DNA of 64,000 nucleotides from a virus: the IMG/VR virus record IMGVR_UViG_3300030098_005409. One strand, 5' to 3'. Position numbers and translations under genes: made by a program. The number at the start of each line of letters is the position of its first letter. Positions within the stretch are counted from its first letter, which is position 1. The notes beneath the pieces were generated by a model that saw only the letters and a list, made by a program, of their open reading frames with translations, searched no databases and was not told the origin of the DNA. Of this stretch, positions 1 to 64,000 are shown piece after piece.

Positions 1-16
1 TTTTTGAATATGACAT
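1..16 (-). CDS. 5' end of a gene running off the window (MSYSK...), possibly IscU/NifU-like
   Basis: ATG at 16..14, 2 nt after the iscA-like stop. Only 5 codons are visible; MSYSK resembles IscU N-termini. Confidence 0.25.
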
Positions 17-18
17 AA

Positions 19-327
19 CTAACTAAATGACATTCCGCAGCCACACGTTGAATTGGCGTCGGGGTTTCTAAACACAAATCCATGCTGTTGTAGTCCAGAT
101 TGGTAATCCACCGTCGTATTCTTTAGTATGTCCGCACTATGTGGATCAATATACACCTTCACACTGGGAATGTCAAGCCGAATATCTTCTTCGTCTACCT
201 CCTGGGTAAAAGCTATAGTATAAGTGAACCCACTACAGCCGCCGCCCACAACAGCAACACGGACCATTTCTCCTTCTTCTACGCCTTCCCTCAGATACTC
301 CTTTGCGCTAGCGGTAAATTCTATCAT
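19..327 (-). CDS. iscA: A-type Fe-S cluster carrier (IscA/SufA/ErpA, HesB family)
   Basis: GGGCSG and C-terminal CGCGMSF motifs. Start moved to the ATG at 327, 1 nt after the RNR stop (track gives 381). Confidence 0.9.
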   Translation of the reverse strand: MIEFTASAKEYLREGVEEGEMVRVAVVGGGCSGFTYTIAFTQEVDEEDIRLDIPSVKVYIDPHSADILKNTTVDYQSGLQQHGFVFRNPDANSTCGCGMSFS

Positions 328-328
328 G

Positions 329-2752
329 TTATCCGCACTTTGCGTACCCGCACACTGTGCAGGTAGCGCAACCCTCAACATAAATTAAACCTTCAGCATC
401 ACACTCAGGACAAGTCTTTTCGGTTGCTTCTTGTCCATCGGGAATGTAATTCTTGAGAATACGAGCAATACACTTTGCGAACGAGAACATATCCGAGTCC
501 TTATCCTTCTGTAGCTGCTCAACAACATACTGAATGTTTGCTCCGTGGCGCAGACCAAGCGAAATCATACGAGTGAAGGCGCTATGGTTTGCGTTATCGA
601 ACACCTTGACGAGGTCCTTGATAATAATCGTATCACCGTTTGTGCCAACGCGCAAGTCATAAATGGAATTTACAGTCTTGCGGGGATTCTTGATTAGAAC
701 ACCTTTTGCTTTACCTCTTGGGATCTCAATAAGATTTGAAAGTCCTCCCATAACCTCATACGGCTTGCCATCAAGAAGGCCAACCATAACAACCCACTTT
801 TCACCCTTAATGGTGGTATGGTGGATGTTGCATTCTAATTCCAAAGGACGCTTTGGCGCGCGGTTCTGCGGGAATGTCTCTTCCTCTTCTTTATCGTTCT
901 CAGTCAGCAGAACGCCAGTTCGGGAGCCATCAACATATACAGTGATACCTTTAAGTCCCATTTCCCAACCCTGCTGGTATAGCTTACCAACAACCTCTGG
1001 AGCAGTGCCCTTTGGAAGATTAATCGTAGAGCTAATAGAATGATCGATAGACTTCTGGATTGCTGCCTGAATAGCCACACGCTGGGACCAATCAATAGAA
1101 TCAGACTCCACAAAGAAATCTGGGATATCCTCAGTTTCTAATAGCTTGAGGTATTCACGGACATTGTGGTGGAATACCTTATACTCCAACCAACGATCTC
1201 CTAGCTCATCCACAAAGTCAGGCGTAACATCTGTTTCGTTATGCGACAGTTTGCGACGGCGAATGTAGTAGTTCTTGAATACGGGCTCCAAACCAGATGA
1301 AGTCTGCGACATAATTGAAACAGAGCCAGTAGGAGCGTTCGTAAGAATAGAAATGTTACGACGACCATGAGTTTGAATTAGAGCTTGTATTTCATCGGGA
1401 AGGCGCTGGATGTAAGCGTTGTTGCTTTCTGTCTCCCAGTCAAACACAGGGAATGCGCCGCGCTCTTGTGCGAGGTAACAACTTTCAGTATAAGCCGTAT
1501 CTCTAACGGTCTCGTAGATTTTATCAATCAATGCCAAAGCCTCGTCTGAATCATAAGCAAGGTTCATCCGAGCGATAGCGTCAGCAAGGCCATGAGTTCC
1601 AAGACCAGTTCTGCGGCCATTTGCGGCGGCATTGTAAAGCTTGGTCCATAGCTCCTTTTCGTCATCCGAATCAGCAACGGCACGAATGTTTTCTAACTTT
1701 TCCAACTCCAACTCTACAAGATTGTCGGAAAGTCGCATGCCCACGGACGCAATCTCTTGTAGCTTATTAAAATCAAAGGAGGCGTTCTCCGTGAAAGCGT
1801 CTTGAACAAGATGTTTTAAGTTTAGAGAAATAAGACGACAAGAATCGTAAGCAGAAAGCGGGATTTCTCCACAGGGGTTCGTGGTCTTCGTTTGAAACTG
1901 TGGATAAGAGTGAGCCGGCAAATTGTTGATAATGTTGTCCCACATCAGAAGTCCGGGCTCTGCCGTCTTAGTAGCTGACTCTACAATGCTGTTCCAAAGC
2001 TCCACTGCGCTGATAGAGCTAATATGCGTTGGAGTCTCGGCATCTACCGGGAAACGAAGTGCAAACTCCTCTCCGTCCCTCACAGCCTCCATAAATTCGT
2101 CTGTAATCTTTACAGAAACATTGGCGCCCGTAACCTTGGTCAGATCGTGCTTCATCTTTACAAACTCTTGAATGTCCGGGTGACGAACATCCATAGAGAT
2201 CATAAGAGCGCCACGACGACCATTCTGTCCGATCATCCGACAAACGTAAGAATAAAAATCAGCAAAAGACCAAGCCCCAGTTGTAGTGCGAGCAGAGTTG
2301 TTAACGGGAGCACCCTCGGGGCGCAAATCAGAAATATCAAGCCCAACCCCACAACGGCGCTTAAACAAGTTAGCAATGTCTTTGCCAGCATCCATAATAG
2401 AAGAAATGGAGTCTTCAGGATTCTCCACGACAACGCAGTTAGATAGTGATACATTAACATAATTATTTCCAATCCCCATCATGGGCGAACCCTGTGGGAC
2501 AATATATTTGAAGTTCTGCAAGTAAGAGTAGATTTCCGATTCGGTGAGATGATTGGACTTGCGACCAATAAACTTATCCTCCATCCGAGCAAACTCAGAA
2601 GCAATGCGGCGATGCATTTCATCAGGGGTCTTTTCAACATAGTTCCCCTTGTTGTCGCGAAGACAATATTTCGTCATAAAGACGTTTGTTGCGAGTTCAT
2701 CGCCATCAAAATAATCGAGTGTGGCCTCTCTTACTTCACCTTCATTATACAT
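329..2752 (-). CDS. nrdJ: Class II (adenosylcobalamin-dependent) ribonucleotide reductase
   Basis: SLSNCVV, TNPCGEIPL catalytic loop, NAPTGSVS, DHSISSTINLP, C-terminal Cys-rich Zn ribbon (CPEC...CATCTVCGYAKCG). No beta-subunit gene adjacent. Confidence 0.88.
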   Translation of the reverse strand: MYNEGEVREATLDYFDGDELATNVFMTKYCLRDNKGNYVEKTPDEMHRRIASEFARMEDKFIGRKSNHLTESEIYSYLQNFKYIVPQGSPMMGIGNNYVNVSLSNCVVVENPEDSISSIMDAGKDIANLFKRRCGVGLDISDLRPEGAPVNNSARTTTGAWSFADFYSYVCRMIGQNGRRGALMISMDVRHPDIQEFVKMKHDLTKVTGANVSVKITDEFMEAVRDGEEFALRFPVDAETPTHISSISAVELWNSIVESATKTAEPGLLMWDNIINNLPAHSYPQFQTKTTNPCGEIPLSAYDSCRLISLNLKHLVQDAFTENASFDFNKLQEIASVGMRLSDNLVELELEKLENIRAVADSDDEKELWTKLYNAAANGRRTGLGTHGLADAIARMNLAYDSDEALALIDKIYETVRDTAYTESCYLAQERGAFPVFDWETESNNAYIQRLPDEIQALIQTHGRRNISILTNAPTGSVSIMSQTSSGLEPVFKNYYIRRRKLSHNETDVTPDFVDELGDRWLEYKVFHHNVREYLKLLETEDIPDFFVESDSIDWSQRVAIQAAIQKSIDHSISSTINLPKGTAPEVVGKLYQQGWEMGLKGITVYVDGSRTGVLLTENDKEEEETFPQNRAPKRPLELECNIHHTTIKGEKWVVMVGLLDGKPYEVMGGLSNLIEIPRGKAKGVLIKNPRKTVNSIYDLRVGTNGDTIIIKDLVKVFDNANHSAFTRMISLGLRHGANIQYVVEQLQKDKDSDMFSFAKCIARILKNYIPDGQEATEKTCPECDAEGLIYVEGCATCTVCGYAKCG

Positions 2753-2754
2753 TG

Positions 2755-4143
2755 TTAATTTTCTCCTTTGTTCTTCTTGAAATTCTTGTATTTTTCTGCA
2801 AGTGACTGCTTTTGCTTTTTAGCATTCACTTCCACATTTTCATCCTCCTCAGATGGCTCCAAAACCTTGATACTGACTGTACTCGTATCCATAAAAATAG
2901 GGAATACAAGCCCATCAGGTCCATTTCTGTTCTTTGCCACAAAAACCCTTCCACTGTTCGCAACCTTATCATCCACAGTTCTTGAAACTGTGAAAATAAA
3001 GTCCGAAACAAAACATTTATTGAACGCTTCTGAGATAGCCTCCATCGTAATAACCTCGGCATTCAATCCAGACCTGTTAGTCTGCGAAGCCGTCCAGATG
3101 GGGCATTGCATCTCCGCCGCAATACCACGGAGTTCTTCGTAAATAGTTTCTAGTTCGTTTCTCTTTTCTCTTTGCGTACGAACCGGACGCAACAAGTCAG
3201 CGTAGTCCACAATAATCATATCTACATCGATATTACGCATTTTTAGCTTTTCAAGGTGCGTCTTGATTGTATGAGTTGTCGCAGACTTTGTCGGATATTC
3301 CTTGACAATCAGACGGCCTTCGATATCCTGAACCTCTTCGTAGATCTTCTCTTTAAACGACATAAGATTGCCCAAAGGCACCTTCGTTAGGCACGAATCA
3401 TAACGAGACGCGATAACCGTATCCTGAAGCTCTAAGGTATAATGTACAACAGTCTTGCCAGCCTTGAGAGCCTGTGTCCCAAGATGGACGAGTACCATTG
3501 ACTTACCGGCGCCAGTCGGAGCAATAACGACACCAAGTTCCTTCTGCCCCAGACCGCCCTTTGAGATATTATCAATTAGATCCCAACCAGTCGAGATAGG
3601 GTTGCGGAAACGAGGCTTGAAGCGTTCTTCAAAGTCTTTCTTCCAATCATAACCCTCGTCGTTGTTCATTCCGAGTCTCAGCGAGTCATTAATAACTTGC
3701 GAGATCTCATCATATGAAGAGTTTTGGAGTAGTCCGATGGACTTGACCATTGCAGACTTGAGATTCTGCTTTTTACAGAAGTCGAGCGACGTATCTTTGA
3801 TATACTCTACGTCTGTAAGATTTGCGATTTGTGAACGCACATAAAACTCACGCACCTGTTTCGCAGTTAGTTCATTCTCTGCGTCCAGATCAGAGCGCAG
3901 GATAGTCTTCATGATATCGCGTGATGGATGGACCCCATACTTCTCGCGATAAGAGAAAACCTTCGTTAAAAATAGTTTTAGGTAGTTTAACTCCAAAAAA
4001 TTAATGTCAAGAACTTCTTCAATCTGGTCAGCAAATGAACGATCATCTAGGATCACCATACAAAGCTTTTCTTGAAAGGACTTGCCGTACTTTGAGAAGT
4101 TGGCGTTTTCATTTTTACCAATAGTAGTTTGATTCATAGCCAT
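2755..4143 (-). CDS. Replicative DNA helicase, DnaB / T4 gp41-like
   Basis: Walker A APTGAGKS, YTLEL, IIVDYADLL, WTASQTNR, VAKNRNG. Confidence 0.92.
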   Translation of the reverse strand: MAMNQTTIGKNENANFSKYGKSFQEKLCMVILDDRSFADQIEEVLDINFLELNYLKLFLTKVFSYREKYGVHPSRDIMKTILRSDLDAENELTAKQVREFYVRSQIANLTDVEYIKDTSLDFCKKQNLKSAMVKSIGLLQNSSYDEISQVINDSLRLGMNNDEGYDWKKDFEERFKPRFRNPISTGWDLIDNISKGGLGQKELGVVIAPTGAGKSMVLVHLGTQALKAGKTVVHYTLELQDTVIASRYDSCLTKVPLGNLMSFKEKIYEEVQDIEGRLIVKEYPTKSATTHTIKTHLEKLKMRNIDVDMIIVDYADLLRPVRTQREKRNELETIYEELRGIAAEMQCPIWTASQTNRSGLNAEVITMEAISEAFNKCFVSDFIFTVSRTVDDKVANSGRVFVAKNRNGPDGLVFPIFMDTSTVSIKVLEPSEEDENVEVNAKKQKQSLAEKYKNFKKNKGEN

Positions 4144-4172
4144 ATCTTACTCTCCTTTCAGTGCTTTGTCAA
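4144..4172 (-). promoter_or_regulatory. Candidate sigma70-type promoter for the helicase
   Basis: TTGACA-17 nt-TAAGAT inside the 3' end of the exonuclease gene. Confidence 0.4.
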
Positions 4173-5115
4173 TACAAATTTTGTTCATAGTGCCGTGCAG
4201 ATCCTCCCAGTTAAAGACGCCAAAGCCATCCTGATTCATCATGCGAAGAATCTCGGTTTTGTTGTAGTCATGCTCGAAATTGTTTAGTGCGTAGTGTACC
4301 TTTTCTTGACTCTGCAACGAGATGGCTGGAGCATATAGCTGCATGAGTTTATAGTTACTTATAACTATGTCTTTGTGCTCTAAAATGTTGGTGAAAAACT
4401 TGGCTTTCGAGTCTGTGTTCTCGCAGAAATCGAAAACCTCGTGTAAAGTCACGTCTTTATCTTCTCTCAGAAAATTAAGATTTTTTGCGATGGACTTGAG
4501 CCCAGCACGAGGAACACCCACAAGATTGTCGGATGCATCGCCGGCGATCGCTCGGGCAACAGCAAAATTACGAGGGTGGATACTGAAATCATCAACCACA
4601 TTTACTTTATTGTGTACAACCTTCTGAGTAGGACGAAGCAACACAGTTTCATCATCACATAGCTGAATGAAGTCCTTGTCGTTGGACACGATAACCTTTT
4701 GCCAGCCTTTGTAGTGCGGAAGGCGACTGACATAAGAGATTATGTCGTCAGCCTCGATCTCATCAAAGCGGAACTGAATGACAGGCAATTCATTTAGATA
4801 CTCGATAAGTCGTACCTGCTGCCATACCATGTTCTCACGTTGCTGCTCGGGCGTAAGGTTATTGGGCCGATTGACCCTAATTGGCTTGCGGCCCTCCTTG
4901 TAATTCTTGTTTTGTTGGCGGCGCTTACGGGAGCCTCCTGGCCCATCCCAGACAATTACGATACTGTCCGGGTTAATATCCCGGCAAAGCTTCTGTAGAA
5001 TGCCCAGAAAACCCTTAAGACCACCAATTGGCTGTCCGTGGATTGAAATACTTGGATTTACAATGAAAGCCCTGAAGTAAGCATTCAGAGCATCCACAAT
5101 CATTACTCTTTTCAT
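4147..5115 (-). CDS. 5'-3' exonuclease / flap endonuclease (PolA N-terminal domain, T4 RNase H-like)
   Basis: IVDALN, VWDG, EADDII, SNDKDFIQL and GDASDNLVGVP acidic motifs. Confidence 0.92.
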   Translation of the reverse strand: MKRVMIVDALNAYFRAFIVNPSISIHGQPIGGLKGFLGILQKLCRDINPDSIVIVWDGPGGSRKRRQQNKNYKEGRKPIRVNRPNNLTPEQQRENMVWQQVRLIEYLNELPVIQFRFDEIEADDIISYVSRLPHYKGWQKVIVSNDKDFIQLCDDETVLLRPTQKVVHNKVNVVDDFSIHPRNFAVARAIAGDASDNLVGVPRAGLKSIAKNLNFLREDKDVTLHEVFDFCENTDSKAKFFTNILEHKDIVISNYKLMQLYAPAISLQSQEKVHYALNNFEHDYNKTEILRMMNQDGFGVFNWEDLHGTMNKICIDKALKGE

Positions 5116-5137
5116 TTGTTATCCCCTAACGTAGAAA

Positions 5138-5180
5138 GCGACTGTGAGGTTATGATACCCCACAGTCGCCTCTTTGTCAA
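5138..5180 (-). promoter_or_regulatory. Sigma70-type promoter embedded in an inverted repeat that may also act as a terminator
   Basis: TTGACA(5180-5175)-17-TATCAT(5157-5152). Arms GCGACTGTG/CACAGTCGC, followed by TTTCT. Confidence 0.7.
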
Positions 5181-5191
5181 CCCTTATTTAT

Positions 5192-6316
5192 CTATTCTTC
5201 TTTATCTACGTCGTAGAAATCGCCTGCGTCTCCCTCGCGATTATCAAACTTCTTGATAATCTCCTCATCCATAATCTTAAATACACGATTTCTAAACTTA
5301 TCATCTTCTAGCTTATCTAACCAATGGGCTGACTGGAACTTTTCTTCTGTGCCATCTTCATAAACTAATGAATACCAAGCTCCTGCTTGCTTCAAATTGT
5401 CGGAGATCTTGATCGCCTCCAACCAACTTTCCCTATCTTGCACCCCGATATCATCTGAACCCCAAAGAATTTTGAAGGCGCAGTTTCTACCGGCAGTTCC
5501 AAATCGTGACTTCTCCAACTTAACTTTTACTTCTGAACCAATACGGAAGCCACTATCATCTACAATAAAGGCAGCCTTTGCCTTTCTTCCTGTCAGCCAA
5601 ATGCGCAGGGAGTACACATAATGCATAGACTTGCCACCCGGAGTGATATAGGGCGTGGTCATAGCAATAATACGCGCGTTTGGACCCTGTGGGATATTCG
5701 TCTTTAACTGGTTGAGAACCAAGAACGCAGACTGTGTGTTTGCGATTGGAACCGTCAGCTTTGACATTCCCTTTGATAGAACACGAGCCTTGACGGCCAT
5801 TGTAGAGTTCGGGTTGAAATCTCCCTCTACATCAGAAACCGTTGGAGTCAGAGCAAGTGAGTCCCAAATGAATAGGGTTCGGGTCGCTCCTGAATCCAAA
5901 ACTGCCTCGACAGTCTCAAGAACATGTTCCACGCTCTGTGCCTGAACGTAAATAAGGTTTTCTAAATCACATCCCGTACGCTCCAAGAAGCTCGGGTCAA
6001 TAGCAGACTCTGCGTCCATATATACAACATTCATACCCATCTTTTGAGCGTTTGCGGCAGTCTGCGCAGCCATAAAAGACTTACCTGTTGCTTCAAGACC
6101 AGCAATCTCAGTAAACTTGCCAACTGGAATTCCAGCCAACTGTCCTCGGCAAATGATTGAATCAAGCCAGCGAGAACCAGTCGGAATCCATTCTTTTACC
6201 TCAGTTGGATTTTCTTGATTTAGATTGTGGGCACACTCCACTCCTGAAGTCTTGTTAATGAGACTTCGTAGACCGTCAATCGAAATCTTGCCAGCCTTTG
6301 ATTTACTCTTCGCCAT
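5192..6316 (-). CDS. recA: RecA / UvsX recombinase
   Basis: IPTGSRWLD, Walker A GLEATGKS, DAESAID, IWDSLA, LNQLK, KSRFG. Confidence 0.93.
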   Translation of the reverse strand: MAKSKSKAGKISIDGLRSLINKTSGVECAHNLNQENPTEVKEWIPTGSRWLDSIICRGQLAGIPVGKFTEIAGLEATGKSFMAAQTAANAQKMGMNVVYMDAESAIDPSFLERTGCDLENLIYVQAQSVEHVLETVEAVLDSGATRTLFIWDSLALTPTVSDVEGDFNPNSTMAVKARVLSKGMSKLTVPIANTQSAFLVLNQLKTNIPQGPNARIIAMTTPYITPGGKSMHYVYSLRIWLTGRKAKAAFIVDDSGFRIGSEVKVKLEKSRFGTAGRNCAFKILWGSDDIGVQDRESWLEAIKISDNLKQAGAWYSLVYEDGTEEKFQSAHWLDKLEDDKFRNRVFKIMDEEIIKKFDNREGDAGDFYDVDKEE

Positions 6317-6467
6317 CTTTAAACCTTTCTAAGTATTTCTTATACATTTCTTCTGCGAAGTCTTTGTGCAAAACCTGAAGGGCTTGCTCAACTTCGTTTA
6401 ATTGGCGCCGCAAATCTAACAGATACCAGATTAAAAGCGCTGTCAGAGTTGCGACGACCAATATCAT
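6303..6467 (-). CDS. Small single-pass membrane protein, 54 aa (MILVVATLTALLIWYLLDLRRQLNEVEQ...DGEE); not in track
   Basis: Translated by hand. Fills the gap between the lipoprotein ORF and recA; hydrophobic N-terminus then coiled-coil-like segment. Confidence 0.65.
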   Translation of the reverse strand: MILVVATLTALLIWYLLDLRRQLNEVEQALQVLHKDFAEEMYKKYLERFKDGEE

Positions 6468-6471
6468 CTTA

Positions 6472-6642
6472 TCACTCTGCGCTATCGTCGTCGTCTACTG
6501 CGGCCGAATCATCATCATCGGTGGCAGAATCATCATCATTGGCGTTGGCAAGCGGACAGCCACTTAGGACCACCATTGCAAAGCCCATGATCAAGCTAAG
6601 AAACGCTGTTAGCACAATTCTATTATTTCGTACGATCATCAT
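6472..6642 (-). CDS. Small predicted lipoprotein with DDD(D)SA repeats, 56 aa; not in track
   Basis: MMIVRNNRIVLTAFLSLIMGFAMVVLSGC-PLANANDDDSATDDDDSAAVDDDDSAE. AAGGA RBS, basic N-region, hydrophobic core, LSGC lipobox. Confidence 0.8.
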   Translation of the reverse strand: MMIVRNNRIVLTAFLSLIMGFAMVVLSGCPLANANDDDSATDDDDSAAVDDDDSAE

Positions 6643-6651
6643 ATATCCTTT

Positions 6652-7182
6652 CTAGTCGAACGTTAGGGTACCGTTTGGAGTCTGGACAGAGACATTGAAG
6701 CCAGACACGAAACTATCTACATCAAAATACCTGAAACGACCGTCCGTGTCAAGCTCTGCGTTAAGAATATCTCCAAAACGAACCTGAACCTCGGTGGAAA
6801 TGTCGCAACGGCCTCGCTTGTAATCATACTGCTCGGTTGAATACTCTAGAGAATACTCTCCCTCATAGATGGTCTCCACAAGACGCTCAGTGATGAAATC
6901 CTGGAAATACTCTTCTCCGCGCTCATACTCATCTAGCTCATCGTTGGCACGCATCTCATTAAGAATGTCGCTACCTTCACTTGGCTCACCGTAGGTACTG
7001 TACACCGGAATACCAGATGCAAGCAGTCCCGCAAGCATACTAGCAGTCGCCGTCTCAGCAACCGAATCAGCAACATATCCATCATTGATATGCCACACAT
7101 CATTGCCCTCCGTGAAAGAGAGGGTTACAAAACTATCCTCTGACATCTCCAGCTTCTGTAGCCGGTTAATAAAATCACTCAT
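6652..7182 (-). CDS. Hypothetical acidic protein
   Basis: 176-aa ORF with GGGAG RBS, in line with its neighbours; no motif recognised. Confidence 0.75.
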   Translation of the reverse strand: MSDFINRLQKLEMSEDSFVTLSFTEGNDVWHINDGYVADSVAETATASMLAGLLASGIPVYSTYGEPSEGSDILNEMRANDELDEYERGEEYFQDFITERLVETIYEGEYSLEYSTEQYDYKRGRCDISTEVQVRFGDILNAELDTDGRFRYFDVDSFVSGFNVSVQTPNGTLTFD

Positions 7183-7203
7183 TTTAAACTCCCTTGTTAA
7201 GTG

Positions 7204-7239
7204 AAAAATGGGGCACCTGTAACCCGTGCCCCCCTGCGG
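7204..7239 (-). other. Hairpin element copy 1 (CCGCAGG-stem-GGGTTACAG-stem-ATTTTT)
   Basis: Stem GGGGCAC/GTGCCCC with following T-tract; second copy at 7453-7489. Confidence 0.7.
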
Positions 7240-7249
7240 TTGGTAGAGT

Positions 7250-7438
7250 TTACCTAGCGTTCTTGGTGTCTTGCACCTCGACGCGAAGCTCCTGGGCTAG
7301 CGTCTTAACTTCCTGCATAGCCTTGCGAACACGAGTTCCAGCAGCGTTATTGTTGCCGTTAAAGAACTTATCGTGATCTTCGCGAGTCTGTTCAAGAAGC
7401 GTAATCAGCGTCTCAAGACGATTCGTGGTATTAGTCAT
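7250..7438 (-). CDS. Histone H1-like (Hc1-family) small DNA-binding protein
   Basis: GNNNAAGTRVRKAMQEVK matches the GNKAAGTRxRKA motif of the family. Confidence 0.7.
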   Translation of the reverse strand: MTNTTNRLETLITLLEQTREDHDKFFNGNNNAAGTRVRKAMQEVKTLAQELRVEVQDTKNAR

Positions 7439-7607
7439 GACTCTTCCTTTCTAAAAGTGAGGCCCCTGTAACCCCGGGCCTCCCTGCGGAGGGGATGTTT
7501 TCCAACTTCACTTGAGCAGCAAGACGTTGCTTTTGAAGGTATTCAATCATTGTAGTGTAGGACTGTATCTCCTCAATAAGCAATTCTTGCTCTCGTGTCG
7601 CTGTCAT
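7431..7607 (-). CDS. Hypothetical 58-aa protein (MTATREQELLIEEIQSYTTMIEYLQKQRLAAQ...); not in track
   Basis: Starts 2 nt after the SSB stop and overlaps the start of the Hc1-like gene; helical/coiled-coil pattern. Confidence 0.55.
   Translation of the reverse strand: MTATREQELLIEEIQSYTTMIEYLQKQRLAAQVKLENIPSAGRPGVTGASLLERKSHD
7453..7489 (-). other. Hairpin element copy 2 (CCGCAGG-stem-GGGGTTACAG-stem-ACTTTT)
   Basis: Stem GAGGCCC/GGGCCTC, with two compensatory pair changes relative to copy 1. Confidence 0.7.
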
Positions 7608-7609
7608 TT

Positions 7610-8386
7610 TTACAGAGAGCCCAACTCTGCGAATGCGGCATCAACAGAGTTAGTTTCACTATCACTGTTCTTGTTGCCATACTTCGTGGTCTCGCTGGAA
7701 ACTGACTCCGGATCCTCGACCTGCGAGTTAATAAAATTATCAAGCATCGTTTGGACATCAGAAGTCGACTTACGCTCAAATAGTCCCCCGAATTCGGGGA
7801 TACCATCAAGAAGCTCAGCGCACTTATCTGGAGTTAAATCCTCACAGAGAGCGGACGAACGTCGTCGCGGGACCAGCTTAGTCTGGGGGAACGACGCTCC
7901 TGGGGGCTTACCGTAAGTAAGAGTAAGGTCAGTGCCTGCCTCCGTATCGGTAATATCACCGTACTCAGGATTGAGCACGAGAGAAAGAAGGTTTTCGTAA
8001 GCCATCTTGCCATAACCCCAGATACGAACTCCGAGATTTTCATCGCCGCGGACCATAACCGGAGAGAAGAAACGCTGACGAACGAAGAGAGACTTTGCGG
8101 TCTTCTTAGAATGCTCGTCGTTGTTATCTACACCCTCGCGCCATAGCTGAGAAGCAAAATCACACACAGGACAGTCATCACCGAAGTTGCGCTTCGGACA
8201 AAGGAATCCGCCCTTTTCAACATTGTAGTGGAAGTGCATTTCCTTGAAGGGGTCGCCATCAGCAGTCGGGACAATACGAATGTCCTGATCACCTTCTGCG
8301 GGACGCCAGAAAACGGAATCTCCACTCTTACCCTCACCTCGCAAGGCTGCGAGCTTTTCTCGCATTTTGTCTAGATTAATACCCAT
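7610..8386 (-). CDS. Single-stranded DNA-binding protein, T4 gp32-like
   Basis: FWRP...IRIVP, HFHY, CP..CPVC Zn ligands, RIWGYGK, acidic tail ending AAFAELGSL. Confidence 0.88.
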   Translation of the reverse strand: MGINLDKMREKLAALRGEGKSGDSVFWRPAEGDQDIRIVPTADGDPFKEMHFHYNVEKGGFLCPKRNFGDDCPVCDFASQLWREGVDNNDEHSKKTAKSLFVRQRFFSPVMVRGDENLGVRIWGYGKMAYENLLSLVLNPEYGDITDTEAGTDLTLTYGKPPGASFPQTKLVPRRRSSALCEDLTPDKCAELLDGIPEFGGLFERKSTSDVQTMLDNFINSQVEDPESVSSETTKYGNKNSDSETNSVDAAFAELGSL

Positions 8387-8420
8387 TTTTTAATCTCCTT
8401 ATTGTTGGGTTAAAGTACGA

Positions 8421-9287
8421 TCAGCCAATATCCTGATCGTCTAAAAGTTCGTTAATGTATTGTACCACAGAGGAGTACCGAATGCAATAACAATATTTCT
8501 GCTCATAACTCGTTCTGAACACACCATACGATACATTCGTCCCCGTGTCAAGCCGAGACTTGACAAAGTTGTTGATTTTTCTGAACAGAGTGCCGTCATT
8601 CTTCAGGTCGTCCTCTCCAATACCATAGTAGTATACCACGTCCTTCGTGTTTGTCAAGGGGTAAAACCACCTTTCTTTATACTCAGTATAGTCATCACCC
8701 TCCAGCGTCACCGCGCCGATGGTGCATATGCGCGACAAATCAGACGGAGTGATAAAGTTGCCTATTACAGGTTCTGAGTGTCTAAACACATTAGTCATGT
8801 GAATAATATTCACTATTGCTTGATTCAGAGTGTCATAATAGCCAATAATTGACATGTCACCAATACTTCGCTCGATATAAGCATTATTAACCATAATAAT
8901 TCTCTCTAAAACGCCTGAACGAGCATATTCTTGCAGAACAGAAGATACGATTTTCTCTTGTTTCTTCTGAATCTCTGACATAATCGATAGATCGCCCTCA
9001 ATATACAAAACAGTCAGCCTGTTCTTTTGAAGTTGTTCCAGTAGTCGTAGAGAGCCACCAGAAATCTTGCCTGCGCCGGCAATAACAACCAATACATCCT
9101 CATCTTTAAATTTTAGCTTTCTCTTAAGATCCGGGAATGAGTTATCGTACTCTTCGTGATTCTTTTTAGCTTTAATTGTGATATCAGCATCTGGATTAGT
9201 ATCGATACCATAAGTTTGGTATTGCGGGAACTTTGAGAAAGCCTTCGCTATGCTACAACCAGCCTTGCCGAGGCCAACCACAATCAT
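8421..9287 (-). CDS. Divergent tubulin/FtsZ-superfamily protein (PhuZ/TubZ-like)
   Basis: N-terminal VVGLGKAGCSIA nucleotide-binding loop and VIAGAGKISGG (degenerate GGGTGSG). Start set at the ATG overlapping the upstream TGA. Confidence 0.7.
   Translation of the reverse strand: MIVVGLGKAGCSIAKAFSKFPQYQTYGIDTNPDADITIKAKKNHEEYDNSFPDLKRKLKFKDEDVLVVIAGAGKISGGSLRLLEQLQKNRLTVLYIEGDLSIMSEIQKKQEKIVSSVLQEYARSGVLERIIMVNNAYIERSIGDMSIIGYYDTLNQAIVNIIHMTNVFRHSEPVIGNFITPSDLSRICTIGAVTLEGDDYTEYKERWFYPLTNTKDVVYYYGIGEDDLKNDGTLFRKINNFVKSRLDTGTNVSYGVFRTSYEQKYCYCIRYSSVVQYINELLDDQDIG
8523..8551 (-). promoter_or_regulatory. Candidate sigma70-type promoter for the SSB
   Basis: TTGACA-17-TATGGT, about 135 nt upstream of the SSB start. 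Confidence 0.5.
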
Positions 9288-9598
9288 TCCTGAACCCACT
9301 CCAGAAAATATCCCATATCAAAACCGCCTCGCTCGACCCGCTTGACAGTTGTCGCGGACATAACCTGAGAGTCTCGAATACCTTCACGTTCGCAAATAAA
9401 ATGAAGAATTTCCATGATATCGGCTGCCTCTTCGGCGCAAGGGTTCTCAACAAACTCCATCACTTCTTCCTGAAGCTTCTTAAAGGCCGCATTTCTAAGT
9501 GCTTCGCCTTCGATAATGACGGTTTGGTGAGTTTTGCCTGCTTCTTCGATAATCTCTGGAATTCGATCTCGGACAAGTTTGTGATGTAGTGTTTTCAT
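9284..9598 (-). CDS. MazG-like / phosphoribosyl-ATP pyrophosphohydrolase-family NTP pyrophosphatase
   Basis: KLVRDRIPEII, KKLQEEVMEF, EEAADIME, KRVERGGF. Confidence 0.85.
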   Translation of the reverse strand: MKTLHHKLVRDRIPEIIEEAGKTHQTVIIEGEALRNAAFKKLQEEVMEFVENPCAEEAADIMEILHFICEREGIRDSQVMSATTVKRVERGGFDMGYFLEWVQE

Positions 9599-9822
9599 CG
9601 CTGGGACTCTTCCAGCTGAAACTCTTCTTCCTTGTCAACCAAATATTCAAAAATATCTGCCACCGTAAGTTCGGTATAATCGCACCCAAATTTCTCAGCG
9701 CACTCTTCAAATATCTCAATAAGTTGAAGCCTCATAAATCCGGCGACACCATCAACTTTTCGTACGCCATTAACAAAATAGCTGTGTCTTGGAGAATTGA
9801 TCTCGATTACATTGTCTTTCAT
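9595..9822 (-). CDS. Hypothetical protein
   Basis: 75 aa; 4-nt ATGA overlaps with both neighbours. Confidence 0.7.
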   Translation of the reverse strand: MKDNVIEINSPRHSYFVNGVRKVDGVAGFMRLQLIEIFEECAEKFGCDYTELTVADIFEYLVDKEEEFQLEESQR

Positions 9823-11006
9823 AATTTTAATTCCTTCATTTGGCCTAGATGTTTGCCTGCCGAGACATTCACCTTAAAATCACCATAGCGGGTTTTCTTG
9901 AACGTGTCAAGCATTTCTACAATTGCCTGTCGTTCGTCGTTTGCGAGATCGATGTATACAGCGTCGTGAATAAGAAACGCGATATTGCTTTTCATCCCCT
10001 TCAAAAGCTTAAAAACCTTATATGCCTGTTCATGCACCATATCAATAGTGGTGCTTTGTACAATGTAGTTTAGAGAGTGATGCTCATCTACATTATCCAT
10101 TATTCTACCATAATCTGTCTTAATTTTGAAGCCATTCCAGTACTTATTTCGCACAGAATTCTTATTGTAAAGTTGCTCTAACTCTCTGTTTTCGTTGGAA
10201 GAATACAGCCAAGCAAAAGTCTTAACTTTGGCTTCCTCACGGGTCAGTGAGTTATTAAATATGTTCTGAACATTCCAATCGTGAATATCGTTTTGCGGTT
10301 GTTCCTGCTCAGATAGAGCCAAAAGTACCCTTAGTTCTGCCGCATTAAAATCAAGCTCCACGAGCCAATCATTGTTTGGCTTAATACACCCTCGAAACTC
10401 CTTGCCCATCGTCAGAATCGGAAAAGACTTAGGCTTTGTCGCAAGTCTGCCGGTTACAGTACCCCAGGCGTTATAATCACACACCCAACGCGAGTTGCGG
10501 AGCCTGTGATGGAAGTTACGGCCCTTTACAGAAGACAAAAGATGCTTGATAGGCTCAATATCGATGTTTAAGTCTCTCGACTCAATGTCCGAGAGCATCC
10601 GAACCAGATTGGACATATACTCGTAATTCTCAGGACGATCGAAAGTGTCCAAAACGTGCTTTGTGACCTCATTTTTCGCATTCATGTAGCGATAAAGGAA
10701 ATATTCGGGCAATACGTCATAAAAGCAGTTATCGTCCAAAGAAAGGCCAGCGGTTTTGAAGGCTCTCAGGCACGATTTAAGCGTGTTTTTGATTTCCTCC
10801 CAGTCAGCCTTCATATCCTCCGGACAAACGTCTGTAATCGTCGCTCCGTTGGCGTAGATGCGTGCTATCTCATAACTACCTTCACCCAAATGACTGGAAT
10901 ATTCCCAAGTGCCACCTTCTGATGGAAGATCCGTCGTAGAGTTTATCTGATTTTTAGCAAAATAGCCAACACAATCGCGCTTGGCGTCTAGAACTTGAAA
11001 AAGCAA
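9819..11006 (-). CDS. Family A DNA polymerase, short polymerase-core-only form
   Basis: GTVTGRL, motif A ELDFNAAELR, motif B REEAKVKTFAWLY, NYIVQST, motif C IHDA; only 395 aa. Confidence 0.85.
   Translation of the reverse strand: MLFQVLDAKRDCVGYFAKNQINSTTDLPSEGGTWEYSSHLGEGSYEIARIYANGATITDVCPEDMKADWEEIKNTLKSCLRAFKTAGLSLDDNCFYDVLPEYFLYRYMNAKNEVTKHVLDTFDRPENYEYMSNLVRMLSDIESRDLNIDIEPIKHLLSSVKGRNFHHRLRNSRWVCDYNAWGTVTGRLATKPKSFPILTMGKEFRGCIKPNNDWLVELDFNAAELRVLLALSEQEQPQNDIHDWNVQNIFNNSLTREEAKVKTFAWLYSSNENRELEQLYNKNSVRNKYWNGFKIKTDYGRIMDNVDEHHSLNYIVQSTTIDMVHEQAYKVFKLLKGMKSNIAFLIHDAVYIDLANDERQAIVEMLDTFKKTRYGDFKVNVSAGKHLGQMKELKL
9882..9910 (-). promoter_or_regulatory. Candidate sigma70-type promoter for the 75-aa/MazG/tubulin genes
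   Basis: TTGACA-17-TATGGT in the 3' end of the polymerase gene. Confidence 0.45.
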
Positions 11007-11015
11007 GTTACCTCC

Positions 11016-12290
11016 CTAGTAACTGGACTGAATTGACACTGCGACTTCAGCCACTGTGTCTACTATATCAGTTAACTCGGTAATGTCAAGCGAAGAATTT
11101 AATTGGCCATAATTTTTAGGATAAATAAAGTTTTTATATGTTTCATCAACATATTTGACAACCATTGACTTTGCAGTTTCTAGGGAAGGCTGTGTTTTGA
11201 ATATTTCGTAAGCTCTTCTTTTTGTTTTCTTTACAGATGGTCCTTCATAATTTACCTCTGCATTTCTCAAATTAATGTATAAATCGATTAGTTCTTTAGT
11301 TGTTAGAGTTTGAGTTCCTAGCTGTTCTCTTACCTTTGTTACTAATCTATTTTTACCGCACATTTCTTCATAAAGTGGACTTTGATCAATAAATTTCTGA
11401 TATGCAATACGAATATAAGCCTCTAAGGCATTTAAATCAATTTCACTCGCATCAAAATAAAATGTATCAAAGAAATTTTGTTCTGTTATGGTTTCACCAT
11501 CATTAGTAAGATAGTAGTTAATATATTTTAATGATGCATCAGTGAATAAATCATATGTTAATACCCAAGGAACATACTTGTCAACTAGAAAACCAAACTT
11601 TTTGGCTGCGCGGGCGTAAAACTTGAAGTTGGGATCATTAATAAATTCATCATACTTGATTGAATCATTCCCTGCGTCTTGCTGAACAATAGCAATTTTT
11701 AGTCCGCTGCCAAAGGTTGATGCAAATGGAGATAAAACATAACTCGTTAAAGTTATCGGCATACTTTTCACCATATTTAAAAGATATTTAATATATAGGT
11801 GTTTAAAATCTATAAAATTTCTAATTGGATACTCGTAGGAGGGCACATAATTGTTAATGAAAGCTTCTGCTATTTTACTTGCATGAGTATTGTATGAAGA
11901 AGACCAATCGGAATAGCTGATTACGGCTCTCATATTGTATAAAGAGGAATTACCACCTCTATCGATACAGTTAGTTACATAAGCCGTCTTCATATGTTCT
12001 ACCAAGGCTGAGAACGCTATATTAACAAAGTTTAGGCAAAACATACTTGGCTGCACGCCATAGTCGATTTGCACAATGTTGGACGATCGCGGAATTACAA
12101 CAGTTTGTTCTTGGTTTACTCTGCCATACAAACTCTTATCATACCAGCTGTCTAATGGTTTGACAATATCTTCAGGATAAATGACCTCTTTATACAAAGA
12201 ACGTTGAAAAAACTTAGCTCTAGCAGATTGTGAGTTTCTGCCTGACGGATTCGCTATTTCTTCCTCGGTATAATCGTATGTCGTAGTCAT
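11016..12290 (-). CDS. Hypothetical protein, last gene of the tail operon (possibly virion-associated)
   Basis: 424-aa AT-rich ORF starting 1 nt after the hub gene stop. Confidence 0.7.
   Translation of the reverse strand: MTTTYDYTEEEIANPSGRNSQSARAKFFQRSLYKEVIYPEDIVKPLDSWYDKSLYGRVNQEQTVVIPRSSNIVQIDYGVQPSMFCLNFVNIAFSALVEHMKTAYVTNCIDRGGNSSLYNMRAVISYSDWSSSYNTHASKIAEAFINNYVPSYEYPIRNFIDFKHLYIKYLLNMVKSMPITLTSYVLSPFASTFGSGLKIAIVQQDAGNDSIKYDEFINDPNFKFYARAAKKFGFLVDKYVPWVLTYDLFTDASLKYINYYLTNDGETITEQNFFDTFYFDASEIDLNALEAYIRIAYQKFIDQSPLYEEMCGKNRLVTKVREQLGTQTLTTKELIDLYINLRNAEVNYEGPSVKKTKRRAYEIFKTQPSLETAKSMVVKYVDETYKNFIYPKNYGQLNSSLDITELTDIVDTVAEVAVSIQSSY
11062..11089 (-). promoter_or_regulatory. Candidate sigma70-type promoter for the polymerase
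   Basis: TTGACA-16-TATAGT with an extended -10 (TGa-TATAGT), about 55 nt upstream of the polA-like start. Confidence 0.55.
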
Positions 12291-12291
12291 G

Positions 12292-15200
12292 TTAATTTCC
12301 TGAAGATTTAGGGTTCAATATTTCTTGCCCATCATAAGGAACTAGTTGTGTCACGGAATTACCCGTACCAGAAAAATCAATTCCTTCTTGGATAGCATCA
12401 ATTGACACATTAAAACCAGCTGAGGATATATCGTGGGAGACCTTTGTCACCATGTAATACCCGCCTATGCCCAGCAAGCGTGCCAAGTTTGGCAAACTTC
12501 CTTTTTGTTGCATGCTTCCTGCACCGATCGCAATAGGATTTACATAAATGTACTGTCCGTTTTTATGAAGATTATTGCCAACCATTTGAATGCTTGCATT
12601 GTAAAGTTCTCTTAACTGCACCGCCGATAGGGCACTTTTTCGTTGAAGCCGAGATTCACGATAATATGGCAAATCGTTTCTATTAAATTTAATGCTTTTT
12701 GCAATTCCGCATGCTGCTCCAAGGTAGTAATGATAAATTCCAGTGTTTAAATCTTTATCATAATTTCCGGTTAATGGTCGTGAGTCAACCGAATAAAGAA
12801 TAAATGTTGGTATTGTAGGTTTTTGGTTTTGAGACAGTGCAACACAATCTTTTTTATCTGCCTCTCTTTTGGAGGACGCTAACTCCTGCACGGTTGTTAC
12901 TTTTCCAGTAAAGGTTTTATCAAGATTGAATATTGATGTATCAAATCTTAAATTAAAATTAAGATCCTCAAAACAGATTGAATTAAAAGCTTTACCAATT
13001 AAAGAACTGCACACCGTTTTTATAAATCTTAAAACACTGTATTGTTCAACTTGGGGCTTGACGATGTTATTAATAAACCACTCTTGAAATACCTCTAAAG
13101 AAATAGGCATACTAGCAATATTGGTTGTAAACTTGATACCAGTTAAGCCACGAAATCGCATTGGATCCACTTTTGACATTTCTCTCAAGACTAGGACATC
13201 CTTATTATCCGGGCATTCAATTTCAATTTTCTCGATCTGGTATGCTAAAAGTGGGTCGATCAGCTCAACCTGCGACATTATTAATTGTAGACTTCCTCTG
13301 CTTTTGTCTTTATCTATTATTATTCCCACATATTCCAAAACAGAATCTATCAAATCGCCCAAATAGAAAAACGGAATTTTTAAATCGGTATTTGTATTTC
13401 TTGCAGCCTTTTCAAGATTTAATCGACGAACGACCGACTGACCTTTTTCTACATCTGTTAAGTCTTTATCGCTAGTCTCTACTTTACTCAACTCATTAAT
13501 TTTTTTGGCTGCAGTGTCATACATGGCTGCAGCTGCTCCTGAATCAGATTGCGGATTATATCCACTTAGGTATTCATCACCTCCTACTCTGTTTCTAGCT
13601 GCTCGGGCTCTCTGCTCTGGTGTCATGTTTTTTAATAATGTGCGTTGGCTCGCTGGAACTGTGTATGAATATATCTTTTGGTCACGGTACAAGTTATTTA
13701 AGAATCTTTTGTATTTGATTGCTTTGTCTTGTTTGGTATATTTAAGTTTTTCCTCAAGAAGGTCTTCTTTTTCTCTATTGAGGCTTTCAATGACGTCGTC
13801 GTCTGCAACGGAAGATTGATTCTCTTGATCGTATTTGTTAAGCTGCTTGCTTATATCCTGATTTATTTTTTTGAGTTTGTTATCGATGCCTTTGAGCGTA
13901 GATTTAAATTTACTTGGACTGCCAAATATGTTCGCATCCGGCGATCTTGCTAGTCCAGATAGTCTTGCTTGGTAATTTATGTTTAAGTCAACAGAGCCAT
14001 TTTCATTAAAGTTTAGTTCGTGAGTCGTTAACGTCAAATACAGGGCAACTCTTGTCGCATTAATTGCAGCTTCAAGGTCTTTTCCATAGCTGTCACCTTT
14101 TCCTCTGGATGATTGTAACTGATTTACGATACTTGAGAAATTCGCTGGGGTCGACCATCCTACGCATGCTTTAATTTCAAAGTCTCTTGGATCATACTCC
14201 ATCATTGTAGCTTCGAAACACTCCGTAGAGATAGGTAGGGCAGCACTTTGATCACTAACGCGTGTTTGATCTGAAGCCTTATTGCTTCGCTGGCGGGCAG
14301 ATTTAATGATTAAGTCTAGGTATCCTGGTTTTTCCTGTCCAGCGGCGAGTCCTTGATTGAGTGAAAATAAATCTTGAATCGTTTGGAAATGTAAATTTAA
14401 CCGGGCGCTTATGTTATTGTCGACCTCAGCGGGGTTGACCCCATCTAGATTCCACGAAAATGATTTAATGCCTGCCCCTGGAAATCTACCGTAGTCGTTA
14501 TTCATGATTGCTTGAATATCTGATGGATCTATAAAGTTTGGAAACGGTATTTCCTGCTGCAGTGTAGGAATAAGCTTGTCTTCGCCCTCATATTCAACAC
14601 GATAAATTTTGATGTGCGGCGTAAGCAGAGCGTATATCTCTGGGCACAAATTTAGGAGAGCATTGACTTCGTCTGTTTTGTTGGCGTGATTGATATACGA
14701 AATCAAGTTTCCCGGGAGAGAATTGCCTCCCTCAGCACTGTTGTATATTGTGCCGATATTTTCGTACTTACTGACGTTAAATACCGTGAGATCATCTTTG
14801 TACTCTGATAGTGCTCTGATATTTTCTAAAAGGTAGCACTGATGTTCAACGGGCTTAAGGGCTGACGGTTTTGGCTTAGGAAGTACTTTCTTGAATGGAG
14901 TTTTGATATCTTCTTCCTCGGCACCCAGAACCGTCTGCGCCGATTGTAGATTTTTCTGAACTTCTTCTACAAAATCTTTAAGAACATCCTTTAAGACTGC
15001 CCATGTCGTTGAGGGATATAGAGTTGCTATGGTCGTTATAACATCTAAGTTCCATGCATAGATGCTTTCAAAAAACCCGCCGCTAGCCGTGCGCGAAAAC
15101 GGCCCGCCATTATAGAACAAGATATTATCAGCTAGGAATTCATCGGTTACAGATGGGGGATTCCCGCTAAATATTTCTGAGAAAAAATTCCCCACGTCGC

Positions 15201-16242
15201 GCAGAAAGCCATCCCCAGTGATGCCACTAAAGTTAATACTTTGTCCACTTTGCTGTGCGTATTCTATCAATTCTTTTCTGGTCTTAACGCTGATTGTTCC
15301 CGCGTTGGAAACGTAATCTTTTCCAGCCCCAAAGTCCTCTACTAGACGACCGTTAATTAATGGGAAAAGAGCAGCTGGGTGCTCGATGGTTTGCACATAG
15401 GTTCCGGCGCGCGCGTCGGATCCAACCGTTTTTGTTTTTTGCTCGGTTCTCGGGGGGATTGGTCTTAAATATGGAAACCATAAAATCGAGTTTAGCTCTG
15501 ATCCTTCGCTAACCTCAGTCGTTGTCGAGGAAGCTACTCCTGACACGGTTTCGGTAGTAGTAGTGCGAATTAGCGGAGTCACCGCAGCCCGATCGGCTGG
15601 GAGTCCTGTTGCGCCTGTTTTGGTGGGGGCGTTCTGAGCTATATCTTTCGTGAACCAAGCTGTTTGGTACACAAACATAAAAAACAGATACACTCCGGGT
15701 CCTGCAAGGTTTAAAGTTGAGCCTCCGGTCGGACCAAATTCAAAAATACTTTCAGTTACAGCACCGCCTAAATTATCTTCTGTGACATTCGCAACGTCTT
15801 CGCGGGGTTGGAGACTTTTGTCTCGAAACACTTCGTTTGTGTTGGTGAGGATTTCGTAAAGTGTAGCCTTACCCTCATCAGTTTCGAATAGCTTTTTAGC
15901 TTTTTTATAAAATCTATTTGCGATGGTTCCGGGTTTCCCAGTGCCCAAGCCGTCATGTAAACTAAACTGCTGCTGCTTAAAAGTCTCATAAGAGTCTTTA
16001 TCAGAGCCGATTCTCTTATATTCTTGATTTCCGTCCTCGTCTGTACCTGCTTTGAGAAATTCAAAACCCGGGTCGTCCTTAAATTCATCCAAAAGTGAAT
16101 TAAGCTTATTGGCCCACTCAGCGGTGCCACCATCATCAATGGATGACAAATATTCATAAACATAGGATTGACAAATGTCTTCTATAATCTTATTGTTGCG
16201 TATGAAATCAACTGCTCTTGGGGTATAATTCGGCTGTGTCAT
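12292..16242 (-). CDS. Large baseplate hub-like tail protein (gp27/GpD-type fold inferred)
   Basis: Position after the LysM and tube-initiator genes; GIKSFSW segment and C-terminal LGIGGYYMVTKVSHDI pattern typical of hub proteins. Confidence 0.55.
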   Translation of the reverse strand: MTQPNYTPRAVDFIRNNKIIEDICQSYVYEYLSSIDDGGTAEWANKLNSLLDEFKDDPGFEFLKAGTDEDGNQEYKRIGSDKDSYETFKQQQFSLHDGLGTGKPGTIANRFYKKAKKLFETDEGKATLYEILTNTNEVFRDKSLQPREDVANVTEDNLGGAVTESIFEFGPTGGSTLNLAGPGVYLFFMFVYQTAWFTKDIAQNAPTKTGATGLPADRAAVTPLIRTTTTETVSGVASSTTTEVSEGSELNSILWFPYLRPIPPRTEQKTKTVGSDARAGTYVQTIEHPAALFPLINGRLVEDFGAGKDYVSNAGTISVKTRKELIEYAQQSGQSINFSGITGDGFLRDVGNFFSEIFSGNPPSVTDEFLADNILFYNGGPFSRTASGGFFESIYAWNLDVITTIATLYPSTTWAVLKDVLKDFVEEVQKNLQSAQTVLGAEEEDIKTPFKKVLPKPKPSALKPVEHQCYLLENIRALSEYKDDLTVFNVSKYENIGTIYNSAEGGNSLPGNLISYINHANKTDEVNALLNLCPEIYALLTPHIKIYRVEYEGEDKLIPTLQQEIPFPNFIDPSDIQAIMNNDYGRFPGAGIKSFSWNLDGVNPAEVDNNISARLNLHFQTIQDLFSLNQGLAAGQEKPGYLDLIIKSARQRSNKASDQTRVSDQSAALPISTECFEATMMEYDPRDFEIKACVGWSTPANFSSIVNQLQSSRGKGDSYGKDLEAAINATRVALYLTLTTHELNFNENGSVDLNINYQARLSGLARSPDANIFGSPSKFKSTLKGIDNKLKKINQDISKQLNKYDQENQSSVADDDVIESLNREKEDLLEEKLKYTKQDKAIKYKRFLNNLYRDQKIYSYTVPASQRTLLKNMTPEQRARAARNRVGGDEYLSGYNPQSDSGAAAAMYDTAAKKINELSKVETSDKDLTDVEKGQSVVRRLNLEKAARNTNTDLKIPFFYLGDLIDSVLEYVGIIIDKDKSRGSLQLIMSQVELIDPLLAYQIEKIEIECPDNKDVLVLREMSKVDPMRFRGLTGIKFTTNIASMPISLEVFQEWFINNIVKPQVEQYSVLRFIKTVCSSLIGKAFNSICFEDLNFNLRFDTSIFNLDKTFTGKVTTVQELASSKREADKKDCVALSQNQKPTIPTFILYSVDSRPLTGNYDKDLNTGIYHYYLGAACGIAKSIKFNRNDLPYYRESRLQRKSALSAVQLRELYNASIQMVGNNLHKNGQYIYVNPIAIGAGSMQQKGSLPNLARLLGIGGYYMVTKVSHDISSAGFNVSIDAIQEGIDFSGTGNSVTQLVPYDGQEILNPKSSGN

Positions 16243-16245
16243 GCT

Positions 16246-16584
16246 TTATTCCAGAATGTAATTCAATATCTTCTCTAATGGTGTAGGGATATAAATAATA
16301 TCACCAGGAGTTAAATCAGCCTCGGTAGGCTTCTTGTTATAATGAGCAATGACCCACCAGTACTTTGGATTACCGTAAAACTTTGAAGCAAGCTTATAGT
16401 ATCTATCGCCAACGCTCCAAACGTGCTGTACTCTTGTCAAATTCTTGATCTCATCAACAGTTGGGAATTTCATAAATCTAGTACCGTACTGAAAGATTTG
16501 TTTAACTCCTCTATCGTCAAGAATATTTTCGTATTCTTCTAGATCATTTTTAAGAACTCGTCGGTTGTCGTATCTGCTGGTCAT
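16246..16584 (-). CDS. LysM-domain baseplate protein (gp53 / tail protein X-like)
   Basis: HVWSVGDRYYKLASKFYGNPKYWWVIAHYN...LTPGDIIYIP. Confidence 0.85.
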   Translation of the reverse strand: MTSRYDNRRVLKNDLEEYENILDDRGVKQIFQYGTRFMKFPTVDEIKNLTRVQHVWSVGDRYYKLASKFYGNPKYWWVIAHYNKKPTEADLTPGDIIYIPTPLEKILNYILE

Positions 16585-16595
16585 TATATGAATTC

Positions 16596-17399
16596 CTAAG
16601 TTTTCTCAGTGATGGTTTCCTGGCTGGCTTCAGCCTCGTCCTGATTCGTTCCAACCCCAGTTTGCCAAACATCGGCAACACCGTCGTTATTAAGATCTGG
16701 AGGCAATGTAACAAATGGACTTGCCCCTCCGTGTGGATAATTCAAATTTAAAGATGCTCCATCGTCAGATTGTTGCGATTTGCCAAAGGAATATACAGTT
16801 TTACTATCTTCACCCTGACCGGCTTCCGTCTGAACCCAGCCAGTTAAGTGTGTGTGGAGCACAGTAAACGTCAGCTGAACACTGTGAGATTGATAAACAA
16901 TATCTTTTCTGTTTGCTCTGTCGGCAAAAAACTGTCCCGCTTCTATATTTGGAGAATAGGTGAACCCATTCAAGAATCCGACAAGCTCGCCATTATCAGC
17001 CGCATTTTTTACAAGAGAATTAAACTTCATTTTCAATAGAGGTGCTGCCTTGAGAACCTGACTATTTTCTCTAGAGGTCCCACCAGCAACTGGATTAGAA
17101 TACACAGGATACAAGAACTGAGTTAGTTTATTTAACTTTCCTTGATTTATTCTAGCTTCATTTTCGTCTGCAGCGACAACATCAAAAGCAATAGTTATCA
17201 CACGTCCAGTTTTGGCAAAAGTGTATAAATCGTCCATTCGCCCATATACGGGAGTTCCTTGCCAAGTAGATGAAAAAGCGTCAGTAAAGCCCGTAAGCCA
17301 CGAATGAAACTCAACCTTCTTGTTGGTTGGAATATGAGTAATATGAATTAAGAAATCAGAATCGTTAAAAAATGTTGGTTGTTTTACTCTATCGGCCAT
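16596..17399 (-). CDS. Tail tube initiator / baseplate tube-like protein
   Basis: FTDAFSSTWQGTPVYGRMDD...RVITIAFDV pattern; located right after the tape measure gene. Confidence 0.65.
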   Translation of the reverse strand: MADRVKQPTFFNDSDFLIHITHIPTNKKVEFHSWLTGFTDAFSSTWQGTPVYGRMDDLYTFAKTGRVITIAFDVVAADENEARINQGKLNKLTQFLYPVYSNPVAGGTSRENSQVLKAAPLLKMKFNSLVKNAADNGELVGFLNGFTYSPNIEAGQFFADRANRKDIVYQSHSVQLTFTVLHTHLTGWVQTEAGQGEDSKTVYSFGKSQQSDDGASLNLNYPHGGASPFVTLPPDLNNDGVADVWQTGVGTNQDEAEASQETITEKT

Positions 17400-17411
17400 T
17401 TACTTTACCTC

Positions 17412-19682
17412 CTATCCCTCGTAAAATGGGGAAATTGAATTTCTTCCTCTTGTAGAGTTCATGGCTTTGACAACAACATCACCTAATTGCTGGTCTCCAA
17501 CTTGGACCTTAACATTCATCGCGTTTTGTATAGCCTCAACAAGAACAGCAGTCTGCTTTTCAACAGATTCCCTAATCGCCTTATCCAAAGTTCCGTCAGG
17601 CTTGGCAGCGACGACAGAGTTGCCAACCCTTTCAAACGTATCTTGATTATTAAACTTAGCCATCTGTATCGACGCTGGCATAGTTGCATCGTTAAACGCG
17701 CCGCCGGCTGCAGCTGTCCCAGTCGCGAGCCCGATGGCGCCTCCGACAAGCGCTCCGACACCTGTACCGATAACTGGAACAATTGATCCAATCGCGGCTC
17801 CGGTAGCAGCGCCGGCAAGAGCGCCACCGCCCATACCTATTGCCGCGGCTTTTCCAGTTTGTCCAGCAGCCGCTGCTTGAGAAGCTTTTGATATTGCGTA
17901 GGCGCCACCGCCTATTCCAGCAATTATAGCTGCGATTGGTAAGAGAACAGCCAATAATGGCGAGGCGGCAGCGGACATCCCGGCAAACCCAGCGGTTGCC
18001 GAAGCCTGAGCAGCTGCAATCGCCGCTTTAAGACCCAGGAATCCCTTTACGGCGCCGACAACCATACTAATTCCTTTAAAAGCCAAACCAATTCCAAGAA
18101 CCCACTTCATCCATCCTGGGAGTATACCAAAAATTGCTTTACCTAAATCAATTGTAGACTTTTCGCCTTTGTTTATCTGGAAAATAAGTTCCGAGAACTT
18201 ATCTACACCCTTTACAATAGAATCCATTAATGGCTTATTACGAATAATCAAGCTGTTTATAGCATCAGTTAGTTTGGTCATTATATCTCGGGCATCACCG
18301 GCACGCTTTGCCAACTCTTCTTGTCGTAGAGCTTGCAGCTGAACTTCAGGATCCAACTCATTTAGAGACCTACGAAGAGTATCAACATCAGTTCCCAAGG
18401 CGGATGCAAATGCTTTCTGTTCGAACTTGTTTAGTTGGTCAAATTGAACCCCTCCAGCCTTAATAGCTTCTTTAATCATCTCAAGACGGTCAGCCTCAGA
18501 GGCATTCAGCATGTCAATAGAGTTAAGATAAGGTCCACCTAAGATGGCGTTAAGGCGTCCTACGGCTTGACCGGCGCCCTCAAAGGTATCAAATTTCTCA
18601 CCGACCAATCCGAGCAAAGAATCAACCGACAAACCGGTAGCCTTTGACTGCCTTTCTAATTGCGCGAACACGTCAAACATCTGCTGACCATAGAAAGCAA
18701 GTTTAGGAGCCGCAGAAGCAAGATCACCCGCGACTTCTGTTATTGGCTTGCCGATAGAAATCGCCAACGTCGCTGCTTCTCTTGTTAGAGCCTCGGCTTG
18801 TTGAGAGTTCATATATAATGACTTTGTCGCTTGGTCTAAGATTTGTCCTGTCTGAGCTGAGGAAACACCAAACTTATCTAAAATTGCAGCTGTTTCAGCT
18901 ATGTTAGTTTGCTCAGACTTCGAAAGGTTTGTAAAGTCTCTGAAGGTGCCGAATAAAGCTTGGGTAGCCCTACCGGCATCTGCGGCGTTCACCCCAAATG
19001 TGAGATATTCGCTTCCAGCGTCTCCTATAACGTCAGAAAATTCGTTACCAGCACCAGTCGCAGCCTTAAGCTGAGCGTTTTGTCTATCAAGCTCAAAAGC
19101 AAAGTTAATAGAGTTGCCAATTAACTTCTGAAAACTTTTAACAAGTAGGTCGCCCGTAAATACGCTTTTGGCTAATCCTCCAACAAACCCCAGTAAACTT
19201 GTGGTTCCATTGCCAACAATCTGAAAGAACCTTGCCCCCTCACCTGACAGACCAAGAAAACCATTAAGCAGGTTGTCAGCCTCAGCTGCTCCTGCTTTGA
19301 ATGCTTGCTTCTGGCGTTTAAGGGCGGCTGTGGCTTTGTCAACGGTCTTGGTGTAACCCTCAGTCTCATTGGATAATCTTTTAACATCCTTAATAGCTTT
19401 TTCTTTAGCTTCGCCTTCCAAAGCGCCGATTCGAAGAAGCTCTTTGGTGTTAGAAAGTTGCTCAAGTTTGTTTTCGTTTTCAAGTTTAACTCTTTCCTTT
19501 TCGTTTCTAGCTATCTCTTTAATAAGATTCGCTTCATCCTTCAGAAAAGTATTGCGTTGCTGGAGGTCTCCAATTCTTTCTGCTCTTCGGTCCTCGGGTC
19601 CACCTCGTCCGCCACCGGGTCCGCCTTTAAGCTGGTTGGTTAACTCCTTGACCGCTGCTGTGAGATCTGTAATTTCAGACAT
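17412..19682 (-). CDS. Tail tape measure protein
   Basis: 756 aa, Ala/Gly-rich helical protein with hydrophobic C-terminal stretches; downstream of the tube and chaperone genes. Confidence 0.85.
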   Translation of the reverse strand: MSEITDLTAAVKELTNQLKGGPGGGRGGPEDRRAERIGDLQQRNTFLKDEANLIKEIARNEKERVKLENENKLEQLSNTKELLRIGALEGEAKEKAIKDVKRLSNETEGYTKTVDKATAALKRQKQAFKAGAAEADNLLNGFLGLSGEGARFFQIVGNGTTSLLGFVGGLAKSVFTGDLLVKSFQKLIGNSINFAFELDRQNAQLKAATGAGNEFSDVIGDAGSEYLTFGVNAADAGRATQALFGTFRDFTNLSKSEQTNIAETAAILDKFGVSSAQTGQILDQATKSLYMNSQQAEALTREAATLAISIGKPITEVAGDLASAAPKLAFYGQQMFDVFAQLERQSKATGLSVDSLLGLVGEKFDTFEGAGQAVGRLNAILGGPYLNSIDMLNASEADRLEMIKEAIKAGGVQFDQLNKFEQKAFASALGTDVDTLRRSLNELDPEVQLQALRQEELAKRAGDARDIMTKLTDAINSLIIRNKPLMDSIVKGVDKFSELIFQINKGEKSTIDLGKAIFGILPGWMKWVLGIGLAFKGISMVVGAVKGFLGLKAAIAAAQASATAGFAGMSAAASPLLAVLLPIAAIIAGIGGGAYAISKASQAAAAGQTGKAAAIGMGGGALAGAATGAAIGSIVPVIGTGVGALVGGAIGLATGTAAAGGAFNDATMPASIQMAKFNNQDTFERVGNSVVAAKPDGTLDKAIRESVEKQTAVLVEAIQNAMNVKVQVGDQQLGDVVVKAMNSTRGRNSISPFYEG

Positions 19683-19693
19683 TATCTAGCCAC

Positions 19694-20011
19694 CTAATTT
19701 TTAAATGGCCACCGTAAGCCTGTTTCTCTTTCAAAACCCATAACGGCACGGTCAAGGTCTCTTTTATTCATCATGGTTCTGGAATCATCCAAGCCGTGCT
19801 TTATGTACGAATCCATATATCTTTTTTCGCCCCGGAGCGCTCTGAAGAAAGATTCTATTTGAGCTTGTGTTCCACGAATGGTTGGGTTAATATCGGCGCC
19901 TGCGTGGTATAAATCCAACAACATGCGATTAACCTTATAGGAAAAATCTGTGTACAATCTTTCATTGATTGTCTTATCGCTTAAATCGATGACGATGTTC
20001 TCTTCACTCAT
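19694..20011 (-). CDS. Hypothetical protein between chaperone and tape measure genes
   Basis: 105 aa, GAGG RBS, upstream ACTATTTA motif. Confidence 0.75.
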   Translation of the reverse strand: MSEENIVIDLSDKTINERLYTDFSYKVNRMLLDLYHAGADINPTIRGTQAQIESFFRALRGEKRYMDSYIKHGLDDSRTMMNKRDLDRAVMGFERETGLRWPFKN

Positions 20012-20030
20012 GGGGCAAACCTCTTCTATC

Positions 20031-20038
20031 TAAATAGT
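20031..20038 (-). promoter_or_regulatory. ACTATTTA motif (putative late promoter)
   Basis: About 20 nt upstream of the start at 20011; recurs before other virion genes. Confidence 0.55.
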
Positions 20039-20059
20039 AGCATAAAGAAAAAGGCGCAC

Positions 20060-20263
20060 TTATCGTGACGTCGACATTGCTTTCTCTTCCGCTTCTTTCT
20101 TCTCTTCGAAGTGTCTAGCCAAACGAGAAAGGAACCATCTTCTTAAACCAGTGGGCAACGTATAGGCTTCCGAAAAAGACCAGTTGCCATGTTGTTTAAG
20201 AATGAAAAACTCTTCGTACAGAGTCGCTTGATAATCAGAGCTTAGGCCAAAAAAAGTCGACAT
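20060..20263 (-). CDS. Tail assembly chaperone second ORF (gp51-like / possible frameshift extension)
   Basis: Overlaps the upstream chaperone across a T7 run; YEEFFILKQHGNWSFSEAYTLPTGLRRWF pattern. Confidence 0.7.
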   Translation of the reverse strand: MSTFFGLSSDYQATLYEEFFILKQHGNWSFSEAYTLPTGLRRWFLSRLARHFEEKKEAEEKAMSTSR

Positions 20264-21083
20264 TAATCGGCACCTCCAAGCGCTCTGTATGTGAGCAGTT
20301 GTCGCAGGTAAAGTCAGCTTTTAGTTCTATGTTTGGCATTGCCTCTTCGTATACTTTACGAATTTTCCTTGATAAAGCAGCAGGAATCTGACTGATAATC
20401 TCTTGCAGAGCGCTCAGCTGAGAGATCCCATTAACAGATACAATAATATTTTTTAGCAATTCTGTCACGGGACCTGTTTCAAGCTTAAGCTTTTTACGCC
20501 CTTCGACATGCTTCAAAATTCTCTGTTCATCTTTACCAGTCAGAAGTCTAATCTCAAAGGTAATCTCTGGATTATAATCTGTGGAGGTTAATAAGAAATT
20601 TCCATTCTCTAGGAGCTTTACATCATCAAGCAAGTTAGATTGCTTAATTTCTTTACCCTCTAGAGAGAACTCTTTTTCATTCAATGTTCCACAAGCAGGA
20701 CACGTAACGTTTGTCTTATAAAGCGAGCCAAAGCCAGTTTCCCTGATGGTCATGACAATAGCATTCTTATCGCCTATGAGCAAAGAGTTAGGATTGATAT
20801 TCGTATCTACCAATACAGACTTTAAAAGCCTGTCCATAACGAGACCCTTTTTAATTAAAGCCTCGGAAGATAGGATATCTTCCTCTTTTGCTGTCATGTG
20901 CTTTATCTCTACAGTTTCAGCACCTTGTAACGGATGCCCCTCGCCATAGAATAACCCCTTACTAGGAAGTTCGACAAACTCCGTTGGGGTTGGGAATGAA
21001 AATAGATTTTGTGTTTCTTGTTGCTGTAATTGTGGTGGTGGGGGCATATCAGGCGCCCCTTGTCTGTTTGAATTTCTACTCAA
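20235..21083 (-). CDS. Baseplate hub assembly / tail chaperone, T4 gp26-like
   Basis: PTEFVELPSKGLFY, MTAKEEDIL, CPAC and CDNC Zn ligands, C-terminal FFWP. Confidence 0.82.
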   Translation of the reverse strand: MSRNSNRQGAPDMPPPPQLQQQETQNLFSFPTPTEFVELPSKGLFYGEGHPLQGAETVEIKHMTAKEEDILSSEALIKKGLVMDRLLKSVLVDTNINPNSLLIGDKNAIVMTIRETGFGSLYKTNVTCPACGTLNEKEFSLEGKEIKQSNLLDDVKLLENGNFLLTSTDYNPEITFEIRLLTGKDEQRILKHVEGRKKLKLETGPVTELLKNIIVSVNGISQLSALQEIISQIPAALSRKIRKVYEEAMPNIELKADFTCDNCSHTERLEVPINVDFFWPKL

Positions 21084-21102
21084 AAATCACCGTCTCTTTC
21101 TT

Positions 21103-21678
21103 TTATGAAATATTTGCTAAAGCTCTAGTTGCTAGACCAACATCATAAGTTGCCCAGTCGTAACGCATCTGAATTACAATATCTAGAAGATCTTCGCCTG
21201 CGTAATCCAAATCACCGAAAGTTACATTTGTAATAAAAGCATTCTGCAACTTCCAAGTTCCAAGTGTACCACCCTCTCCAGAAAGCTCGTCAAACTGAAC
21301 CTGCCCAAGTGCTGCAAGGGAAGCCTGCTTGTTTGGCGTTGAAGCGGGAAGGTTCTGCAAGAAAACATCTTCCTGAATGTCAGGCTTTAGATAGCCCATC
21401 TGCTGCAGCGCCTGATAAAGAAGCTCGTTACCATCTGGCGATACGGAGTTAACAATAGTTGCGGTGCATTCATTCCATGTGACTGCTCCGGGGTAGTAGT
21501 AAGTGTTACCCAGGAACTTATGGTCCGTTGTGCTAACTGTGTAGGAAGGCTTTGTAACAGATTTGGCCAGATACTCAGCGTACGCAAAGTCTCCATCCGG
21601 TGTGATAAGCTCCGGGAATCTCAAAATAAATCTGTGTTTTCTCTTTGGTTCTGAAAGTGCGCTTGTCCAAAAGGCCAT
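21103..21678 (-). CDS. Tail tube protein (gp19-like)
   Basis: EPKRKHRFIL, KSVTKPS, YYPGAVTW, WKLQNAF, FGDLDY, MRYDWA; follows the sheath gene. Confidence 0.9.
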   Translation of the reverse strand: MAFWTSALSEPKRKHRFILRFPELITPDGDFAYAEYLAKSVTKPSYTVSTTDHKFLGNTYYYPGAVTWNECTATIVNSVSPDGNELLYQALQQMGYLKPDIQEDVFLQNLPASTPNKQASLAALGQVQFDELSGEGGTLGTWKLQNAFITNVTFGDLDYAGEDLLDIVIQMRYDWATYDVGLATRALANIS

Positions 21679-21705
21679 TGTTATTATCTCCTGATAGGTC
21701 TAAGT

Positions 21706-21713
21706 TAATTAGT
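21706..21713 (-). promoter_or_regulatory. ACTAATTA variant of the putative late motif
   Basis: About 28 nt upstream of the tube start; one mismatch to ACTATTTA. Confidence 0.4.
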
Positions 21714-21745
21714 GCGGGGAGCCGGAACTCCCCCACTTTTTATTT
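21712..21745. terminator. Intrinsic terminator-like hairpin after the sheath gene
   Basis: GTGGGGGAG-TTCCGG-CTCCCCGCAC on the minus strand; T-run on the plus-strand side. Confidence 0.55.
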
Positions 21746-24593
21746 AATCGTCAAATGACGCTCCTGTTCTTGTGATGTTGAAGTCAATCGCAATGAACTC
21801 AATCGCTCGCGTTGGCTTCAAGAAGATCTTCGCATATAGAATATTTCTATCTACAAGATCAGGGGTTGTGGTTGTGTCATCAAGAACAACTCTGTAATCG
21901 GAAAGACCAAAGTTTGTCTTAACATCAGCCAAGAAAGGATCAACTCGGGATGTGAATCTCGTCCAAGTTGTCTGGATGTTTGGATCAAAGAGAATGCCAC
22001 TGGCAATCTGCGAGATGCGCTTCTTAACGAAGATCATTAGACGACGAACGTTAATACGATCCAGAGCAGATGGCGTAACCTGTAGGGTCTTCTGACCGAA
22101 GATCACGATACCCTCTGCTGGGAACTTAGCGATTGGGTTAATGTTCGCTGAGTAAAGGTCGTCACGGTCCTTGCGGCGTAGCTGGTGAGCGACGTCAACA
22201 ACTGGAATACCAGCGGAGCCTTCCGTGAGCCCGCCGCGATTGAATCCGGCTGGAGCGAACCAAACCTGTGTTTTACGCTGTGAGCTAGAGAATGTACCGA
22301 TAGCGGCGATAGAAGGTGGCAACCAAATGAACTGACCGTTGATGGTGTCTCTTGCTCGGACCCATGGGTAGTAAGTCGCGCCGTAAGAAGAGTTAAGATT
22401 CCTACTTCGCAAACCATTAATCAACGTTGTGATTGTCGAGGCCGTGTTGCTGCGATTAACCTCCCTGGCATCTTCTCTTGGAACAAAAGCATCCGGAAGG
22501 TCGATAACGGCTAAGGCATCTCCTCTTTCTTCACATGTTCTAACTAGATGGGTGGTGAGACCCTCCTGCGTCTGGGCTGGGATTGAGGCCAGATTCATCT
22601 CTACAACCTCGGGGTCAGCCACCGAATCGATGGCTCTCCTAAGAGAGAAGAAGGAATAACTTGTTGAATCAGACGGATTTGATGGCATCCGAGCAGCAGA
22701 GAAAGGATCCATCTCCCTAATATCAACACCGTCAAAACCACCAAACAAAGGCACGGTAAACCGATCGTATCCAGCGTCCAAGACTCCAGATATTGGGCCA
22801 TTAACAAAAGTAAGAGACGTGCTGGTTGAGGATCCCGTAACCCACTCACCAGAGCCTGAGACGTCATCCAGCGTAAACGTCGGAGACAACTCTTCGTTCG
22901 CTGTGGCTGCTGTGAAGCCAACAATGCCGCCGCGTGGTCTTAAAATGTCAATGGTCGAGCGATCGAAGACCGTGCTTCCCACTGCTTCGGTTGTTTGCAA
23001 CCCGAAGTATGCATCTGTAGCATTAACTAAATTGCCGTCTGTAGCCTTGTCACGCAGAACTGGTCTTGGAAAATCTACCGAAGCAGAGGCAAAAACGTCA
23101 TCTTCAATTGACGCTGCACCAGACACGACAAAAAGTGATCCGGATGAGTAGTGTCCTGTCAGCGGGAATGTTCCTACACCATGGGAAGCAGATAACCAGC
23201 TTGGGTTTAAACCTCCAGCCCCAGCGGTCGCGGTGACATCAAGATACTTAACTATTCCCTCGAATCCAAACGGAAGCAATGTTGGGTTTGTTACCCCGGC
23301 TTCTACATCTGAATTTACATCAACGTAGATGTAGTCGGAATTATTATCGTAATTTCCCTCTGCGTAATACCTTCTTTCGCTCTGAGACCATACAAGTCTT
23401 CTATCTCCAATCTTGCGCGCAATGAAGTTCAGCGAGTTAGGATTAAGATCGCAGTTGTTAAACTGCTCTACAACACGAACAACGTTATCACTGTCACTCA
23501 AGTGTCGTACTACAACCGAAAAGGTGCCATAATCTTCTTGATCATTTGTGGAGCGTTTAATGTCCTGAATGGAGATCTTAAGATTCTTGTTTGTCCAGTC
23601 GCCAGCCTTGCCTCTTGCAACAAACTTAAATAACTTTGTAACTCCCGAGCCCGGGGCCAGCTTGCAACTAATTATGTTAGGCGTCTCGGCTGCCTGTACT
23701 TCGTATGTAAAATCATCTCCGTCAGAGCCGCCATCATTAATTCTCACGAAAGCCGCGGCATATGACGATGCTTCGTCGGATAAGACATTTTCAATGTGAC
23801 GATCAAAAGTTTCTCCCAAGAAATACAATTCTGTATTAGAAGGATCAACAATTGCGTCTGTGAGTAATTGTGGGTTAGTGTTGAAGACTTTGCGAATGTA
23901 TTTAGAATCATTCTTGTTAAAGTTAAATGTAATGGTGTCTACTGTTGTGCCGCTAGCGTTTTTAACGAGCGCCTTAAACTCTTTTGTTCTACCACCTTCC
24001 TGCGAAATAACCACATAGTCCGAACCAGTGACGGCCTCAAGGGAGGCTGCTTCGGCCGGGGCTGCGACGTAAGTGGTGCCGTTATTTAAGAGAAGCGTAC
24101 CGGACAGTTCAAGATCGACATTAGCCTCGGCATAAAAAACAGCACCGAGTGCTCCGGTAAGTACTGTGTTGGTGCTTGAGGTCTGAAACAGCACGAGTCC
24201 CCAGGCGCGCCCGTTTGTGCCGGCATTCCAGCCAGCTTCTGCTGGAACTCCACTACCAACTGCAGCTGCGTCCTCAGCACCAAGCAAGCGAATGTAAGTT
24301 AAAGGAGAACTATTTCGAAGATAAGCTTGTGCTGCATACGCGCCATAAGTCGTGGCAGTAGTATTAGCGCCTTGGCGCCAAACGTCTTCTCCGGAATTCC
24401 CAGGACTTGGAGCGCCAAAAATATTAACGAATTCTTCAAAGGAGTCAACAGTCGTTGGTCTTAGGGCCGGCCCTTTCTCAGCGCGACCGATGATGACTGG
24501 TCCTATACCTGCTGGCGAGGCGGGCAACTGTGAGTTGTCAATTTCATTGACAAAAACGCCGGGGGATACAAATCGGTAATTTTTAACTGACAT
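21744..24593 (-). CDS. Tail sheath protein (gp18-like)
   Basis: FVSPGVFVNEID, GRAEKGP, YYPWV, WFAPAGFNRG, INPIAKFP, FGQKTLQ, LDRINVRRL, KPTRAIEFI. Confidence 0.96.
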   Translation of the reverse strand: MSVKNYRFVSPGVFVNEIDNSQLPASPAGIGPVIIGRAEKGPALRPTTVDSFEEFVNIFGAPSPGNSGEDVWRQGANTTATTYGAYAAQAYLRNSSPLTYIRLLGAEDAAAVGSGVPAEAGWNAGTNGRAWGLVLFQTSSTNTVLTGALGAVFYAEANVDLELSGTLLLNNGTTYVAAPAEAASLEAVTGSDYVVISQEGGRTKEFKALVKNASGTTVDTITFNFNKNDSKYIRKVFNTNPQLLTDAIVDPSNTELYFLGETFDRHIENVLSDEASSYAAAFVRINDGGSDGDDFTYEVQAAETPNIISCKLAPGSGVTKLFKFVARGKAGDWTNKNLKISIQDIKRSTNDQEDYGTFSVVVRHLSDSDNVVRVVEQFNNCDLNPNSLNFIARKIGDRRLVWSQSERRYYAEGNYDNNSDYIYVDVNSDVEAGVTNPTLLPFGFEGIVKYLDVTATAGAGGLNPSWLSASHGVGTFPLTGHYSSGSLFVVSGAASIEDDVFASASVDFPRPVLRDKATDGNLVNATDAYFGLQTTEAVGSTVFDRSTIDILRPRGGIVGFTAATANEELSPTFTLDDVSGSGEWVTGSSTSTSLTFVNGPISGVLDAGYDRFTVPLFGGFDGVDIREMDPFSAARMPSNPSDSTSYSFFSLRRAIDSVADPEVVEMNLASIPAQTQEGLTTHLVRTCEERGDALAVIDLPDAFVPREDAREVNRSNTASTITTLINGLRSRNLNSSYGATYYPWVRARDTINGQFIWLPPSIAAIGTFSSSQRKTQVWFAPAGFNRGGLTEGSAGIPVVDVAHQLRRKDRDDLYSANINPIAKFPAEGIVIFGQKTLQVTPSALDRINVRRLMIFVKKRISQIASGILFDPNIQTTWTRFTSRVDPFLADVKTNFGLSDYRVVLDDTTTTPDLVDRNILYAKIFLKPTRAIEFIAIDFNITRTGASFDD

Positions 24594-24629
24594 TCGTTCG
24601 GTTCTCCTACATTGCGAAAATGTTCAAAG

Positions 24630-24647
24630 TAAATAGTGTTAAATAGT
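24630..24647 (-). promoter_or_regulatory. Tandem ACTATTTA motifs upstream of the sheath gene
   Basis: ACTATTTA-ac-ACTATTTA, two copies 10 nt apart. Confidence 0.6.
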
Positions 24648-24657
24648 AGGAAGAGAA

Positions 24658-25602
24658 TTATTCTCTGTAAAATCCATCTTTTATGTTATCGGGTATATCG
24701 CCAAGCACAGTTCTCTCTCTGCCGATCTTAATATCAACTGCATTCTCACGCTTAACAATCTTTGGCCTTTCTTGGTTTTCGCCCTCACCGATAAGATAGC
24801 CAAGAGTTTCAATATTAATATTGGTTTCGTAATTCCTCTGCTCCATCCCTAGATTGGCTTGGTTAGAGTTATTAGCAAAATTACCATCAATAAATATTTC
24901 GTAGTAATGCCCCTCGGCTTCAATTCGCTTTGGAGTTCTAGAGTTGCCCGGAATTGTGATGAACGGACGAATAAGCTCATTCATTTGCTGCTGATACTCA
25001 GTTCTGATGGATATTTCATACATTACTTTAACCCAAGTAGGGATAGGGATTGTTATTGTTTCATAAACTGTCTTCGCTGTGGACATGTTTCTTTTATTCG
25101 TGTTAAGCATTTTGCTTGAAACATTTTTATCCGGACCATATTTTCTATTTGCTTGAGCATTCTGAAACTCTGCTGTTTTCTTTTGGTTAATTTGTCTAGC
25201 AATTGTTATGGTGCCACCCTTGGGGTCGTTAATAGGATATAAGTTAGCGAACACAGTACCACGGAAATTCTCTTCTTTTGTCACGCTCGATCGATTAACA
25301 GTGATTAAAGGAAGAATTAAGGTTTCTTCTTTATCTCGCAAGTCTTTGTTATGTTTTATTTGGAAGGCTCGCTCTGATGTAACCCATAGAACTGGAACTT
25401 TTTTAAATCCGTCGTTAGTATTCGTAAAAAGATTAAGCTCTTCGTCAATAAAGCGAAGCATTGCCCTATCGATCGTCTCTAAAGAAGATGGCATAAACTC
25501 AATTTCTTGAAGTTTTTTTGCCACTTCCTTATCACCCACGTAATCAAATCGCTGAGATCTCTTGTCTTTTATTTTCTTTTCGGATCTTTTGCTACGGGAC
25601 AT
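24658..25602 (-). CDS. Tail completion / terminator protein (gp15-like)
   Basis: LETIDRAM, KVPVLW..ERAF, LPLITVNR, QMNELI; position between neck and sheath genes. Confidence 0.65.
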   Translation of the reverse strand: MSRSKRSEKKIKDKRSQRFDYVGDKEVAKKLQEIEFMPSSLETIDRAMLRFIDEELNLFTNTNDGFKKVPVLWVTSERAFQIKHNKDLRDKEETLILPLITVNRSSVTKEENFRGTVFANLYPINDPKGGTITIARQINQKKTAEFQNAQANRKYGPDKNVSSKMLNTNKRNMSTAKTVYETITIPIPTWVKVMYEISIRTEYQQQMNELIRPFITIPGNSRTPKRIEAEGHYYEIFIDGNFANNSNQANLGMEQRNYETNINIETLGYLIGEGENQERPKIVKRENAVDIKIGRERTVLGDIPDNIKDGFYRE

Positions 25603-25606
25603 TTAA

Positions 25607-26875
25607 TTATCCTACGTAAATGCCAGCTGGGACATTTTCAAGAACTTTCTTGGTCGAATCTTGTAGAGTTGAATCAACCGTGGCCAGCTTATCATATGTT
25701 GTGTCTTCAAGGATCGTCTTCAACTCCTCTCTTAACTGGTCCATTTCGGTCCTAGCTTGCGACAATAATTCTGAAGCGTTAAGAGTTACCGATTCTCCTG
25801 GAATAGGTACAGTAGAAAATTTTCCTCTCACCTGACCAAGAATCTCTTTTGTTAGCGCTAAGGCAAATCTACGAATCCATTGCTTACCAATGGCATTAAT
25901 ATTTTCATATGGGATATTCTCAAACGGGAGAGTGTTTAAGTTGTTGATACCGTCTACTCCTTCTCTCCCACGACCAGTTTCTTCCCAAGCCTCGTACTCC
26001 TTATCAATTGTAAATTGAACCCAAAAATTTTCAGGAGATGTGGGGTCAGGTGTTGGAAAAATTCGAAGATTGTTATCGTGAATTTCATACGAATAATGTG
26101 ATATCCGGGTGTGCAACGCATCCTCATAAGCCATAGCCTGAAGTTTGTTCTGCCAAGTTGGCACAATCTCAAAAGTAGAATCGTCAGCATACTGACCGTA
26201 AGTTCTTAAGTTACCTACAACTGAAAATCCGCCGTAGTATCCATAAAAACGCCACATGGCTCTTGGGGTCTTAAAAAAGACTTTCCTGATAATAACTCTC
26301 TTATCCTGAACTTTGCCGTAATAAGGGACAGTTGTATCAGTTGCGGCCGATGAAGAAATTAAAGTCTGCAAATCGTAATCTTGCTGATCTGTTACAGTGC
26401 TAACAGACGCTGAGTAAATTGGCGTAAGCCCTCCGAACCCGGCCTCAGTTGCCAGCTTCTCTGAAACTCTTCGTACATAACCATAATCAAACCTGGGATA
26501 TTTTAAAGCAATGTTAGAACCCGATAACGCACTGCCCGATACAATTTGTCCATCTTGGTCAAAAGAGCCGGTCGCGCCGCCCAGAAGACTGGACAGAGAG
26601 TTCTTTGATTGATGTAGGTTTACTAAATAAGAATATTCTAAAACTGCCTCTTCGTAGGCAGAGTAAACAGAGCCCTCTGATAGTTCAATATCTAAGACAT
26701 CGCCGCCCAGCTTTTTGTAGGTATAAGCTACCTGATCTGCCGCGCCAGATAAAAATGGATTTGAATTAGCATATATGGCGAAAGGTAATGTAGCAGCGAC
26801 ATTTAGCGCCGCCCCTGTGACTGGCAATACGTTTGCGTTAGAAGTAGACGCTGGGTTTAAATTTGGAATTGACAT
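25607..26875 (-). CDS. Neck / head-tail adaptor protein (gp13-like)
   Basis: KLGGDVLDIEL, WIRRFALALTKEILGQVRGKF...IPG...LNASELL. Confidence 0.78.
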   Translation of the reverse strand: MSIPNLNPASTSNANVLPVTGAALNVAATLPFAIYANSNPFLSGAADQVAYTYKKLGGDVLDIELSEGSVYSAYEEAVLEYSYLVNLHQSKNSLSSLLGGATGSFDQDGQIVSGSALSGSNIALKYPRFDYGYVRRVSEKLATEAGFGGLTPIYSASVSTVTDQQDYDLQTLISSSAATDTTVPYYGKVQDKRVIIRKVFFKTPRAMWRFYGYYGGFSVVGNLRTYGQYADDSTFEIVPTWQNKLQAMAYEDALHTRISHYSYEIHDNNLRIFPTPDPTSPENFWVQFTIDKEYEAWEETGRGREGVDGINNLNTLPFENIPYENINAIGKQWIRRFALALTKEILGQVRGKFSTVPIPGESVTLNASELLSQARTEMDQLREELKTILEDTTYDKLATVDSTLQDSTKKVLENVPAGIYVG

Positions 26876-26902
26876 TAGCGATCCTCAGATTTTATCTATT
26901 AA

Positions 26903-26909
26903 TAAATAG
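26903..26909 (-). promoter_or_regulatory. CTATTTA motif upstream of the neck gene
   Basis: About 28 nt upstream of 26875, directly after the capsid terminator. Confidence 0.5.
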
Positions 26910-26938
26910 AAAGCCCCGCCTCAAAGAGACGGGGCTTT
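26910..26938 (-). terminator. Intrinsic terminator after the major capsid gene
   Basis: AAAGCCCCGTCTC-TTT-GAGGCGGGGCTTT. Confidence 0.75.
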
Positions 26939-26965
26939 CATTATTTTGACCTTAAGTCAGGCTAG

Positions 26966-28714
26966 CTAGCTTGTTGGGTTAACAACAAGGTCGCGACAGA
27001 TGACCAAACCATAAAGGTCTGGGCGAACCATCTTCTTAGCGTAACGGGTCATGACACCCTTGCGAGGTACAAAGTCCTCTACGCCGAAGATAGTAGGCGT
27101 TGTCTGCAGCGGCACGTAAGGTGCATAGACATAGCCACTTTCAAGGAAGCTACTACCGCGTCGGCCGACAAGGATCAGCTGGCGTGGGAAGTAAGGATCG
27201 ACAATAACGTCGAACTTCTTGGAGAGAGCGCCAACCTTAACGGCACCAATATCACCACGATCAGCATCAGCAGTAACGTTTGCACGGAAGCCGGCCGTGA
27301 ACTCAAGGATGTTGGCAACTTCTGGTCCGCAGACGACGAAGTTAGCAGCACCACGGAGTGTCTTACGGTGGATCTCAGCAGAAACTTCGTTGATTGTCTC
27401 AACGAGAGTCTCGTACCACTCGCTAACGTTACCAGTGAAGTCAGCAGTGCCAGAGGCCAAAATTTCACCCGTCAAGCGGTTAAGGAACCGTCCTGGGTTA
27501 CGTGACCAGTAGCGCGTGCCAGCTGTAGCACCACGAACAAGATCTTCAAGGATCTCACGATCGATCTCAAGGGCGATCTGCTCAGAAAGGATCTGAGTAA
27601 GCTCTACCTCGGCATCAAGGTTGTGGTAAGCGTTGAGATCCTGTCCCAACTCTGGAGTCCACTTAGCCTTGAGCTTCTTGGTGACGGCCGTGACAGCCAC
27701 GGAATCAACCTTGATGTCAATCTCTGGGATCTCTTCGTTGTTCTCAAGTCCCCAATTGGTCTGACCAATAACAGAACCAAGTGGTCCACCATCAACAAAG
27801 TTATCCACAATAGGAGCTGTGCAAGTGGTAACGCCATTAAGAGCTGTAGCAAGCTCCGCAGCAGTCTCAGAACCAGAGGCATTAACGATCAGAAGAACTC
27901 TGTCTTCATTCGTTGGGTCTTCGCGGGTAAGGCGACGAACCAAACGACCATCTGCAAGGTCACCAGCAGCACCTGGGGCAACTGTGATAGCAACATAATC
28001 CTCAAAGTTAAACTGACCTGTTGTTAGCGCACTCTTGTTAATAATAGCAGCTGCAATTGCGGAACCAGAAACTAGGTCCGGATCAAAATCAAGGAGATCC
28101 GATTTACGGAGATTAGGATACGCGGCCGCGGCGACGGTATCAGCAAGAACCTCAAATCCACCCTGCTCGCCAACGTTACCGGAAGCAACCAGTGTCGTCG
28201 CGATGGTGATCGACCCTGTTGGCGAAGAGTAACCGTTGTTAAGTGCGTATGGACCACGCTCGGCGTTTACTCCGTCAAGGAGAACACCACCGGTGATCTG
28301 CGCCGCAACTCGTCCACCACCGTATAGTGATGTATCGAATGGGTTTCCAAGACGATCTGCGGTGTTATTAAGAATACCACCGAAGGTGAAGTCAAGGAAG
28401 AAAATGAGACCCGATGGGAGACTCATTGGCTGAACGCTTACGAGATCGTTAGCGATCAAACTGCCGAATACTCGGCGTACTAGTGGGAATGCAACAGCTG
28501 CAAAACCCTCAACGTCTCCACCCGCCATGGATGAAGACTCACGGAGAAGCTCTTTTGCCTGATTCTCAAGCAAACGGGCCATACCGTTTCTCTGGGTATC
28601 ATCGGAAATGCCCTCTAGAAGACCAGTCTGCTCCCACTTAGAAATAAGTGCGGCACCCTCGGTCGAGAGGTCACGATTGACAATACCTTCAGTCAATCTT
28701 TCTACAATAGACAT
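26966..28714 (-). CDS. Major capsid protein (T4 gp23-like)
   Basis: KWEQTGLLEG, ARLLENQ, LVSVQPMSLPSGLIFF, KLKAKWTPELGQDL, EIDREIL, YAPYVPL, MTRYA. Confidence 0.96.
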   Translation of the reverse strand: MSIVERLTEGIVNRDLSTEGAALISKWEQTGLLEGISDDTQRNGMARLLENQAKELLRESSSMAGGDVEGFAAVAFPLVRRVFGSLIANDLVSVQPMSLPSGLIFFLDFTFGGILNNTADRLGNPFDTSLYGGGRVAAQITGGVLLDGVNAERGPYALNNGYSSPTGSITIATTLVASGNVGEQGGFEVLADTVAAAAYPNLRKSDLLDFDPDLVSGSAIAAAIINKSALTTGQFNFEDYVAITVAPGAAGDLADGRLVRRLTREDPTNEDRVLLIVNASGSETAAELATALNGVTTCTAPIVDNFVDGGPLGSVIGQTNWGLENNEEIPEIDIKVDSVAVTAVTKKLKAKWTPELGQDLNAYHNLDAEVELTQILSEQIALEIDREILEDLVRGATAGTRYWSRNPGRFLNRLTGEILASGTADFTGNVSEWYETLVETINEVSAEIHRKTLRGAANFVVCGPEVANILEFTAGFRANVTADADRGDIGAVKVGALSKKFDVIVDPYFPRQLILVGRRGSSFLESGYVYAPYVPLQTTPTIFGVEDFVPRKGVMTRYAKKMVRPDLYGLVICRDLVVNPTS

Positions 28715-28741
28715 TTTTTATATCCTCCTGAATGTTATTGT

Positions 28742-29800
28742 TTATTTATTCAAACCTGCTAAACGCAGCATACGACCCATAGATGGGTCCTTAGTTGCCT
28801 CGTTGTTTCTCTTAGAATTGATCAAAAGCGATGTAGGTCTTTGAACTGCTTCACGTAGTGTTTGTGGTCGTGTTCTCTGATCAGGAGATGACCCCACTGC
28901 GTTTTGAATTGTTTCAAAAATCATACTTGCTTCTTCAACAGAATTGGCAGATTGAACAGCTTCGACAATTTGTGTTTTTTGTCGCTCATTCAGGGAGGCG
29001 CTGCCCAAAGCCTTGTTTTGATAAACAAGCTTGGCGTTATCAAGATTCAACTTTGTAAGCTGATCCTTTGCTTCAACAATGAGAGCACGAAGCTCTCTGT
29101 TAGATTCTGTAAGTTCGGAGATCTTTGTCTCGTGAAGTTCAACTGGCACGACATCTGGTGCGGTATCTTCTTCAATCTCCTCTTCCTCTTCTTCCTCAAG
29201 GTGTGCTTCCTTAGCGGCTGCAATGGCATCATTGTTTGCCTGCTCAATGCTATTATAAGCACCACCGAGTGAAGAGAAGCCTGCTGGGGATGTGCCCATA
29301 TCCAGAACAAGCTCTTCTACTAATTCATTAATAAAGTCCTCGGACAAGTTAAGGTCCTCGTCTTCTTCTAGTGGCTCGACAGGAGTAGCACCTAGCTCGG
29401 CAGCGTCCTCCTCGGCATCGCGATCTGCCATCTTATCTAGTGGATCACCCTCGGCCATCTCGTCAGCCATCTCTAGGGCGTCATTGAGGGTATCTTCCTC
29501 TACAACTTCATCTTCCTCTTCTAATCGCGTCTTCAACGCGTCAAAGTCGATTTCAACGATTTCGTCTTCCGAGACCTCGTCCAGCTCTTCATTTTGAAAA
29601 GCGTATGGGACATCCTCTGTGAATTGTGTCTGGGTCTCGTCCACACCACCCTCTTCTAGGTCTTCCTGTTCTAGTAAAGTATCTAATGCTTTCTTAACTT
29701 CGCCAGAATACTTTTCCAATACAACATTCTCAGCATTCTTTAATGCTGCTTCCTTGAGGGCTTTGGCGTCTACGATCGCCTCTTCTAATAGTGAAGACAT
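28742..29800 (-). CDS. Prohead core scaffolding protein (gp22-like)
   Basis: Directly upstream of the capsid gene; MSSLLEEAIVDAKALKEAA, very acidic, coiled coil. Start moved to 29800. Confidence 0.8.
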   Translation of the reverse strand: MSSLLEEAIVDAKALKEAALKNAENVVLEKYSGEVKKALDTLLEQEDLEEGGVDETQTQFTEDVPYAFQNEELDEVSEDEIVEIDFDALKTRLEEEDEVVEEDTLNDALEMADEMAEGDPLDKMADRDAEEDAAELGATPVEPLEEDEDLNLSEDFINELVEELVLDMGTSPAGFSSLGGAYNSIEQANNDAIAAAKEAHLEEEEEEEIEEDTAPDVVPVELHETKISELTESNRELRALIVEAKDQLTKLNLDNAKLVYQNKALGSASLNERQKTQIVEAVQSANSVEEASMIFETIQNAVGSSPDQRTRPQTLREAVQRPTSLLINSKRNNEATKDPSMGRMLRLAGLNK

Positions 29801-29835
29801 AAAAATTAACTCCAAACACGATAGCTCGTCAAAAA

Positions 29836-29843
29836 TAAATAGT
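29836..29843 (-). promoter_or_regulatory. ACTATTTA motif upstream of scaffold/capsid genes
   Basis: About 36 nt upstream of 29800. Confidence 0.55.
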
Positions 29844-29882
29844 GTTTTATTTTTCTAAATGACAAAACTATTGGAATTAGAA

Positions 29883-30602
29883 TTACGGTAGGGCGATCCG
29901 TTGATACCCTTTAAATTTCCAATCAGTGATAGCCCACGTAGCCCCAGTTCCACCAATTGATAGATAAGCGTAACGTGCCCCACCAGCACGATCCCACTTC
30001 TCAGCAGTTCCGAAAGTGCTATACGAAGGTGTCGCGCCGCTGCCGCCTTCATACCAAGTGATTGTTTCACCAATAATTGTAAAACGAATCCATTGAAAGT
30101 CAGTGACCGTTACGGATGATGTTCCAGACACAGCGTCAATATCGCCCTGCCCCCCAGCATATGCTGCAAGCCCGACGCCACGACCTACACGAATACCAAC
30201 AATGCCGCCTTCATTTGAGGCTGCGTCGTTACCTGCCCCTACTCCCATGAACAACTGGGTTGTCCCACCAGAACTTGAGGATTTAACGCGTGCTTCTACA
30301 TCCACATCGCCTATCAGCGCGTCGGGCCACCATATGCGCGCGGCGAGGGCCCAGGCTGAACCGTTGGCGCATTCATCTGAAGTATCGTTCTCTATTGCCA
30401 GCTTTGACCCGTCGTCAGTGATGGACTGGAAGTGCTCACCAGGGTCATGAACTTTTGCCCCACTGGCTAGCGTGGCGTCAAGTGTTGCACCATCTGCTAT
30501 ACTGGACGGGGTACCACTAGCAGGACGCAGAACTTTTTCTAATAATTGCGGTCCGGTACTGGACTGGAGCAGCCAAATTCCATTTTCTAATACTAGTGCC
30601 AT
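29883..30602 (-). CDS. Putative virion beta-sandwich / lectin-like protein
   Basis: Gly/Ser-rich with beta-strand pattern; N-terminus MALVLENGIWLL is paralogous to the next gene. Confidence 0.5.
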   Translation of the reverse strand: MALVLENGIWLLQSSTGPQLLEKVLRPASGTPSSIADGATLDATLASGAKVHDPGEHFQSITDDGSKLAIENDTSDECANGSAWALAARIWWPDALIGDVDVEARVKSSSSGGTTQLFMGVGAGNDAASNEGGIVGIRVGRGVGLAAYAGGQGDIDAVSGTSSVTVTDFQWIRFTIIGETITWYEGGSGATPSYSTFGTAEKWDRAGGARYAYLSIGGTGATWAITDWKFKGYQRIALP

Positions 30603-30639
30603 CTTGTGTTCCTCTTGGCTTGTAAAACATACTTAAACA

Positions 30640-31470
30640 TCATTCTAAACGAAGAACAATAAATTCCGTAAACACGGCTTCTATGCCAGTTCCACTACTA
30701 ACCTCAAAACAAAATGGACCGACAGCCCACTTATTATAGGTCATAATAAGGTGAGTGTCTGCAGGACCTGGGTTATCCGTGTGTCGAGTGCTGGAATTAT
30801 TCCATACAGCAGTGCTGTGGATCGTATCCCAGTCATCGTCGGACTTTGGAATTGGGAACTTGGTCGATGGTTCTGTGGTCCAGTTGAAGGTTCCCCCGCG
30901 AGTCCGGACCTCGCCACCAGGGTAAATGGTCATGATCACGCAATCAGCATCAACTCCGGTATAGCTAACATCATACTCTGTACCGTCGCTAACGTCGTAT
31001 TTTTTTCCGGAGACAAAGAGTGGGCCTGATTTACAAAATCTATCATTTTGAGGGGAAAGTGTTCCAGAGTTTGCGGCCATAACCATGCCAAAAGAATCAA
31101 AGTCAGCCTGAATACCTGTGGAACTTGTCATGCGCAAAATACAAGCCACAGTTTGTGTGGTTGGATCCCAGCCATCAACTAAGTCGTTGAGTTCGCACAT
31201 AATACGAGGGCACGTATCTCCACTCGAAAACAAGTTTGATCCATTTGAAGGATCAATCTTAAGACCGTTGTTGATTAGAAGGGTTGACGCGTTGCCTTTA
31301 TTTACTACAGACCACGTCGAGCCAGAGATTACCAAAGTATCCCCTTCTGTTTTAAAATTATGCGCAGAAACTTCTTTGAAATTAACTCTATATACCTCGC
31401 GCCATTGTCTCGCTTCGGGATTACCATTGTTAACCAATTGCCAAGTTCCGTCATTTAACACTAATGCCAT
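30640..31470 (-). CDS. Putative virion beta-sandwich / lectin-like protein
   Basis: N-terminus MALVLNDGTWQL; beta-rich. Confidence 0.5.
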   Translation of the reverse strand: MALVLNDGTWQLVNNGNPEARQWREVYRVNFKEVSAHNFKTEGDTLVISGSTWSVVNKGNASTLLINNGLKIDPSNGSNLFSSGDTCPRIMCELNDLVDGWDPTTQTVACILRMTSSTGIQADFDSFGMVMAANSGTLSPQNDRFCKSGPLFVSGKKYDVSDGTEYDVSYTGVDADCVIMTIYPGGEVRTRGGTFNWTTEPSTKFPIPKSDDDWDTIHSTAVWNNSSTRHTDNPGPADTHLIMTYNKWAVGPFCFEVSSGTGIEAVFTEFIVLRLE

Positions 31471-31481
31471 CTTATGCCCTC

Positions 31482-33158
31482 TTATGTTGTTGAAGTAATT
31501 CCCCAGCCGAAGCCGCCCATTGATGACGAGAATGCTGTTATTGTTAGTGCGCCGTAATCTGTTTGAATCTTAGCCTGGGTGGCGCCATCAATCTTTTGCG
31601 AACCAGAGGCTGCTACCACCACATTGTTGGTTGACCCCGACCCGGCGATGTCCTTAACAGTATAGGTTAGTCCCACATCGGCAGCCGAGGTAACCCCAGG
31701 AAGCGATCCGGTAATCGCTGAGCCGGTGGAATTAACAATAAATGTTCTAAAATTTTGAATATTGAAGTTTGCTGTTTTTTCGTCGGAAACACCGAAAGTA
31801 ACGTTGCCCTTGGCAGTTAGATTACCGGATCCTGACACATCGCCATCTTTCGACAATGACACGACGGTATTGGAGCCGGCTTGATCGTCAAAGACATTAA
31901 TCGGACAACCAAAGGCGCTCACGCCATCAGATGTACTGGCTACGAACTCGACACCGGCTGAAGCCGATAGAGTGACACTGCCGGCATCATGACCTATGAC
32001 AAAAAAGTCGCCGCCGTCGATCAAGGTTCCTATAGTTCGCGAAGTTCCGGAGCCAACAAAAATATCTTCTCCGATTGCAGCAGAAGCAGATACTCTCATG
32101 CCGACAGATGCCGTTAAAGATCCAGAAACATAGACCACATCGCTACCTTCGGCCCCTAGAATAAGTTCATCTTGTCCATTCTCGTCAAGGATGATAAAAG
32201 ATTTACCGCCAGCTTCAATCGATATTGAATCAGAACCTCTACCGGCAGCACCAAATCTGATTCTTGTGTCAGGGTCTCCGTTGGAGGCTACATACCCCAC
32301 TCCCGTGCCCGGACCAACCTTAACTTGACCCTCAACGACCGCATCGCTTGTAAGATTAAGAGTGGTTGAATATAAATTAGAAGCAGAAAGATTGGTGGAA
32401 GCGGAAACCTCAGTTCCCCCTTGAAGTGCAAGTTTACCGCCGCTATTAATATCTAGATTGGTACCATTGCGAGTGATTTTGTGAGCGTCTCCGGAGCCAA
32501 AGAAGAAGGAATTACCTCCCTGAATATAGTATTCAGAAGCTGATATGGAGGTGGACGCTGAGATCTCGCCCAGTTGGGTTATCTTAGCCGCAACTGTGCT
32601 GCCCTCCTGAGTAGTATATATAAATACTGGGCTCCCGAAGGAACCAACACCATCAGACCCACCAACAAACTCAACGCCATTTGACGCTGATAGAGTAATT
32701 GCGCCGTCGTCATGACCCATGACAAAGAAGTCGTCACTGCCGTCAATTAAAGTTCCTATGGTACGAGTAGTCCCGGAACCGACAAAAATGTCTTGGCCAT
32801 TCGGAGTTGAGGCCGATAAAAGTGTGGTACCTGATACAAAAAGCTTTGTTCGATCTGAACTAACCGAAAAATTAGCAGAACCTGAGATTTCCCCAGATAT
32901 TGGAGAATCTCTTCTGAATTGTAGGGAAAACTCTGGGCCGTCGGCCACATTAACAGCAGAAGCTGTAAGCCCTGTTAAATTAGAGCCGTCGCCATAAAAT
33001 GCAGAAGCAGAGATATTTACGGATGCCGATAGAGATCCTGCCCCATTGGTTGACAATAATGTTGAGCCGCTAAAAGATCCGGCGCTATTAAATTGTATTG
33101 ATCCGGTGGGGCCCCCTGGTGTTCCACCGCCTCCTCCTCCGTATACCCATGCTGACAT
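31482..33158 (-). CDS. Fibre-like virion protein with an internal duplicated module
   Basis: Two copies of DIFVGSGT.RTIGTLIDG.DFFV.GHD.G..TLSAS; SAS/SGS-rich; C-terminal module shared with the other fibre genes. Confidence 0.65.
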   Translation of the reverse strand: MSAWVYGGGGGGTPGGPTGSIQFNSAGSFSGSTLLSTNGAGSLSASVNISASAFYGDGSNLTGLTASAVNVADGPEFSLQFRRDSPISGEISGSANFSVSSDRTKLFVSGTTLLSASTPNGQDIFVGSGTTRTIGTLIDGSDDFFVMGHDDGAITLSASNGVEFVGGSDGVGSFGSPVFIYTTQEGSTVAAKITQLGEISASTSISASEYYIQGGNSFFFGSGDAHKITRNGTNLDINSGGKLALQGGTEVSASTNLSASNLYSTTLNLTSDAVVEGQVKVGPGTGVGYVASNGDPDTRIRFGAAGRGSDSISIEAGGKSFIILDENGQDELILGAEGSDVVYVSGSLTASVGMRVSASAAIGEDIFVGSGTSRTIGTLIDGGDFFVIGHDAGSVTLSASAGVEFVASTSDGVSAFGCPINVFDDQAGSNTVVSLSKDGDVSGSGNLTAKGNVTFGVSDEKTANFNIQNFRTFIVNSTGSAITGSLPGVTSAADVGLTYTVKDIAGSGSTNNVVVAASGSQKIDGATQAKIQTDYGALTITAFSSSMGGFGWGITSTT

Positions 33159-33180
33159 ATTAAATTTTCTCCTGCTTCCT

Positions 33181-33188
33181 TAAATAGT
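33181..33188 (-). promoter_or_regulatory. ACTATTTA motif
   Basis: About 23 nt upstream of 33158. Confidence 0.55.
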
Positions 33189-33199
33189 TGCCCAAAACT

Positions 33200-33230
33200 A
33201 AAAAGGGAGCCCCCCTTTCGGAGGACTCCC
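33200..33230 (-). terminator. Intrinsic terminator
   Basis: GGGAGTCCTCC-GAAA-GGGGGGCTCCC-TTTT. Confidence 0.75.
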
Positions 33231-33264
33231 AAATTATTAGCAGGATTAACCAGCTAGTTCTAGA

Positions 33265-35430
33265 CTAGACGATTCTCCAGTTGTTTGCTACAACGTATAC
33301 CAAAGACACAGCAGCGAATGGGGACTCAAGGTCAATGGTAGTTTCACCATCGACTGTGTGAGAACCCTGGCAGCTGATTCTAAGGATGCGGCTGTTGGTA
33401 ATGTTACCAGCCTTGACGTGCACAACATCACCCACGGATGGGGATGCTGGAAGGTCAACGCCTACGTTACCCGCTGAAATGTCAGCAAAGTAGTTGTAAC
33501 CTTCTGCAAGTGTATCACCATCAGCCTTAAGAGCGACGGAGTTACCCTGAACAGCTAGAACACCGGAAGTAGCGCTGAGACCAGCACCAGCCATGGCAGT
33601 TACGAGGTCAGCAATGCTTTCCTTCTTGGCGTCACCAGTGGCACCACCATCAAGGAACATGATGTAGTCAGATCCAACTGCTACAGCTTCTTCGCCCAAC
33701 AATCCTGGACCATCAAGGAACAGGTTATCAACACCAATCTTCTTGAGTGTTCCACCATCGGAGATCAAAAGCTCGTCGGCGGCCGCAAGACCGTCTGCAG
33801 CTAGCTCTGTCTGGCCGCTAATGACGTTGTCGTTAAGCATTCCGCTTTCGACCGCATCGTTAGCAATTGTCAGAGCACCACCAGCGGCGATTGTAGCATC
33901 ACCGGAGACGTTGCCGAAGATTGAATCCTCAAAATTAGAGAAAGTAACCTTCTTGACAGTTCCTGGACCATCATCAAGCATCAGCAAGTCAGCCTGAGCA
34001 ACAGTGGCTCCACCGAGAGCAGCCTGACCGGAGATGATGTCCTCGGCAAGCATTCCGTGCTCAACGGCACCAGCGGCGATCGTAAGAGCACCACCGGCAG
34101 CGATTGTAGCGTCACCGGAAACAGCACTGAAGTAAAGGTCACGAATATCTCCGAGAGACTCCTTCTTCATACGAGTGTCATCACTTGCGTCCTGGAACAA
34201 CACTAAGTCTGCTGCGACTGCAACAGCTGCTGGTGCAGCCGTATCACCGACAAAGAAACCCATCTCGGCATTGCCAGCGCTGTACTCAACAACTTGGAAC
34301 ACTGGGTTGGCACTTGCATCTTCAATGCTGATCATACCGTCACCAATTGCGACGGAACCAGAAGCACTGGAGCTAACCATCAAAGAAAGGTAACCATCTT
34401 CGCGCGCATCATCATAAACCAATTCAGCCTGATCTTCTAGAAGACCGGACGAACCAGCTGTAACAAGACGACCCTGTGTAAGGGACGAGAGTGTAGCCTT
34501 GCGACCACTGATGTCGCGGAGACCCGAAACATCCTTGTTTGCGTCAAGAACAACAGCCTTAGAAGCCGCAGCAGTACCGTTAGTGATACCGTCAAGCTTC
34601 TCCATGTCAGCTTCGTTAAGATCGGCAGAACCGATAACGAACGAAGTTCCAGCAGTGATTGAGCTAGCAGCCACAATTGTGCTAGAAGCATCAATTGCAC
34701 CGTTAATGTCAACGGTTGTAGCGTTGATTTCAATCTCTGTGTCAGCTACAAGGTCAAGAACACCGTCAGCGGACTGGTGAATGTAAGTTCCGCTGTCGCC
34801 AAACTGCAGCTGGCGGCTGGAGTTCAGAAGAAGACCAGTGTCAGCAACGTGAGTAAGGCTAACGTCCTTATCTGCACCAAAGTTCAAAAGCGCGGCATCA
34901 GAAAGCAGATCAAGATCGTCACCGATCACTGCGCTCTTGGCAACAGACAAGCCACCATCGGTCTGTAAAGAACCGTCTGTGGTTGAAGTAGCTTCGGTAG
35001 CATCATCAACGATGACGCGTCCGCTAGTTGTAAGCTGCACGGCACCAACGTTACGGATACCAGAAGCATCCTTATTGCTATCAAGAACAAGAGCCTTAGA
35101 AGCTGCTGCAGTACCAGCGGTAATACCGTCGATCTGCTCCATGTCGGCTTCGTTCAGGTCGGCAGAGCCAATGATGAACGAAGTTCCGGCAGTAATAGCT
35201 CCGGTACCAGTGACATTACGGTAACCTGTAACATCCTTGTTGCTGTCTACAACAACTACTTTAGAAGCAGCTACTGTACCAGCCGAGACGCCGTCAAGCA
35301 TCTCAAGCTCGGCTTCTGTCAACGAAGCGTTACCAATAACAACTTCGAATCCGGAAGCAAGCTCTACATTACCCTCCTGGAGAAGGGCACCTGAAAGGAT
35401 CGCAGATCCTCTTTGGAATTTATAAGCCAT
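33265..35430 (-). CDS. Repeat-containing fibre / decoration protein
   Basis: Three copies of IG.A.L.EA..E.(L/I)DG...GT.AASK..V.D.NKD; two copies of VSGDATIAAGGALTIA...SGQ; shared C-terminal module. Own terminator and GGAGG RBS. Confidence 0.7.
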   Translation of the reverse strand: MAYKFQRGSAILSGALLQEGNVELASGFEVVIGNASLTEAELEMLDGVSAGTVAASKVVVVDSNKDVTGYRNVTGTGAITAGTSFIIGSADLNEADMEQIDGITAGTAAASKALVLDSNKDASGIRNVGAVQLTTSGRVIVDDATEATSTTDGSLQTDGGLSVAKSAVIGDDLDLLSDAALLNFGADKDVSLTHVADTGLLLNSSRQLQFGDSGTYIHQSADGVLDLVADTEIEINATTVDINGAIDASSTIVAASSITAGTSFVIGSADLNEADMEKLDGITNGTAAASKAVVLDANKDVSGLRDISGRKATLSSLTQGRLVTAGSSGLLEDQAELVYDDAREDGYLSLMVSSSASGSVAIGDGMISIEDASANPVFQVVEYSAGNAEMGFFVGDTAAPAAVAVAADLVLFQDASDDTRMKKESLGDIRDLYFSAVSGDATIAAGGALTIAAGAVEHGMLAEDIISGQAALGGATVAQADLLMLDDGPGTVKKVTFSNFEDSIFGNVSGDATIAAGGALTIANDAVESGMLNDNVISGQTELAADGLAAADELLISDGGTLKKIGVDNLFLDGPGLLGEEAVAVGSDYIMFLDGGATGDAKKESIADLVTAMAGAGLSATSGVLAVQGNSVALKADGDTLAEGYNYFADISAGNVGVDLPASPSVGDVVHVKAGNITNSRILRISCQGSHTVDGETTIDLESPFAAVSLVYVVANNWRIV

Positions 35431-35580
35431 TTTTTAATTTCCTCCTATTAAATGACCGAGACAATAATCATAAATTTAGGGTATCACTACGGAGGAGAGA
35501 GAATCTAAAATATACCCACATCAGTCTCTTGAAATATATACCCGTTGGACGAACGAGAATCAGAAATATTTTAAATTATT

Positions 35581-37509
35581 TTAGTAGATATACCAATCGG
35601 ATCCATCGGTGTATAAAAAGACTGATCCGTAAGGTGATTCAAGGTGTATCGCTGGAGCGCCGTCAATCGTTTGTGATCCTGCAGGGTTAAGAATTACGGA
35701 GGTTGCAGAAGACGCCTGACCAGACTCATCTTTAACAATTAAAGTTTGCCCCGCAGAAAAATCTGTGGCATTAAATAAAATGTTTGTTGGAACTGCTGAC
35801 ACACCAATAATATAATTTCCAGCTGACGCAGTATAGCTTGTTGCTACTGACACTCTGTTGTGTACTAATCCACCATCAACAGTCAGCCTATTATTACTAA
35901 CACTGTACGACACCTTTGTTGTGCCACTAATTTCATTTGAAATTGGATTGTCAACCCTAAACTGAAGGGCTCCTACTGGACCATCTCCTGTAGTGATAGC
36001 CGAGGCTGTAACGTTTGTAAGGTGCCTGCCGTCACCATAATAAAAATCACCATAGTAAAGTGACGATGAAACATGCGCAGAGGCTGTTACATTACTAAAC
36101 TGTCCAGCGCTAGCGGACATCTTGGTGGTACCATCTTCAGCTACGTCGCCCAAGCTGGCGACGACCTGACTAACATTGCTTGGGTCTCTAATCTCAATAG
36201 CTCCAGCAATCTTTAGAGGCGAACCACCGACAACTGTGCCCTTAACCGTAAGATCGCCTGCTACCAAAACATCCGCCGAGGCTGACACACTACCGATCAC
36301 GGTCAACTCATGAGAGGGATCTGCCGTTCCAACGCCTACCTTGCCGGATCCAGTTACAACCAATATATCTGCTGCAGCAGAACTGGAAACCTGTAATAAG
36401 TTTTGGTTTCCGGATCCTGATATGTAAATTCTTGCCGGTATTGGCTCCCCTGCTGCGCCGTCGCGGAATGCCATATTACCATCAGAATTCATTTGCCAGC
36501 GAACTGTTGCGCTGTCAAAATCATTATTTTGTGTTTGAAATTTCAGCATACCATTAGAGGATTGTATTTGGTACTGAGTCGTTTGGTCAGTCTCAAAAAA
36601 CTGGATCCTTGGACGTAACCCTGTAAAACGAATTGCTGGGCTGTTGTCGACAGAACTGGTTCCTATTTCTAAAGTTACATCTGGGGTAGATGTGTTTATG
36701 CCTAGACGCCCAGAGCCAGTTAAGAAGACTAGATTACTATCCCCCGTAAATGCACCAGATCCAGACTGCAATTGCACTGCGCCGATAATACCGTCAGCGG
36801 ATTCGCCAGTTGCTGAAATAGTGAGCGTGCTGTTGGGCCCGCCATCAACAAACTCCACACCTGTGCCGGCGGCGAGCCTTCTTTCATTTGGTAACTTAAT
36901 TTCGGAATTAAGTGTAATATACGATGCTTCCAGGGGCGGGTACGGCACATCACGAGGTGCTGGGGAAGATACATCTGTTTCTTCCTGTTGGCTTAGAGTT
37001 GGACGATCTATTGCCGGTGTTACTCTAAACGCGCCAGCGCGGGCTCTCACACACTCGGCGCTAATTTGAAACTTGTGCTCTATCTGTCCAAAATAATAGC
37101 GAGTATCATTGTAGGTTTTAACAATCTCATAGAATATATCACCATACTGAATAAAGTCGCCAACGCGAACAAATAGATTCTGATCCTCTACAAGTCTGCG
37201 GCGGTGGAAGTTAACTGTTAGTTTAGTTTGATATTCATAACCATACTTTGTATTGGTTTGATTATTCTCAACTTCAACATATGCAAACACCCGCACCGGC
37301 GGCAATGATACTTTCTCTTTTGCCTCGCCGTAAATATCATTGAAGTTTGATTCTTCAATACTTATAGGATAGTAAGCTATTGTTTGACCAAGAACTCTTT
37401 CGGCAAGTTCATCGTTGACTTGCTTTACGAGATTACGTTCTTTTTCCCCAAAGAACATTGGTGCCGGTGGCGCCCCAGGTCTTGTCCATTTATTTTTTGG
37501 ATCGGACAT
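35581..37509 (-). CDS. Head-closure (gp14-like) domain fused to fibre modules
   Basis: First ~163 aa are about 80% identical (manual count) to 37523-38038, followed by GINTSTP/GVGTADP fibre repeats and a C-terminal module. Confidence 0.8.
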   Translation of the reverse strand: MSDPKNKWTRPGAPPAPMFFGEKERNLVKQVNDELAERVLGQTIAYYPISIEESNFNDIYGEAKEKVSLPPVRVFAYVEVENNQTNTKYGYEYQTKLTVNFHRRRLVEDQNLFVRVGDFIQYGDIFYEIVKTYNDTRYYFGQIEHKFQISAECVRARAGAFRVTPAIDRPTLSQQEETDVSSPAPRDVPYPPLEASYITLNSEIKLPNERRLAAGTGVEFVDGGPNSTLTISATGESADGIIGAVQLQSGSGAFTGDSNLVFLTGSGRLGINTSTPDVTLEIGTSSVDNSPAIRFTGLRPRIQFFETDQTTQYQIQSSNGMLKFQTQNNDFDSATVRWQMNSDGNMAFRDGAAGEPIPARIYISGSGNQNLLQVSSSAAADILVVTGSGKVGVGTADPSHELTVIGSVSASADVLVAGDLTVKGTVVGGSPLKIAGAIEIRDPSNVSQVVASLGDVAEDGTTKMSASAGQFSNVTASAHVSSSLYYGDFYYGDGRHLTNVTASAITTGDGPVGALQFRVDNPISNEISGTTKVSYSVSNNRLTVDGGLVHNRVSVATSYTASAGNYIIGVSAVPTNILFNATDFSAGQTLIVKDESGQASSATSVILNPAGSQTIDGAPAIHLESPYGSVFLYTDGSDWYIY

Positions 37510-37522
37510 TCACTCGTTACTC

Positions 37523-38038
37523 CTAAGAAGGTCTTGTAATAGCTTCCTTAACTCTAAATAGACCTCTACGAGCGCGAACACACTCTGCACTTACTTGAAA
37601 TTTGTGCTCTACCTGTCCAAAGTAATATCTTGTATCATTATAGGTTTTTACTATCTCGTAAAATAAATCGCCGTATTGAATAAAATCCCCAGCGCGAACA
37701 AAAAGGTTTTGGTCTTCTACAAGGCGGCGACGGTTAAAATTAATTGTAAGCTTGGATTGATATTCATATCCATACTTTTCGTTTGTTTGTTCGTTATCAA
37801 CAATAACATACGCAAACACACGCACTGGCGGAAGTGTAACTTTATCTATTGCCTCACCGTATGTTGAGTTAAAGTTAGTATCTTCCATACTAACAGAATA
37901 ATAAGCGACTGTCTGCCCAACAACACGTTCGGCTAGCTCATCATTGACTTGTTTTACAAGATCACGTTCATTTTGCCCAAAGAACATTGGGGGTGGTGGC
38001 GCATCTGGCTGCGTCCATTTGTTCTTCGGATCAGACAC
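37523..38038 (-). CDS. Head-closure / neck protein (T4 gp14-like)
   Basis: E..LVKQVNDELAERVVGQ..YY, YGEA..K, GDFIQY..FYEIV, FGQ pattern. Confidence 0.75.
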   Translation of the reverse strand: MSDPKNKWTQPDAPPPPMFFGQNERDLVKQVNDELAERVVGQTVAYYSVSMEDTNFNSTYGEAIDKVTLPPVRVFAYVIVDNEQTNEKYGYEYQSKLTINFNRRRLVEDQNLFVRAGDFIQYGDLFYEIVKTYNDTRYYFGQVEHKFQVSAECVRARRGLFRVKEAITRPS

Positions 38039-38044
38039 GGGGCA

Positions 38045-38467
38045 CTACCCCACGTTAGCGTTAAGGGAGCCAGACCAGTTAGAGCCGGAAGGGGAGACAG
38101 CGAGATTATCAATATTATTAGTTTCAATGCCTGTTAAGCCGGCCACAACACCAAAACTAGAGACCGATCCTGTGTAATAAAGCTCTGTAACCTTCAGCTC
38201 TAGGTGGAGAGTTTGGCCGTCTGGAACGACAAAAGCATTGGTAAATTGCTGAACTCCATTCTGGGAGAACCCGCAGATCAGCTCTCCACCTCCACCGTCT
38301 GTGTTTGTCAGCTTTATCCATCTCGTTACTGATGGGAAATGAATGCTGGGTGTTATGTTGGCGGCGCCAGAAGCAGCATTATCAATAGGACCCTGGACCC
38401 ATGGTATTCCTGATACCTGATAGGATCCTACATTGCCTAGGCCGGGCTTATAATTATAAGTTGACAT
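38045..38467 (-). CDS. Hypothetical, probably virion protein
   Basis: 140 aa, GLGNVGSYQVSG; GGAG RBS; ACTATTTA upstream. Confidence 0.65.
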   Translation of the reverse strand: MSTYNYKPGLGNVGSYQVSGIPWVQGPIDNAASGAANITPSIHFPSVTRWIKLTNTDGGGGELICGFSQNGVQQFTNAFVVPDGQTLHLELKVTELYYTGSVSSFGVVAGLTGIETNNIDNLAVSPSGSNWSGSLNANVG

Positions 38468-38484
38468 CTATATCTCTCCGTTAT

Positions 38485-38492
38485 TAAATAGT
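38485..38492 (-). promoter_or_regulatory. ACTATTTA motif
   Basis: About 18 nt upstream of 38467. Confidence 0.55.
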
Positions 38493-38506
38493 AAAGTAAA
38501 ACAAGA

Positions 38507-38728
38507 TTACCTAAACAATTTCTCTTGTTCTTTTCTCACACGCTTTTGTTGTTCGCGAATTGCTTTCTGTTTTTTCATTCGCTTGGCAACAGAAGGCTTG
38601 ACATAATAATCAGTTTTTTCTCTATACTCCCGAACAACTCCCTGTTTTTTACACTTACGGTTGAACCTTCTAATTAACTTTTCGTCGGATTCATTTCGTC
38701 TTTTGGTTACTCTAACATTAACGGGCAT
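38507..38728 (-). CDS. rpsU: Ribosomal protein bS21
   Basis: VRV..RNES.EKLIRRF.RK..KQGV..EYR....YVKPS..KR.KKQKA.R; 73 aa, very basic. Confidence 0.88.
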   Translation of the reverse strand: MPVNVRVTKRRNESDEKLIRRFNRKCKKQGVVREYREKTDYYVKPSVAKRMKKQKAIREQQKRVRKEQEKLFR

Positions 38729-38732
38729 CTTA

Positions 38733-39188
38733 TTACTCTCTTTCTTTCATTTCGTTCATGTGGGCATTCCAATTGCGTCCCACGGCGCCGAAAAGATTGC
38801 TAATATCAACCCCGGGGTCGGACGGAGATTGACCAGACATGGGGGATGCCTGTGAGGTTGAAGTTGGGGTTGCCTGGGCAGGCGCAGGGGTTGTGCCCTC
38901 AAACAAGTCAACACCGTTATACGCCCCGCCACCTATGGCAGCCATTAGCTTCTTTTTATGTTGTTTAAGTTTGCCCGACTGCTCTTTACTAAAAGCATTT
39001 GCTTTCATTCTTTCCATGGTGGGATCAACTTTCGGTTCTGGGGCCTTGGCTTCTACTAAGGTTTGTGAGGACATACCCTTAACAACCTCGGCAATGATAC
39101 CTGAGATCAACCCGTCTTCAAGAAGTGATTCTTTGATGCACTCTTGAACAATGGGCTTGATTAGTTTCTTAAACTCTGACTTTTTCAT
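38733..39188 (-). CDS. Hypothetical protein (head region)
   Basis: 151 aa, MKKSEFKKLIKPIVQECIKESLLE N-terminus. Confidence 0.7.
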   Translation of the reverse strand: MKKSEFKKLIKPIVQECIKESLLEDGLISGIIAEVVKGMSSQTLVEAKAPEPKVDPTMERMKANAFSKEQSGKLKQHKKKLMAAIGGGAYNGVDLFEGTTPAPAQATPTSTSQASPMSGQSPSDPGVDISNLFGAVGRNWNAHMNEMKERE

Positions 39189-40279
39189 TTTATACCTGCT
39201 AATACTTTCATTCTTTTAATTTGTTTGTGTTCTGTAAGGCGATTTCTCTTTGCCAATATGTCCTTGGCGACGGCTAGTATCTTCTGCTCAGCATTTCTGA
39301 GGACCTCCATGTCGTAGTTGACCTCCGCCCATGCGGCGCGCTGATCATCGAGCAGTTCCTGCCGAGCCTCATAAGTCTCGTGGGGGCTCAACCCGTAGAT
39401 TCGGCCATAACTGTCATAGAGATGATTGAGGACTTCGATGGGCGCACTTATGGTACCGAACGTAAGGTCGTCCTTCTCAACGGAAGAGAAAAATTCCTCT
39501 AGAGTCTCGTCGTCCAAGGATAAGAAAAACTTTTCAAAGTCGACTGGCTCTTCTTCAGGGTCTGCTACGGTGAGAATCGAGGGTATGTCCTCCTCCTCAT
39601 CTTCGGGGTCCGGAGCAGCCACTGGCTCTGCTGCAATGGTGTCTGTTTGGTCTTCCTCATCTTCAGGATCCGGAGCAGCTACCGGTTTTGTTACAATAGT
39701 TGCTGTCTGGTCTTCTTGATCCGGATCCGGGCCCCGGACTGGTTCTGCTACAATGGTATCTGTTTGATCTTCTTCATCTGGAGCAGCCACTGGCTCTGTT
39801 ACAATGGTATCTGTTTGATCTTCATCTGGTTCGGGATCAGCTACGGTGAGGATCGAGGGAATGTTATCGGCTATACTTTTAACAACCGGACTAATATCCA
39901 AGGCACTACGGTTGAACAATCCTAATAATTGTTTAAAAACTTTAGGACTCTTTTGTGCTATAGTATCTAAAAATACTTTGAGCTTAGGAGCATTTTGGTG
40001 CGTGACGACCACATCTTCCTCACCAGTAAAAAGGCGCTCATTTTCTTTAACAACAAAACCTTCGTCTTCAAGAACGCCTGTAAGTTCATCTACAATAGCT
40101 TCGCGCTGCGACGGCGTAAGTTCTGCTCCGGATCTTTTAGACGCGTCGTCAAGTCCCTTAATGATGGTTGCCAACTCAGAAGCTGGATATTCTTTGGTTG
40201 GTTCTTTCTTGCCGAAACCAAAGATTTCATTAACTTCTTCTTTAATAATTTTTTGCAATTCTTCTTTTGAGATTTGCAT
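39185..40279 (-). CDS. Acidic repeat protein, candidate prohead core / internal head protein
   Basis: N-terminus MQISKEELQKIIKEEVNE; C-terminus RMKVLAGIK like the scaffold; internal repeats. Confidence 0.65.
   Translation of the reverse strand: MQISKEELQKIIKEEVNEIFGFGKKEPTKEYPASELATIIKGLDDASKRSGAELTPSQREAIVDELTGVLEDEGFVVKENERLFTGEEDVVVTHQNAPKLKVFLDTIAQKSPKVFKQLLGLFNRSALDISPVVKSIADNIPSILTVADPEPDEDQTDTIVTEPVAAPDEEDQTDTIVAEPVRGPDPDQEDQTATIVTKPVAAPDPEDEEDQTDTIAAEPVAAPDPEDEEEDIPSILTVADPEEEPVDFEKFFLSLDDETLEEFFSSVEKDDLTFGTISAPIEVLNHLYDSYGRIYGLSPHETYEARQELLDDQRAAWAEVNYDMEVLRNAEQKILAVAKDILAKRNRLTEHKQIKRMKVLAGIK
39548..39862 (-). repeat. In-frame tandem repeat (about 4x (E)DQTDTIV.EPVAAPD) bracketed by two IPSILTVADPE copies
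   Basis: Visible in both protein and DNA. Confidence 0.85.
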
Positions 40280-40281
40280 TT

Positions 40282-40881
40282 TTAGTCCCCAGTAATCTCA
40301 TTCATAAGATTAATAATTTTGTTGTTCTTTTGAACTTGTTCGTTCATTAGCTTGCCTTCTGACAAAGCCATAAAAGCATTTGGAGTTGAAGGCTCGGACA
40401 CAATGTCAAAACAAATCAACTGAAAGTCGTCTTCAACGATGGTCTTTCCCATTCTCTCGCTCACGGATCCCATGCCGCGGGATGAGATGCCAATCTTAAC
40501 ACCCGAATCAACCAGAGCGCGCAGAATCTGTCCTGATGGGGTGTCAAGAACTTTGCACTTACCCATTACTGATGGTCCATCCATCCATACCTCTGTGATC
40601 ATGTGTGACACGTTTGCGAGGTTGATAATCGATGAATCAGGGTGATCCAACTCACCAAGCGCGCGACGATCGTCAACAATATCTTTATATCTCTTTACCT
40701 CTCGCTGCAAAACCGGAAGCGGGTACACACGGCCATTTCCGTTTTGAACCTCAGCTTCCTGTAATTTGCCGGTTAGCATCATGCCACCGTCACGGACAAA
40801 TCTCTTTTCCGCTTCAGTTAGAAGGTCCTGGCAGACGCCACCTTCGCATAGTTCATAGAACTCTCGTAATAGTTTAGCCAC
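40282..40881 (-). CDS. Prohead maturation protease (T4 gp21-like)
   Basis: QNGNGRVYP, ALGELDHP, SHMITEVW, GISSRGMGS, FDIVSEPSTPNA. Confidence 0.95.
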   Translation of the reverse strand: MAKLLREFYELCEGGVCQDLLTEAEKRFVRDGGMMLTGKLQEAEVQNGNGRVYPLPVLQREVKRYKDIVDDRRALGELDHPDSSIINLANVSHMITEVWMDGPSVMGKCKVLDTPSGQILRALVDSGVKIGISSRGMGSVSERMGKTIVEDDFQLICFDIVSEPSTPNAFMALSEGKLMNEQVQKNNKIINLMNEITGD

Positions 40882-40884
40882 TGT

Positions 40885-41700
40885 TTACTCTTCGCTGTCC
40901 TGCTCTCTGAGCTTTCCGGATCTGCCTGCAAAGCCAGAAGAGGCTGAAGCCACATTTCCAACCCGCTTGTCCTTGTAGCCCATGCGTTCCTGATCTTTGT
41001 CGTATTGTTTTGACTTAAATTTAGCGTCACGCTCTTGTGCTGCGCGGCGCTTCTCATCTGGTGTCAGGCGCATGCTGTCTCGATATCGGCGCTCGCTCTC
41101 GCGGGCGCGACGGGCCATGGCCTCCGGTGAGCGTTCTTTCTCTCGGGCTGCGGCCTGGGCTTTGTCCATTTCCGCTCCTCTCTTCAAGCGCGCTGCGCGG
41201 CGAGCAGCGATCTTGGCTTCTTCTGCTTCGTACTCCTTGCGCTCCGCATCAGCTTGCTTACGGTACTCACGAGTCTTTCCAAGCTTGCGTCCCTTGGTGA
41301 TGTCCTTAAACGTGTCCTTTGCTCCCTGAACGAAGTCTTTGAATCCCTCTTCGATCTCTTGTTTTTGGGTCCATGCTGCCCAAATCTCTGGGTGGTCTTG
41401 CTTAAGAAACTGATGAATATCTTGTTTGCCCGGAGGATTCGTGGCAACGTTGGATCGGTCGATTGTACGCGGATCTCGCGAGTGTGCCCTAGGGTCTTTC
41501 TCAAACGCGAGACGCTCTTCACCAGACGCGTCAAGATCTGCGGCATCGAGTTCTTTCGCGCGGAGGCGTCCCGAATCATCGTAGGAGAAAATTCCCTCTT
41601 CAAGATCCTCTTCAAGTTGGGAACCATCATCATTGCGATTCACTGTCTCGTTCAAGAAATACCTTGGGTCTATTCGTTTTACATTTTTTCTGCGTGTCAT
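40885..41700 (-). CDS. Hypothetical charged protein, candidate internal head protein
   Basis: FLNE, LEEG and IEEG sites; Arg/Lys/Ala-rich C-terminal half. Confidence 0.65.
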   Translation of the reverse strand: MTRRKNVKRIDPRYFLNETVNRNDDGSQLEEDLEEGIFSYDDSGRLRAKELDAADLDASGEERLAFEKDPRAHSRDPRTIDRSNVATNPPGKQDIHQFLKQDHPEIWAAWTQKQEIEEGFKDFVQGAKDTFKDITKGRKLGKTREYRKQADAERKEYEAEEAKIAARRAARLKRGAEMDKAQAAAREKERSPEAMARRARESERRYRDSMRLTPDEKRRAAQERDAKFKSKQYDKDQERMGYKDKRVGNVASASSGFAGRSGKLREQDSEE

Positions 41701-41724
41701 TGTTTTGGTTCCCTTAAGTTTAAA

Positions 41725-41753
41725 AAGTTTAACGTGGGGGCTTTCGCCCCCAC
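41725..41753 (-). terminator. Intrinsic terminator with GAAA tetraloop
   Basis: CGTGGGGGC-GAAA-GCCCCCACG followed by TTAAACTTTTT. Confidence 0.7.
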
Positions 41754-41759
41754 GGATAG

Positions 41760-41810
41760 TCAGCTACCGGAGCAGCAGCGGCGCACGGGCTGGATTTGCC
41801 ACTTTTTCAT
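41760..41810 (-). CDS. 16-aa micropeptide MKKWQIQPVRRCCSGS; not in track
   Basis: GGAGGTG RBS; ATGA overlap with the upstream stop; terminator directly after. Confidence 0.6.
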   Translation of the reverse strand: MKKWQIQPVRRCCSGS

Positions 41811-42124
41811 GATTCACCTCCCTTATGGACCAGTTTGATCCCGAAATCATTTACCAACATACTCAAAAAGTATGAAGTTCCAGCACTAATACACCCATAT
41901 AGAAATGCATCTACGAGCGTATAGTCAAAGTTAAATAGTTCTGTATAAGGACTTATGCCCCACAGAAACACTCCAACCCAAAATCCCATACACAGATGGC
42001 AGTGGAACAAACGACCAAATCCCCACATTGATTTGCAGGGTGGTCGGATCTTATTAAAGATGTGTCCGTGAATAATAATAAAAGTCATGCCGTAAGCGGC
42101 AAGTATAAAATGTAGTAGTTCCAT
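41807..42124 (-). CDS. Small multi-pass membrane protein with C-x2-C (DUF1360-like)
   Basis: Three hydrophobic segments; LFHCHLCMGFWVG. Confidence 0.6.
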   Translation of the reverse strand: MELLHFILAAYGMTFIIIHGHIFNKIRPPCKSMWGFGRLFHCHLCMGFWVGVFLWGISPYTELFNFDYTLVDAFLYGCISAGTSYFLSMLVNDFGIKLVHKGGES

Positions 42125-42127
42125 TAT

Positions 42128-42847
42128 TTAAAGCTGCTTTCCGATTGCTGCGCCGGCTTGCTTCTTTCTTGCAGCTTTTTTGATCGCTTTAAAATCTGCT
42201 GAGGTGCCACTTCCAGCAATCCCCGGAGCAGTATGTCCGGTCAGTTGGCGTCCATATTCCGATTCTAAAAATTTAACAAGATTTAAATTAACATCTAAAT
42301 CAGCTGCTTCTACCTCTTCGTCATCAGGCTTTGCATCTATTTGCGAAAGCCACCATTTTAGATATTCTTCTTCAATCCTATCATCAATTATTTCTGCGTA
42401 TTTAGGATCCAGATTAAAAAGATCAAGGAAAGGAACTTTATCAGTTTTCTCCGTGGGCTCTCCTCTTAATTTATTAAAAAGCTTTTTACCAAGACCAACA
42501 AGCTTAACGCCCGAACTAACAGCGCCCAAAGCGCTAAGGACGTGGGGGGCGGCGCCGATGAGCGCCCCAATAGTTAGCAGTTCCTCCGACAATAAAAATT
42601 TCTCTTTTTCTTCCCCTTCGCTGACAGCCGAAGCAACAGCTTTAGCTATATCTTTAGCAATTCCACTATCAACAACACCAAGTATACCAGATGCAGCCGC
42701 GAGTGCATCACCAGTAAGACCTTGTTTGATTCCCGTCATTAGCTTTAAAATACTTTTTAAAAGTCCGTATGTTACAGGATCATTTCCAGAGATCTCATTT
42801 AATTGGAAGTTACGCCAGTTCTCCATTATAAGTTTCATATCAGACAT
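42128..42847 (-). CDS. Hypothetical, MKLIMENW-type N-terminus (candidate head protein)
   Basis: N-terminus shared with 53752-54834. Confidence 0.65.
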   Translation of the reverse strand: MSDMKLIMENWRNFQLNEISGNDPVTYGLLKSILKLMTGIKQGLTGDALAAASGILGVVDSGIAKDIAKAVASAVSEGEEKEKFLLSEELLTIGALIGAAPHVLSALGAVSSGVKLVGLGKKLFNKLRGEPTEKTDKVPFLDLFNLDPKYAEIIDDRIEEEYLKWWLSQIDAKPDDEEVEAADLDVNLNLVKFLESEYGRQLTGHTAPGIAGSGTSADFKAIKKAARKKQAGAAIGKQL

Positions 42848-42850
42848 AAC

Positions 42851-43357
42851 TTAGTACCGGTTGCGTAGTGGGTAATAGTAGTAGCCAGGACGCATAGAGC
42901 CCTTCTCGGCATACTGTGGGACCTCGCCGTATTCGGTGGAGTCGCGGTCGGACGGATGCGTATACATATCTTCCAACTCTTTCTCGTACTCGTCGGCAAT
43001 GCGCTCGTGCTCTGCCTCGTATTGAATAAACTCAGCGATTACATAAGTGGCTGCCTGTAAAGGATTAATCTCATCGTTTTCAAAAATCTTTCCCTCTAAT
43101 GAGCGAAATACATTTCCACCCTGAATGCTGGAACGATCAATAATTCCTTTATCTGCCAGCAACTCTAGTAGACGATCCTGATAATCATAGACATCATCTG
43201 AGATGGTTGTCTTGGGCATCGTTGTAATTTTCATTTGCTTCGGCATCACAGCAATGTCGATCTTGTTGTGATCCATAATAAGAAGCGAACCATCAAGCGC
43301 TTTGCGCGCTTTAAGTTCTACTGTGGCCTGTGGGCCGCCGATCTTAATGCTAATCAT
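42851..43357 (-). CDS. Hypothetical protein (head cluster)
   Basis: 168 aa, coupled to neighbours. Confidence 0.7.
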   Translation of the reverse strand: MISIKIGGPQATVELKARKALDGSLLIMDHNKIDIAVMPKQMKITTMPKTTISDDVYDYQDRLLELLADKGIIDRSSIQGGNVFRSLEGKIFENDEINPLQAATYVIAEFIQYEAEHERIADEYEKELEDMYTHPSDRDSTEYGEVPQYAEKGSMRPGYYYYPLRNRY

Positions 43358-44162
43358 TTTGAGTTAATTCCTGTACAAGCTCTTGTGTCTTAAGAATCTT
43401 GTTTAGATCTTTATCCGCAAACTCGCGCTTACGGAACTCTTCAAGATATTCAGATACTTCACTTAGTTTTTGCGAAATGAAGGGCTCGTCTGTATTTTGA
43501 CTCGCGTCACTAATTAAGCCCTTAAGCCTTTCCAATTCTTCGTTCAAGTAAATACGAAGCTCAAACCCATCATCTGCAAAGCTTGTGATATACTGATTGA
43601 GCAGATCTTTCTGCTCCTTGAGGAGATTTGTGTACTTTTCATTAAACTTCTTAATAAAAGAGTTATAGGTAAGATTATCTAGAGAATCCATCTTGTTTGA
43701 CTCGGCAAGTGTTTGCTCGGCACTCATCGCATCAACGATTGACTGTTCAAACAGAACTTTGCTTTTTACAGGAGTCTTGGTGTTAAAAATAGCATTGATG
43801 GAGGCAAGTGATTTAAAATTCGGGACAAAGTTAGACCAGACATCTTTGCCTAGTTGTTTGTTCATTGCAGCAATCATTTGTGACTGAGCATCGAATACCT
43901 CACCGGAGTCCAGCTTAGAATAAGCAAGCTTTGTTTCCTGAAGCATTCTTTCAGCTACGCTAGCCTGAATGTTTCTCGTCTCAAGCAAAGTCTTGTAGAG
44001 AGTAAGTTCTTTGGCGAGAGTTGTATCGTTGCCAAAACCTTCCTTGATAATCTCAAGAACAACTTTCTTTTTGTTGTCGTTCTTATCAACGATTGCCTTT
44101 GTCAGTTCTCTTGTAAGCGTTTCATAAATAAAGGCTGTATTTCTTTTTTTATTATGCTTCAT
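43350..44162 (-). CDS. Hypothetical protein downstream of the portal gene
   Basis: 270 aa, helical; overlaps the portal stop. Confidence 0.7.
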   Translation of the reverse strand: MKHNKKRNTAFIYETLTRELTKAIVDKNDNKKKVVLEIIKEGFGNDTTLAKELTLYKTLLETRNIQASVAERMLQETKLAYSKLDSGEVFDAQSQMIAAMNKQLGKDVWSNFVPNFKSLASINAIFNTKTPVKSKVLFEQSIVDAMSAEQTLAESNKMDSLDNLTYNSFIKKFNEKYTNLLKEQKDLLNQYITSFADDGFELRIYLNEELERLKGLISDASQNTDEPFISQKLSEVSEYLEEFRKREFADKDLNKILKTQELVQELTQND

Positions 44163-46113
44163 TTTTGTCTTCCTCTTTATTTTCCATTTGCTCTACTAAC
44201 ATACGAACTTTATTGGTGTTCTCAAAAAGTGTCTTCTCATCCTTAGTATAAGTAGGTTTGACATTCTCTTCTAGACCAACAAGCGATCTAAAGTCAGGAA
44301 CCCCTACCTTACCGGGATGTACAGTTCTGGAGGTCGTGCCCATCTCAGGTCCGCGAACCATGCGCTTTAATTCTCTTTTCATCGGTCCCTGGGAGTGTCT
44401 CGTTGAGGATCCTCTTCTTTTGTCGACATCGACAGGCTTGTAGGGGGCTCCCTCGTGTCTTGTGGGCTTGTCTTCTCTACGGCCCGGGGTTGCCAATAAA
44501 ACATCATCCTCGCCGCCTCCAGCGCCTGCATCGGCGCCTCCAAGATCGTCACCGCCCAAGTCCAAATCACCGCCGAGATCACCGCCGAGATCACCGCCTA
44601 GGTCGCCTCCAAGATCTCCACCGAGATCTCCTTCTTCACCGCCAAGCTCGGCGCCTTCGTCAACAACGCCTTCTAGGGCTTGCTGGTATTTGCGATCATA
44701 AAAAGTCTCACGCTGGTTGCGTAGGAACTCAGAGTCCGACATTCCAAGAATGTTGGAAGCAACCCAGCGCTTTGAGAATGTGCCTTCAGGAACTGACGTA
44801 GCAGTCTCAAACTTTGTCTTCATATACTCAAGCTGCTGTAGCTCGGCAAGACGTGAAGGATTATTCAAAGTAATCTTAAATCCTAAAAGGTCTTGACCTC
44901 TGAAGCCTAATGTGTAAAGATGCACTATCGCCATCTTCTCCAATTCGGAAACCAACGATCTTTGAAGTCTATGAATAGTTCTTGCAAAACGGATATCCTT
45001 CTGTGCTAGGGTAGTCTTATCTTCTGTGCCACCTTCAAGGTTAGTAAGATAAGACTGTGGAATCTTGATTGCTGCGAACAACTTATCGCGAAGATACTTA
45101 ACGTCCTCAATGTCGTCCAAAGACTTGGCGCCAGGAAGTGATGTGATCTCCGATCCAACGCCACCACGCATCGGAATAAAGTAATCTTCTTCAAGAGATA
45201 GCGGATTGTAGCGAAGATCCACCCGACCAGTCGTAGCATTAACAAGAGAGTTACGCTTCATCTCCGACTTGACTTTTTCCATATATTGTGGTATGTCTTG
45301 TGGCGGAATGTTGCCGACGTCAATCTTAAATACTCGACGCTCTGGCGCACGAACAACACGATAAGCAATCATCGCGTCTTCTAGAAGTGTAAGCTGTCGC
45401 CAGATGCGTCGAGCAGGATCGAGCACGGATGTACCGTATGGGCTATACTTATCGTTGCCAAGAATGCGGAAGTGTGCTACCTGCCAATTCTCGAAAGTCA
45501 TTCCAGCGCCGTTCCACTGATACTGAACGTAGTTTGGATTAGTCTGATCCTGTCCCTCCAGTCTTTCAACCTCATTGTTTGGCATACCAATAAGAGATGT
45601 AATGCCGAGCTTGTCGTCAATATCCATATACAAGAAGAAGTCTCCGTACTTACACATTGAACGAGCCCACCCAAAGCAGTTAAATTCAATGTTAAGAACG
45701 TCATAAAAGAGTGATTCTAGAATTGTTTTGATTTCATGGTTAAGGCAGTCAATGTTCAGAAGACGATCGTACTCGTTTGATGTGGTCATCTCGTCGGCAT
45801 AGATATCAAGAGCAGTAGCAATCTCAGGCATGTACTCCATCTGCTCAAAGTCGATATATCTTTCAGCGCGATTCTGATTACGGAAAGCTGCTGATGTAAA
45901 AAGGTTGTAGTTCTGAGACATGTTTGAATCGTGTCTCTTGAACTCCTGTCCTGACATTGAGCGGAAACGATAGCGATACTTATCTAGATCTGCCCTTCTT
46001 TCCTGCCTACCGACTTGTGTGCGGTAGTTAACGACCGGGCCAGATAAGAGTCTGGTTAGTCTTTTGAACAGCGGTGACGCTGGATTTCTTGGGTTGTTAT
46101 CGTTCTTAGCCAT
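44152..46113 (-). CDS. Portal protein (T4 gp20-like)
   Basis: PEIATALDIYADE, LLEDAMIAYRVVRAPERRVFKIDVGN, EDYFIP.RGG.GSEITSLPG, IPQSYL. Confidence 0.95.
   Translation of the reverse strand: MAKNDNNPRNPASPLFKRLTRLLSGPVVNYRTQVGRQERRADLDKYRYRFRSMSGQEFKRHDSNMSQNYNLFTSAAFRNQNRAERYIDFEQMEYMPEIATALDIYADEMTTSNEYDRLLNIDCLNHEIKTILESLFYDVLNIEFNCFGWARSMCKYGDFFLYMDIDDKLGITSLIGMPNNEVERLEGQDQTNPNYVQYQWNGAGMTFENWQVAHFRILGNDKYSPYGTSVLDPARRIWRQLTLLEDAMIAYRVVRAPERRVFKIDVGNIPPQDIPQYMEKVKSEMKRNSLVNATTGRVDLRYNPLSLEEDYFIPMRGGVGSEITSLPGAKSLDDIEDVKYLRDKLFAAIKIPQSYLTNLEGGTEDKTTLAQKDIRFARTIHRLQRSLVSELEKMAIVHLYTLGFRGQDLLGFKITLNNPSRLAELQQLEYMKTKFETATSVPEGTFSKRWVASNILGMSDSEFLRNQRETFYDRKYQQALEGVVDEGAELGGEEGDLGGDLGGDLGGDLGGDLGGDLDLGGDDLGGADAGAGGGEDDVLLATPGRREDKPTRHEGAPYKPVDVDKRRGSSTRHSQGPMKRELKRMVRGPEMGTTSRTVHPGKVGVPDFRSLVGLEENVKPTYTKDEKTLFENTNKVRMLVEQMENKEEDKNEA
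44537..44645 (-). repeat. GGDL tandem repeats in the portal C-terminal tail
   Basis: GDLGGDLGGDLGGDLGGDLDLGGDDLGG. Confidence 0.85.
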
Positions 46114-46121
46114 GTTTTATC

Positions 46122-47705
46122 CTAGCCCTTTAATAGTCCTATGTATTTCTGCTGAAAGTCTACTGCCTGTTTAGCTCTTTCAGATTCTTTTGTTATTTTG
46201 TGTCCCTGCATCCCAGGGATTGTTGTAGCAATAGATGTTTTTGCCGTGCTTATCGCAGACAAAAAAGACTTACTATATTCTACGTTCTTTTGACTTTCTA
46301 CAATCACTGTATCTCTCACCCAACACCCAATAGCAAACGACATTGTTAGATCGTCGTTATAGCTTCTCATTGCCTGTGGTCTTCCGTGATGCCAAATAAA
46401 TGTTTTCATTTCGGAAAGCAAACGATTTGAGTTAATTGTAATTAGTTTATTTCTCATAAACTCTTCCATTTTCGCGACGATCAAAGGTCTTGTTTTGGAA
46501 GAAGTTGTAAAGCCGGGTATTACGTTTGATTGCCATTGTGCTGTCAGGGGATCCACATACTGGTGGTCTGTCTTAGTTGCATAGTATAGGTTAGGGTACC
46601 CTTTATCTATCAATTTTTTAAGTACTGCGAAGCCAATATTGTTGTTTTCTATCACCAACATAGGATTACCATACTCAGCTGCCACGTTAGAAAGAATATC
46701 AGCAAAGTCATCCGGAGTTGGCTTGCCCACATATTCAGCGACTTGTTCAAGATTTTGCAGTTCTATAATGTGGAAAGCGCTGTTGTCTTTGCCGTCACCG
46801 CGAGCAACATCGGCTACTATCAAGTAAGGAAGTTCTGGATTGTATTGTTTCCAGATCCAATAGTTTCTATCAAACCCCGTGCGGTATTCGGGTGCTGTTA
46901 TTTTTTCTAGATACCACTGAAGGTCATCGGGATGGACAACAGTTTCACCGGAAACGTTGAAGTTGCACTCAAGCTCCTGAGCAATCTGTCGCTTGGACAT
47001 ATTTTTGGTTTCTTTTTCAAACCATTTCTTGTCGCGTTCTGGATGGACATCCCACAACAATGTAGTCATGTGGAAATCATTTGTGCCGGCTTCAGCCTCA
47101 ACACAGTTCTGGTGGAACCAATTACCCACACCGTTGGGTGTGGATAAGGCGATACATCTCCCACCTGTAGATAGTGTAGGGTAAAGTGCTGTCCACAGAT
47201 CTTCTAACTTTTCAACGTGAGCGGCCTCATCGATAATTAGAAGCGACAGAGCTTCTGAACGACCAGCGTCCCCTGATGTAGACGAGCCCTTAATCTGCGA
47301 TCCGTTAGAAAGTTCAAACGATGTTCTGTTATCAACAGTGATGTCAGAGATCTGCATCCACTTTGGCAGATTCTTGATAATGGCCTTAACCTTTTTAACA
47401 AGGTTTGTTGCTGTCTGCAGCTTTGTCGCGACAACAAGAATGTTCTTATCTTTATGGAACAACATCAGCCACGCAACATAGGCGGCACTAATAGTAGAAA
47501 TGCCCAACTGTCGGGCTTTTAGGATAATATTAAAACGATAATCGCGGAAGTCTTTTAGCAGTTCCTGCTGATAATCAAACGCCTTGAAAGGAATCAAGCC
47601 TTTCTGCGGGTGGGAGATTCGACAATAGCTTGTAGTAAAATAAACCGGGTCTTTGCCGGCCTTAACAATCTCTTTTAGTATCTCTTGCTTTGTAAGAGCG
47701 GCCAT
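46122..47705 (-). CDS. terL: Terminase large subunit (T4 gp17-like)
   Basis: KARQLGIST, Walker B LIIDEAAH, STPNG, nuclease ADVARGDGKD and NDDLTM. Confidence 0.95.
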   Translation of the reverse strand: MAALTKQEILKEIVKAGKDPVYFTTSYCRISHPQKGLIPFKAFDYQQELLKDFRDYRFNIILKARQLGISTISAAYVAWLMLFHKDKNILVVATKLQTATNLVKKVKAIIKNLPKWMQISDITVDNRTSFELSNGSQIKGSSTSGDAGRSEALSLLIIDEAAHVEKLEDLWTALYPTLSTGGRCIALSTPNGVGNWFHQNCVEAEAGTNDFHMTTLLWDVHPERDKKWFEKETKNMSKRQIAQELECNFNVSGETVVHPDDLQWYLEKITAPEYRTGFDRNYWIWKQYNPELPYLIVADVARGDGKDNSAFHIIELQNLEQVAEYVGKPTPDDFADILSNVAAEYGNPMLVIENNNIGFAVLKKLIDKGYPNLYYATKTDHQYVDPLTAQWQSNVIPGFTTSSKTRPLIVAKMEEFMRNKLITINSNRLLSEMKTFIWHHGRPQAMRSYNDDLTMSFAIGCWVRDTVIVESQKNVEYSKSFLSAISTAKTSIATTIPGMQGHKITKESERAKQAVDFQQKYIGLLKG

Positions 47706-47706
47706 A

Positions 47707-48249
47707 TTAGACCTTCACATTTGAAGGCTTTTTGGCTTTGTCTCTCCCTAGTGCAAGAAAATCTCTGACTGCTTTATCAAGGCGGTCTTCGTCTGAGCCA
47801 CCGTTTACCTCAACAACATCAGTCAAGCCGCCGATGCGGTAATCACAATGAGCCTGAACGTCGGTGCGGTAATTAGAAATACGCTGCACGAGAACATATG
47901 GCTCACCTTCCTTTGTCAAGGTTAGTGTATCACCCGTGACGGCTTTGTATTCTTTCTTTAGGAAGTTAGCAATATCTTGTAGACGCTGCTCTATCTCACC
48001 TTCAAAGCCTTTGTCTTGGACTTCTTTTAGTCTTGTCTCTGCCTGATAGTTAATTCTTAGAATTGGACCGTGGAACTTGACGCCAAAACCATCCATAACG
48101 CGTCGGTCGTGAATATAATGACCGTCTTCTCTTTCGAGCCCTGCTGTGCGGGCCTTGCCGTCAGCCGCGAGAGTCGCATCATGCGCTCCGTCATAGGCAT
48201 TAGCTGCCGCTTGGTTGATTCCTTTTACAATGTCGTATACTGAAGCCAT
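47707..48249 (-). CDS. Hypothetical protein
   Basis: 180 aa, directly upstream of the terminase gene. Confidence 0.7.
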   Translation of the reverse strand: MASVYDIVKGINQAAANAYDGAHDATLAADGKARTAGLEREDGHYIHDRRVMDGFGVKFHGPILRINYQAETRLKEVQDKGFEGEIEQRLQDIANFLKKEYKAVTGDTLTLTKEGEPYVLVQRISNYRTDVQAHCDYRIGGLTDVVEVNGGSDEDRLDKAVRDFLALGRDKAKKPSNVKV

Positions 48250-48250
48250 T

Positions 48251-48637
48251 TTATTGTTCCTTATTCGGTCTCCACCCGTTTATCCATCTCTCTTCTCTCC
48301 CACCTTCGATATATTGAACATAACATTTAAAGCAAGCTTGAAATTTGTTCATATACAAATCATCGCGTGGATGAAAAGAATATTTGGAGCAAACAGGACA
48401 AGTCCTATTATGATCTCTATTAAGTAGTTTTTTGTTTATTAAAAATCCATCTGCTTCTATTTTGTCTTGAGATTCGGCATTCTTGGCAAACTTTTGTTGT
48501 TCTTCTACTGACTGTTGCAGATATTCTTTTTCTTTATCCTCGTCCCAAAAACGTTGCGGATTGTGAGTTGCCTCTTCACCATATTTCTGCGAAATAGCTT
48601 TCTCTAATCTGGCAACATAATCTTGTTTGTCACTCAC
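48251..48637 (-). CDS. Hypothetical protein with C-x2-C...C-x2-C
   Basis: CPVC and CFKC. Confidence 0.65.
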   Translation of the reverse strand: MSDKQDYVARLEKAISQKYGEEATHNPQRFWDEDKEKEYLQQSVEEQQKFAKNAESQDKIEADGFLINKKLLNRDHNRTCPVCSKYSFHPRDDLYMNKFQACFKCYVQYIEGGREERWINGWRPNKEQ

Positions 48638-49098
48638 TGATTTACAATCTCCGTTGAAAGCGCAAAAATTCCTAATGAAGTTAGGGTGCCAATACCAAAT
48701 CCTAGGGCAACCATAAAAGGCTCCATCCCAGGGCTTTGCTTGGTCACTAACTCCATTAGACGATCATTCTCGGCGGCCTTCAATATCATCATAGACTCAT
48801 ACTTATCTTTCCAAGATTGAATCTCTATATCCTTATAATCAAGCCGCAAACTAAAGTTTTCTTCTTGAAGCTTTAGTTCGTACTCAACCCGAACTTCGCA
48901 CTCTACATCAGAAAATCTTTTTTCGTTCAGAACCTTTGCCGCGGCATCAAGCGACAATAGTATGCCGTCAAACGGCACAATGTCGCCAGCCTCTATGGGC
49001 AATACAACATAGTCTGGGTCTGGTGTTTCTTCTGCTAAGGCAAATGTTGGTGTTAGCATTGCTAATGCCACAAAGACGCTTAATATTTTTTTAGCCAT
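48634..49098 (-). CDS. Exported coiled-coil protein with C-terminal TM (spanin-like candidate)
   Basis: Signal peptide ending ALA-EE, coiled coil, C-terminal hydrophobic helix. Confidence 0.5.
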   Translation of the reverse strand: MAKKILSVFVALAMLTPTFALAEETPDPDYVVLPIEAGDIVPFDGILLSLDAAAKVLNEKRFSDVECEVRVEYELKLQEENFSLRLDYKDIEIQSWKDKYESMMILKAAENDRLMELVTKQSPGMEPFMVALGFGIGTLTSLGIFALSTEIVNQ

Positions 49099-49498
49099 TT
49101 TCTAGTCCAAAAGCGTTGGCTATTTGTTTTGCCAACTTCTCTGGATCATTATACCCTTCGTCTACAATCTTTTTAAGTTCTGCTTCTTTTTCTTTACTGA
49201 GGCTGTCACCTCTCGCTTCTAGTTCCCGCCTAAGTTCTTCTTTCCTTTTAAGATGTTCCTCAAGCCTAAGGTTCTTTTCAGCTACCTCTGTGTTATGGAT
49301 GTGCGACAGCGTTTCCATCTCTTGATCGTGCTGGTTCCTTTTAGCATCAAGTAAGTCTATAACCCGTGTTAACAGCACACCATTGCGCAGCAACGCAGAC
49401 GCCATGCAAGCTCCTACGAATAGCAAGACTATAACGATCATCCACCAAAACTTTTTAGCCCATAGCCAAGCTTGTTTAGCAAATAATTTTATCTTCAT
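49091..49498 (-). CDS. N-terminal TM plus coiled coil (i-spanin-like candidate)
   Basis: WWMIVIVLLFVGACMASALL, then long charged helix. Confidence 0.5.
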   Translation of the reverse strand: MKIKLFAKQAWLWAKKFWWMIVIVLLFVGACMASALLRNGVLLTRVIDLLDAKRNQHDQEMETLSHIHNTEVAEKNLRLEEHLKRKEELRRELEARGDSLSKEKEAELKKIVDEGYNDPEKLAKQIANAFGLENG

Positions 49499-49698
49499 CG
49501 GTCACCATATCCTTTTAGTTTTGTAACGGCATCAATAACAGTTTGACCGCCGATATACACTGTAGTGATTATAACCCAGTCAGCAGACTGTAAATCAGAA
49601 AACAGCAGCAGCCCGGTGGCGGTTGCCCACGCCAACAACTTTCTGGACACTAGCTTGTCCAAGCCTCTATCTATTATGTGTCGCATTTTTTTAGTCAT
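49495..49698 (-). CDS. Putative holin (2 TM)
   Basis: 67 aa: SRKLLAWATATGLLLF...WVIITTVYIGGQ, basic ends. Confidence 0.55.
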   Translation of the reverse strand: MTKKMRHIIDRGLDKLVSRKLLAWATATGLLLFSDLQSADWVIITTVYIGGQTVIDAVTKLKGYGDR

Positions 49699-49712
49699 CG
49701 AATTTACTCCTA

Positions 49713-49722
49713 CTATAAATAG
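49713..49722. promoter_or_regulatory. CTATTTA (minus) / TATAAATA (plus) motif between divergent genes
   Basis: Lies in the 38-nt gap between the holin-like start (49698) and the J-domain start (49737). Confidence 0.55.
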
Positions 49723-49736
49723 GTTCTTGTATCATT

Positions 49737-50474
49737 ATGTCTAAACGCACCAAGCTTAAATTTAAGAAAATGCTGAAGAAAGCTGAATTTGTGCACGCAG
49801 ATTTAGAATACCACGAGGAGTTGGTTTCCGAAGCAAGAGCGGGCTTTAACGAAGCTTTTCTTGAAAGGCTAGCACGGCTAGACAAGTTACAAAAAAGGGC
49901 TTGGGACAGACATCTAAAAAAATTGAATAATGAAAAAGCAGAGCAGCTCTTGGAACAGGCCGAAAAAGAACAGAAGGAAAAGCTAGAACCCAAACAAGCC
50001 GAGCTGCCCGCCAACGTAGCAGAGCAAAATAAAGAAGTTTTTATGGATGGTGAAACGGGTGAAGAGTTCTACATGAACCCCGATGAGATAGAACAAGACG
50101 ACGACAATAAATTGGGCGTAATTAAAAAGCTTTATCGCAAAATTGCCAACGAAACACACCCTGATAAATTAGTTGCCTCGGGATTCTCTCTCGGAGAATC
50201 TCAAAGAAAGCAAGATATCTTTAAGAAAGCCAAAGAAGCTTACGAAAGAGACAACTGGTACACTCTCTATTCCATAGCCATCGACCTTGGAATATCCCCG
50301 GGGGACATTGATGACAAACACATTGACTGGATTGAAGAAGATATTAAACTTACGATGGGACGTATTTCCAAAATAGGCCAACTGTTTGTATGGGTCTGGT
50401 ATACCTCAACTGATGAAGTCAAAGAGAGAGTAATGGACCAATACTTTAGGCAAGTATATGATTGGCCAAAATAA
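49737..50474 (+). CDS. J-domain (DnaJ-like) protein
   Basis: IKKLYRKIANETHPDKL...FKKAKEAYE with HPD motif; the only plus-strand gene. Confidence 0.85.
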   Translation: MSKRTKLKFKKMLKKAEFVHADLEYHEELVSEARAGFNEAFLERLARLDKLQKRAWDRHLKKLNNEKAEQLLEQAEKEQKEKLEPKQAELPANVAEQNKEVFMDGETGEEFYMNPDEIEQDDDNKLGVIKKLYRKIANETHPDKLVASGFSLGESQRKQDIFKKAKEAYERDNWYTLYSIAIDLGISPGDIDDKHIDWIEEDIKLTMGRISKIGQLFVWVWYTSTDEVKERVMDQYFRQVYDWPK

Positions 50475-50476
50475 AA

Positions 50477-50542
50477 CTAGTTCTTCTTTTTCTTTTTAAA
50501 TGTTAAGCCGCCTAAGAGCGCTTCCCAAAATGCTGAACTCAT
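50477..50542 (-). CDS. 21-aa micropeptide MSSAFWEALLGGLTFKKKKKN; not in track
   Basis: GAGGA RBS; ATGA overlap with the SbcCD stop; exactly fills the gap to the J-domain stop. Confidence 0.45.
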   Translation of the reverse strand: MSSAFWEALLGGLTFKKKKKN

Positions 50543-53500
50543 TGGTTTATCCTCGCATAACCGTTAGTCTTATCTATTGTAATCTCTGTATCCACAATGT
50601 CTTTCAGAGAATCCAAGTGAGAAATAAGTATAACTGTTTTGAAATACGTTTTAACTAGGTCAAGCATACGAATAAAGCCCTCCATGTTTTCAGCATCCAA
50701 AGCAGTTCCTGGCTCGTCAAGGATAAAGATGTTCCCCTTTGGTAGCGACGATACAGATAGTAGCGCCAAGCGTATGCCCATGGACGCAAGAGTCTTCTCT
50801 GCTCCGGAGCCCATCTCAATAGGGCGCGCTTCAAAGTTAGGATGTTTGATAAGAACATCCAACTTGTTGCCATCCTCTTGGAAGAAGACTTCAAAGTCAA
50901 CAATGTTTGAGATTGTCTTTGCTATCTCCTCATTGATAACCGGCAAGCGTCTTTTAATAATATGGTAAGCGATTCCGTTGGAATGCATACAACGCATAAA
51001 TAAATCATAGGCGGCGAACTCTGCGCGGATATCAAGTAGCTCTTGCTTCTTCTCCTTGAGGGATTCTACCTTTTGTTCAAGCGATCCAATCGTTCTATTG
51101 TGCACTGACAACCCTTCCTCAAAGACTTCAATGCCTTTCTTGTTGGCTTCTATCTTATCAGAGATCTCGTCTCGGGATGAGATAAGGTTTTCAATGTTTT
51201 GAATAGCTTCCTTGTTATCCTCATACAGAGCAATCTTTTCATTCGTTTCAGTTAACTCAGCCGACATTGTTTTAATCTTGGCAAACAACTTTTCAATTGA
51301 AACTTTGTTGTCACGCTTTTCGATCTCAATGCCGTTCTTGGCAATTATTGTTTCGTTATACTTGTCGATCAAAGCAACCATCTCTGCCGAGTTAACTGAT
51401 ACTACCTTCTTCTTGTAGCCCTTAGCTTCCTCAATCTTCTCGATAATTGTCTTTTCAAGGAGGGGTAGCTCCAACGAAGCCGAGTGTGCGTCAGCAATAA
51501 ACTTACAGGAAGTCACAAAAGCATCACCACAAGGAACCTCGTCAAGGAGGTTTAGCTTCTTGGCCATTGTTTTATAATCGTTGTCCATAATCCGAGCACG
51601 GTTTACGGTCTCATCATAACGTTGCTTAAAATCGTCGTACTGCTTTTTCTCTTCCAGCAGTTCTTCAATATTAATCGTCGTTAAGAAATCATCATAAGTT
51701 TTTAGCTTACCATCAAATTGAACTATCTCTTGTTTTAGTTCGCTGATATTATCCTTTGTATCTTGAATACTGGTGGTTAGTTGCTTTCTTTTCTCAACCA
51801 ATTTCTTGATGTTTAGGCGCTCTGTTGGGATAGAGTCAATCTGTTCAGTCAAATCACTGTACACTTGCTCGTTTTCAACCAACTGCTGACGTATAGCTTC
51901 ACAGTTCTTAGTGTCGGCTAGTAGTTCTTTCTGGGCTTCTTCACAATGCACCTCGGCAATAGCTATGTCTTTATCATAATCTGTGTCACCCAAGCGTCGA
52001 AGGACAGCTTTTAAGTCAGCTGAATCTTCTTTTGCTAGCTTAAACTTCTTCTCAAAGATCTCTAAATCCAAGAACTTAGCTAGGATCTCCTTACGCTTTG
52101 TGGATCCTTCCTTAATAAAGCTTAAAGAATCAAGCTGGCTAGCCATTGACGTCAATAAAAAGTCCTCAATTGTGCCAAACTGCTTGCGAATATTAGCATC
52201 GGTCTCATTGCGTGTCGTGCCGTTAAGGCTTAAATCACCGTCCTGCGTAAAGTCCAAGAAGGTCCTAGCTTCATTGGTTTCTACACCTTTGAGGCGCTTT
52301 ATATACTTCTCGGATTTTCTTTCGATAGTATAGGTCTTCTCGCCAATTTGAAGGTCAATTGTGCCAATACAGTTCTTCTTGTTCTGGTTGATAATGTTGT
52401 AATTCTTACGTTCGTTCTTTGACGTTGTGTTAAACATAGTATAAAGCATCCCATCAATAACTGATGACTTGCCTGAATAGTTCTTACCAAAGATGCCCAC
52501 AATTCCATTGAGGTTTGTAAAGTCAAGAGTGTTGCTTTCACCATAATTGAACAGATTATCCCACTCAAAGCGATTAATATTCCAGTTAACGTTTCTCGCA
52601 ATGTCTTCGTTCTCCTCAATATGAGAGTTATACTTACGGTTTAGCTCGTAAATCTTCTGGATTGTTTCCTCTGTGGGTTCATAATCCTCTAAATACTCGC
52701 GCATTAGACGTTCTTGAACTGCAACGTCTCGTAAGTTCTCAACCTTAAAGCTCTTTCCAAGACTAACTTCTCCTCTTTCTCCTGCTGCGCGGTTCAAGAA
52801 CGAGATTGATTCAGGCTTAAAACGGGACTTTGCCACCTCGACAGCCTTGCGCATCACATCCAAAGGAAGGTTGTTATTGCTTACAAGACGAAGACGAGCA
52901 CCAGAAGGAATCTTAGTGCCCTTTGGCATACGCCCCTTCGGCGTTAGTTCAATCGTCATAAAAGGCTTTGGGTTCAAAAGAACATGATGATTAACTGTAA
53001 AAGTGTTTTTGTCTTCAATGTCCCAAATCAAAAAGCCTTTGTCGTTGGTTTCGCCGTGGTTCTGCTGGACAGTCGAACCGCAGTAACGTACTCGACCCTC
53101 TGTATCAAGAATCTGATTTGTCTTGTGAATGTCCCCAAGCATTGCGAAGTCGTGACCGGCGAAGACTCCAATGTCATGATCGCCATGATCCATAACCCAG
53201 CCAACGTCCGTCGAGACGCCACCAATGGCGCCGTGATACAAAGCAATATTAATACGAGACTGGTCGCTTGGTGCGACCCAGTTCTCCTCGTCAAACACGG
53301 ATAGCACGTTGAGCGCGAGATCGGGCTCTAGAACAGTTTCACCCGCGTTCTTGAGTAGGTAAAGGTTTGGAAGATTTAAAGCGCTTACAATGGGCGACAG
53401 CGCGTCCTGACGGCTACTGTTCTTTAAGTTGCCGTCGTGGTTGCCCAGAATGATATAGGTTGGCGCGATCGAGGCCAGATTCACGAAGAAGTCGGAGCAA

Positions 53501-53694
53501 AGCTCAACGAACTCTGGTGAAATCTGGGTCTTGGTGTGGGCGATGTCGCCGCAGTGAACAATGTAATCCACGTTCTCTTTACGAAGAATCTCGTAAAGTT
53601 GTTCGAATACCTTCTTGTATTCGTAATGATATTTTAAATTTTTTATATGCGTGTCCGCAATGTGAGCTATTCTATACACGTTATCCCCTAACAC
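50539..53694 (-). CDS. Fused Mre11/SbcD nuclease and Rad50/SbcC ATPase (gp47-gp46-like)
   Basis: HIADTH, GDIAH, GNHD, LGDIH; Walker A GKNYSGKS; coiled coil with Cys pair; GSGAEK signature; LDEPG; ISH. GTG at 53679 is a possible true start. Confidence 0.92.
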   Translation of the reverse strand: MLGDNVYRIAHIADTHIKNLKYHYEYKKVFEQLYEILRKENVDYIVHCGDIAHTKTQISPEFVELCSDFFVNLASIAPTYIILGNHDGNLKNSSRQDALSPIVSALNLPNLYLLKNAGETVLEPDLALNVLSVFDEENWVAPSDQSRINIALYHGAIGGVSTDVGWVMDHGDHDIGVFAGHDFAMLGDIHKTNQILDTEGRVRYCGSTVQQNHGETNDKGFLIWDIEDKNTFTVNHHVLLNPKPFMTIELTPKGRMPKGTKIPSGARLRLVSNNNLPLDVMRKAVEVAKSRFKPESISFLNRAAGERGEVSLGKSFKVENLRDVAVQERLMREYLEDYEPTEETIQKIYELNRKYNSHIEENEDIARNVNWNINRFEWDNLFNYGESNTLDFTNLNGIVGIFGKNYSGKSSVIDGMLYTMFNTTSKNERKNYNIINQNKKNCIGTIDLQIGEKTYTIERKSEKYIKRLKGVETNEARTFLDFTQDGDLSLNGTTRNETDANIRKQFGTIEDFLLTSMASQLDSLSFIKEGSTKRKEILAKFLDLEIFEKKFKLAKEDSADLKAVLRRLGDTDYDKDIAIAEVHCEEAQKELLADTKNCEAIRQQLVENEQVYSDLTEQIDSIPTERLNIKKLVEKRKQLTTSIQDTKDNISELKQEIVQFDGKLKTYDDFLTTINIEELLEEKKQYDDFKQRYDETVNRARIMDNDYKTMAKKLNLLDEVPCGDAFVTSCKFIADAHSASLELPLLEKTIIEKIEEAKGYKKKVVSVNSAEMVALIDKYNETIIAKNGIEIEKRDNKVSIEKLFAKIKTMSAELTETNEKIALYEDNKEAIQNIENLISSRDEISDKIEANKKGIEVFEEGLSVHNRTIGSLEQKVESLKEKKQELLDIRAEFAAYDLFMRCMHSNGIAYHIIKRRLPVINEEIAKTISNIVDFEVFFQEDGNKLDVLIKHPNFEARPIEMGSGAEKTLASMGIRLALLSVSSLPKGNIFILDEPGTALDAENMEGFIRMLDLVKTYFKTVILISHLDSLKDIVDTEITIDKTNGYARINQ

Positions 53695-53697
53695 AAA

Positions 53698-53736
53698 ACT
53701 CTACCACCAGTATACACCAGTGGTAGAGTCTGTCAA
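53698..53736 (-). promoter_or_regulatory. Sigma70-type promoter embedded in an inverted repeat
   Basis: TTGACA(53736-53731)-16-TATACT(53714-53709). Arms ACTCTACCAC/GTGGTAGAGT, then TTTG. Confidence 0.7.
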
Positions 53737-53751
53737 GTGTTATTTTTAATT

Positions 53752-54834
53752 TTATCTAGGAAAGTTTCTTGGATAATCGCGCTTAATGGCGTGAACGCGT
53801 TCCCCAGCGGCTAGCCGGTCTTTGATCCTATCTACATCACCCTGATGGAGGCGACCTTTTGACTTTTCAAATTCTGCTTTCCGAATAAGATCCTGAGCCT
53901 CATCTTGCCCCTCTTCCATTGGAGCGTACATCGGGTTGGCGAGGATGTGGCGAAGAGTAGCAACCATGTCGGCATCCAAACTCATGCTAAGGTCCTTCAA
54001 CTCATCCCGAGTCATCTTACCCAGAGCTTCACGGGCATTGATAAGAGTAATAAGCCGCCCTTCGGGGGAATCGAATGCTCGATCACGGGTCTCCTCGTCC
54101 TCTGGCTGAGCAATATCTTCAATCCCTGCGCCTGGGCGATCGGCGCCGCGCATGGCGTCCATCTCTTCCTTAACTGCCTTCTTCAAGGAGCCGCGACTAA
54201 CTTTGATGCTCTTGCCGCGCCCAGTATCCTTATCGAACTTAACAGCAACATCGGTGTTCTTTGTTCCTGGGTGGGTCACAACACCGGCGCCATACTCGTC
54301 ATGGGTTACTTTCTCACCAGACCTAAAGCCTTCTTCAAGCTGTTTCATATCGCGGTTTGCTAGCCCTTGGCGAACTTTATCAGCGATAGTCTCTAGCATT
54401 TCTGCTATCCCCAGGGCTGCAGCGTTGGCAGAGATTGCCGCGACAGCAACTTCAGGATTCTGCTGAATGAAGCCGATAAACTGACTGACTAGCTCGGCGC
54501 CCGGGAAGCCCTCTTGAAGCTTGCCTCTCTCTTCCATATCAAGAGCCATGGCAACAGCCTGCTTCTGAGGCTTGCCTTCCTTATCCATCAAGTAGGAGAT
54601 TTTCTTGCTTACCTTATCGTCATTCTCGGATATTCTGTTGCGACTGTGAAACTCAGCAAGATCCGTTAGAATTTTATACAAGTTATAGTTATCTTCACCA
54701 TAAGCAGTATTCAAAACTAAAGTTATCTTGTCAAGAACGTCGCCGTACAAAGCCTCTAGAGGCATATCTTGCCCCGCGATAGAAGCGGCTTCTTCATTAA
54801 TAAACTTTCTAAAGTTTTCTAATATAAGCTTCAT
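53752..54834 (-). CDS. Modular protein with MKLILENF N-terminus and repeated LxE sites; contains a Tudor-like segment
   Basis: INEE, ISE, LQEG, LEEG, VKEE and MEEG sites; GEKVTHDEYGAGVV...VAVKFD segment. Confidence 0.65.
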   Translation of the reverse strand: MKLILENFRKFINEEAASIAGQDMPLEALYGDVLDKITLVLNTAYGEDNYNLYKILTDLAEFHSRNRISENDDKVSKKISYLMDKEGKPQKQAVAMALDMEERGKLQEGFPGAELVSQFIGFIQQNPEVAVAAISANAAALGIAEMLETIADKVRQGLANRDMKQLEEGFRSGEKVTHDEYGAGVVTHPGTKNTDVAVKFDKDTGRGKSIKVSRGSLKKAVKEEMDAMRGADRPGAGIEDIAQPEDEETRDRAFDSPEGRLITLINAREALGKMTRDELKDLSMSLDADMVATLRHILANPMYAPMEEGQDEAQDLIRKAEFEKSKGRLHQGDVDRIKDRLAAGERVHAIKRDYPRNFPR

Positions 54835-54845
54835 CTTTTAATCCT

Positions 54846-54923
54846 CTAGCAGCAATCGCCGGTGCAGCAGCAGCAACAACGGGGTGTAAATAGGCTTACA
54901 ATCTTGTCCCATAAGTTTCTCAT
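54846..54923 (-). CDS. 25-aa Cys-rich micropeptide MRNLWDKIVSLFTPRCCCCCTGDCC; not in track
   Basis: GGAG RBS; ATGA overlap with the upstream stop; its TAG abuts the AGGA RBS of the next gene. Confidence 0.6.
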   Translation of the reverse strand: MRNLWDKIVSLFTPRCCCCCTGDCC

Positions 54924-55039
54924 TTTTTGCTCTCCATGTTATCTAGCAAGTCTTCGCCCATATAGCGAATCTCGTAAACCATGACTGCCCTCATATATAA
55001 TATTTCTTGCATCACTTCTAGTAGACGAGCTTTGGACAT
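54920..55039 (-). CDS. 39-aa hypothetical (MSKARLLEVMQEILYMRAVMVYEIRYMGEDLLDNMESKK); not in track
   Basis: Starts 4 nt after the primase stop; ACTATTTA motif at 55071-55078 upstream. Confidence 0.55.
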   Translation of the reverse strand: MSKARLLEVMQEILYMRAVMVYEIRYMGEDLLDNMESKK

Positions 55040-55043
55040 AGTA

Positions 55044-55979
55044 TTACACAGACATTGCTAATGTCAACAGTAAATAGTTGTCTGGTGTGATAAGGGTCGC
55101 TTTGTCTAAACATTTTTGAAACTGATCTTTTGTCATAGACCCAACATCTTCGTTATCGCCAACGTCGACTTTCCAAACTTCGATGTCAAAATTCAGCAGA
55201 GTTCTAATGATATCCAACTCTTTCTTCTTGGCGTCCGGATCCAAAGCGATATACACCCCTGCGTCTTCCTTGACAATCTTTTGAAGCAAAGTGGAGTTCT
55301 GATTTAGTGTGGAACCAAGAAGAGGCACAGAGTTGCGTCCAGCAACGATAGCATCAAACACGCCTTCTACTAGAACAATGTCCGAACTCCAATCCACAAA
55401 CAAATCATTGAATATAATGTTTTTGCTCGCTGGTGGGTTCTTATACTTTGGATAGGCTCTCTTGTCATAAGATCGAGAGATAAAGTAATTTAGGTCGCCT
55501 TCGTCGTCAAACGACGGAATTACAACGCGGCCCTCATACTCTCCCTTGCTACAATAACCCATCTTCCACCAAACAATGTCTTGTTTCGTGATACCGCGTT
55601 TTCGGAGGTAGTTTCTAGCAGCGAAGCCGGTAGGTGGTATATCTTTGTTAGCCAAAGATACAAAGCCTTCGGGCATCTCAAGTATTTGTTTTTCTTCTAC
55701 TTTCTCGGCAAAAAGATCTTCGAGCTTGTCGTAATCAACAGTTTCTGTAATTTCACGCCACTGTGCTTTATCATGACTACTGCCGAAGCGGCGAATAACA
55801 CGATAGATATTTTTACCGCGCGTGTCGCATATCCAGCATTTGTAGTAGCCCTTAGCCACATTAACAGAAAATTTGCGCTTATGATGCTTACAGTAAGGAC
55901 AAGAAAAAAGGTGTTCATCGTTTGAACGGTAAGATACTCCGAGAACACTCGTTAGAATCTTAAGTTTCTTGCTGTCCAT
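55044..55979 (-). CDS. DNA primase (Zn finger plus TOPRIM)
   Basis: CPYC...KCWIC, VVIPSFD, RSY, KYKNP, LVEGVFDA, LDPDA. Start moved to the ATG at 55979. Confidence 0.92.
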   Translation of the reverse strand: MDSKKLKILTSVLGVSYRSNDEHLFSCPYCKHHKRKFSVNVAKGYYKCWICDTRGKNIYRVIRRFGSSHDKAQWREITETVDYDKLEDLFAEKVEEKQILEMPEGFVSLANKDIPPTGFAARNYLRKRGITKQDIVWWKMGYCSKGEYEGRVVIPSFDDEGDLNYFISRSYDKRAYPKYKNPPASKNIIFNDLFVDWSSDIVLVEGVFDAIVAGRNSVPLLGSTLNQNSTLLQKIVKEDAGVYIALDPDAKKKELDIIRTLLNFDIEVWKVDVGDNEDVGSMTKDQFQKCLDKATLITPDNYLLLTLAMSV

Positions 55980-56481
55980 TAATCCACCCCGCCTTTGCAA
56001 TCACATAACTATCCGAACGGTCAGCATAGCCGGCCTTCGGATTTCCATGTCTTGTGTATTCTATATCAAAGGAGGGTACGTTGTCAAGGACAAATTGAAG
56101 AGCGACGTCTTTTGCTTTCTGTCCCTTGGGAACCTTGATACCGCAACTCTTCCTAGCGGATGTGGCAGCAAGATACTGTGGCTCAATTCCAAAAAGATTA
56201 TAACATATCCACGAAACAATACCATTTATTTTTGACAACAGGGACAAAGTTTGTGCTGATGAAAACCCAGATCGAAAAGACTGAAGAGATTGCTCCACAT
56301 AAATGTGTTCAATAAAGTAATCGTTTCGTATCGCAGCCAAGCGACCTTCAACTGCGGAGCATTTCAGAAAGAAGTTCTTTTCTTTGCGAAGATCTATATG
56401 ATCGCAAACGACGATGTTGCCGTCGTTATCCAATATGGTGTAACCAGTGATACTGGTCGATATGTCAAGTCCTAAAATCAT
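55960..56481 (-). CDS. RuvC-like Holliday junction resolvase
   Basis: ILGLDISTSITGY, IYVEQ, DRSDSYVIA. Confidence 0.85.
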   Translation of the reverse strand: MILGLDISTSITGYTILDNDGNIVVCDHIDLRKEKNFFLKCSAVEGRLAAIRNDYFIEHIYVEQSLQSFRSGFSSAQTLSLLSKINGIVSWICYNLFGIEPQYLAATSARKSCGIKVPKGQKAKDVALQFVLDNVPSFDIEYTRHGNPKAGYADRSDSYVIAKAGWINGQQET

Positions 56482-56493
56482 ACCCGAATAATA

Positions 56494-57771
56494 TCAGATG
56501 TCAAGCTTAATCTTAAATGTGAAGTCACGGCCGACGGTTTTTTTCACTGGTGTGGCAACCTTGGCAACGCCAATGAGATTTTTGTCATCGTCGTAAATAC
56601 CAATCTTTGAAATATATGTTGTCTTCTCAAAAGATCCGGTTGGGTCTGGATATGACGAACTTACAATGTTCTTAACTTCAATGGTGTCGCTCTCTATATA
56701 CCCTTGCGAGCCAGTCGATATTAACGCTTCGGCGCCGTCAGCCAAAAATGATGGGCTATTGGAGTGGTTTAGCTCACCCTTAGGCGCATTTGCAAACATT
56801 GTAATTACTTGTGTATCGGTTGTCCCACTCATTTGCATAATATATGAGGAACTCGGTGCTGTTATGGTACCCGAGATAGACTGTGCGAAGTAAGTCCAAT
56901 TAGCGGTACTTAGCCCAACCGAACTTGTATAATAATCCTGATTCAAAGAAAGATCGGCTGAACTGGTTAGAATTAAAAACCCCTCATTGTAAAGAACGAG
57001 TCCAACTACGGAATCTGTCAAAGATGTATCACCATATGTTTGAATTAGCTCGCCATTTCTTTTAGTATCTTGTGCACGGGCGATCAACGAGCCAGTATAA
57101 TAAAATTCAAGATTGACAGACCCCTTTTTTATTTGCTTGCCATAAAATATACTTGGCATGGAAACCAAGCCTAATGAAGAACTATCAAAATCCCTGTTGT
57201 GTATTCCAGCTGTCACCGAATCCGTCGAAGACGAGTATTCAAAATGAGGTGATATATTTCTGTAATAGTTAATAGTAGTTTTGAGGGCTCGGATGTTTGA
57301 TATAGAGCCATTACTAGTAATCGCGGGTCCGGTGGCTGACTGCGCTATAACTGCGGATTCAAATCTGGCATCCGTCGCTGAGTAGAACTCTTTAGACATA
57401 GACGCCGTATATGGGTATAAACTACCAGTAACAACCTCGCCCGGAAGTTTATTAGCAAATGCTTCAGATGTGCTAGTCCTGAAATTCAATCGTGATCCGT
57501 CTTTAACAATCCACGGATAAATGATACCACGATTATCTATTCCGTCCGGACCAATTGCTCTGCCGGTGCGGCGATCCTCTCGATCAACGTTTAGTTCATA
57601 CAGAGAAACATTGCCAGCGTCTGTTAGTCTGATCGGATCGGCGGCCGCTCCGGATATATTTGGCGTATTATTGTAGTAAGCCGATCCACTATAGATTACA
57701 AATTTAACTTCTGGATATAGTCTTAGTGTATTGGTAAATACATCATTCCTTTTAAACTTGTAAAAAGACAT
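56494..57771 (-). CDS. Baseplate / fibre-attachment virion protein
   Basis: C-terminal ISKIGIYDDDKNLIGVAKVATPVKK...KLDI, paralogous to the next gene. Confidence 0.6.
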   Translation of the reverse strand: MSFYKFKRNDVFTNTLRLYPEVKFVIYSGSAYYNNTPNISGAAADPIRLTDAGNVSLYELNVDREDRRTGRAIGPDGIDNRGIIYPWIVKDGSRLNFRTSTSEAFANKLPGEVVTGSLYPYTASMSKEFYSATDARFESAVIAQSATGPAITSNGSISNIRALKTTINYYRNISPHFEYSSSTDSVTAGIHNRDFDSSSLGLVSMPSIFYGKQIKKGSVNLEFYYTGSLIARAQDTKRNGELIQTYGDTSLTDSVVGLVLYNEGFLILTSSADLSLNQDYYTSSVGLSTANWTYFAQSISGTITAPSSSYIMQMSGTTDTQVITMFANAPKGELNHSNSPSFLADGAEALISTGSQGYIESDTIEVKNIVSSSYPDPTGSFEKTTYISKIGIYDDDKNLIGVAKVATPVKKTVGRDFTFKIKLDI

Positions 57772-57789
57772 CTAGCGCCCATAACATTA

Positions 57790-58863
57790 TTAGTAATCTA
57801 ATCTTACTCTAACTGTGAACTCCGTTGTTGGATCCTTCTTAAGGGGCTCGGACAACTTGGCAACAGCCAAAAGCTCATTGTCAGGTGAGTACAATCCTAC
57901 AGTAGTAGCGTAAGACACTGGAACGTCTGCGGAGTCATTCTTGACCACCAACTTACTCGCGCTGAGATATGTTGGGTTGGCAGAATAGTTAAACTCATTG
58001 TGGTTTGCTCTGCAGAAATAAACTGTTGAATTAAGCTCAACTGAGTTGTTAAACGACATGTCATATATCCTGTGCCTGAGTTCGTCGCAGTTTAACTTAA
58101 TTGTCGATCCCGTAAGAACCTCTACGGTATCATTCCCTGTTGAATCCATACTAAACACGCTAGAAATAGATGAACTAAGTAGTCCGCTGAATACCGAGGC
58201 CGTGACGACGGCTACACCAGCTTGGTAGTATATCAAACCGGCCGGCTGCTGAGTCGAGGCTGTTACACCGTTCAAGGGCGAGCCGGCGCTATTCTCAGCG
58301 TATAAGATTCCGTATTCGCCAGCGGGCGAATTGACTTTATAAGATGTTATTCCATCATTATCCTTTAGTGTGACCCTCTGCCCGAATGGGAGGGAATATG
58401 ATGCTGAGACACCTAATTCTAATGTGAAGGATCCTTTCTTAACCTCATCCTTGGTAAGAAGTCTAGTAAAGTTAATCACATATGCTTCATTAATCTTATT
58501 ACCGCCTGCAACTAAGTTTCCATCTTCATCAAATCTTCTAATATCATTGTTCTCATCAAATCCAACGAGAACCTGAGCCATTTGGTTATAAATATTAATT
58601 TTTTTGCTATTCTGGGAATTTGAGGCTCCGGAAAGGGTAGAGGCATTAGCATAACCAGCTGATAGATCAAAAATGTGATTGGCGGAAGAACTCAAATAAG
58701 GATAATCATAAACAGACTGAAATATGCCATGTGAAAAGTTTTTGATATTTTCGTCTGCGTAAGTTCCCGACACTATCGCACCCGTAATAGGAATAGCCTC
58801 GTGAAGAAGGTTCCTGGTAGAGATTACATCTTTTGCATTTAAAGTTTTGAAAGTAGTAGCCAT
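57790..58863 (-). CDS. Baseplate / fibre-attachment virion protein
   Basis: C-terminal TTVGLYSPDNELLAVAKLSEPLKK...RLDY. Confidence 0.6.
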   Translation of the reverse strand: MATTFKTLNAKDVISTRNLLHEAIPITGAIVSGTYADENIKNFSHGIFQSVYDYPYLSSSANHIFDLSAGYANASTLSGASNSQNSKKINIYNQMAQVLVGFDENNDIRRFDEDGNLVAGGNKINEAYVINFTRLLTKDEVKKGSFTLELGVSASYSLPFGQRVTLKDNDGITSYKVNSPAGEYGILYAENSAGSPLNGVTASTQQPAGLIYYQAGVAVVTASVFSGLLSSSISSVFSMDSTGNDTVEVLTGSTIKLNCDELRHRIYDMSFNNSVELNSTVYFCRANHNEFNYSANPTYLSASKLVVKNDSADVPVSYATTVGLYSPDNELLAVAKLSEPLKKDPTTEFTVRVRLDY

Positions 58864-58878
58864 TTTATATTCCTATAC

Positions 58879-59838
58879 CTATACCGATTTAATAAATCTA
58901 ATTGGGACGTCTACACGATACCCGGTGTTAACACCTGTTACTCGAACAGTTGAATCAATAAATCTCCACTGATTTGCTGATAGATCGTTTCCTGCTGGAT
59001 TAGAGAAGACCGTTGTTGCCAAAGAGCCTATCTGTGTGAAAAGAAAATCACTGGTTCGAAGGTCCAACGAGGACCCAACTCTAAACTGGAATCTTGTGCC
59101 TCTTGGTCCTGAGATTGATGATTCTGTTGTGCCACCTAGGTTTGTAACATAGCCCGCTCCTGCAGTCAAGTTAAAGAAATAAGAAGCAATACTATCATCA
59201 TCAATAAACGAGGGGGTTGCGCCCGGTACCGCTGTATCGGTGGATAATGCTGTGTTGGTAGTCGTTGGAGAAGATGGTGGTGGGAATATCTGACCCAATC
59301 TATTATCTAACTCTACGATGTACTGAGTTTCTATCAAATCTCTAGCTAGTGTCTCTTCACTTGAGACCTCAGTTGTGTCTAAACCCTGATCTGTGGCGAT
59401 ATGTGATATATCATCATTTGGCTTGTAACCATTTAAAACACCCTCTGAAAGGGTGCCCAAGTTATCAACTGTGGTTTTGTCGACCGGAATAACGAAAGTC
59501 CCGGAAGAGTGCTTTGCTGACCCCTGACCGGCAGTCGTAAACAGCTTGACAACCGGAAGATAAAGCAAATCATTTCGGTTAACTGTCAAAAGCTTTGACT
59601 TCATAAGAGAGGTATTATTAGTAAAAGCTTCTAAAACCGGTGATTGAAGGATTGTAATATCGTAATACGCGGAGCCGCTAGCGTTGTTTTTATCGTATAG
59701 CCCATAATCAATTTCATCATCGCCTAAAGCGAATTTCGAAATCCTAAAGGTACCATCGCCCTTTGCTAATCGCATCCTGCCTGTGTCTGTTAATACGGCG
59801 TCCAATATAATGTCGCCTGAGTTGTCTAGAAATCCCAT
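58879..59838 (-). CDS. Putative virion (baseplate wedge-region) protein
   Basis: MGFLDNSGDIILDAVLTDTGR...KFALGDDEIDY; late motif upstream. Confidence 0.55.
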   Translation of the reverse strand: MGFLDNSGDIILDAVLTDTGRMRLAKGDGTFRISKFALGDDEIDYGLYDKNNASGSAYYDITILQSPVLEAFTNNTSLMKSKLLTVNRNDLLYLPVVKLFTTAGQGSAKHSSGTFVIPVDKTTVDNLGTLSEGVLNGYKPNDDISHIATDQGLDTTEVSSEETLARDLIETQYIVELDNRLGQIFPPPSSPTTTNTALSTDTAVPGATPSFIDDDSIASYFFNLTAGAGYVTNLGGTTESSISGPRGTRFQFRVGSSLDLRTSDFLFTQIGSLATTVFSNPAGNDLSANQWRFIDSTVRVTGVNTGYRVDVPIRFIKSV

Positions 59839-59857
59839 GTGTTTACCTCTCGTTATT

Positions 59858-59865
59858 TAAATAGT
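59858..59865 (-). promoter_or_regulatory. ACTATTTA motif
   Basis: About 20 nt upstream of 59838. Confidence 0.55.
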
Positions 59866-59884
59866 TGTATGTTTTAAATAAATC

Positions 59885-61183
59885 CTATGGAGTTATAACT
59901 CCAGTGTTTTTGAATGTGACGTTTAAGTCTACTTTTCTGCCTGTCTTTTTACTTGTCACTCTAATTTTCAACGTCTTATCCCAACAATCAGCATCAATAT
60001 TGCCGGCATCGGTCAGGGTTACTTGGTCTAAAATATTATTTCCTGGCAATGTGCTAGTGGTAGCTGTTTGACTTATCGGAGTAGTATATTGCAAGTTGCG
60101 AAGCGAGGGCTCGATATAAACATACCTTCTACCTGATTTAGTTTTGATTTTTTGATCTGTTATGTTTTCTAAGTAAATAGTCTTTAGTATCAGATAAACC
60201 TGCCCCTCATTGTCAACAAGCTCAGCTTCAAAAATGTGGGTTGGGTTTGAAAAATTGTTATGTACATCAATCGCTCTTACACAATAATAGTATTTTGTAT
60301 TTGGAATAACTTTATCAATTAAGTGCGCTCCAGACGCTCTCTTGTCTATCGTTATTCTGCCACTAATAATCTTATGGGGGGCGCCGCTTACAGCAAAATC
60401 TGTGTAGGAGTTAGGTTTCGTTGTCGTTCTAAAAATCTCATATCTATCGATAGGATCATCGTTCTTGTAAGTTATGCGTAGCTTACCATTCTCAATCAAC
60501 TCTTCTAGAGTTACATCCGTTGCTAAAGTGTTTCCTTGCGCCACATATTGATTAATAATGGCATCTCGATCTGTTTCTTTAATAATTACTGGAGTTGTTG
60601 TGTATTCGCCAGTGCTAGAGTTTAGTAGCAAAAGAAGCCGATTGCTAACTCCACTGTACGGAACAATCCTAAAATCTGGGGGTACCGGAGGATTATCAAG
60701 TATTGTGCTAATGTGCGATGAATAAGGTATGACCGCGGCGCGGGCATCAAGGTCTGACTTAATCGTTGCCACGCCGCGAGGGACAATCCCCGCGTTCTGA
60801 AGGTCGGCTACCTCAAATCCATGCGGACCGGTCTTAAACTTAATCTTAAAAGTGTTCAGCCCCCCGTAAACTACATCTTGGCCCTCGTGGAAGACTGCCT
60901 GAATATAGTATCTTAAGTTAAAGTTGTTTTTGGTCCGATTGTCGTTATAGTACCCACCGAGTGTTTTAGCGTAAATATAGTACAAGGGGTATGCCTCCCC
61001 GGGGTTGTTAGCAGCTCGGTATGTGTTTTCAAACAAATTATTGATATCGTCAACGAACTGTTGAACTGAAATTACAGAATCATAATTATACTGTAGCGGA
61101 CCAAAGGAAAACTCTACAACAGTACCATCGTTGTATTCCTCTTCCATATCAAACCACCATTCAGTTTTTACGGGACTTACCAT
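59885..61183 (-). CDS. Putative virion protein with Fn3-like domain
   Basis: YEIFR...DKVIPNTKYYYCVRAIDVHNNFSNP. Confidence 0.55.
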   Translation of the reverse strand: MVSPVKTEWWFDMEEEYNDGTVVEFSFGPLQYNYDSVISVQQFVDDINNLFENTYRAANNPGEAYPLYYIYAKTLGGYYNDNRTKNNFNLRYYIQAVFHEGQDVVYGGLNTFKIKFKTGPHGFEVADLQNAGIVPRGVATIKSDLDARAAVIPYSSHISTILDNPPVPPDFRIVPYSGVSNRLLLLLNSSTGEYTTTPVIIKETDRDAIINQYVAQGNTLATDVTLEELIENGKLRITYKNDDPIDRYEIFRTTTKPNSYTDFAVSGAPHKIISGRITIDKRASGAHLIDKVIPNTKYYYCVRAIDVHNNFSNPTHIFEAELVDNEGQVYLILKTIYLENITDQKIKTKSGRRYVYIEPSLRNLQYTTPISQTATTSTLPGNNILDQVTLTDAGNIDADCWDKTLKIRVTSKKTGRKVDLNVTFKNTGVITP

Positions 61184-61192
61184 TATAACTCC

Positions 61193-63979
61193 TTATCCTA
61201 TCAATCCATTAATGAGCAGGTTATTAATTAAATTTAAATTAGCACCCGCATCCTCAACCGCGACATTCCCTGCTGCCATATTGTTGCCGGCATCATCTAC
61301 AACATTATTTCCTGTAGAGAAATCACCATAAGCCATGTTGCCCACATTACCAGCAGCATTGTTTGAAGCGCCAGCGGCATTGTTGACTCCAGTGTTGAGG
61401 AGTTCTTGAGCAATTTCAAATGCATCATTAATCGGGGGTCCGACCCCGCCAAATCCTCCGACTGCTCCCGGTGTGAGGGTCGAGTCGTGGGAGAAGATGA
61501 ACTCCTCCAAGAGGTTTTCCTGGCCAGGGGGTCCTTGTTGAAGTCCGACTACGATTTCTGCCTCTCCTGCTTGAATCAAGATATTCTCGGCCTCTTGGGC
61601 TCCTGTAATCTCTTCAATGGAGTCTTCTATGCCCTCATCAATCGCATCCCCTATAGGATCATCTTCAGGGCCGAGGAAGTCACCGACTGGGGGGCAATCC
61701 TCCTCCTCTGGTAATTCACTCAACGGTCCATATATATTCAGTGCGGTTGTGGGCATGGCGCCGCCAGAGTTATTTCCATCAAATCCGGGTCCATATTTTA
61801 TTCGTAGTGGTAATAAACTCAAGTCAGTTTCAACTATTTGTCTAGAGTTTTGATAAGCACCTAGTGTATATGTTGTGTCTGTTCGAACACCAAAAATCTG
61901 ATCGATGTAATAGGCTGCGGCAGGGTCACCTGACGGATACACTTTGTAAACATAATTACCCTGTAATCCTGACGGCGGTACTGCGCCGGGTTCCTCATCC
62001 TCCGGGGTGTATTGAAAACCATTCAGGTTATTAGAAATTGCGAAGGTCTCTGTTGCCTGGAACGCAGCCGCCTCCTCAGCATAAATTCCCAAGGCGTTAG
62101 CTAGGGCGCGTCCTTGCCCGACAGCGCCAGAGTTAGCAATAGTAACTACACTATCATAATAGTAACTTTCACCAATGATCATGCGAATTTGTTTAATATC
62201 GTACTGATACCTGACACCGTATTTTATCTGCGTGTCGTAGTATACGGCGCCTTTTTGGTTGTATACAATGTCTCGTCCAAAAAACAGTCGCTGCACAACT
62301 GGTTCTGTGGCTGCAGCCGAAGTTTGTCCTGCCGGTACGACTCTTTTCTCAACAACATACATAATTGCCTCAGAGTTGTGTATTGCGAGGTTCCTATGAA
62401 CAGGGAAAAAGCTCCTTCGGTAATCAGCAATTATGTTTAGCGCCTGCGTGATATCAGCTGTTGTAAGAGCGTTAAACCAATTGGTATAGAACGCCGCCAG
62501 AGGGGTGGGTGTGGTAGAGTCCTCCTTGGGAGCGGTGACAAGAGATGCTCCCAACTCTGTAGAAGCACCTGTTGCAAAATCTTGTGAACTAAACCCCGGA
62601 TTAGCGGACTGAAGCAATCCACTAATAAAGTCAAACGGTCCACCTTGCGTCTGCATACCATCGAGAGCCTGTAAGAAATCTTCTAAAACAGCATCTATTC
62701 TTAACGGAAGTGATATCTGCAAGTTGTTTGCAATAACTTGGTTGTTTTCAGTTGTATCATATATAGTAAAAGGTACGGTAGGCGGCTGTTGGGCGTTACC
62801 CAACTTAAATTCTTTTATGATCAATAATTCTAAAGTTAATAAAAGTCCCCGGGTAAAAACTGAACTCATCCCAGACTTTAATGCCTCTATGACCGATACC
62901 GAACCTTGGACCATATCCCACTGGTTATCATAAGGTATGGTAATCTTGTTGTAGAAGGGATATGTGTCAACGGCTGCCAAATCATCCGACTCGTCATCAG
63001 TTCCTCGGTTGTCTCTGGCTATGTTATTTATATCCGTTAGCGTGCTAAAGGAAATATCGCGGCTTAACACCGCCACATTTCCATAATTTTCAGTATAGCT
63101 CTGGTTCAGTATTGATACCTTGTTACAATAAAATTGAAAATATCCTTGAGAATTAGTTTGATTTTCAGTTATGTCCGACCCACTCAGGCTCCCAGCTAAC
63201 ACATCTTTGTATTCGCTTGTTGTGACTTCTTCTCCAAGGGCAAATGGAACATACGCTGTCGGAATAGAATCCCCTGGGACGTCCGAAAGCAGTGTCGAAA
63301 TCTCAACATGGTAAAAGTTTGGTATTAAAGTCTCTGATAGACTTGAGATGGCTGCTTCGTAATCGGGGCTTGTGTCTAAAAACCGGTTGTATTTAGGCTC
63401 TATTTCAATATTGTATCCTGACGCCGGCGCTTGTGGGTCATAGTGGTCATATGTAAACTTATGACTTAGTATCGGATTACCGGAACCAGCAGGTGCTTGT
63501 GCCATTAGAGGTAATGTATTTTGAGTAGCGCCAGCCATTCTAGCATCTGTAGTCAGTAGACCGTAAGGTGCCTCGTTGTTAGCCGGTAAGTTTTGAGGGT
63601 TTACAGAGAAATACTTTTCAAAGTAAGGAACGCCCGCAACGTTAGTATCCGGATTGTCCTGGTTTAGAAGATTGTTTACTTCGACTGGTCCATCGATATT
63701 GCCAGCATTCCAGGCATCTTCAAAAAACGTTAACGTAACAACGTGAGTTTTTGTGTCTTTTGAATAGGCTCCTGGAGTTGTTTGGTAGTAGCCACCCATC
63801 AGGCTCTTGCGAAAGGGATGACTTACAATCCCATCAAACTGAACGTTCGCGTTAACCTCTAAGTTGCCGTTTTCCGCATTTGTCCGCAATGCTGGAACAT
63901 CTCCCTGGGCATCTCTAAGTCGATCAGCCGATTTCCAGTCACTCCGAATTAAAGGGTGGAGTTGGAACTCGCCTCTCAT
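61193..63979 (-). CDS. Large putative virion protein with Fn3-like segment; may begin beyond the window
   Basis: YYDTQIKYGVRYQYDI. The frame is open from 63979 to the window edge (GLNEDER), so the start is uncertain. Confidence 0.55.
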   Translation of the reverse strand: MRGEFQLHPLIRSDWKSADRLRDAQGDVPALRTNAENGNLEVNANVQFDGIVSHPFRKSLMGGYYQTTPGAYSKDTKTHVVTLTFFEDAWNAGNIDGPVEVNNLLNQDNPDTNVAGVPYFEKYFSVNPQNLPANNEAPYGLLTTDARMAGATQNTLPLMAQAPAGSGNPILSHKFTYDHYDPQAPASGYNIEIEPKYNRFLDTSPDYEAAISSLSETLIPNFYHVEISTLLSDVPGDSIPTAYVPFALGEEVTTSEYKDVLAGSLSGSDITENQTNSQGYFQFYCNKVSILNQSYTENYGNVAVLSRDISFSTLTDINNIARDNRGTDDESDDLAAVDTYPFYNKITIPYDNQWDMVQGSVSVIEALKSGMSSVFTRGLLLTLELLIIKEFKLGNAQQPPTVPFTIYDTTENNQVIANNLQISLPLRIDAVLEDFLQALDGMQTQGGPFDFISGLLQSANPGFSSQDFATGASTELGASLVTAPKEDSTTPTPLAAFYTNWFNALTTADITQALNIIADYRRSFFPVHRNLAIHNSEAIMYVVEKRVVPAGQTSAAATEPVVQRLFFGRDIVYNQKGAVYYDTQIKYGVRYQYDIKQIRMIIGESYYYDSVVTIANSGAVGQGRALANALGIYAEEAAAFQATETFAISNNLNGFQYTPEDEEPGAVPPSGLQGNYVYKVYPSGDPAAAYYIDQIFGVRTDTTYTLGAYQNSRQIVETDLSLLPLRIKYGPGFDGNNSGGAMPTTALNIYGPLSELPEEEDCPPVGDFLGPEDDPIGDAIDEGIEDSIEEITGAQEAENILIQAGEAEIVVGLQQGPPGQENLLEEFIFSHDSTLTPGAVGGFGGVGPPINDAFEIAQELLNTGVNNAAGASNNAAGNVGNMAYGDFSTGNNVVDDAGNNMAAGNVAVEDAGANLNLINNLLINGLIG

Positions 63980-64000
63980 GCGCTCATCTTCATTAAGCCC

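What the first reader, a model, noticed from the sequence alone, without database searches (positions are those of the whole stretch)
35581..38038. Duplicated head-closure gene, one copy fused to a ~480-aa fibre
Seen: a stand-alone 171-aa gp14-like gene is followed by a second copy (31 differences in 163 aa by manual count, mostly conservative) that continues into fibre repeats and a terminal module. Known: gp14-type proteins form the hexameric neck ring, and T4 adds collar/whiskers through separate fibritin. Inference: a mixed ring with covalently built-in neck fibres, or two alternative virion types; a fibre-display strategy I do not recognise from described phages.
Basis: partly seen in the sequence, partly recalled or inferred. 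Interest (0 to 1): 0.75.

Follow-up and report, generated by a model that had tools for sequence, protein, structure and literature searches.

The report
Phage neck ring with built-in fibre
A marine T4-like phage has two copies of its head-sealing neck-ring gene, one plain and one fused to a long fibre, so neck fibres appear to be built into the ring, unlike in T4, which adds them as separate proteins; this design is common in ocean phages but I found no description of it.

Summary

The domain is a T4 gp14-type stopper (head-closure) fold. T4 gp14 is the top Foldseek hit, and VIA-align gives Z 10.0. In relatives the single-copy gene sits in the gp13 - gp14 - gp15 slot. In this phage that slot is empty.

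B continues into a conserved fibre base, a variable shaft and a tip domain like those of phage tailspikes. Two downstream free fibres carry the same tip.

The short-plus-long pair recurs in 15 other independent metagenomic contigs. Both copies are under strong purifying selection (omega about 0.01-0.08).

Related phages have short-only or fibre-fused-only forms. One lineage has a tandem domain-domain-fibre gene in the canonical gp14 slot.

Duplication arose at least twice. Each time the fibre-bearing second copy changed Gln10 to Arg, in the N-terminal loop that contacts the adaptor ring in T4 gp14.

Best reading: a mixed neck ring with covalently attached neck fibres. The co-assembly, fibre number and fibre function are inferred, not shown. 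First readers of this scan noted the same architecture on other genomes; those notes are unchecked.

The parts
37523..38038 (-). ORF A: stand-alone gp14-type stopper (head-closure) protein, 171 aa, GTG start, Gln at residue 10
37510..37522 (-). 13-nt A-B intergenic spacer; with A's stop codon it forms TAGGAG, a Shine-Dalgarno-like motif for B
37015..37509 (-). ORF B residues 1-165: second gp14-type stopper domain, 80% identical to A, Arg at residue 10
36664..37014 (-). ORF B residues 166-282: Ser/Pro/Glu-rich linker followed by a conserved fibre base (PYPPL...KLPNER, LPNER at residue ~206); the LPNER motif is found only in fused forms
35869..36663 (-). ORF B residues 283-547: variable fibre shaft (Gly/Ser/Thr/Ala/Val-rich). 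Residues 255-430 match PHROG 9942 'tail fiber protein'. Residues ~474-546 are 47% identical to the N-terminal part of the 558-aa fibre (YGDG..LT module). Not predicted with confidence as a monomer
35584..35868 (-). ORF B residues 548-642: compact beta tip domain (pLDDT ~90) of the type found in trimeric phage tailspikes and baseplate adaptors; stop codon at 35581-35583
38045..38467 (-). p140: unassigned 140-aa ORF found between S21 and the upstream gp14-like slot in most related loci (context)
33265..35430 (-). 721-aa free fibre protein ending in the same tip module as B (context)
31482..33158 (-). 558-aa free fibre protein ending in the same tip module and sharing the YGDG..LT module with B (context)
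25607..26875 (-). gp13-type head-tail adaptor (PHROG 211 Ad2; direct BLAST hit from T4 gp13)
25603..25606 (-). Empty canonical gp14 slot: only 4 nt separate the gp13-like and gp15-like genes
24658..25602 (-). p314: probable gp15-type tail terminator / sheath stabiliser (Atlas lead only)

Best explanation
A and B are paralogues of the T4 gp14-type stopper (head-closure) protein. This protein forms the ring that binds under the gp13-type adaptor, seals the DNA-filled head and provides the docking surface for the tail. In this phage lineage the gene has left its usual place between the gp13-like and gp15-like genes and now lies next to the fibre genes. One copy (B) has become a single polypeptide made of stopper domain, linker, conserved fibre base, exchangeable shaft and tailspike-type tip. 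Because the phage has no other gp14-type gene, A and/or B must build the neck ring, so B's fibre is covalently anchored at the head-tail junction. I think it most likely that A and B co-assemble side by side in one ring, so that only some positions (probably half) carry a fibre chain. This would reduce crowding and would bring the number of fibre chains closer to what a probably trimeric fibre needs. The Q10R change lies in the N-terminal loop, which in T4 gp14 grips the adaptor ring; it may mark B as the non-equivalent partner. The fibre probably binds a cell-surface component reversibly (first contact with the host) or interacts with the phage's other fibres, which carry the same tip. Shown: the two genes, their fold, the synteny logic, their conservation and selection, the recurrence of the design, and the tip fold. 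Inferred: the ring stoichiometry, co-assembly in one ring, fibre oligomeric state and fibre function.
For: Identity of the domain: the AF2 model (pLDDT 75.8) has T4 gp14 as top Foldseek hit (E 6e-6, TM 0.65). VIA-align Z is 9.6-10.0 to T4 gp14, 10.4 to a Chi neck chain and 10.3 to the phage 812 stopper. The top 17 entries (Z 8.3-10.4) are all phage neck complexes. hhalign against a gp14 alignment gives 57% probability, E 1e-4. The order of elements (N-terminal loop, long helix, beta core with long hairpin) matches T4 gp14 as described in PMC12929587. Neck location: in Mel-JY01, immuto and 26 IMG/VR loci the single-copy gene lies between the gp13-like and p314 genes. The two slots are mutually exclusive in 16 of 16 loci. 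Tandem D1-D2-fibre genes lie in the canonical slot. Both copies functional: omega 0.01-0.08, and the two clades have mirrored topologies. Co-assembly: the tandem fusion fixes a 1:1 ratio of the two domain types in one polypeptide. Duplication arose at least twice (AU p 4.7e-5). Arg10 is present in 14/14 paired long copies and 11/13 tandem D2 domains, but in none of the 62 rows of the single-copy and paired-short classes, which include 22 long-only forms. [quoted passage not shown] Fibre: PHROG 9942 tail fiber; tip Z 11.2-11.6 to CBA120 TSP4-N, a Klebsiella phage KP1 baseplate chain and the Solidus tailspike C-terminus.
Against: There are no virion data, so neither protein is shown to be in the particle. 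Long-only phages exist (for example L049, covered from terminase to sheath with only a 533-aa fused gene). A fully fibre-bearing ring is therefore viable, and the short copy is not strictly needed. A hexamer with three fibre chains 120 degrees apart does not obviously make a trimeric fibre. The ring could instead be a 12-mer, as in phiKZ. The sequence-level link to gp14 is only moderate, and Pfam and PHROGs give no hit. The shaft was not predicted with confidence. A separate origin of the L061/L066 pair is not statistically secure (AU p 0.08), and intragenic gene conversion could mimic independent duplication in the tandem lineage.
Confidence: 0.6

Rival explanations
1. Stacked rings: A forms the ring that contacts the gp13-type adaptor, and B forms a second ring below it that carries six fibre chains. 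Tandem D1-D2 proteins would then build both layers from six chains.
For: The stopper fold is related to the tail-tube fold, and tube rings stack; tube, Dit and hub chains appear lower in the hit list. Arg10 in the adaptor-contacting arm occurs only in the second copy, as expected if its arm grips something other than gp13. Six chains would give two trimers. The ~45-aa D1-D2 linker could span two layers.
Against: A and B are 80% identical, with only 11 discriminating positions, mostly conservative. That is few for a new top-to-bottom interface. Long-only and short-only phages manage with one ring. No length change in neighbouring neck genes was seen: gp13-like is 421-423 aa and p314 is 314 aa in both kinds of phage.
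Confidence: 0.12
2. No co-assembly: A and B each form homomeric rings, giving two kinds of virion (with and without neck fibres), or one copy is used only under some conditions.
For: Both homomeric states exist in nature, as short-only and long-only phages. Nine of 16 short copies start with GTG while all 16 long copies start with ATG, so expression of the two may differ.
Against: The tandem fusion forces both domain types into one complex. The two genes are 12-18 nt apart, so probably co-transcribed. At 80% identity with conserved core motifs, spontaneous co-assembly is the default expectation. The pair-specific Q10R change has no obvious reason under this model.
Confidence: 0.12
3. B is not a neck protein: its tube-like domain anchors a fibre on the baseplate or tail, and A alone is the stopper.
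For: Weaker structural matches to Dit, hub and baseplate chains (Z 5-6). The gene lies next to free fibre genes.
Against: Long-only phages have no other gp14-type gene and an empty canonical slot. Tandem fibre fusions sit in the canonical slot itself. Stopper matches (Z 8.3-10.4) stand clearly above the Dit and hub matches.
Confidence: 0.04
4. Artefact: an assembly duplication, or a decaying pseudogene copy.
For: None beyond the tandem arrangement itself.
Against: 15 other independent contigs carry the same pair. Nucleotide identity is 75% with saturated dS, and omega is about 0.06. Both frames are intact, and the short and long clades co-diverge.
Confidence: 0.01

Closest known systems
T4 gp14 (head closure Hc2, neck stopper; PDB 9mkb, 9lu4-9lu7)
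   Same: Same fold and the same order of elements: N-terminal loop, long helix, beta core with a long hairpin. Same gene position in single-copy relatives. It is the only gene of its kind in the structural module..
   Different: The shared domain here is 165-171 aa against 256 aa in T4. It lacks T4's C-terminal helix-and-hook that embraces gp15. Here the gene is relocated, duplicated, and one copy carries a 477-aa fibre.
T4 fibritin (Wac) collar and whiskers on gp13 domain III
   Same: Fibres projecting from the head-tail junction of a T4-type myophage.
   Different: Fibritin is a separate trimeric protein bound non-covalently to the dodecameric adaptor gp13 (PMC12929629). Here the fibre is part of the stopper polypeptide. 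There is no sequence similarity to Wac (hhalign probability 0.3%).
Anabaena myophage A-1(L) neck fibres (gp82-gp81-gp80 on the gp5 pentadecamer)
   Same: Long neck fibres whose distal module resembles a carbohydrate-binding domain. The symmetry problem between ring and trimeric fibres is solved at the neck.
   Different: The A-1(L) fibres self-assemble separately and hook onto an extra 15-fold ring (PMC10966104). Here there is no extra ring gene, the anchor is covalent, and the symmetry problem may be addressed by a paralogue pair.
phiKZ stopper gp99 (dodecamer with two conformers, gp99A and gp99B)
   Same: A stopper ring with two non-equivalent subunit populations; through them the ring contacts the terminator and the whisker (PMC13250141). 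The fold also matches (9xps_B, Z 7.4).
   Different: In phiKZ one gene gives two conformations, and the whiskers are separate proteins. Here the two states would be encoded by two genes (or two domains), and the fibre is fused.
T4 gp27 / VgrG-type hub (tandem tube-like domains making a pseudo-hexameric trimer); my own knowledge, not tested here
   Same: Tandem duplication of a tube-like domain in one chain, which adapts a six-fold ring to a three-fold fibre or spike. This is the logic suggested by the D1-D2-fibre proteins.
   Different: The hub sits on the tail axis, so its spike is axial. A neck ring has DNA and the tail on its axis, so the fibres must leave sideways.
SPP1 tail tube gp17.1 / gp17.1* (short and long forms made by frameshift); my own knowledge, not tested here
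   Same: A ring-forming structural protein made in a plain form and a C-terminally extended form that are mixed in one assembly.
   Different: SPP1 uses a programmed frameshift in one gene and adds a small domain. Here two genes are used and a whole fibre is added.

Membership tests
T4 gp14-type stopper / head-closure (Hc2) proteins | Stopper fold: N-terminal loop, long helix, beta barrel with a long beta2-beta3 hairpin | tested here: met
   AF2 model. Foldseek top hit is T4 gp14, E 6e-6. VIA-align Z 9.6-10.0 to gp14; the top 17 entries (Z 8.3-10.4) are all phage neck complexes. T4 anatomy taken from PMC12929587.
T4 gp14-type stopper / head-closure (Hc2) proteins | Detectable sequence homology to gp14 | tested here: inconclusive
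   No Pfam or PHROG hit. No sequence hit in the PDB. hhalign against a gp14 alignment gives 57% probability, E 1e-4 over 87 columns, aligning YGEA/FGED and GD...YEI/GD...FEI.
T4 gp14-type stopper / head-closure (Hc2) proteins | Gene lies between the gp13-type adaptor and the gp15-type terminator | tested here: not met
   In this window the slot is empty (4-nt gap) and the genes lie about 10.6 kb upstream. The feature is met by single-copy relatives (Mel-JY01, immuto, 26 IMG/VR loci) and by the tandem forms, so I read this as relocation, not non-membership.
T4 gp14-type stopper / head-closure (Hc2) proteins | Sole gene of its kind in the structural module (essential ring component) | tested here: met
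   The upstream and canonical slots are mutually exclusive in 16 of 16 loci where both are visible. There are only two copies in the 64-kb window. A whole genome was not available.
T4 gp14-type stopper / head-closure (Hc2) proteins | Hexameric ring on the dodecameric adaptor; loops that gate the DNA channel; docking of the tail terminator | not testable with these tools
   Needs cryo-EM or biochemistry. No multimer modelling was available.
Fibritin (Wac)-type neck whiskers | Separate trimeric coiled-coil protein with a foldon, bound to gp13 domain III | tested here: not met
   The fibre is covalently fused to the stopper domain. hhalign of the fibre alignment against T4 Wac gives 0.3% probability. 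The model predicts almost no helix.
Phage receptor-binding-protein tip / adaptor beta-sandwich (CBA120 TSP4-N type) | Compact beta domain superposable on the tailspike or baseplate-adaptor domain | tested here: met
   VIA-align wide search: 7rej_A Z 11.6 (rmsd 2.1, 91 aligned), 9f4a_Le Z 11.6, 24qj_A Z 11.4 (27% identity), 9ny6_C Z 9.7. Two non-phage chains follow at Z 9.1 and 7.8, then scores fall to 5.5 and below. This shows the fold only; binding function was not tested.

The most novel reading that the evidence does not exclude
The neck ring of these phages is a genetically encoded pseudo-symmetric heteromer. Fibre-less and fibre-bearing stopper subunits alternate, and are fused in tandem in one lineage. 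The six-fold ring would then present a defined, reduced number of fibre chains: three per hexamer, which is one trimeric fibre, possibly a single asymmetric neck fibre. This solution evolved at least twice, each time with the same Gln10-to-Arg switch in the adaptor-gripping arm. It would be the neck counterpart of the gp27/VgrG pseudo-hexamer, and a new way of displaying receptor-binding fibres in one of the ocean's abundant myophage groups.
Probability: 0.35. Interest if true: 0.78.

Novelty: new variant of a known kind. Interest (0 to 1): 0.62.

Why it matters
Neck fibres are known from T4, PhiRSL1 and A-1(L), among others. In the described cases I could find, they are separate proteins docked non-covalently on the adaptor-level ring.

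Here the fibre is part of the stopper subunit itself. The family shows a graded series: plain, all-fused, plain plus fused, and tandem-fused. This makes the old problem of fitting three-fold fibres onto six- or twelve-fold rings directly testable.

The group is large: more than 2,200 short and at least 345 long clusters in public metagenomes. The fibre shafts are swapped like tail-fibre modules. These proteins are therefore probably a major, unannotated part of host recognition in marine phages.

The finding also gives a name to a large family of 'hypothetical proteins'. It exposes an unannotated gene in the Flavobacterium phage immuto records.

Tried and rejected
- Pfam and PHROGs on A, B and the neighbours gave nothing for the shared domain. 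The only match was a sub-threshold TssN hit (E 0.003, 17 bits against a cut-off of 30), which I dismiss as chance.
- A profile search of PDB sequences found nothing.
- The search for related loci with alignment A1 failed because it had no conserved stretch to search with. The single protein worked.
- No whole genome is held for the window, so copies outside the 64 kb cannot be excluded.
- The monomer fold of the fibre (B 166-642) was poor except for the tip: mean pLDDT 52. I draw no conclusion about the shaft fold.
- I first read L061/L066 as a third independent duplication. The AU test does not reject one origin for all paired long copies (p 0.08), so I claim only two or more origins.
- The independent-pairs sign test for Arg10 has too few contrasts to reach significance (3 supported pairs).
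- My first slot-exclusivity script mis-scored filled canonical slots. One search is the corrected version.
- I looked by eye for a prohead-protease (L/I-x-E) site in B's linker and saw none. In any case the neck joins after head maturation.
- Similarity of the fibre to T4 fibritin: none.
Full report
**Observation**

Two adjacent minus-strand ORFs lie at the stated coordinates. A is 37523-38038 (171 aa). B is 35581-37509 (642 aa). They are 80% identical over all 171 residues of A, without gaps (E 9e-105). B continues for 477 more residues. The spacer is 13 nt and contains a GGAG motif before B's ATG.

**Setting**

The window is a T4-superfamily myophage structural module, read on the minus strand. 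The order is:
- large terminase, then portal
- five ORFs without a family match
- S77 prohead protease
- a scaffold-like acidic protein
- an unassigned 151-aa ORF
- ribosomal protein S21
- p140
- A, then B
- two fibre proteins (721 and 558 aa)
- three ORFs without a family match
- gp23-type capsid protein
- gp13-type adaptor (PHROG 211, Ad2)
- p314
- tail sheath

The nearest cultured relatives by capsid protein are Microcystis phage Mel-JY01, Flavobacterium phage immuto and Rhodothermus phage RM378. No whole genome is held for the window.

**What the shared domain is**

Pfam, PHROGs and a PDB sequence search find nothing. An AlphaFold2 model built on a 31-sequence alignment (mean pLDDT 75.8) has an N-terminal loop, a long helix (22-40) and a beta core with a long hairpin (72-102).

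Foldseek's best PDB match is chain 9mkb_0 (E 6e-6, TM 0.65). One search shows that this chain is T4 gp14. VIA-align gives Z 9.6-10.0 to T4 gp14, 10.4 to a Chi neck chain and 10.3 to the phage 812 stopper. The top 17 entries (Z 8.3-10.4) are all phage neck complexes. Tube, Dit and hub proteins follow at Z 5-6.

A profile-profile comparison with a gp14 alignment gives 57% probability and E 1e-4, aligning the family's invariant motifs. The element order matches the published gp14 anatomy (PMC12929587).

**Synteny**

In Mel-JY01 the homologue (174 aa) lies between a gp13-like gene (E 5e-56 to the window's) and a p314-like gene (E 5e-16), upstream of the sheath. The immuto genome is similar. p314 groups with T4-gp15_tss clusters in the ESM Atlas (score 0.94; a lead only).

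Across 80 IMG/VR loci the family occupies one of two slots:
- Canonical slot: gp13-like - X - p314.
- Upstream slot: S21 - p140 - X - fibres.

In the 16 loci where both slots are visible, 15 have only the upstream slot filled, with a gp13-like-to-p314 gap of 15 nt or less. One has only the canonical slot filled. None has both or neither. The upstream genes are therefore the phage's only gp14-type genes and must supply the neck ring. This is an inference from gp14 being the stopper of the T4 neck (PMC12929629).

**Four configurations**

- Short only.
- Long (fibre-fused) only. For example, L049 is covered from terminase to sheath and has only a 533-aa fused gene.
- Short plus long: the window and 15 other contigs.
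- Tandem D1 - linker - D2 - fibre in one chain: 22 listed database proteins of 367-1,918 aa, and ORFs of 830-1,260 aa in IMG/VR loci.

The tandem genes lie in the canonical slot: gp13-like - [D1-D2-fibre] - p314 - sheath. Their D1-D2 linker is conserved and contains cysteines, so they are real proteins. The database holds 2,218 short and at least 345 long clusters.

**Evolution**

Twelve of the 14 paired short copies form one clade. Eleven of the 14 paired long copies form another. The two clades have mirrored internal topology. This means an old duplication, inherited together, without concerted evolution.

Between A and B, dN is 0.135 and dS is saturated. Among orthologues omega is 0.01-0.08 for both copies.

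Tandem D1 and D2 are sister clades (support 98.8). Forcing the tandem D2 domains and the paired long copies into one clade is rejected (AU p 4.7e-5). Duplication therefore arose at least twice. A separate origin for L061/L066 is not secure (AU p 0.08).

**A pair-specific residue**

Residue 10 was tabulated across all classes:
- Short-only forms: Gln in 10/10.
- Long-only forms: Gln in 22/22.
- Canonical single-copy forms: Gln in 13/16; the other three have Ala.
- Paired short copies: Gln in 14/14.
- Paired long copies: Arg in 14/14.
- Tandem D2 domains: Arg in 11/13.
- Tandem D1 domains: Gln in 11/13.

The change therefore tracks being the second partner of a pair, not carrying a fibre. By alignment to T4 gp14 (model residues 10-159 against gp14 residues 24-177), residue 10 lies in the N-terminal loop. 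In T4 that loop wraps the gp13 adaptor loops.

**The fibre**

Long forms are modular. They have:
- a conserved proximal base; LPNER is at residue ~206 in 30 of 40 long forms and never occurs in a free fibre ORF
- a variable middle
- a conserved distal part

B, the 721-aa fibre and the 558-aa fibre end in the same 60-80-aa module. Only this tip is predicted with confidence (pLDDT ~90). [quoted passage not shown] There is no similarity to T4 fibritin.

**Mechanism**

In T4, gp13 is a dodecamer and gp14 a hexamer. Fibritin binds gp13 domain III. [quoted passage not shown] A C-terminal extension of a gp14-type core should therefore emerge outside the neck-tail junction (inference).

I propose that A and B co-assemble in one ring, so that only part of the positions carry a fibre. 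The tandem fusions, the recurrence of the duplication and the Arg10 switch favour this over separate homomeric rings. A two-layer stack remains possible.

The stoichiometry is open: six subunits as in T4, or twelve as in phiKZ (gp99A/B). The number of fibres and their oligomeric state are also open.

All 16 long copies start with ATG and have a GGAG- or GGGG-type motif upstream. Nine of the 16 short copies start with GTG. This may tune the A:B ratio.

**Comparison with the literature**

T4, PhiRSL1 and A-1(L) attach separate fibre proteins non-covalently at the adaptor level. phiKZ has separate whiskers. My searches found no description of a stopper-fibre fusion or of a stopper paralogue pair. 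These searches cover only the held library.

First readers of this scan noted the same architecture on other genomes. Those notes are unchecked.

**Verdict**

This is a real, conserved feature. It is a new variant of two known things, the stopper ring and neck fibres. Its location has good genomic support. The mixed-ring assembly is plausible but unproven.

Noticed in passing
window 31482-37509 (C-termini of the three fibre ORFs: 35584-35868, 33268-33573, 31485-31790): B and the two downstream free fibres (721 and 558 aa) end in the same 60-80-aa tip module (invariant VK..G..GS..(I/V)DG..W.I). One phage therefore displays one tip on three different shafts, one of them neck-anchored.
   Followed up: partly
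L001 12001-12549 (+), i.e. MW353176.1 about 133209-133757: The gp14-like gene of Flavobacterium phage immuto (a 182-aa ORF by my scan) is not annotated in the GenBank record. Two small opposite-strand ORFs (immuto35A_211 and _212) are annotated over it instead.
   Followed up: partly
window 38045-38467 (-): p140, a 140-aa ORF with no Pfam or PHROG match, lies between S21 and the upstream gp14-like slot in most related loci. It keeps that place before a fibre gene in L060, where gp14-like is in the canonical slot. It may be a fibre or neck accessory protein.
   Followed up: no
window 38507-38728 (-): Ribosomal protein S21 (PHROG 21469, E 1.4e-9) lies inside the head-morphogenesis block. It is conserved at this position across the IMG/VR relatives, and an S21 gene also lies in the head module of Mel-JY01.
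   Followed up: no
P0122-P0141, P0241, P0242; L099-L108: Most of the tandem D1-D2 proteins examined have a conserved linker of about 45 aa with two or three cysteines (..APACDP..EIRVLTGD..GGSG.QPC..). This could be a disulphide or metal site that fixes the relative position of the two stopper domains. P0138 and P0241 have a divergent linker.
   Followed up: no
window 38036-38038 and relatives: Nine of 16 short copies start with GTG, behind a weak GTGGGG-type motif in the window's sub-clade. All 16 long copies start with ATG, with a GGAG- or GGGG-type motif upstream. This may control the short:long ratio at the level of translation.
   Followed up: partly
L026, L041, L050, L071 and others: Shaft segments homologous to B's fibre occur as free-standing fibre proteins in other phages of the clade (for example the 1,019-aa ORF in L071, which has gp14-like in the canonical slot). 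Fibre modules therefore move between neck-anchored and free proteins.
   Followed up: partly
window 39185-40279 (-): The 364-aa scaffold-like protein contains tandem acidic repeats (..EDQTDTIV.EPVAAPDPE..).
   Followed up: no

What the first reader, a model, noticed from the sequence alone, without database searches (positions are those of the whole stretch)
54846..55078. Hidden two-ORF unit ending in a 25-aa peptide with 7 cysteines (CCCCC run)
Seen: an ACTATTTA motif, a 39-aa ORF, an ATGA overlap, then MRNLWDKIVSLFTPRCCCCCTGDCC with its own GGAG SD; its stop abuts the next RBS. It has an amphipathic N-helix and a metallothionein-like Cys cluster, and shares P-R-C-C...[ST]G[SD] with the 16-aa peptide. 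Both peptides lie directly upstream of LxE-family genes. Inference: an undescribed Cys-micropeptide system (metal or sulfur handling, redox buffering, modified-peptide precursor, or a Cys-sensing leader controlling the downstream gene).
Basis: partly seen in the sequence, partly recalled or inferred. Interest (0 to 1): 0.75.

Follow-up and report, generated by a model that had tools for sequence, protein, structure and literature searches.

The report
Conserved cysteine-cluster micropeptide in marine phage
The 25-codon, seven-cysteine reading frame is a real gene from an unannotated family of 24-40-residue peptides (a short helix, then a cysteine cluster) kept by selection in uncultured T4-like ocean phages; it may bind metal, but its function is untested.

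Summary
Observation confirmed. At 54846-55078 (minus strand) lie an ACTATTTA motif, a 39-codon ORF, an ATGA overlap and a 25-codon ORF with seven Cys. The ORF has its own GGAG, and its stop abuts the next gene's AGGA.

The ORF is not a chance frame or a neutral microsatellite. I found 15 DNA loci, including the window, plus 3 further protein variants, in three forms. A is the window's form. B has compensating +9/-9 nt indels. C is 30-40 aa and has no TGC repeat. None is frame-broken.

Substitutions are mostly synonymous in the Cys frame only: A 9:3 (p=2e-5); C core 21:2; C cluster part, free of search bias, 12:4 (p=9e-7). The cassette is mobile. In four contigs form C sits elsewhere, while the slot beside the primase holds no such ORF.

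No modifying enzyme is a consistent neighbour, and forms A and B show no RNA structure. The best reading is a translated accessory micropeptide: a helix carrying a thiolate cluster, probably binding a soft metal. That function is inferred, not shown.

The scan had already flagged one member (e1-5771002) and other polycysteine micro-ORFs on other phage DNA.

The parts
55071..55078 (-). ACTATTTA motif, probably this phage's late-promoter element, 32 nt before the 39-codon ORF and inside the primase 3' end
   Evidence: 11 sites, all on the coding strand, against 2.5 expected. Seven are intergenic, 18-47 nt before starts of structural genes. Promoter function is inferred.
55040..55067 (-). sigma-70-like match (TTGACA, 16 nt, AATACT with TG), overlapping the same place
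   Evidence: Consensus scan only: 6 sites found against 4.3 expected in the region. This is no evidence of function.
54920..55039 (-). 39-codon ORF, a member of a conserved family of 39-44-aa helical proteins. It has no Shine-Dalgarno of its own and starts 5 nt after the primase stop.
   Evidence: Homologs in relatives. 30 protein clusters in the 5.8-billion-protein collection. No Pfam or PHROGs match.
54932..54935 (-). GGAG Shine-Dalgarno of the Cys peptide, embedded in the last codons of the 39-codon ORF
   Evidence: Sequence. In relatives L009/L010/L300 the same conserved junction (GGAG, A-rich spacer, ATGA) starts a 110-aa gene, so ribosomes presumably start there (inference).
54846..54923 (-). 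25-codon Cys-cluster peptide gene (form A): an N-terminal helix-prone half, then 7 Cys in the last 10 residues
   Evidence: Intact in all 9 form A/B loci, counting the window. 9 synonymous against 3 non-synonymous changes in this frame only. In-frame indels. Family alignment A7.
54864..54878 (-). Run of five Cys codons (one TGT, four TGC). Its length varies in the family: 5, 4 or 3.
   Evidence: The same five-Cys run arose separately with mixed TGT/TGC codons in L312.
54849..54854 (-). Terminal vicinal Cys pair
   Evidence: Kept in every form A and B locus.
54842..54845 (-). AGGA Shine-Dalgarno of the next gene, directly after the peptide's stop codon
   Evidence: Sequence. Conserved in the A/B loci.
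53752..54834 (-). 360-aa gene of the shared-leader family (starts MKLILENF...). It has no Cys and no family match.
   Evidence: Variable downstream partner genes in relatives.
41760..41810 (-). 16-codon di-Cys peptide gene in the head module: a possible distant relative or functional analogue, listed for comparison
   Evidence: Present in 72 loci with 27 distinct DNA sequences and an invariant core. 21 synonymous against 10 non-synonymous changes, p=6.6e-9.

Best explanation
This is a real, translated accessory gene of an uncultured far-T4-like marine phage. It encodes a 25-residue cytoplasmic peptide with two parts. The N-terminal half is helix-prone and mildly amphipathic. The C-terminal half is a cysteine cluster: a vicinal Cys pair followed within a few residues by at least two more Cys.

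The gene belongs to a family of 24-40-residue peptides (forms A, B and C). It moves as a small cassette among the hypervariable arrays of 'shared-leader' genes in these phages. It is probably expressed from an ACTATTTA late-type promoter and through translational coupling with its neighbours.

Shown by comparison: the reading frame, the purifying selection on it, its mobility and its translation signals.

Inferred: the helix docks the peptide on a partner or a membrane surface, and the thiolate cluster binds a soft metal ion (Cu(I), Zn(II) or similar). It would act either as a miniature chelator or chaperone, or as a metal-bridged clasp onto a partner protein. The run of five Cys is a lineage-specific filling of two tolerant positions within the cluster, not the functional core.

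My odds: real selected peptide gene about 0.9; thiolate or metal-binding mechanism about 0.35-0.4.
For: The ORF is intact in all 15 DNA loci found (9 form A/B, 6 form C), plus 3 further protein variants.

Form A differs from form B by +9 and -9 nt indels that keep both frame and length.

Synonymous excess appears only in the Cys frame. Form A gives 9:3, omega about 0.07, p=1.9e-5. The form C core gives 21:2. In the Cys-cluster part, which the helix-based scan did not constrain, the count is 12:4, p=8.9e-7.

All five loci found through the helix alone carry an intact Cys cluster.

Form C is homologous to B at DNA level, with a TAG-to-TGG extension.

The cassette occurs in at least five different gene contexts. 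In four contigs covering both places, form C sits elsewhere and the primase-adjacent slot has no such ORF.

The GGAG/ATGA start region also serves an undoubted gene in relatives.

AlphaFold2 on form C gives a helix at residues 3-22 and a disordered tail, at low confidence (pLDDT 63). Amphipathicity is clear for form B (93 of 5000 shuffles reach its moment) and weaker for A and C.

No signal peptide or transmembrane stretch is evident by eye (not run through a predictor), so the thiols would sit in the reducing cytoplasm. CC, CxC and CxxC spacings are the usual ligand patterns of metallothioneins and copper chaperones (established knowledge, not tested here).
Against: No experiment or expression data exist, and the phage is uncultured. 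Metal binding is inferred from composition only. There is no sequence match to any metallothionein or other family. The helix with Trp/Phe is unlike classical metallothioneins. Form A's amphipathicity is no better than shuffles over the whole N-terminal segment. The Cys count varies widely (4 to 8), which fits a loose chelator but also fits relaxed constraint on part of the cluster. Sample sizes are small, and most loci were found with patterns that require parts of the peptide.
Confidence: 0.45

Rival explanations
1. A cysteine-sensing translational leader. Ribosomes pause on the Cys codons when Cys-tRNA is scarce, which changes translation of the tightly coupled downstream shared-leader gene. 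This would work like the polycysteine short ORFs of mycobacteria.
For: There are consecutive Cys codons. The stop abuts or overlaps the next gene's start signals in every locus, and 14 of 15 loci sit directly before a shared-leader gene. In form C the Cys codons can pair with the downstream Shine-Dalgarno (-18 kcal/mol, z=-1.6, 17 of 200 shuffles as good). Canestrari et al. show that two or more consecutive Cys codons can suffice (bioRxiv 10.1101/834739).
Against: Forms A and B have no structure better than shuffles (z +1.47, +1.45, +0.73, +0.11). The consensus fold is weak, with no covariation. The ORF is not leaderless or first on the message; it has its own GGAG and an ATGA coupling. The downstream gene has no Cys and no link to sulfur metabolism. 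Non-Cys residues of the helix are under strong purifying selection. Tight spacing is the rule throughout this genome.
Confidence: 0.15
2. A protein-binding or membrane-active micropeptide whose cysteines act without metal. They might form disulfide or covalent links to a target, a disulfide-knotted peptide after release by lysis, or a hydrophobic or acylated 'cysteine string' anchor.
For: The helix plus terminal Cys cluster resembles cysteine-string and membrane-anchor motifs (knowledge, untested). In some relatives the same slot after the primase holds a 46-aa peptide with a hydrophobic C-terminal segment instead (L013, L014, L042, L044). This suggests interchangeable small tail-anchored peptides.
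Against: Bacteria have no known general S-acylation machinery, and the cytoplasm is reducing. The peptide has no signal peptide (established knowledge). Nothing in the sequence data tells this reading apart from metal binding.
Confidence: 0.15
3. A translated but functionally neutral young ORF. It would be a spacer that merely hands ribosomes from the 39-codon gene to the next gene, with a slippage-prone (TGC)n tract.
For: Form A/B is restricted to close relatives (primase at least 89% identical). The Cys number varies (5, 4, 3). Cys codons in A/B are almost all TGC, against 47% TGC genome-wide. Both points are consistent with slippage.
Against: There is synonymous excess in A and in C. Homologous form C lacks any repeat and lies in other contexts. 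No frame-breaking variant was found in 15 loci. Relatives that lack the ORF couple the two flanking genes directly, so no spacer is needed.
Confidence: 0.07
4. The precursor of a ribosomally made, enzymatically modified peptide, with a leader helix and a Cys-rich core.
For: The layout is leader-like half plus Cys-rich core. In one locus (L312) the gene directly upstream is an Asp/Asn beta-hydroxylase-family protein (PF05118, 35.6 bits).
Against: The hydroxylase is absent from seven other peptide-bearing records, including one rated 100% complete, while the positive control was found. There is no radical SAM gene in three records. Neighbours differ in every context and are non-enzymatic or unknown.
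Confidence: 0.06
5. Not coding in this frame. The conservation would belong to an antisense ORF (the poly-Gln frame) or to a DNA or RNA element.
For: The antisense frame that shares wobble positions is open for about 40 codons in most loci and shows 8:4 synonymous to non-synonymous changes (p=1e-3).
Against: That frame has no ATG or Shine-Dalgarno, is broken by a stop in L184, and runs against the orientation of nearly every gene in the window. Its signal is the expected shadow of the sense frame. GCTGCTGC is not unusual beyond the locus itself. There is no tandem repeat and no RNA structure.
Confidence: 0.03

Closest known systems
Polycysteine leaderless short ORFs of mycobacteria ('Cys ribulon'; Canestrari et al., bioRxiv 10.1101/834739)
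   Same: An unannotated short ORF with consecutive Cys codons, lying directly before another gene. Some non-Cys residues are conserved there too.
   Different: Those ORFs are leaderless, first on the transcript and precede cysteine-metabolism operons. They act through an RNA duplex that hides the next ribosome-binding site. Here the ORF is internal and has its own Shine-Dalgarno. Forms A and B show no such duplex. The target has no Cys and no known link to sulfur.
Smallest metallothioneins and copper-thiolate peptides (for example the roughly 25-residue, 7-Cys Neurospora Cu-thionein, and the CCxC site of Cox17; from my own knowledge)
   Same: The size, the Cys fraction, the CC/CxC/CxxC spacings and the cytoplasmic location.
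   Different: There is no sequence relationship. This family has a conserved helical N-terminal half with aromatic residues, a variable Cys number (4-8) and a phage origin. Metal binding is untested.
Vicinal Cys-pair soft-metal sites of the mercury and arsenic systems (MerA C-terminal pair, MerT/MerF pairs, ArsD pairs; from my own knowledge)
   Same: Adjacent Cys-Cys pairs on a flexible terminal segment: the arrangement those proteins use to take up and hand over Hg(II) or As(III).
   Different: Those sites are parts of larger proteins within dedicated resistance operons. Here the peptide stands alone with no such genes nearby. This is a resemblance only.
Hyperplastic regions and internal-protein loci of T4-type phages (PMC4122927; PMC3012670)
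   Same: The peptide lies in a rapidly reshuffled array of small genes that share only a conserved N-terminal leader. T4 internal proteins likewise share only a capsid targeting sequence. The phage has a T4-type portal, terminase and S77 prohead protease.
   Different: The Cys peptide itself carries no such leader and, in form A, has no Glu at all, so it has no (L/I)-x-E cleavage site. No such Cys micropeptide is mentioned in the passages I read of the two T4 papers.
Other polycysteine micro-ORFs noted by this scan in marine phages and SAR86 (e1-5726565, e1-5643758, e1-5337762; AI notes, unchecked by me)
   Same: Tiny unannotated Cys-rich ORFs in marine T4-like phages, also read as probable metal binders.
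   Different: From the short descriptions, those are 14-33 residues made almost wholly of Cys, without the conserved helical half. I did not test whether they are related.

Membership tests
Mycobacterial polycysteine short-ORF attenuators | Two or more consecutive Cys codons in a short ORF | tested here: met
   Five plus two Cys codons in the window. At least a Cys pair in every family member.
Mycobacterial polycysteine short-ORF attenuators | Leaderless ORF at the 5' end of the transcript | tested here: not met
   The ORF has GGAG 8 nt upstream and an ATGA overlap with a preceding ORF. The nearest promoter-like motif lies before that preceding ORF.
Mycobacterial polycysteine short-ORF attenuators | A stable RNA duplex hiding the downstream ribosome-binding site, opened by a ribosome paused on the Cys tract | tested here: inconclusive
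   Forms A and B: z +1.47, +1.45, +0.73, +0.11. The consensus fold is -9.4 kcal/mol with no covariation. Form C: a possible pairing with the next Shine-Dalgarno, z -1.6.
Mycobacterial polycysteine short-ORF attenuators | Downstream genes of cysteine or sulfur metabolism that respond to cysteine supply | tested here: not met
   The downstream 360-aa protein has no Cys and no Pfam or PHROGs family. Response to cysteine is not testable here.
Metallothioneins | Small, very Cys-rich, with CC/CxC/CxxC motifs | tested here: met
   7 of 25 residues in the window; 4-8 Cys across the family.
Metallothioneins | Sequence membership in a described metallothionein family | tested here: not met
   No Pfam match. 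No usable Atlas look-alike. The profile search of 1.84 billion proteins found only the family's own 32-aa cluster and two Cys-repeat proteins.
Metallothioneins | Binds metal ions in thiolate clusters | not testable with these tools
   This needs synthetic or expressed peptide and metal titration.
Ribosomally synthesised, post-translationally modified peptide precursors | A dedicated modifying enzyme encoded beside the precursor across relatives | tested here: not met
   Only L312 has a PF05118 hydroxylase upstream. It is absent from seven other records, with a working positive control. There is no radical SAM gene in three records. Many records are fragments.
T4-type internal proteins / capsid-targeted cargo | A conserved N-terminal targeting leader ending in an (L/I)-x-E protease site, in a phage with an S77 prohead protease | tested here: not met
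   The S77 protease is present, and neighbouring genes carry shared leaders. The Cys peptide has no such leader, and form A has no Glu.

The most novel reading that the evidence does not exclude
These phages may carry a phage-specific superfamily of R-C-C-S-type cysteine micropeptides. One is a 16-residue peptide fixed in the head-assembly module and conserved in over 70 contigs. The other is a mobile 24-40-residue helix-plus-cluster form in the cargo-gene arrays. Both would act as metal- or thiol-based cofactors of capsid assembly or of injected cargo proteins: a class of virion-associated micro-cofactors that gene callers miss.
Probability: 0.15. Interest if true: 0.8.

Novelty: new variant of a known kind. 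Interest (0 to 1): 0.55.

Why it matters
Genes this short fall below the length cut-off of the usual gene callers (a 78-nt ORF is shorter than Prodigal's 90-nt minimum; my knowledge). Only the 30-codon-plus forms appear at all in the protein collections, as one 3-member cluster. This case shows by comparison alone that a 25-codon ORF in an uncultured ocean phage is under purifying selection and moves as a cassette. It also shows that a second, 16-codon Cys peptide in the same genome is even more strongly conserved. If the peptides bind metal or clasp partner proteins, they would add a new kind of phage accessory function, acting on trace-metal or thiol chemistry during infection of marine bacteria. 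A chemically synthesisable 25-mer makes that directly testable without culturing the phage.

Tried and rejected
DNA similarity to 50,697 cultured or deposited phages: none. At protein level the nearest cultured relatives are only 35-38% identical.

Pfam and PHROGs on the peptide, the 39-aa partner and the neighbours: nothing. ESM Atlas on form C: no usable hit. The GTDB genome collection holds no relative of the 39-aa gene.

No whole genome is held for this window.

I could therefore not read the DNA around the 30 clusters of the 39-44-aa protein or around P0035-P0037.

The search for homologous proteins refuses queries under 40 aa, so the peptide itself could not be searched there.

RNA-element reading rejected: no structure. 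Tandem-repeat reading rejected: no array found, and form C has no repeat. Antisense poly-Gln ORF rejected. DNA-motif reading of GCTGCTGC rejected: 6 sites, two of them in the locus itself. Frameshift-extension reading of the 16-aa ORF rejected: in L245 it starts 5 nt after the stop rather than overlapping it.

Full report
THE OBSERVATION

The window is a stretch of an uncultured phage in which nearly every gene lies on the minus strand. Read on that strand, the primase gene (55044-56000; DnaG zinc ribbon and core) ends with TAA. Five bases later a 39-codon ORF starts (54920-55039). Its last codons contain GGAG (54932-54935), and its TGA overlaps the ATG of a 25-codon ORF (54846-54923) as ATGA.

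That ORF encodes a helix-prone N-terminal half, then five consecutive Cys, three other residues and a terminal Cys pair. Its TAG is followed at once by AGGA and, 8 nt on, by the ATG of a 360-aa gene (53752-54834). ACTATTTA lies at 55071-55078.

Composition alone is suggestive rather than decisive. Cys is 0.6% of the long ORFs, yet 17 of 100 simulated windows gave some small ORF with at least 5 Cys and at least 20% Cys.

WHAT KIND OF PHAGE

Pfam finds a T4-type portal, a T4-type large terminase and an S77 prohead protease. It also finds gp32-like, RecA/UvsX-like, DnaB-like, ribonucleotide reductase and family A polymerase genes, and a single ORF joining an Mre11-type phosphoesterase to a Rad50/SMC-type ATPase.

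There is no DNA match to any deposited phage. The nearest cultured relatives (Microcystis phage Mel-JY01, Flavobacterium phage immuto, Rhodothermus phage RM378) are 34-38% identical in the portal and 29-35% in the primase. It is a far-T4-like marine phage of unknown host.

IS THE ORF CONSERVED?

A primase-based search gave 80 related IMG/VR loci. The region after the primase is hypervariable. It holds arrays of small genes that share only an N-terminal leader, of the type MKITKQRLKEII... or MKLI[LM]EN[FW].... Only the closest relatives (L001, L002, and L040's contig) carry the Cys ORF there.

Degenerate DNA patterns for the C-terminal cluster found further copies in IMG/VR and in metagenomes. 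In all there are nine loci of two forms. Form A is the window's. Form B differs by a 9-nt insertion near the start and a 9-nt deletion before the cluster, so frame and length (25 codons) are kept.

Within form A there are 9 synonymous and 3 non-synonymous changes (omega about 0.07, p=1.9e-5). The other two sense frames look neutral. The antisense frame that shares wobble positions shows a weaker echo (8:4). It has no ATG or Shine-Dalgarno, and a stop breaks it in L184.

A THIRD, MORE WIDESPREAD FORM

A search with the 39-aa protein, which does not depend on the Cys ORF, found L302. There a 41-aa homolog is again ATGA-coupled to a Cys peptide of 32 residues, which is itself ATGA-coupled to an MKLIMENW... 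gene. This unit lies about 70 kb from that contig's primase.

The DNA aligns with form B. The old stop is TGG, and the frame runs on to overlap the next start. This form C has no TGC repeat.

A pattern for its cluster, and then two patterns for its helix that leave the cluster free, found L307, L310, L311, L312 and L313. These are 30-40 residues long, with the invariant stretch K-L-A-D-L-T-I-G-R-C-C followed by [SC]-[NDGC]-C-G-C-W-N.

Four form-C loci differ by 21 synonymous and 2 non-synonymous changes over the core. In the ten cluster codons that the helix pattern did not constrain, five loci differ by 12 synonymous and 4 non-synonymous changes (p=8.9e-7). Every locus found through the helix has an intact cluster.

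L312 has five consecutive Cys written with mixed TGT/TGC codons. The five-Cys run has therefore arisen twice, by filling two tolerant positions between conserved Cys.

Three more form-C variants exist as predicted proteins. The 15-member alignment is A7.

It is not met. Cys number does vary (3, 4 or 5 in the run; 4-8 in all), but always in frame, and the cluster persists without the repeat. Slippage probably did shape the A/B run: its Cys codons are almost all TGC, against 47% TGC in the genome.

MOBILITY AND CONTEXT

The flanks are reshuffled independently of the peptide. There are two types of upstream 39-41-aa gene and three types of downstream gene among the A/B loci.

Form C lies after a 41-aa gene (L302), a 344-aa gene (L307), a 94-aa gene (L310, L311), a DUF6321 protein (L313) or an Asp/Asn beta-hydroxylase-family protein (L312).

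In four contigs that cover both places (those of L037/L310, L041/L307, L044/L311 and L059/L302), form C sits elsewhere and the slot after the primase has no Cys ORF. This fits one such gene per genome, though most records are fragments.

In 14 of 15 loci the next gene belongs to the shared-leader family.

The setting resembles the hyperplastic regions and internal-protein loci of T4-type phages, where unrelated small proteins share only a capsid targeting sequence (PMC3012670, PMC4122927). The Cys peptide itself has no such leader.

EXPRESSION SIGNALS

ACTATTTA occurs 11 times, always on the coding strand, against 2.5 expected. Seven sites are intergenic and lie 18-47 nt before starts of structural genes. 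It is probably this phage's late-promoter element (inference, by analogy with T4's TATAAATA).

The copy at 55071-55078 lies 32 nt before the 39-codon ORF. That ORF has no Shine-Dalgarno, whereas the Cys ORF has a good one. In relatives without the peptide, the same GGAG/ATGA junction starts a 110-aa gene.

Translation of the Cys ORF is therefore likely, but it has not been shown.

WHAT IT IS NOT

RNA element: the region folds no better than shuffles (z +1.47; local z +1.45, +0.73, +0.11 for A/B), and the consensus fold has no covariation. Only form C shows a modest pairing of the Cys codons with the next Shine-Dalgarno (z -1.6).

Modified-peptide precursor: there is no radical SAM gene in three records. 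The hydroxylase next to L312 is absent from seven other peptide-bearing records, one rated complete, while the control was found.

Known family: there is no Pfam, PHROGs or Atlas match. A profile search of 1.84 billion representatives found only the family's own 32-aa cluster.

MOST LIKELY MECHANISM

Shown: a selected peptide gene with a conserved helix-prone half and a conserved Cys cluster. AlphaFold2 gives a helix at residues 3-22 at low confidence. The hydrophobic moment is clear for B and weak for A and C.

Inferred: with no signal peptide or transmembrane stretch evident by eye (no predictor was run), the thiols stay reduced in the cytoplasm. There, clusters of CC, CxC and CxxC normally bind Zn(II) or Cu(I). 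I therefore favour a helix-tethered thiolate cluster that chelates a soft metal or clasps a partner through a shared metal (about 0.35-0.4).

The Cys-sensing leader reading (about 0.15) is the closest described precedent (bioRxiv 10.1101/834739). It fails on three defining features for forms A and B.

Other readings are a non-metal binding or anchoring peptide (0.15), a neutral spacer ORF (0.07), a modified-peptide precursor (0.06) and non-coding DNA (0.03).

THE 16-AA PEPTIDE

The ORF at 41760-41810 overlaps the stop of a 105-aa membrane protein, which has a weak, sub-threshold DUF1360 match. It precedes a terminator-like hairpin.

It is present in 72 loci with 27 distinct DNA sequences and an invariant Q-P-V-R-R-C-C core, with 21 synonymous against 10 non-synonymous changes (p=6.6e-9). 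In L245 it starts 5 nt after the stop, so it is a gene of its own and not a frameshift extension.

Its R-C-C-S-G matches the R-C-C-S-[NDG] of form C; L313 reads R-C-C-S-G exactly. That is suggestive of kinship or of a shared ligand site, but it is too short to prove either.

EARLIER NOTES OF THIS SCAN

The L312 locus was flagged on other DNA as a peptide coupled to a beta-hydroxylase (e1-5771002). My comparison shows that this pairing is not general. Other polycysteine micro-ORFs in marine phages and SAR86 were also noted. They led me to the Canestrari paper, which I read, but I did not test whether those ORFs are related to this family.

VERDICT

The ORF is a real member of an undescribed phage micropeptide family. 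Its function is unknown, with metal-thiolate binding the best guess. The claimed wider 'system' with the 16-aa peptide is possible but unproven.

Noticed in passing
window 41760-41810 (-); L218-L297: The 16-codon di-Cys ORF after a 105-aa membrane protein in the head module is conserved in 72 loci. It has an invariant core and a strong synonymous excess (21:10, p=6.6e-9). It is a genuine micro-gene, more strongly conserved than the 25-codon one.
   Followed up: partly
window, 11 sites, e.g. 20031-20038, 24630-24647, 29836-29843, 33181-33188, 38485-38492, 59858-59865 (-): ACTATTTA is over-represented (11 sites against 2.5 expected), strictly on the coding strand, and mostly 18-47 nt before starts of structural genes. 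It is probably the late-promoter element of this phage group.
   Followed up: partly
window 53752-54834, 42128-42847, 39185-40279 (-); L001-L045 downstream of the primase; L302, L307, L310-L313: Many otherwise unrelated genes begin with one of two conserved leaders (MKITKQRLKEII... or MKL[IL][LM]EN[WF]...). These include two genes beside the S77 prohead protease. The arrays after the primase are reshuffled between close relatives, much like T4 internal-protein loci with a capsid targeting sequence.
   Followed up: partly
L013:4968-5108, L014, L042:4971-5111, L044:4963-5103 (+): In some relatives the slot directly after the primase holds a 46-aa ORF with a hydrophobic C-terminal segment instead of the 39-aa and Cys-peptide unit. 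No Pfam match.
   Followed up: no
window 50539-53694 (-): A single 1051-aa ORF carries both a calcineurin-like (Mre11/SbcD-type) phosphoesterase domain and SMC_N/AAA_23 (Rad50/SbcC-type) domains, so the two proteins are fused.
   Followed up: no
window 49737-50474 (+): This is the only plausible plus-strand gene in the window. The 245-aa protein has a sub-threshold DnaJ (J-domain) match (23.3 bits against a cut-off of 27.8).
   Followed up: partly
window 37523-38038 and 35581-37509 (-): Two adjacent genes begin with nearly the same N-terminal sequence. The second continues for another 470 residues or so, which suggests a duplicated module.
   Followed up: no
L312:2560-3174 (-): An Asp/Asn beta-hydroxylase-family gene (PF05118, 35.6 bits) lies directly upstream of the 40-aa, 8-Cys family member in one 194-kb phage record. 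It was not found in seven other records that carry the peptide.
   Followed up: yes
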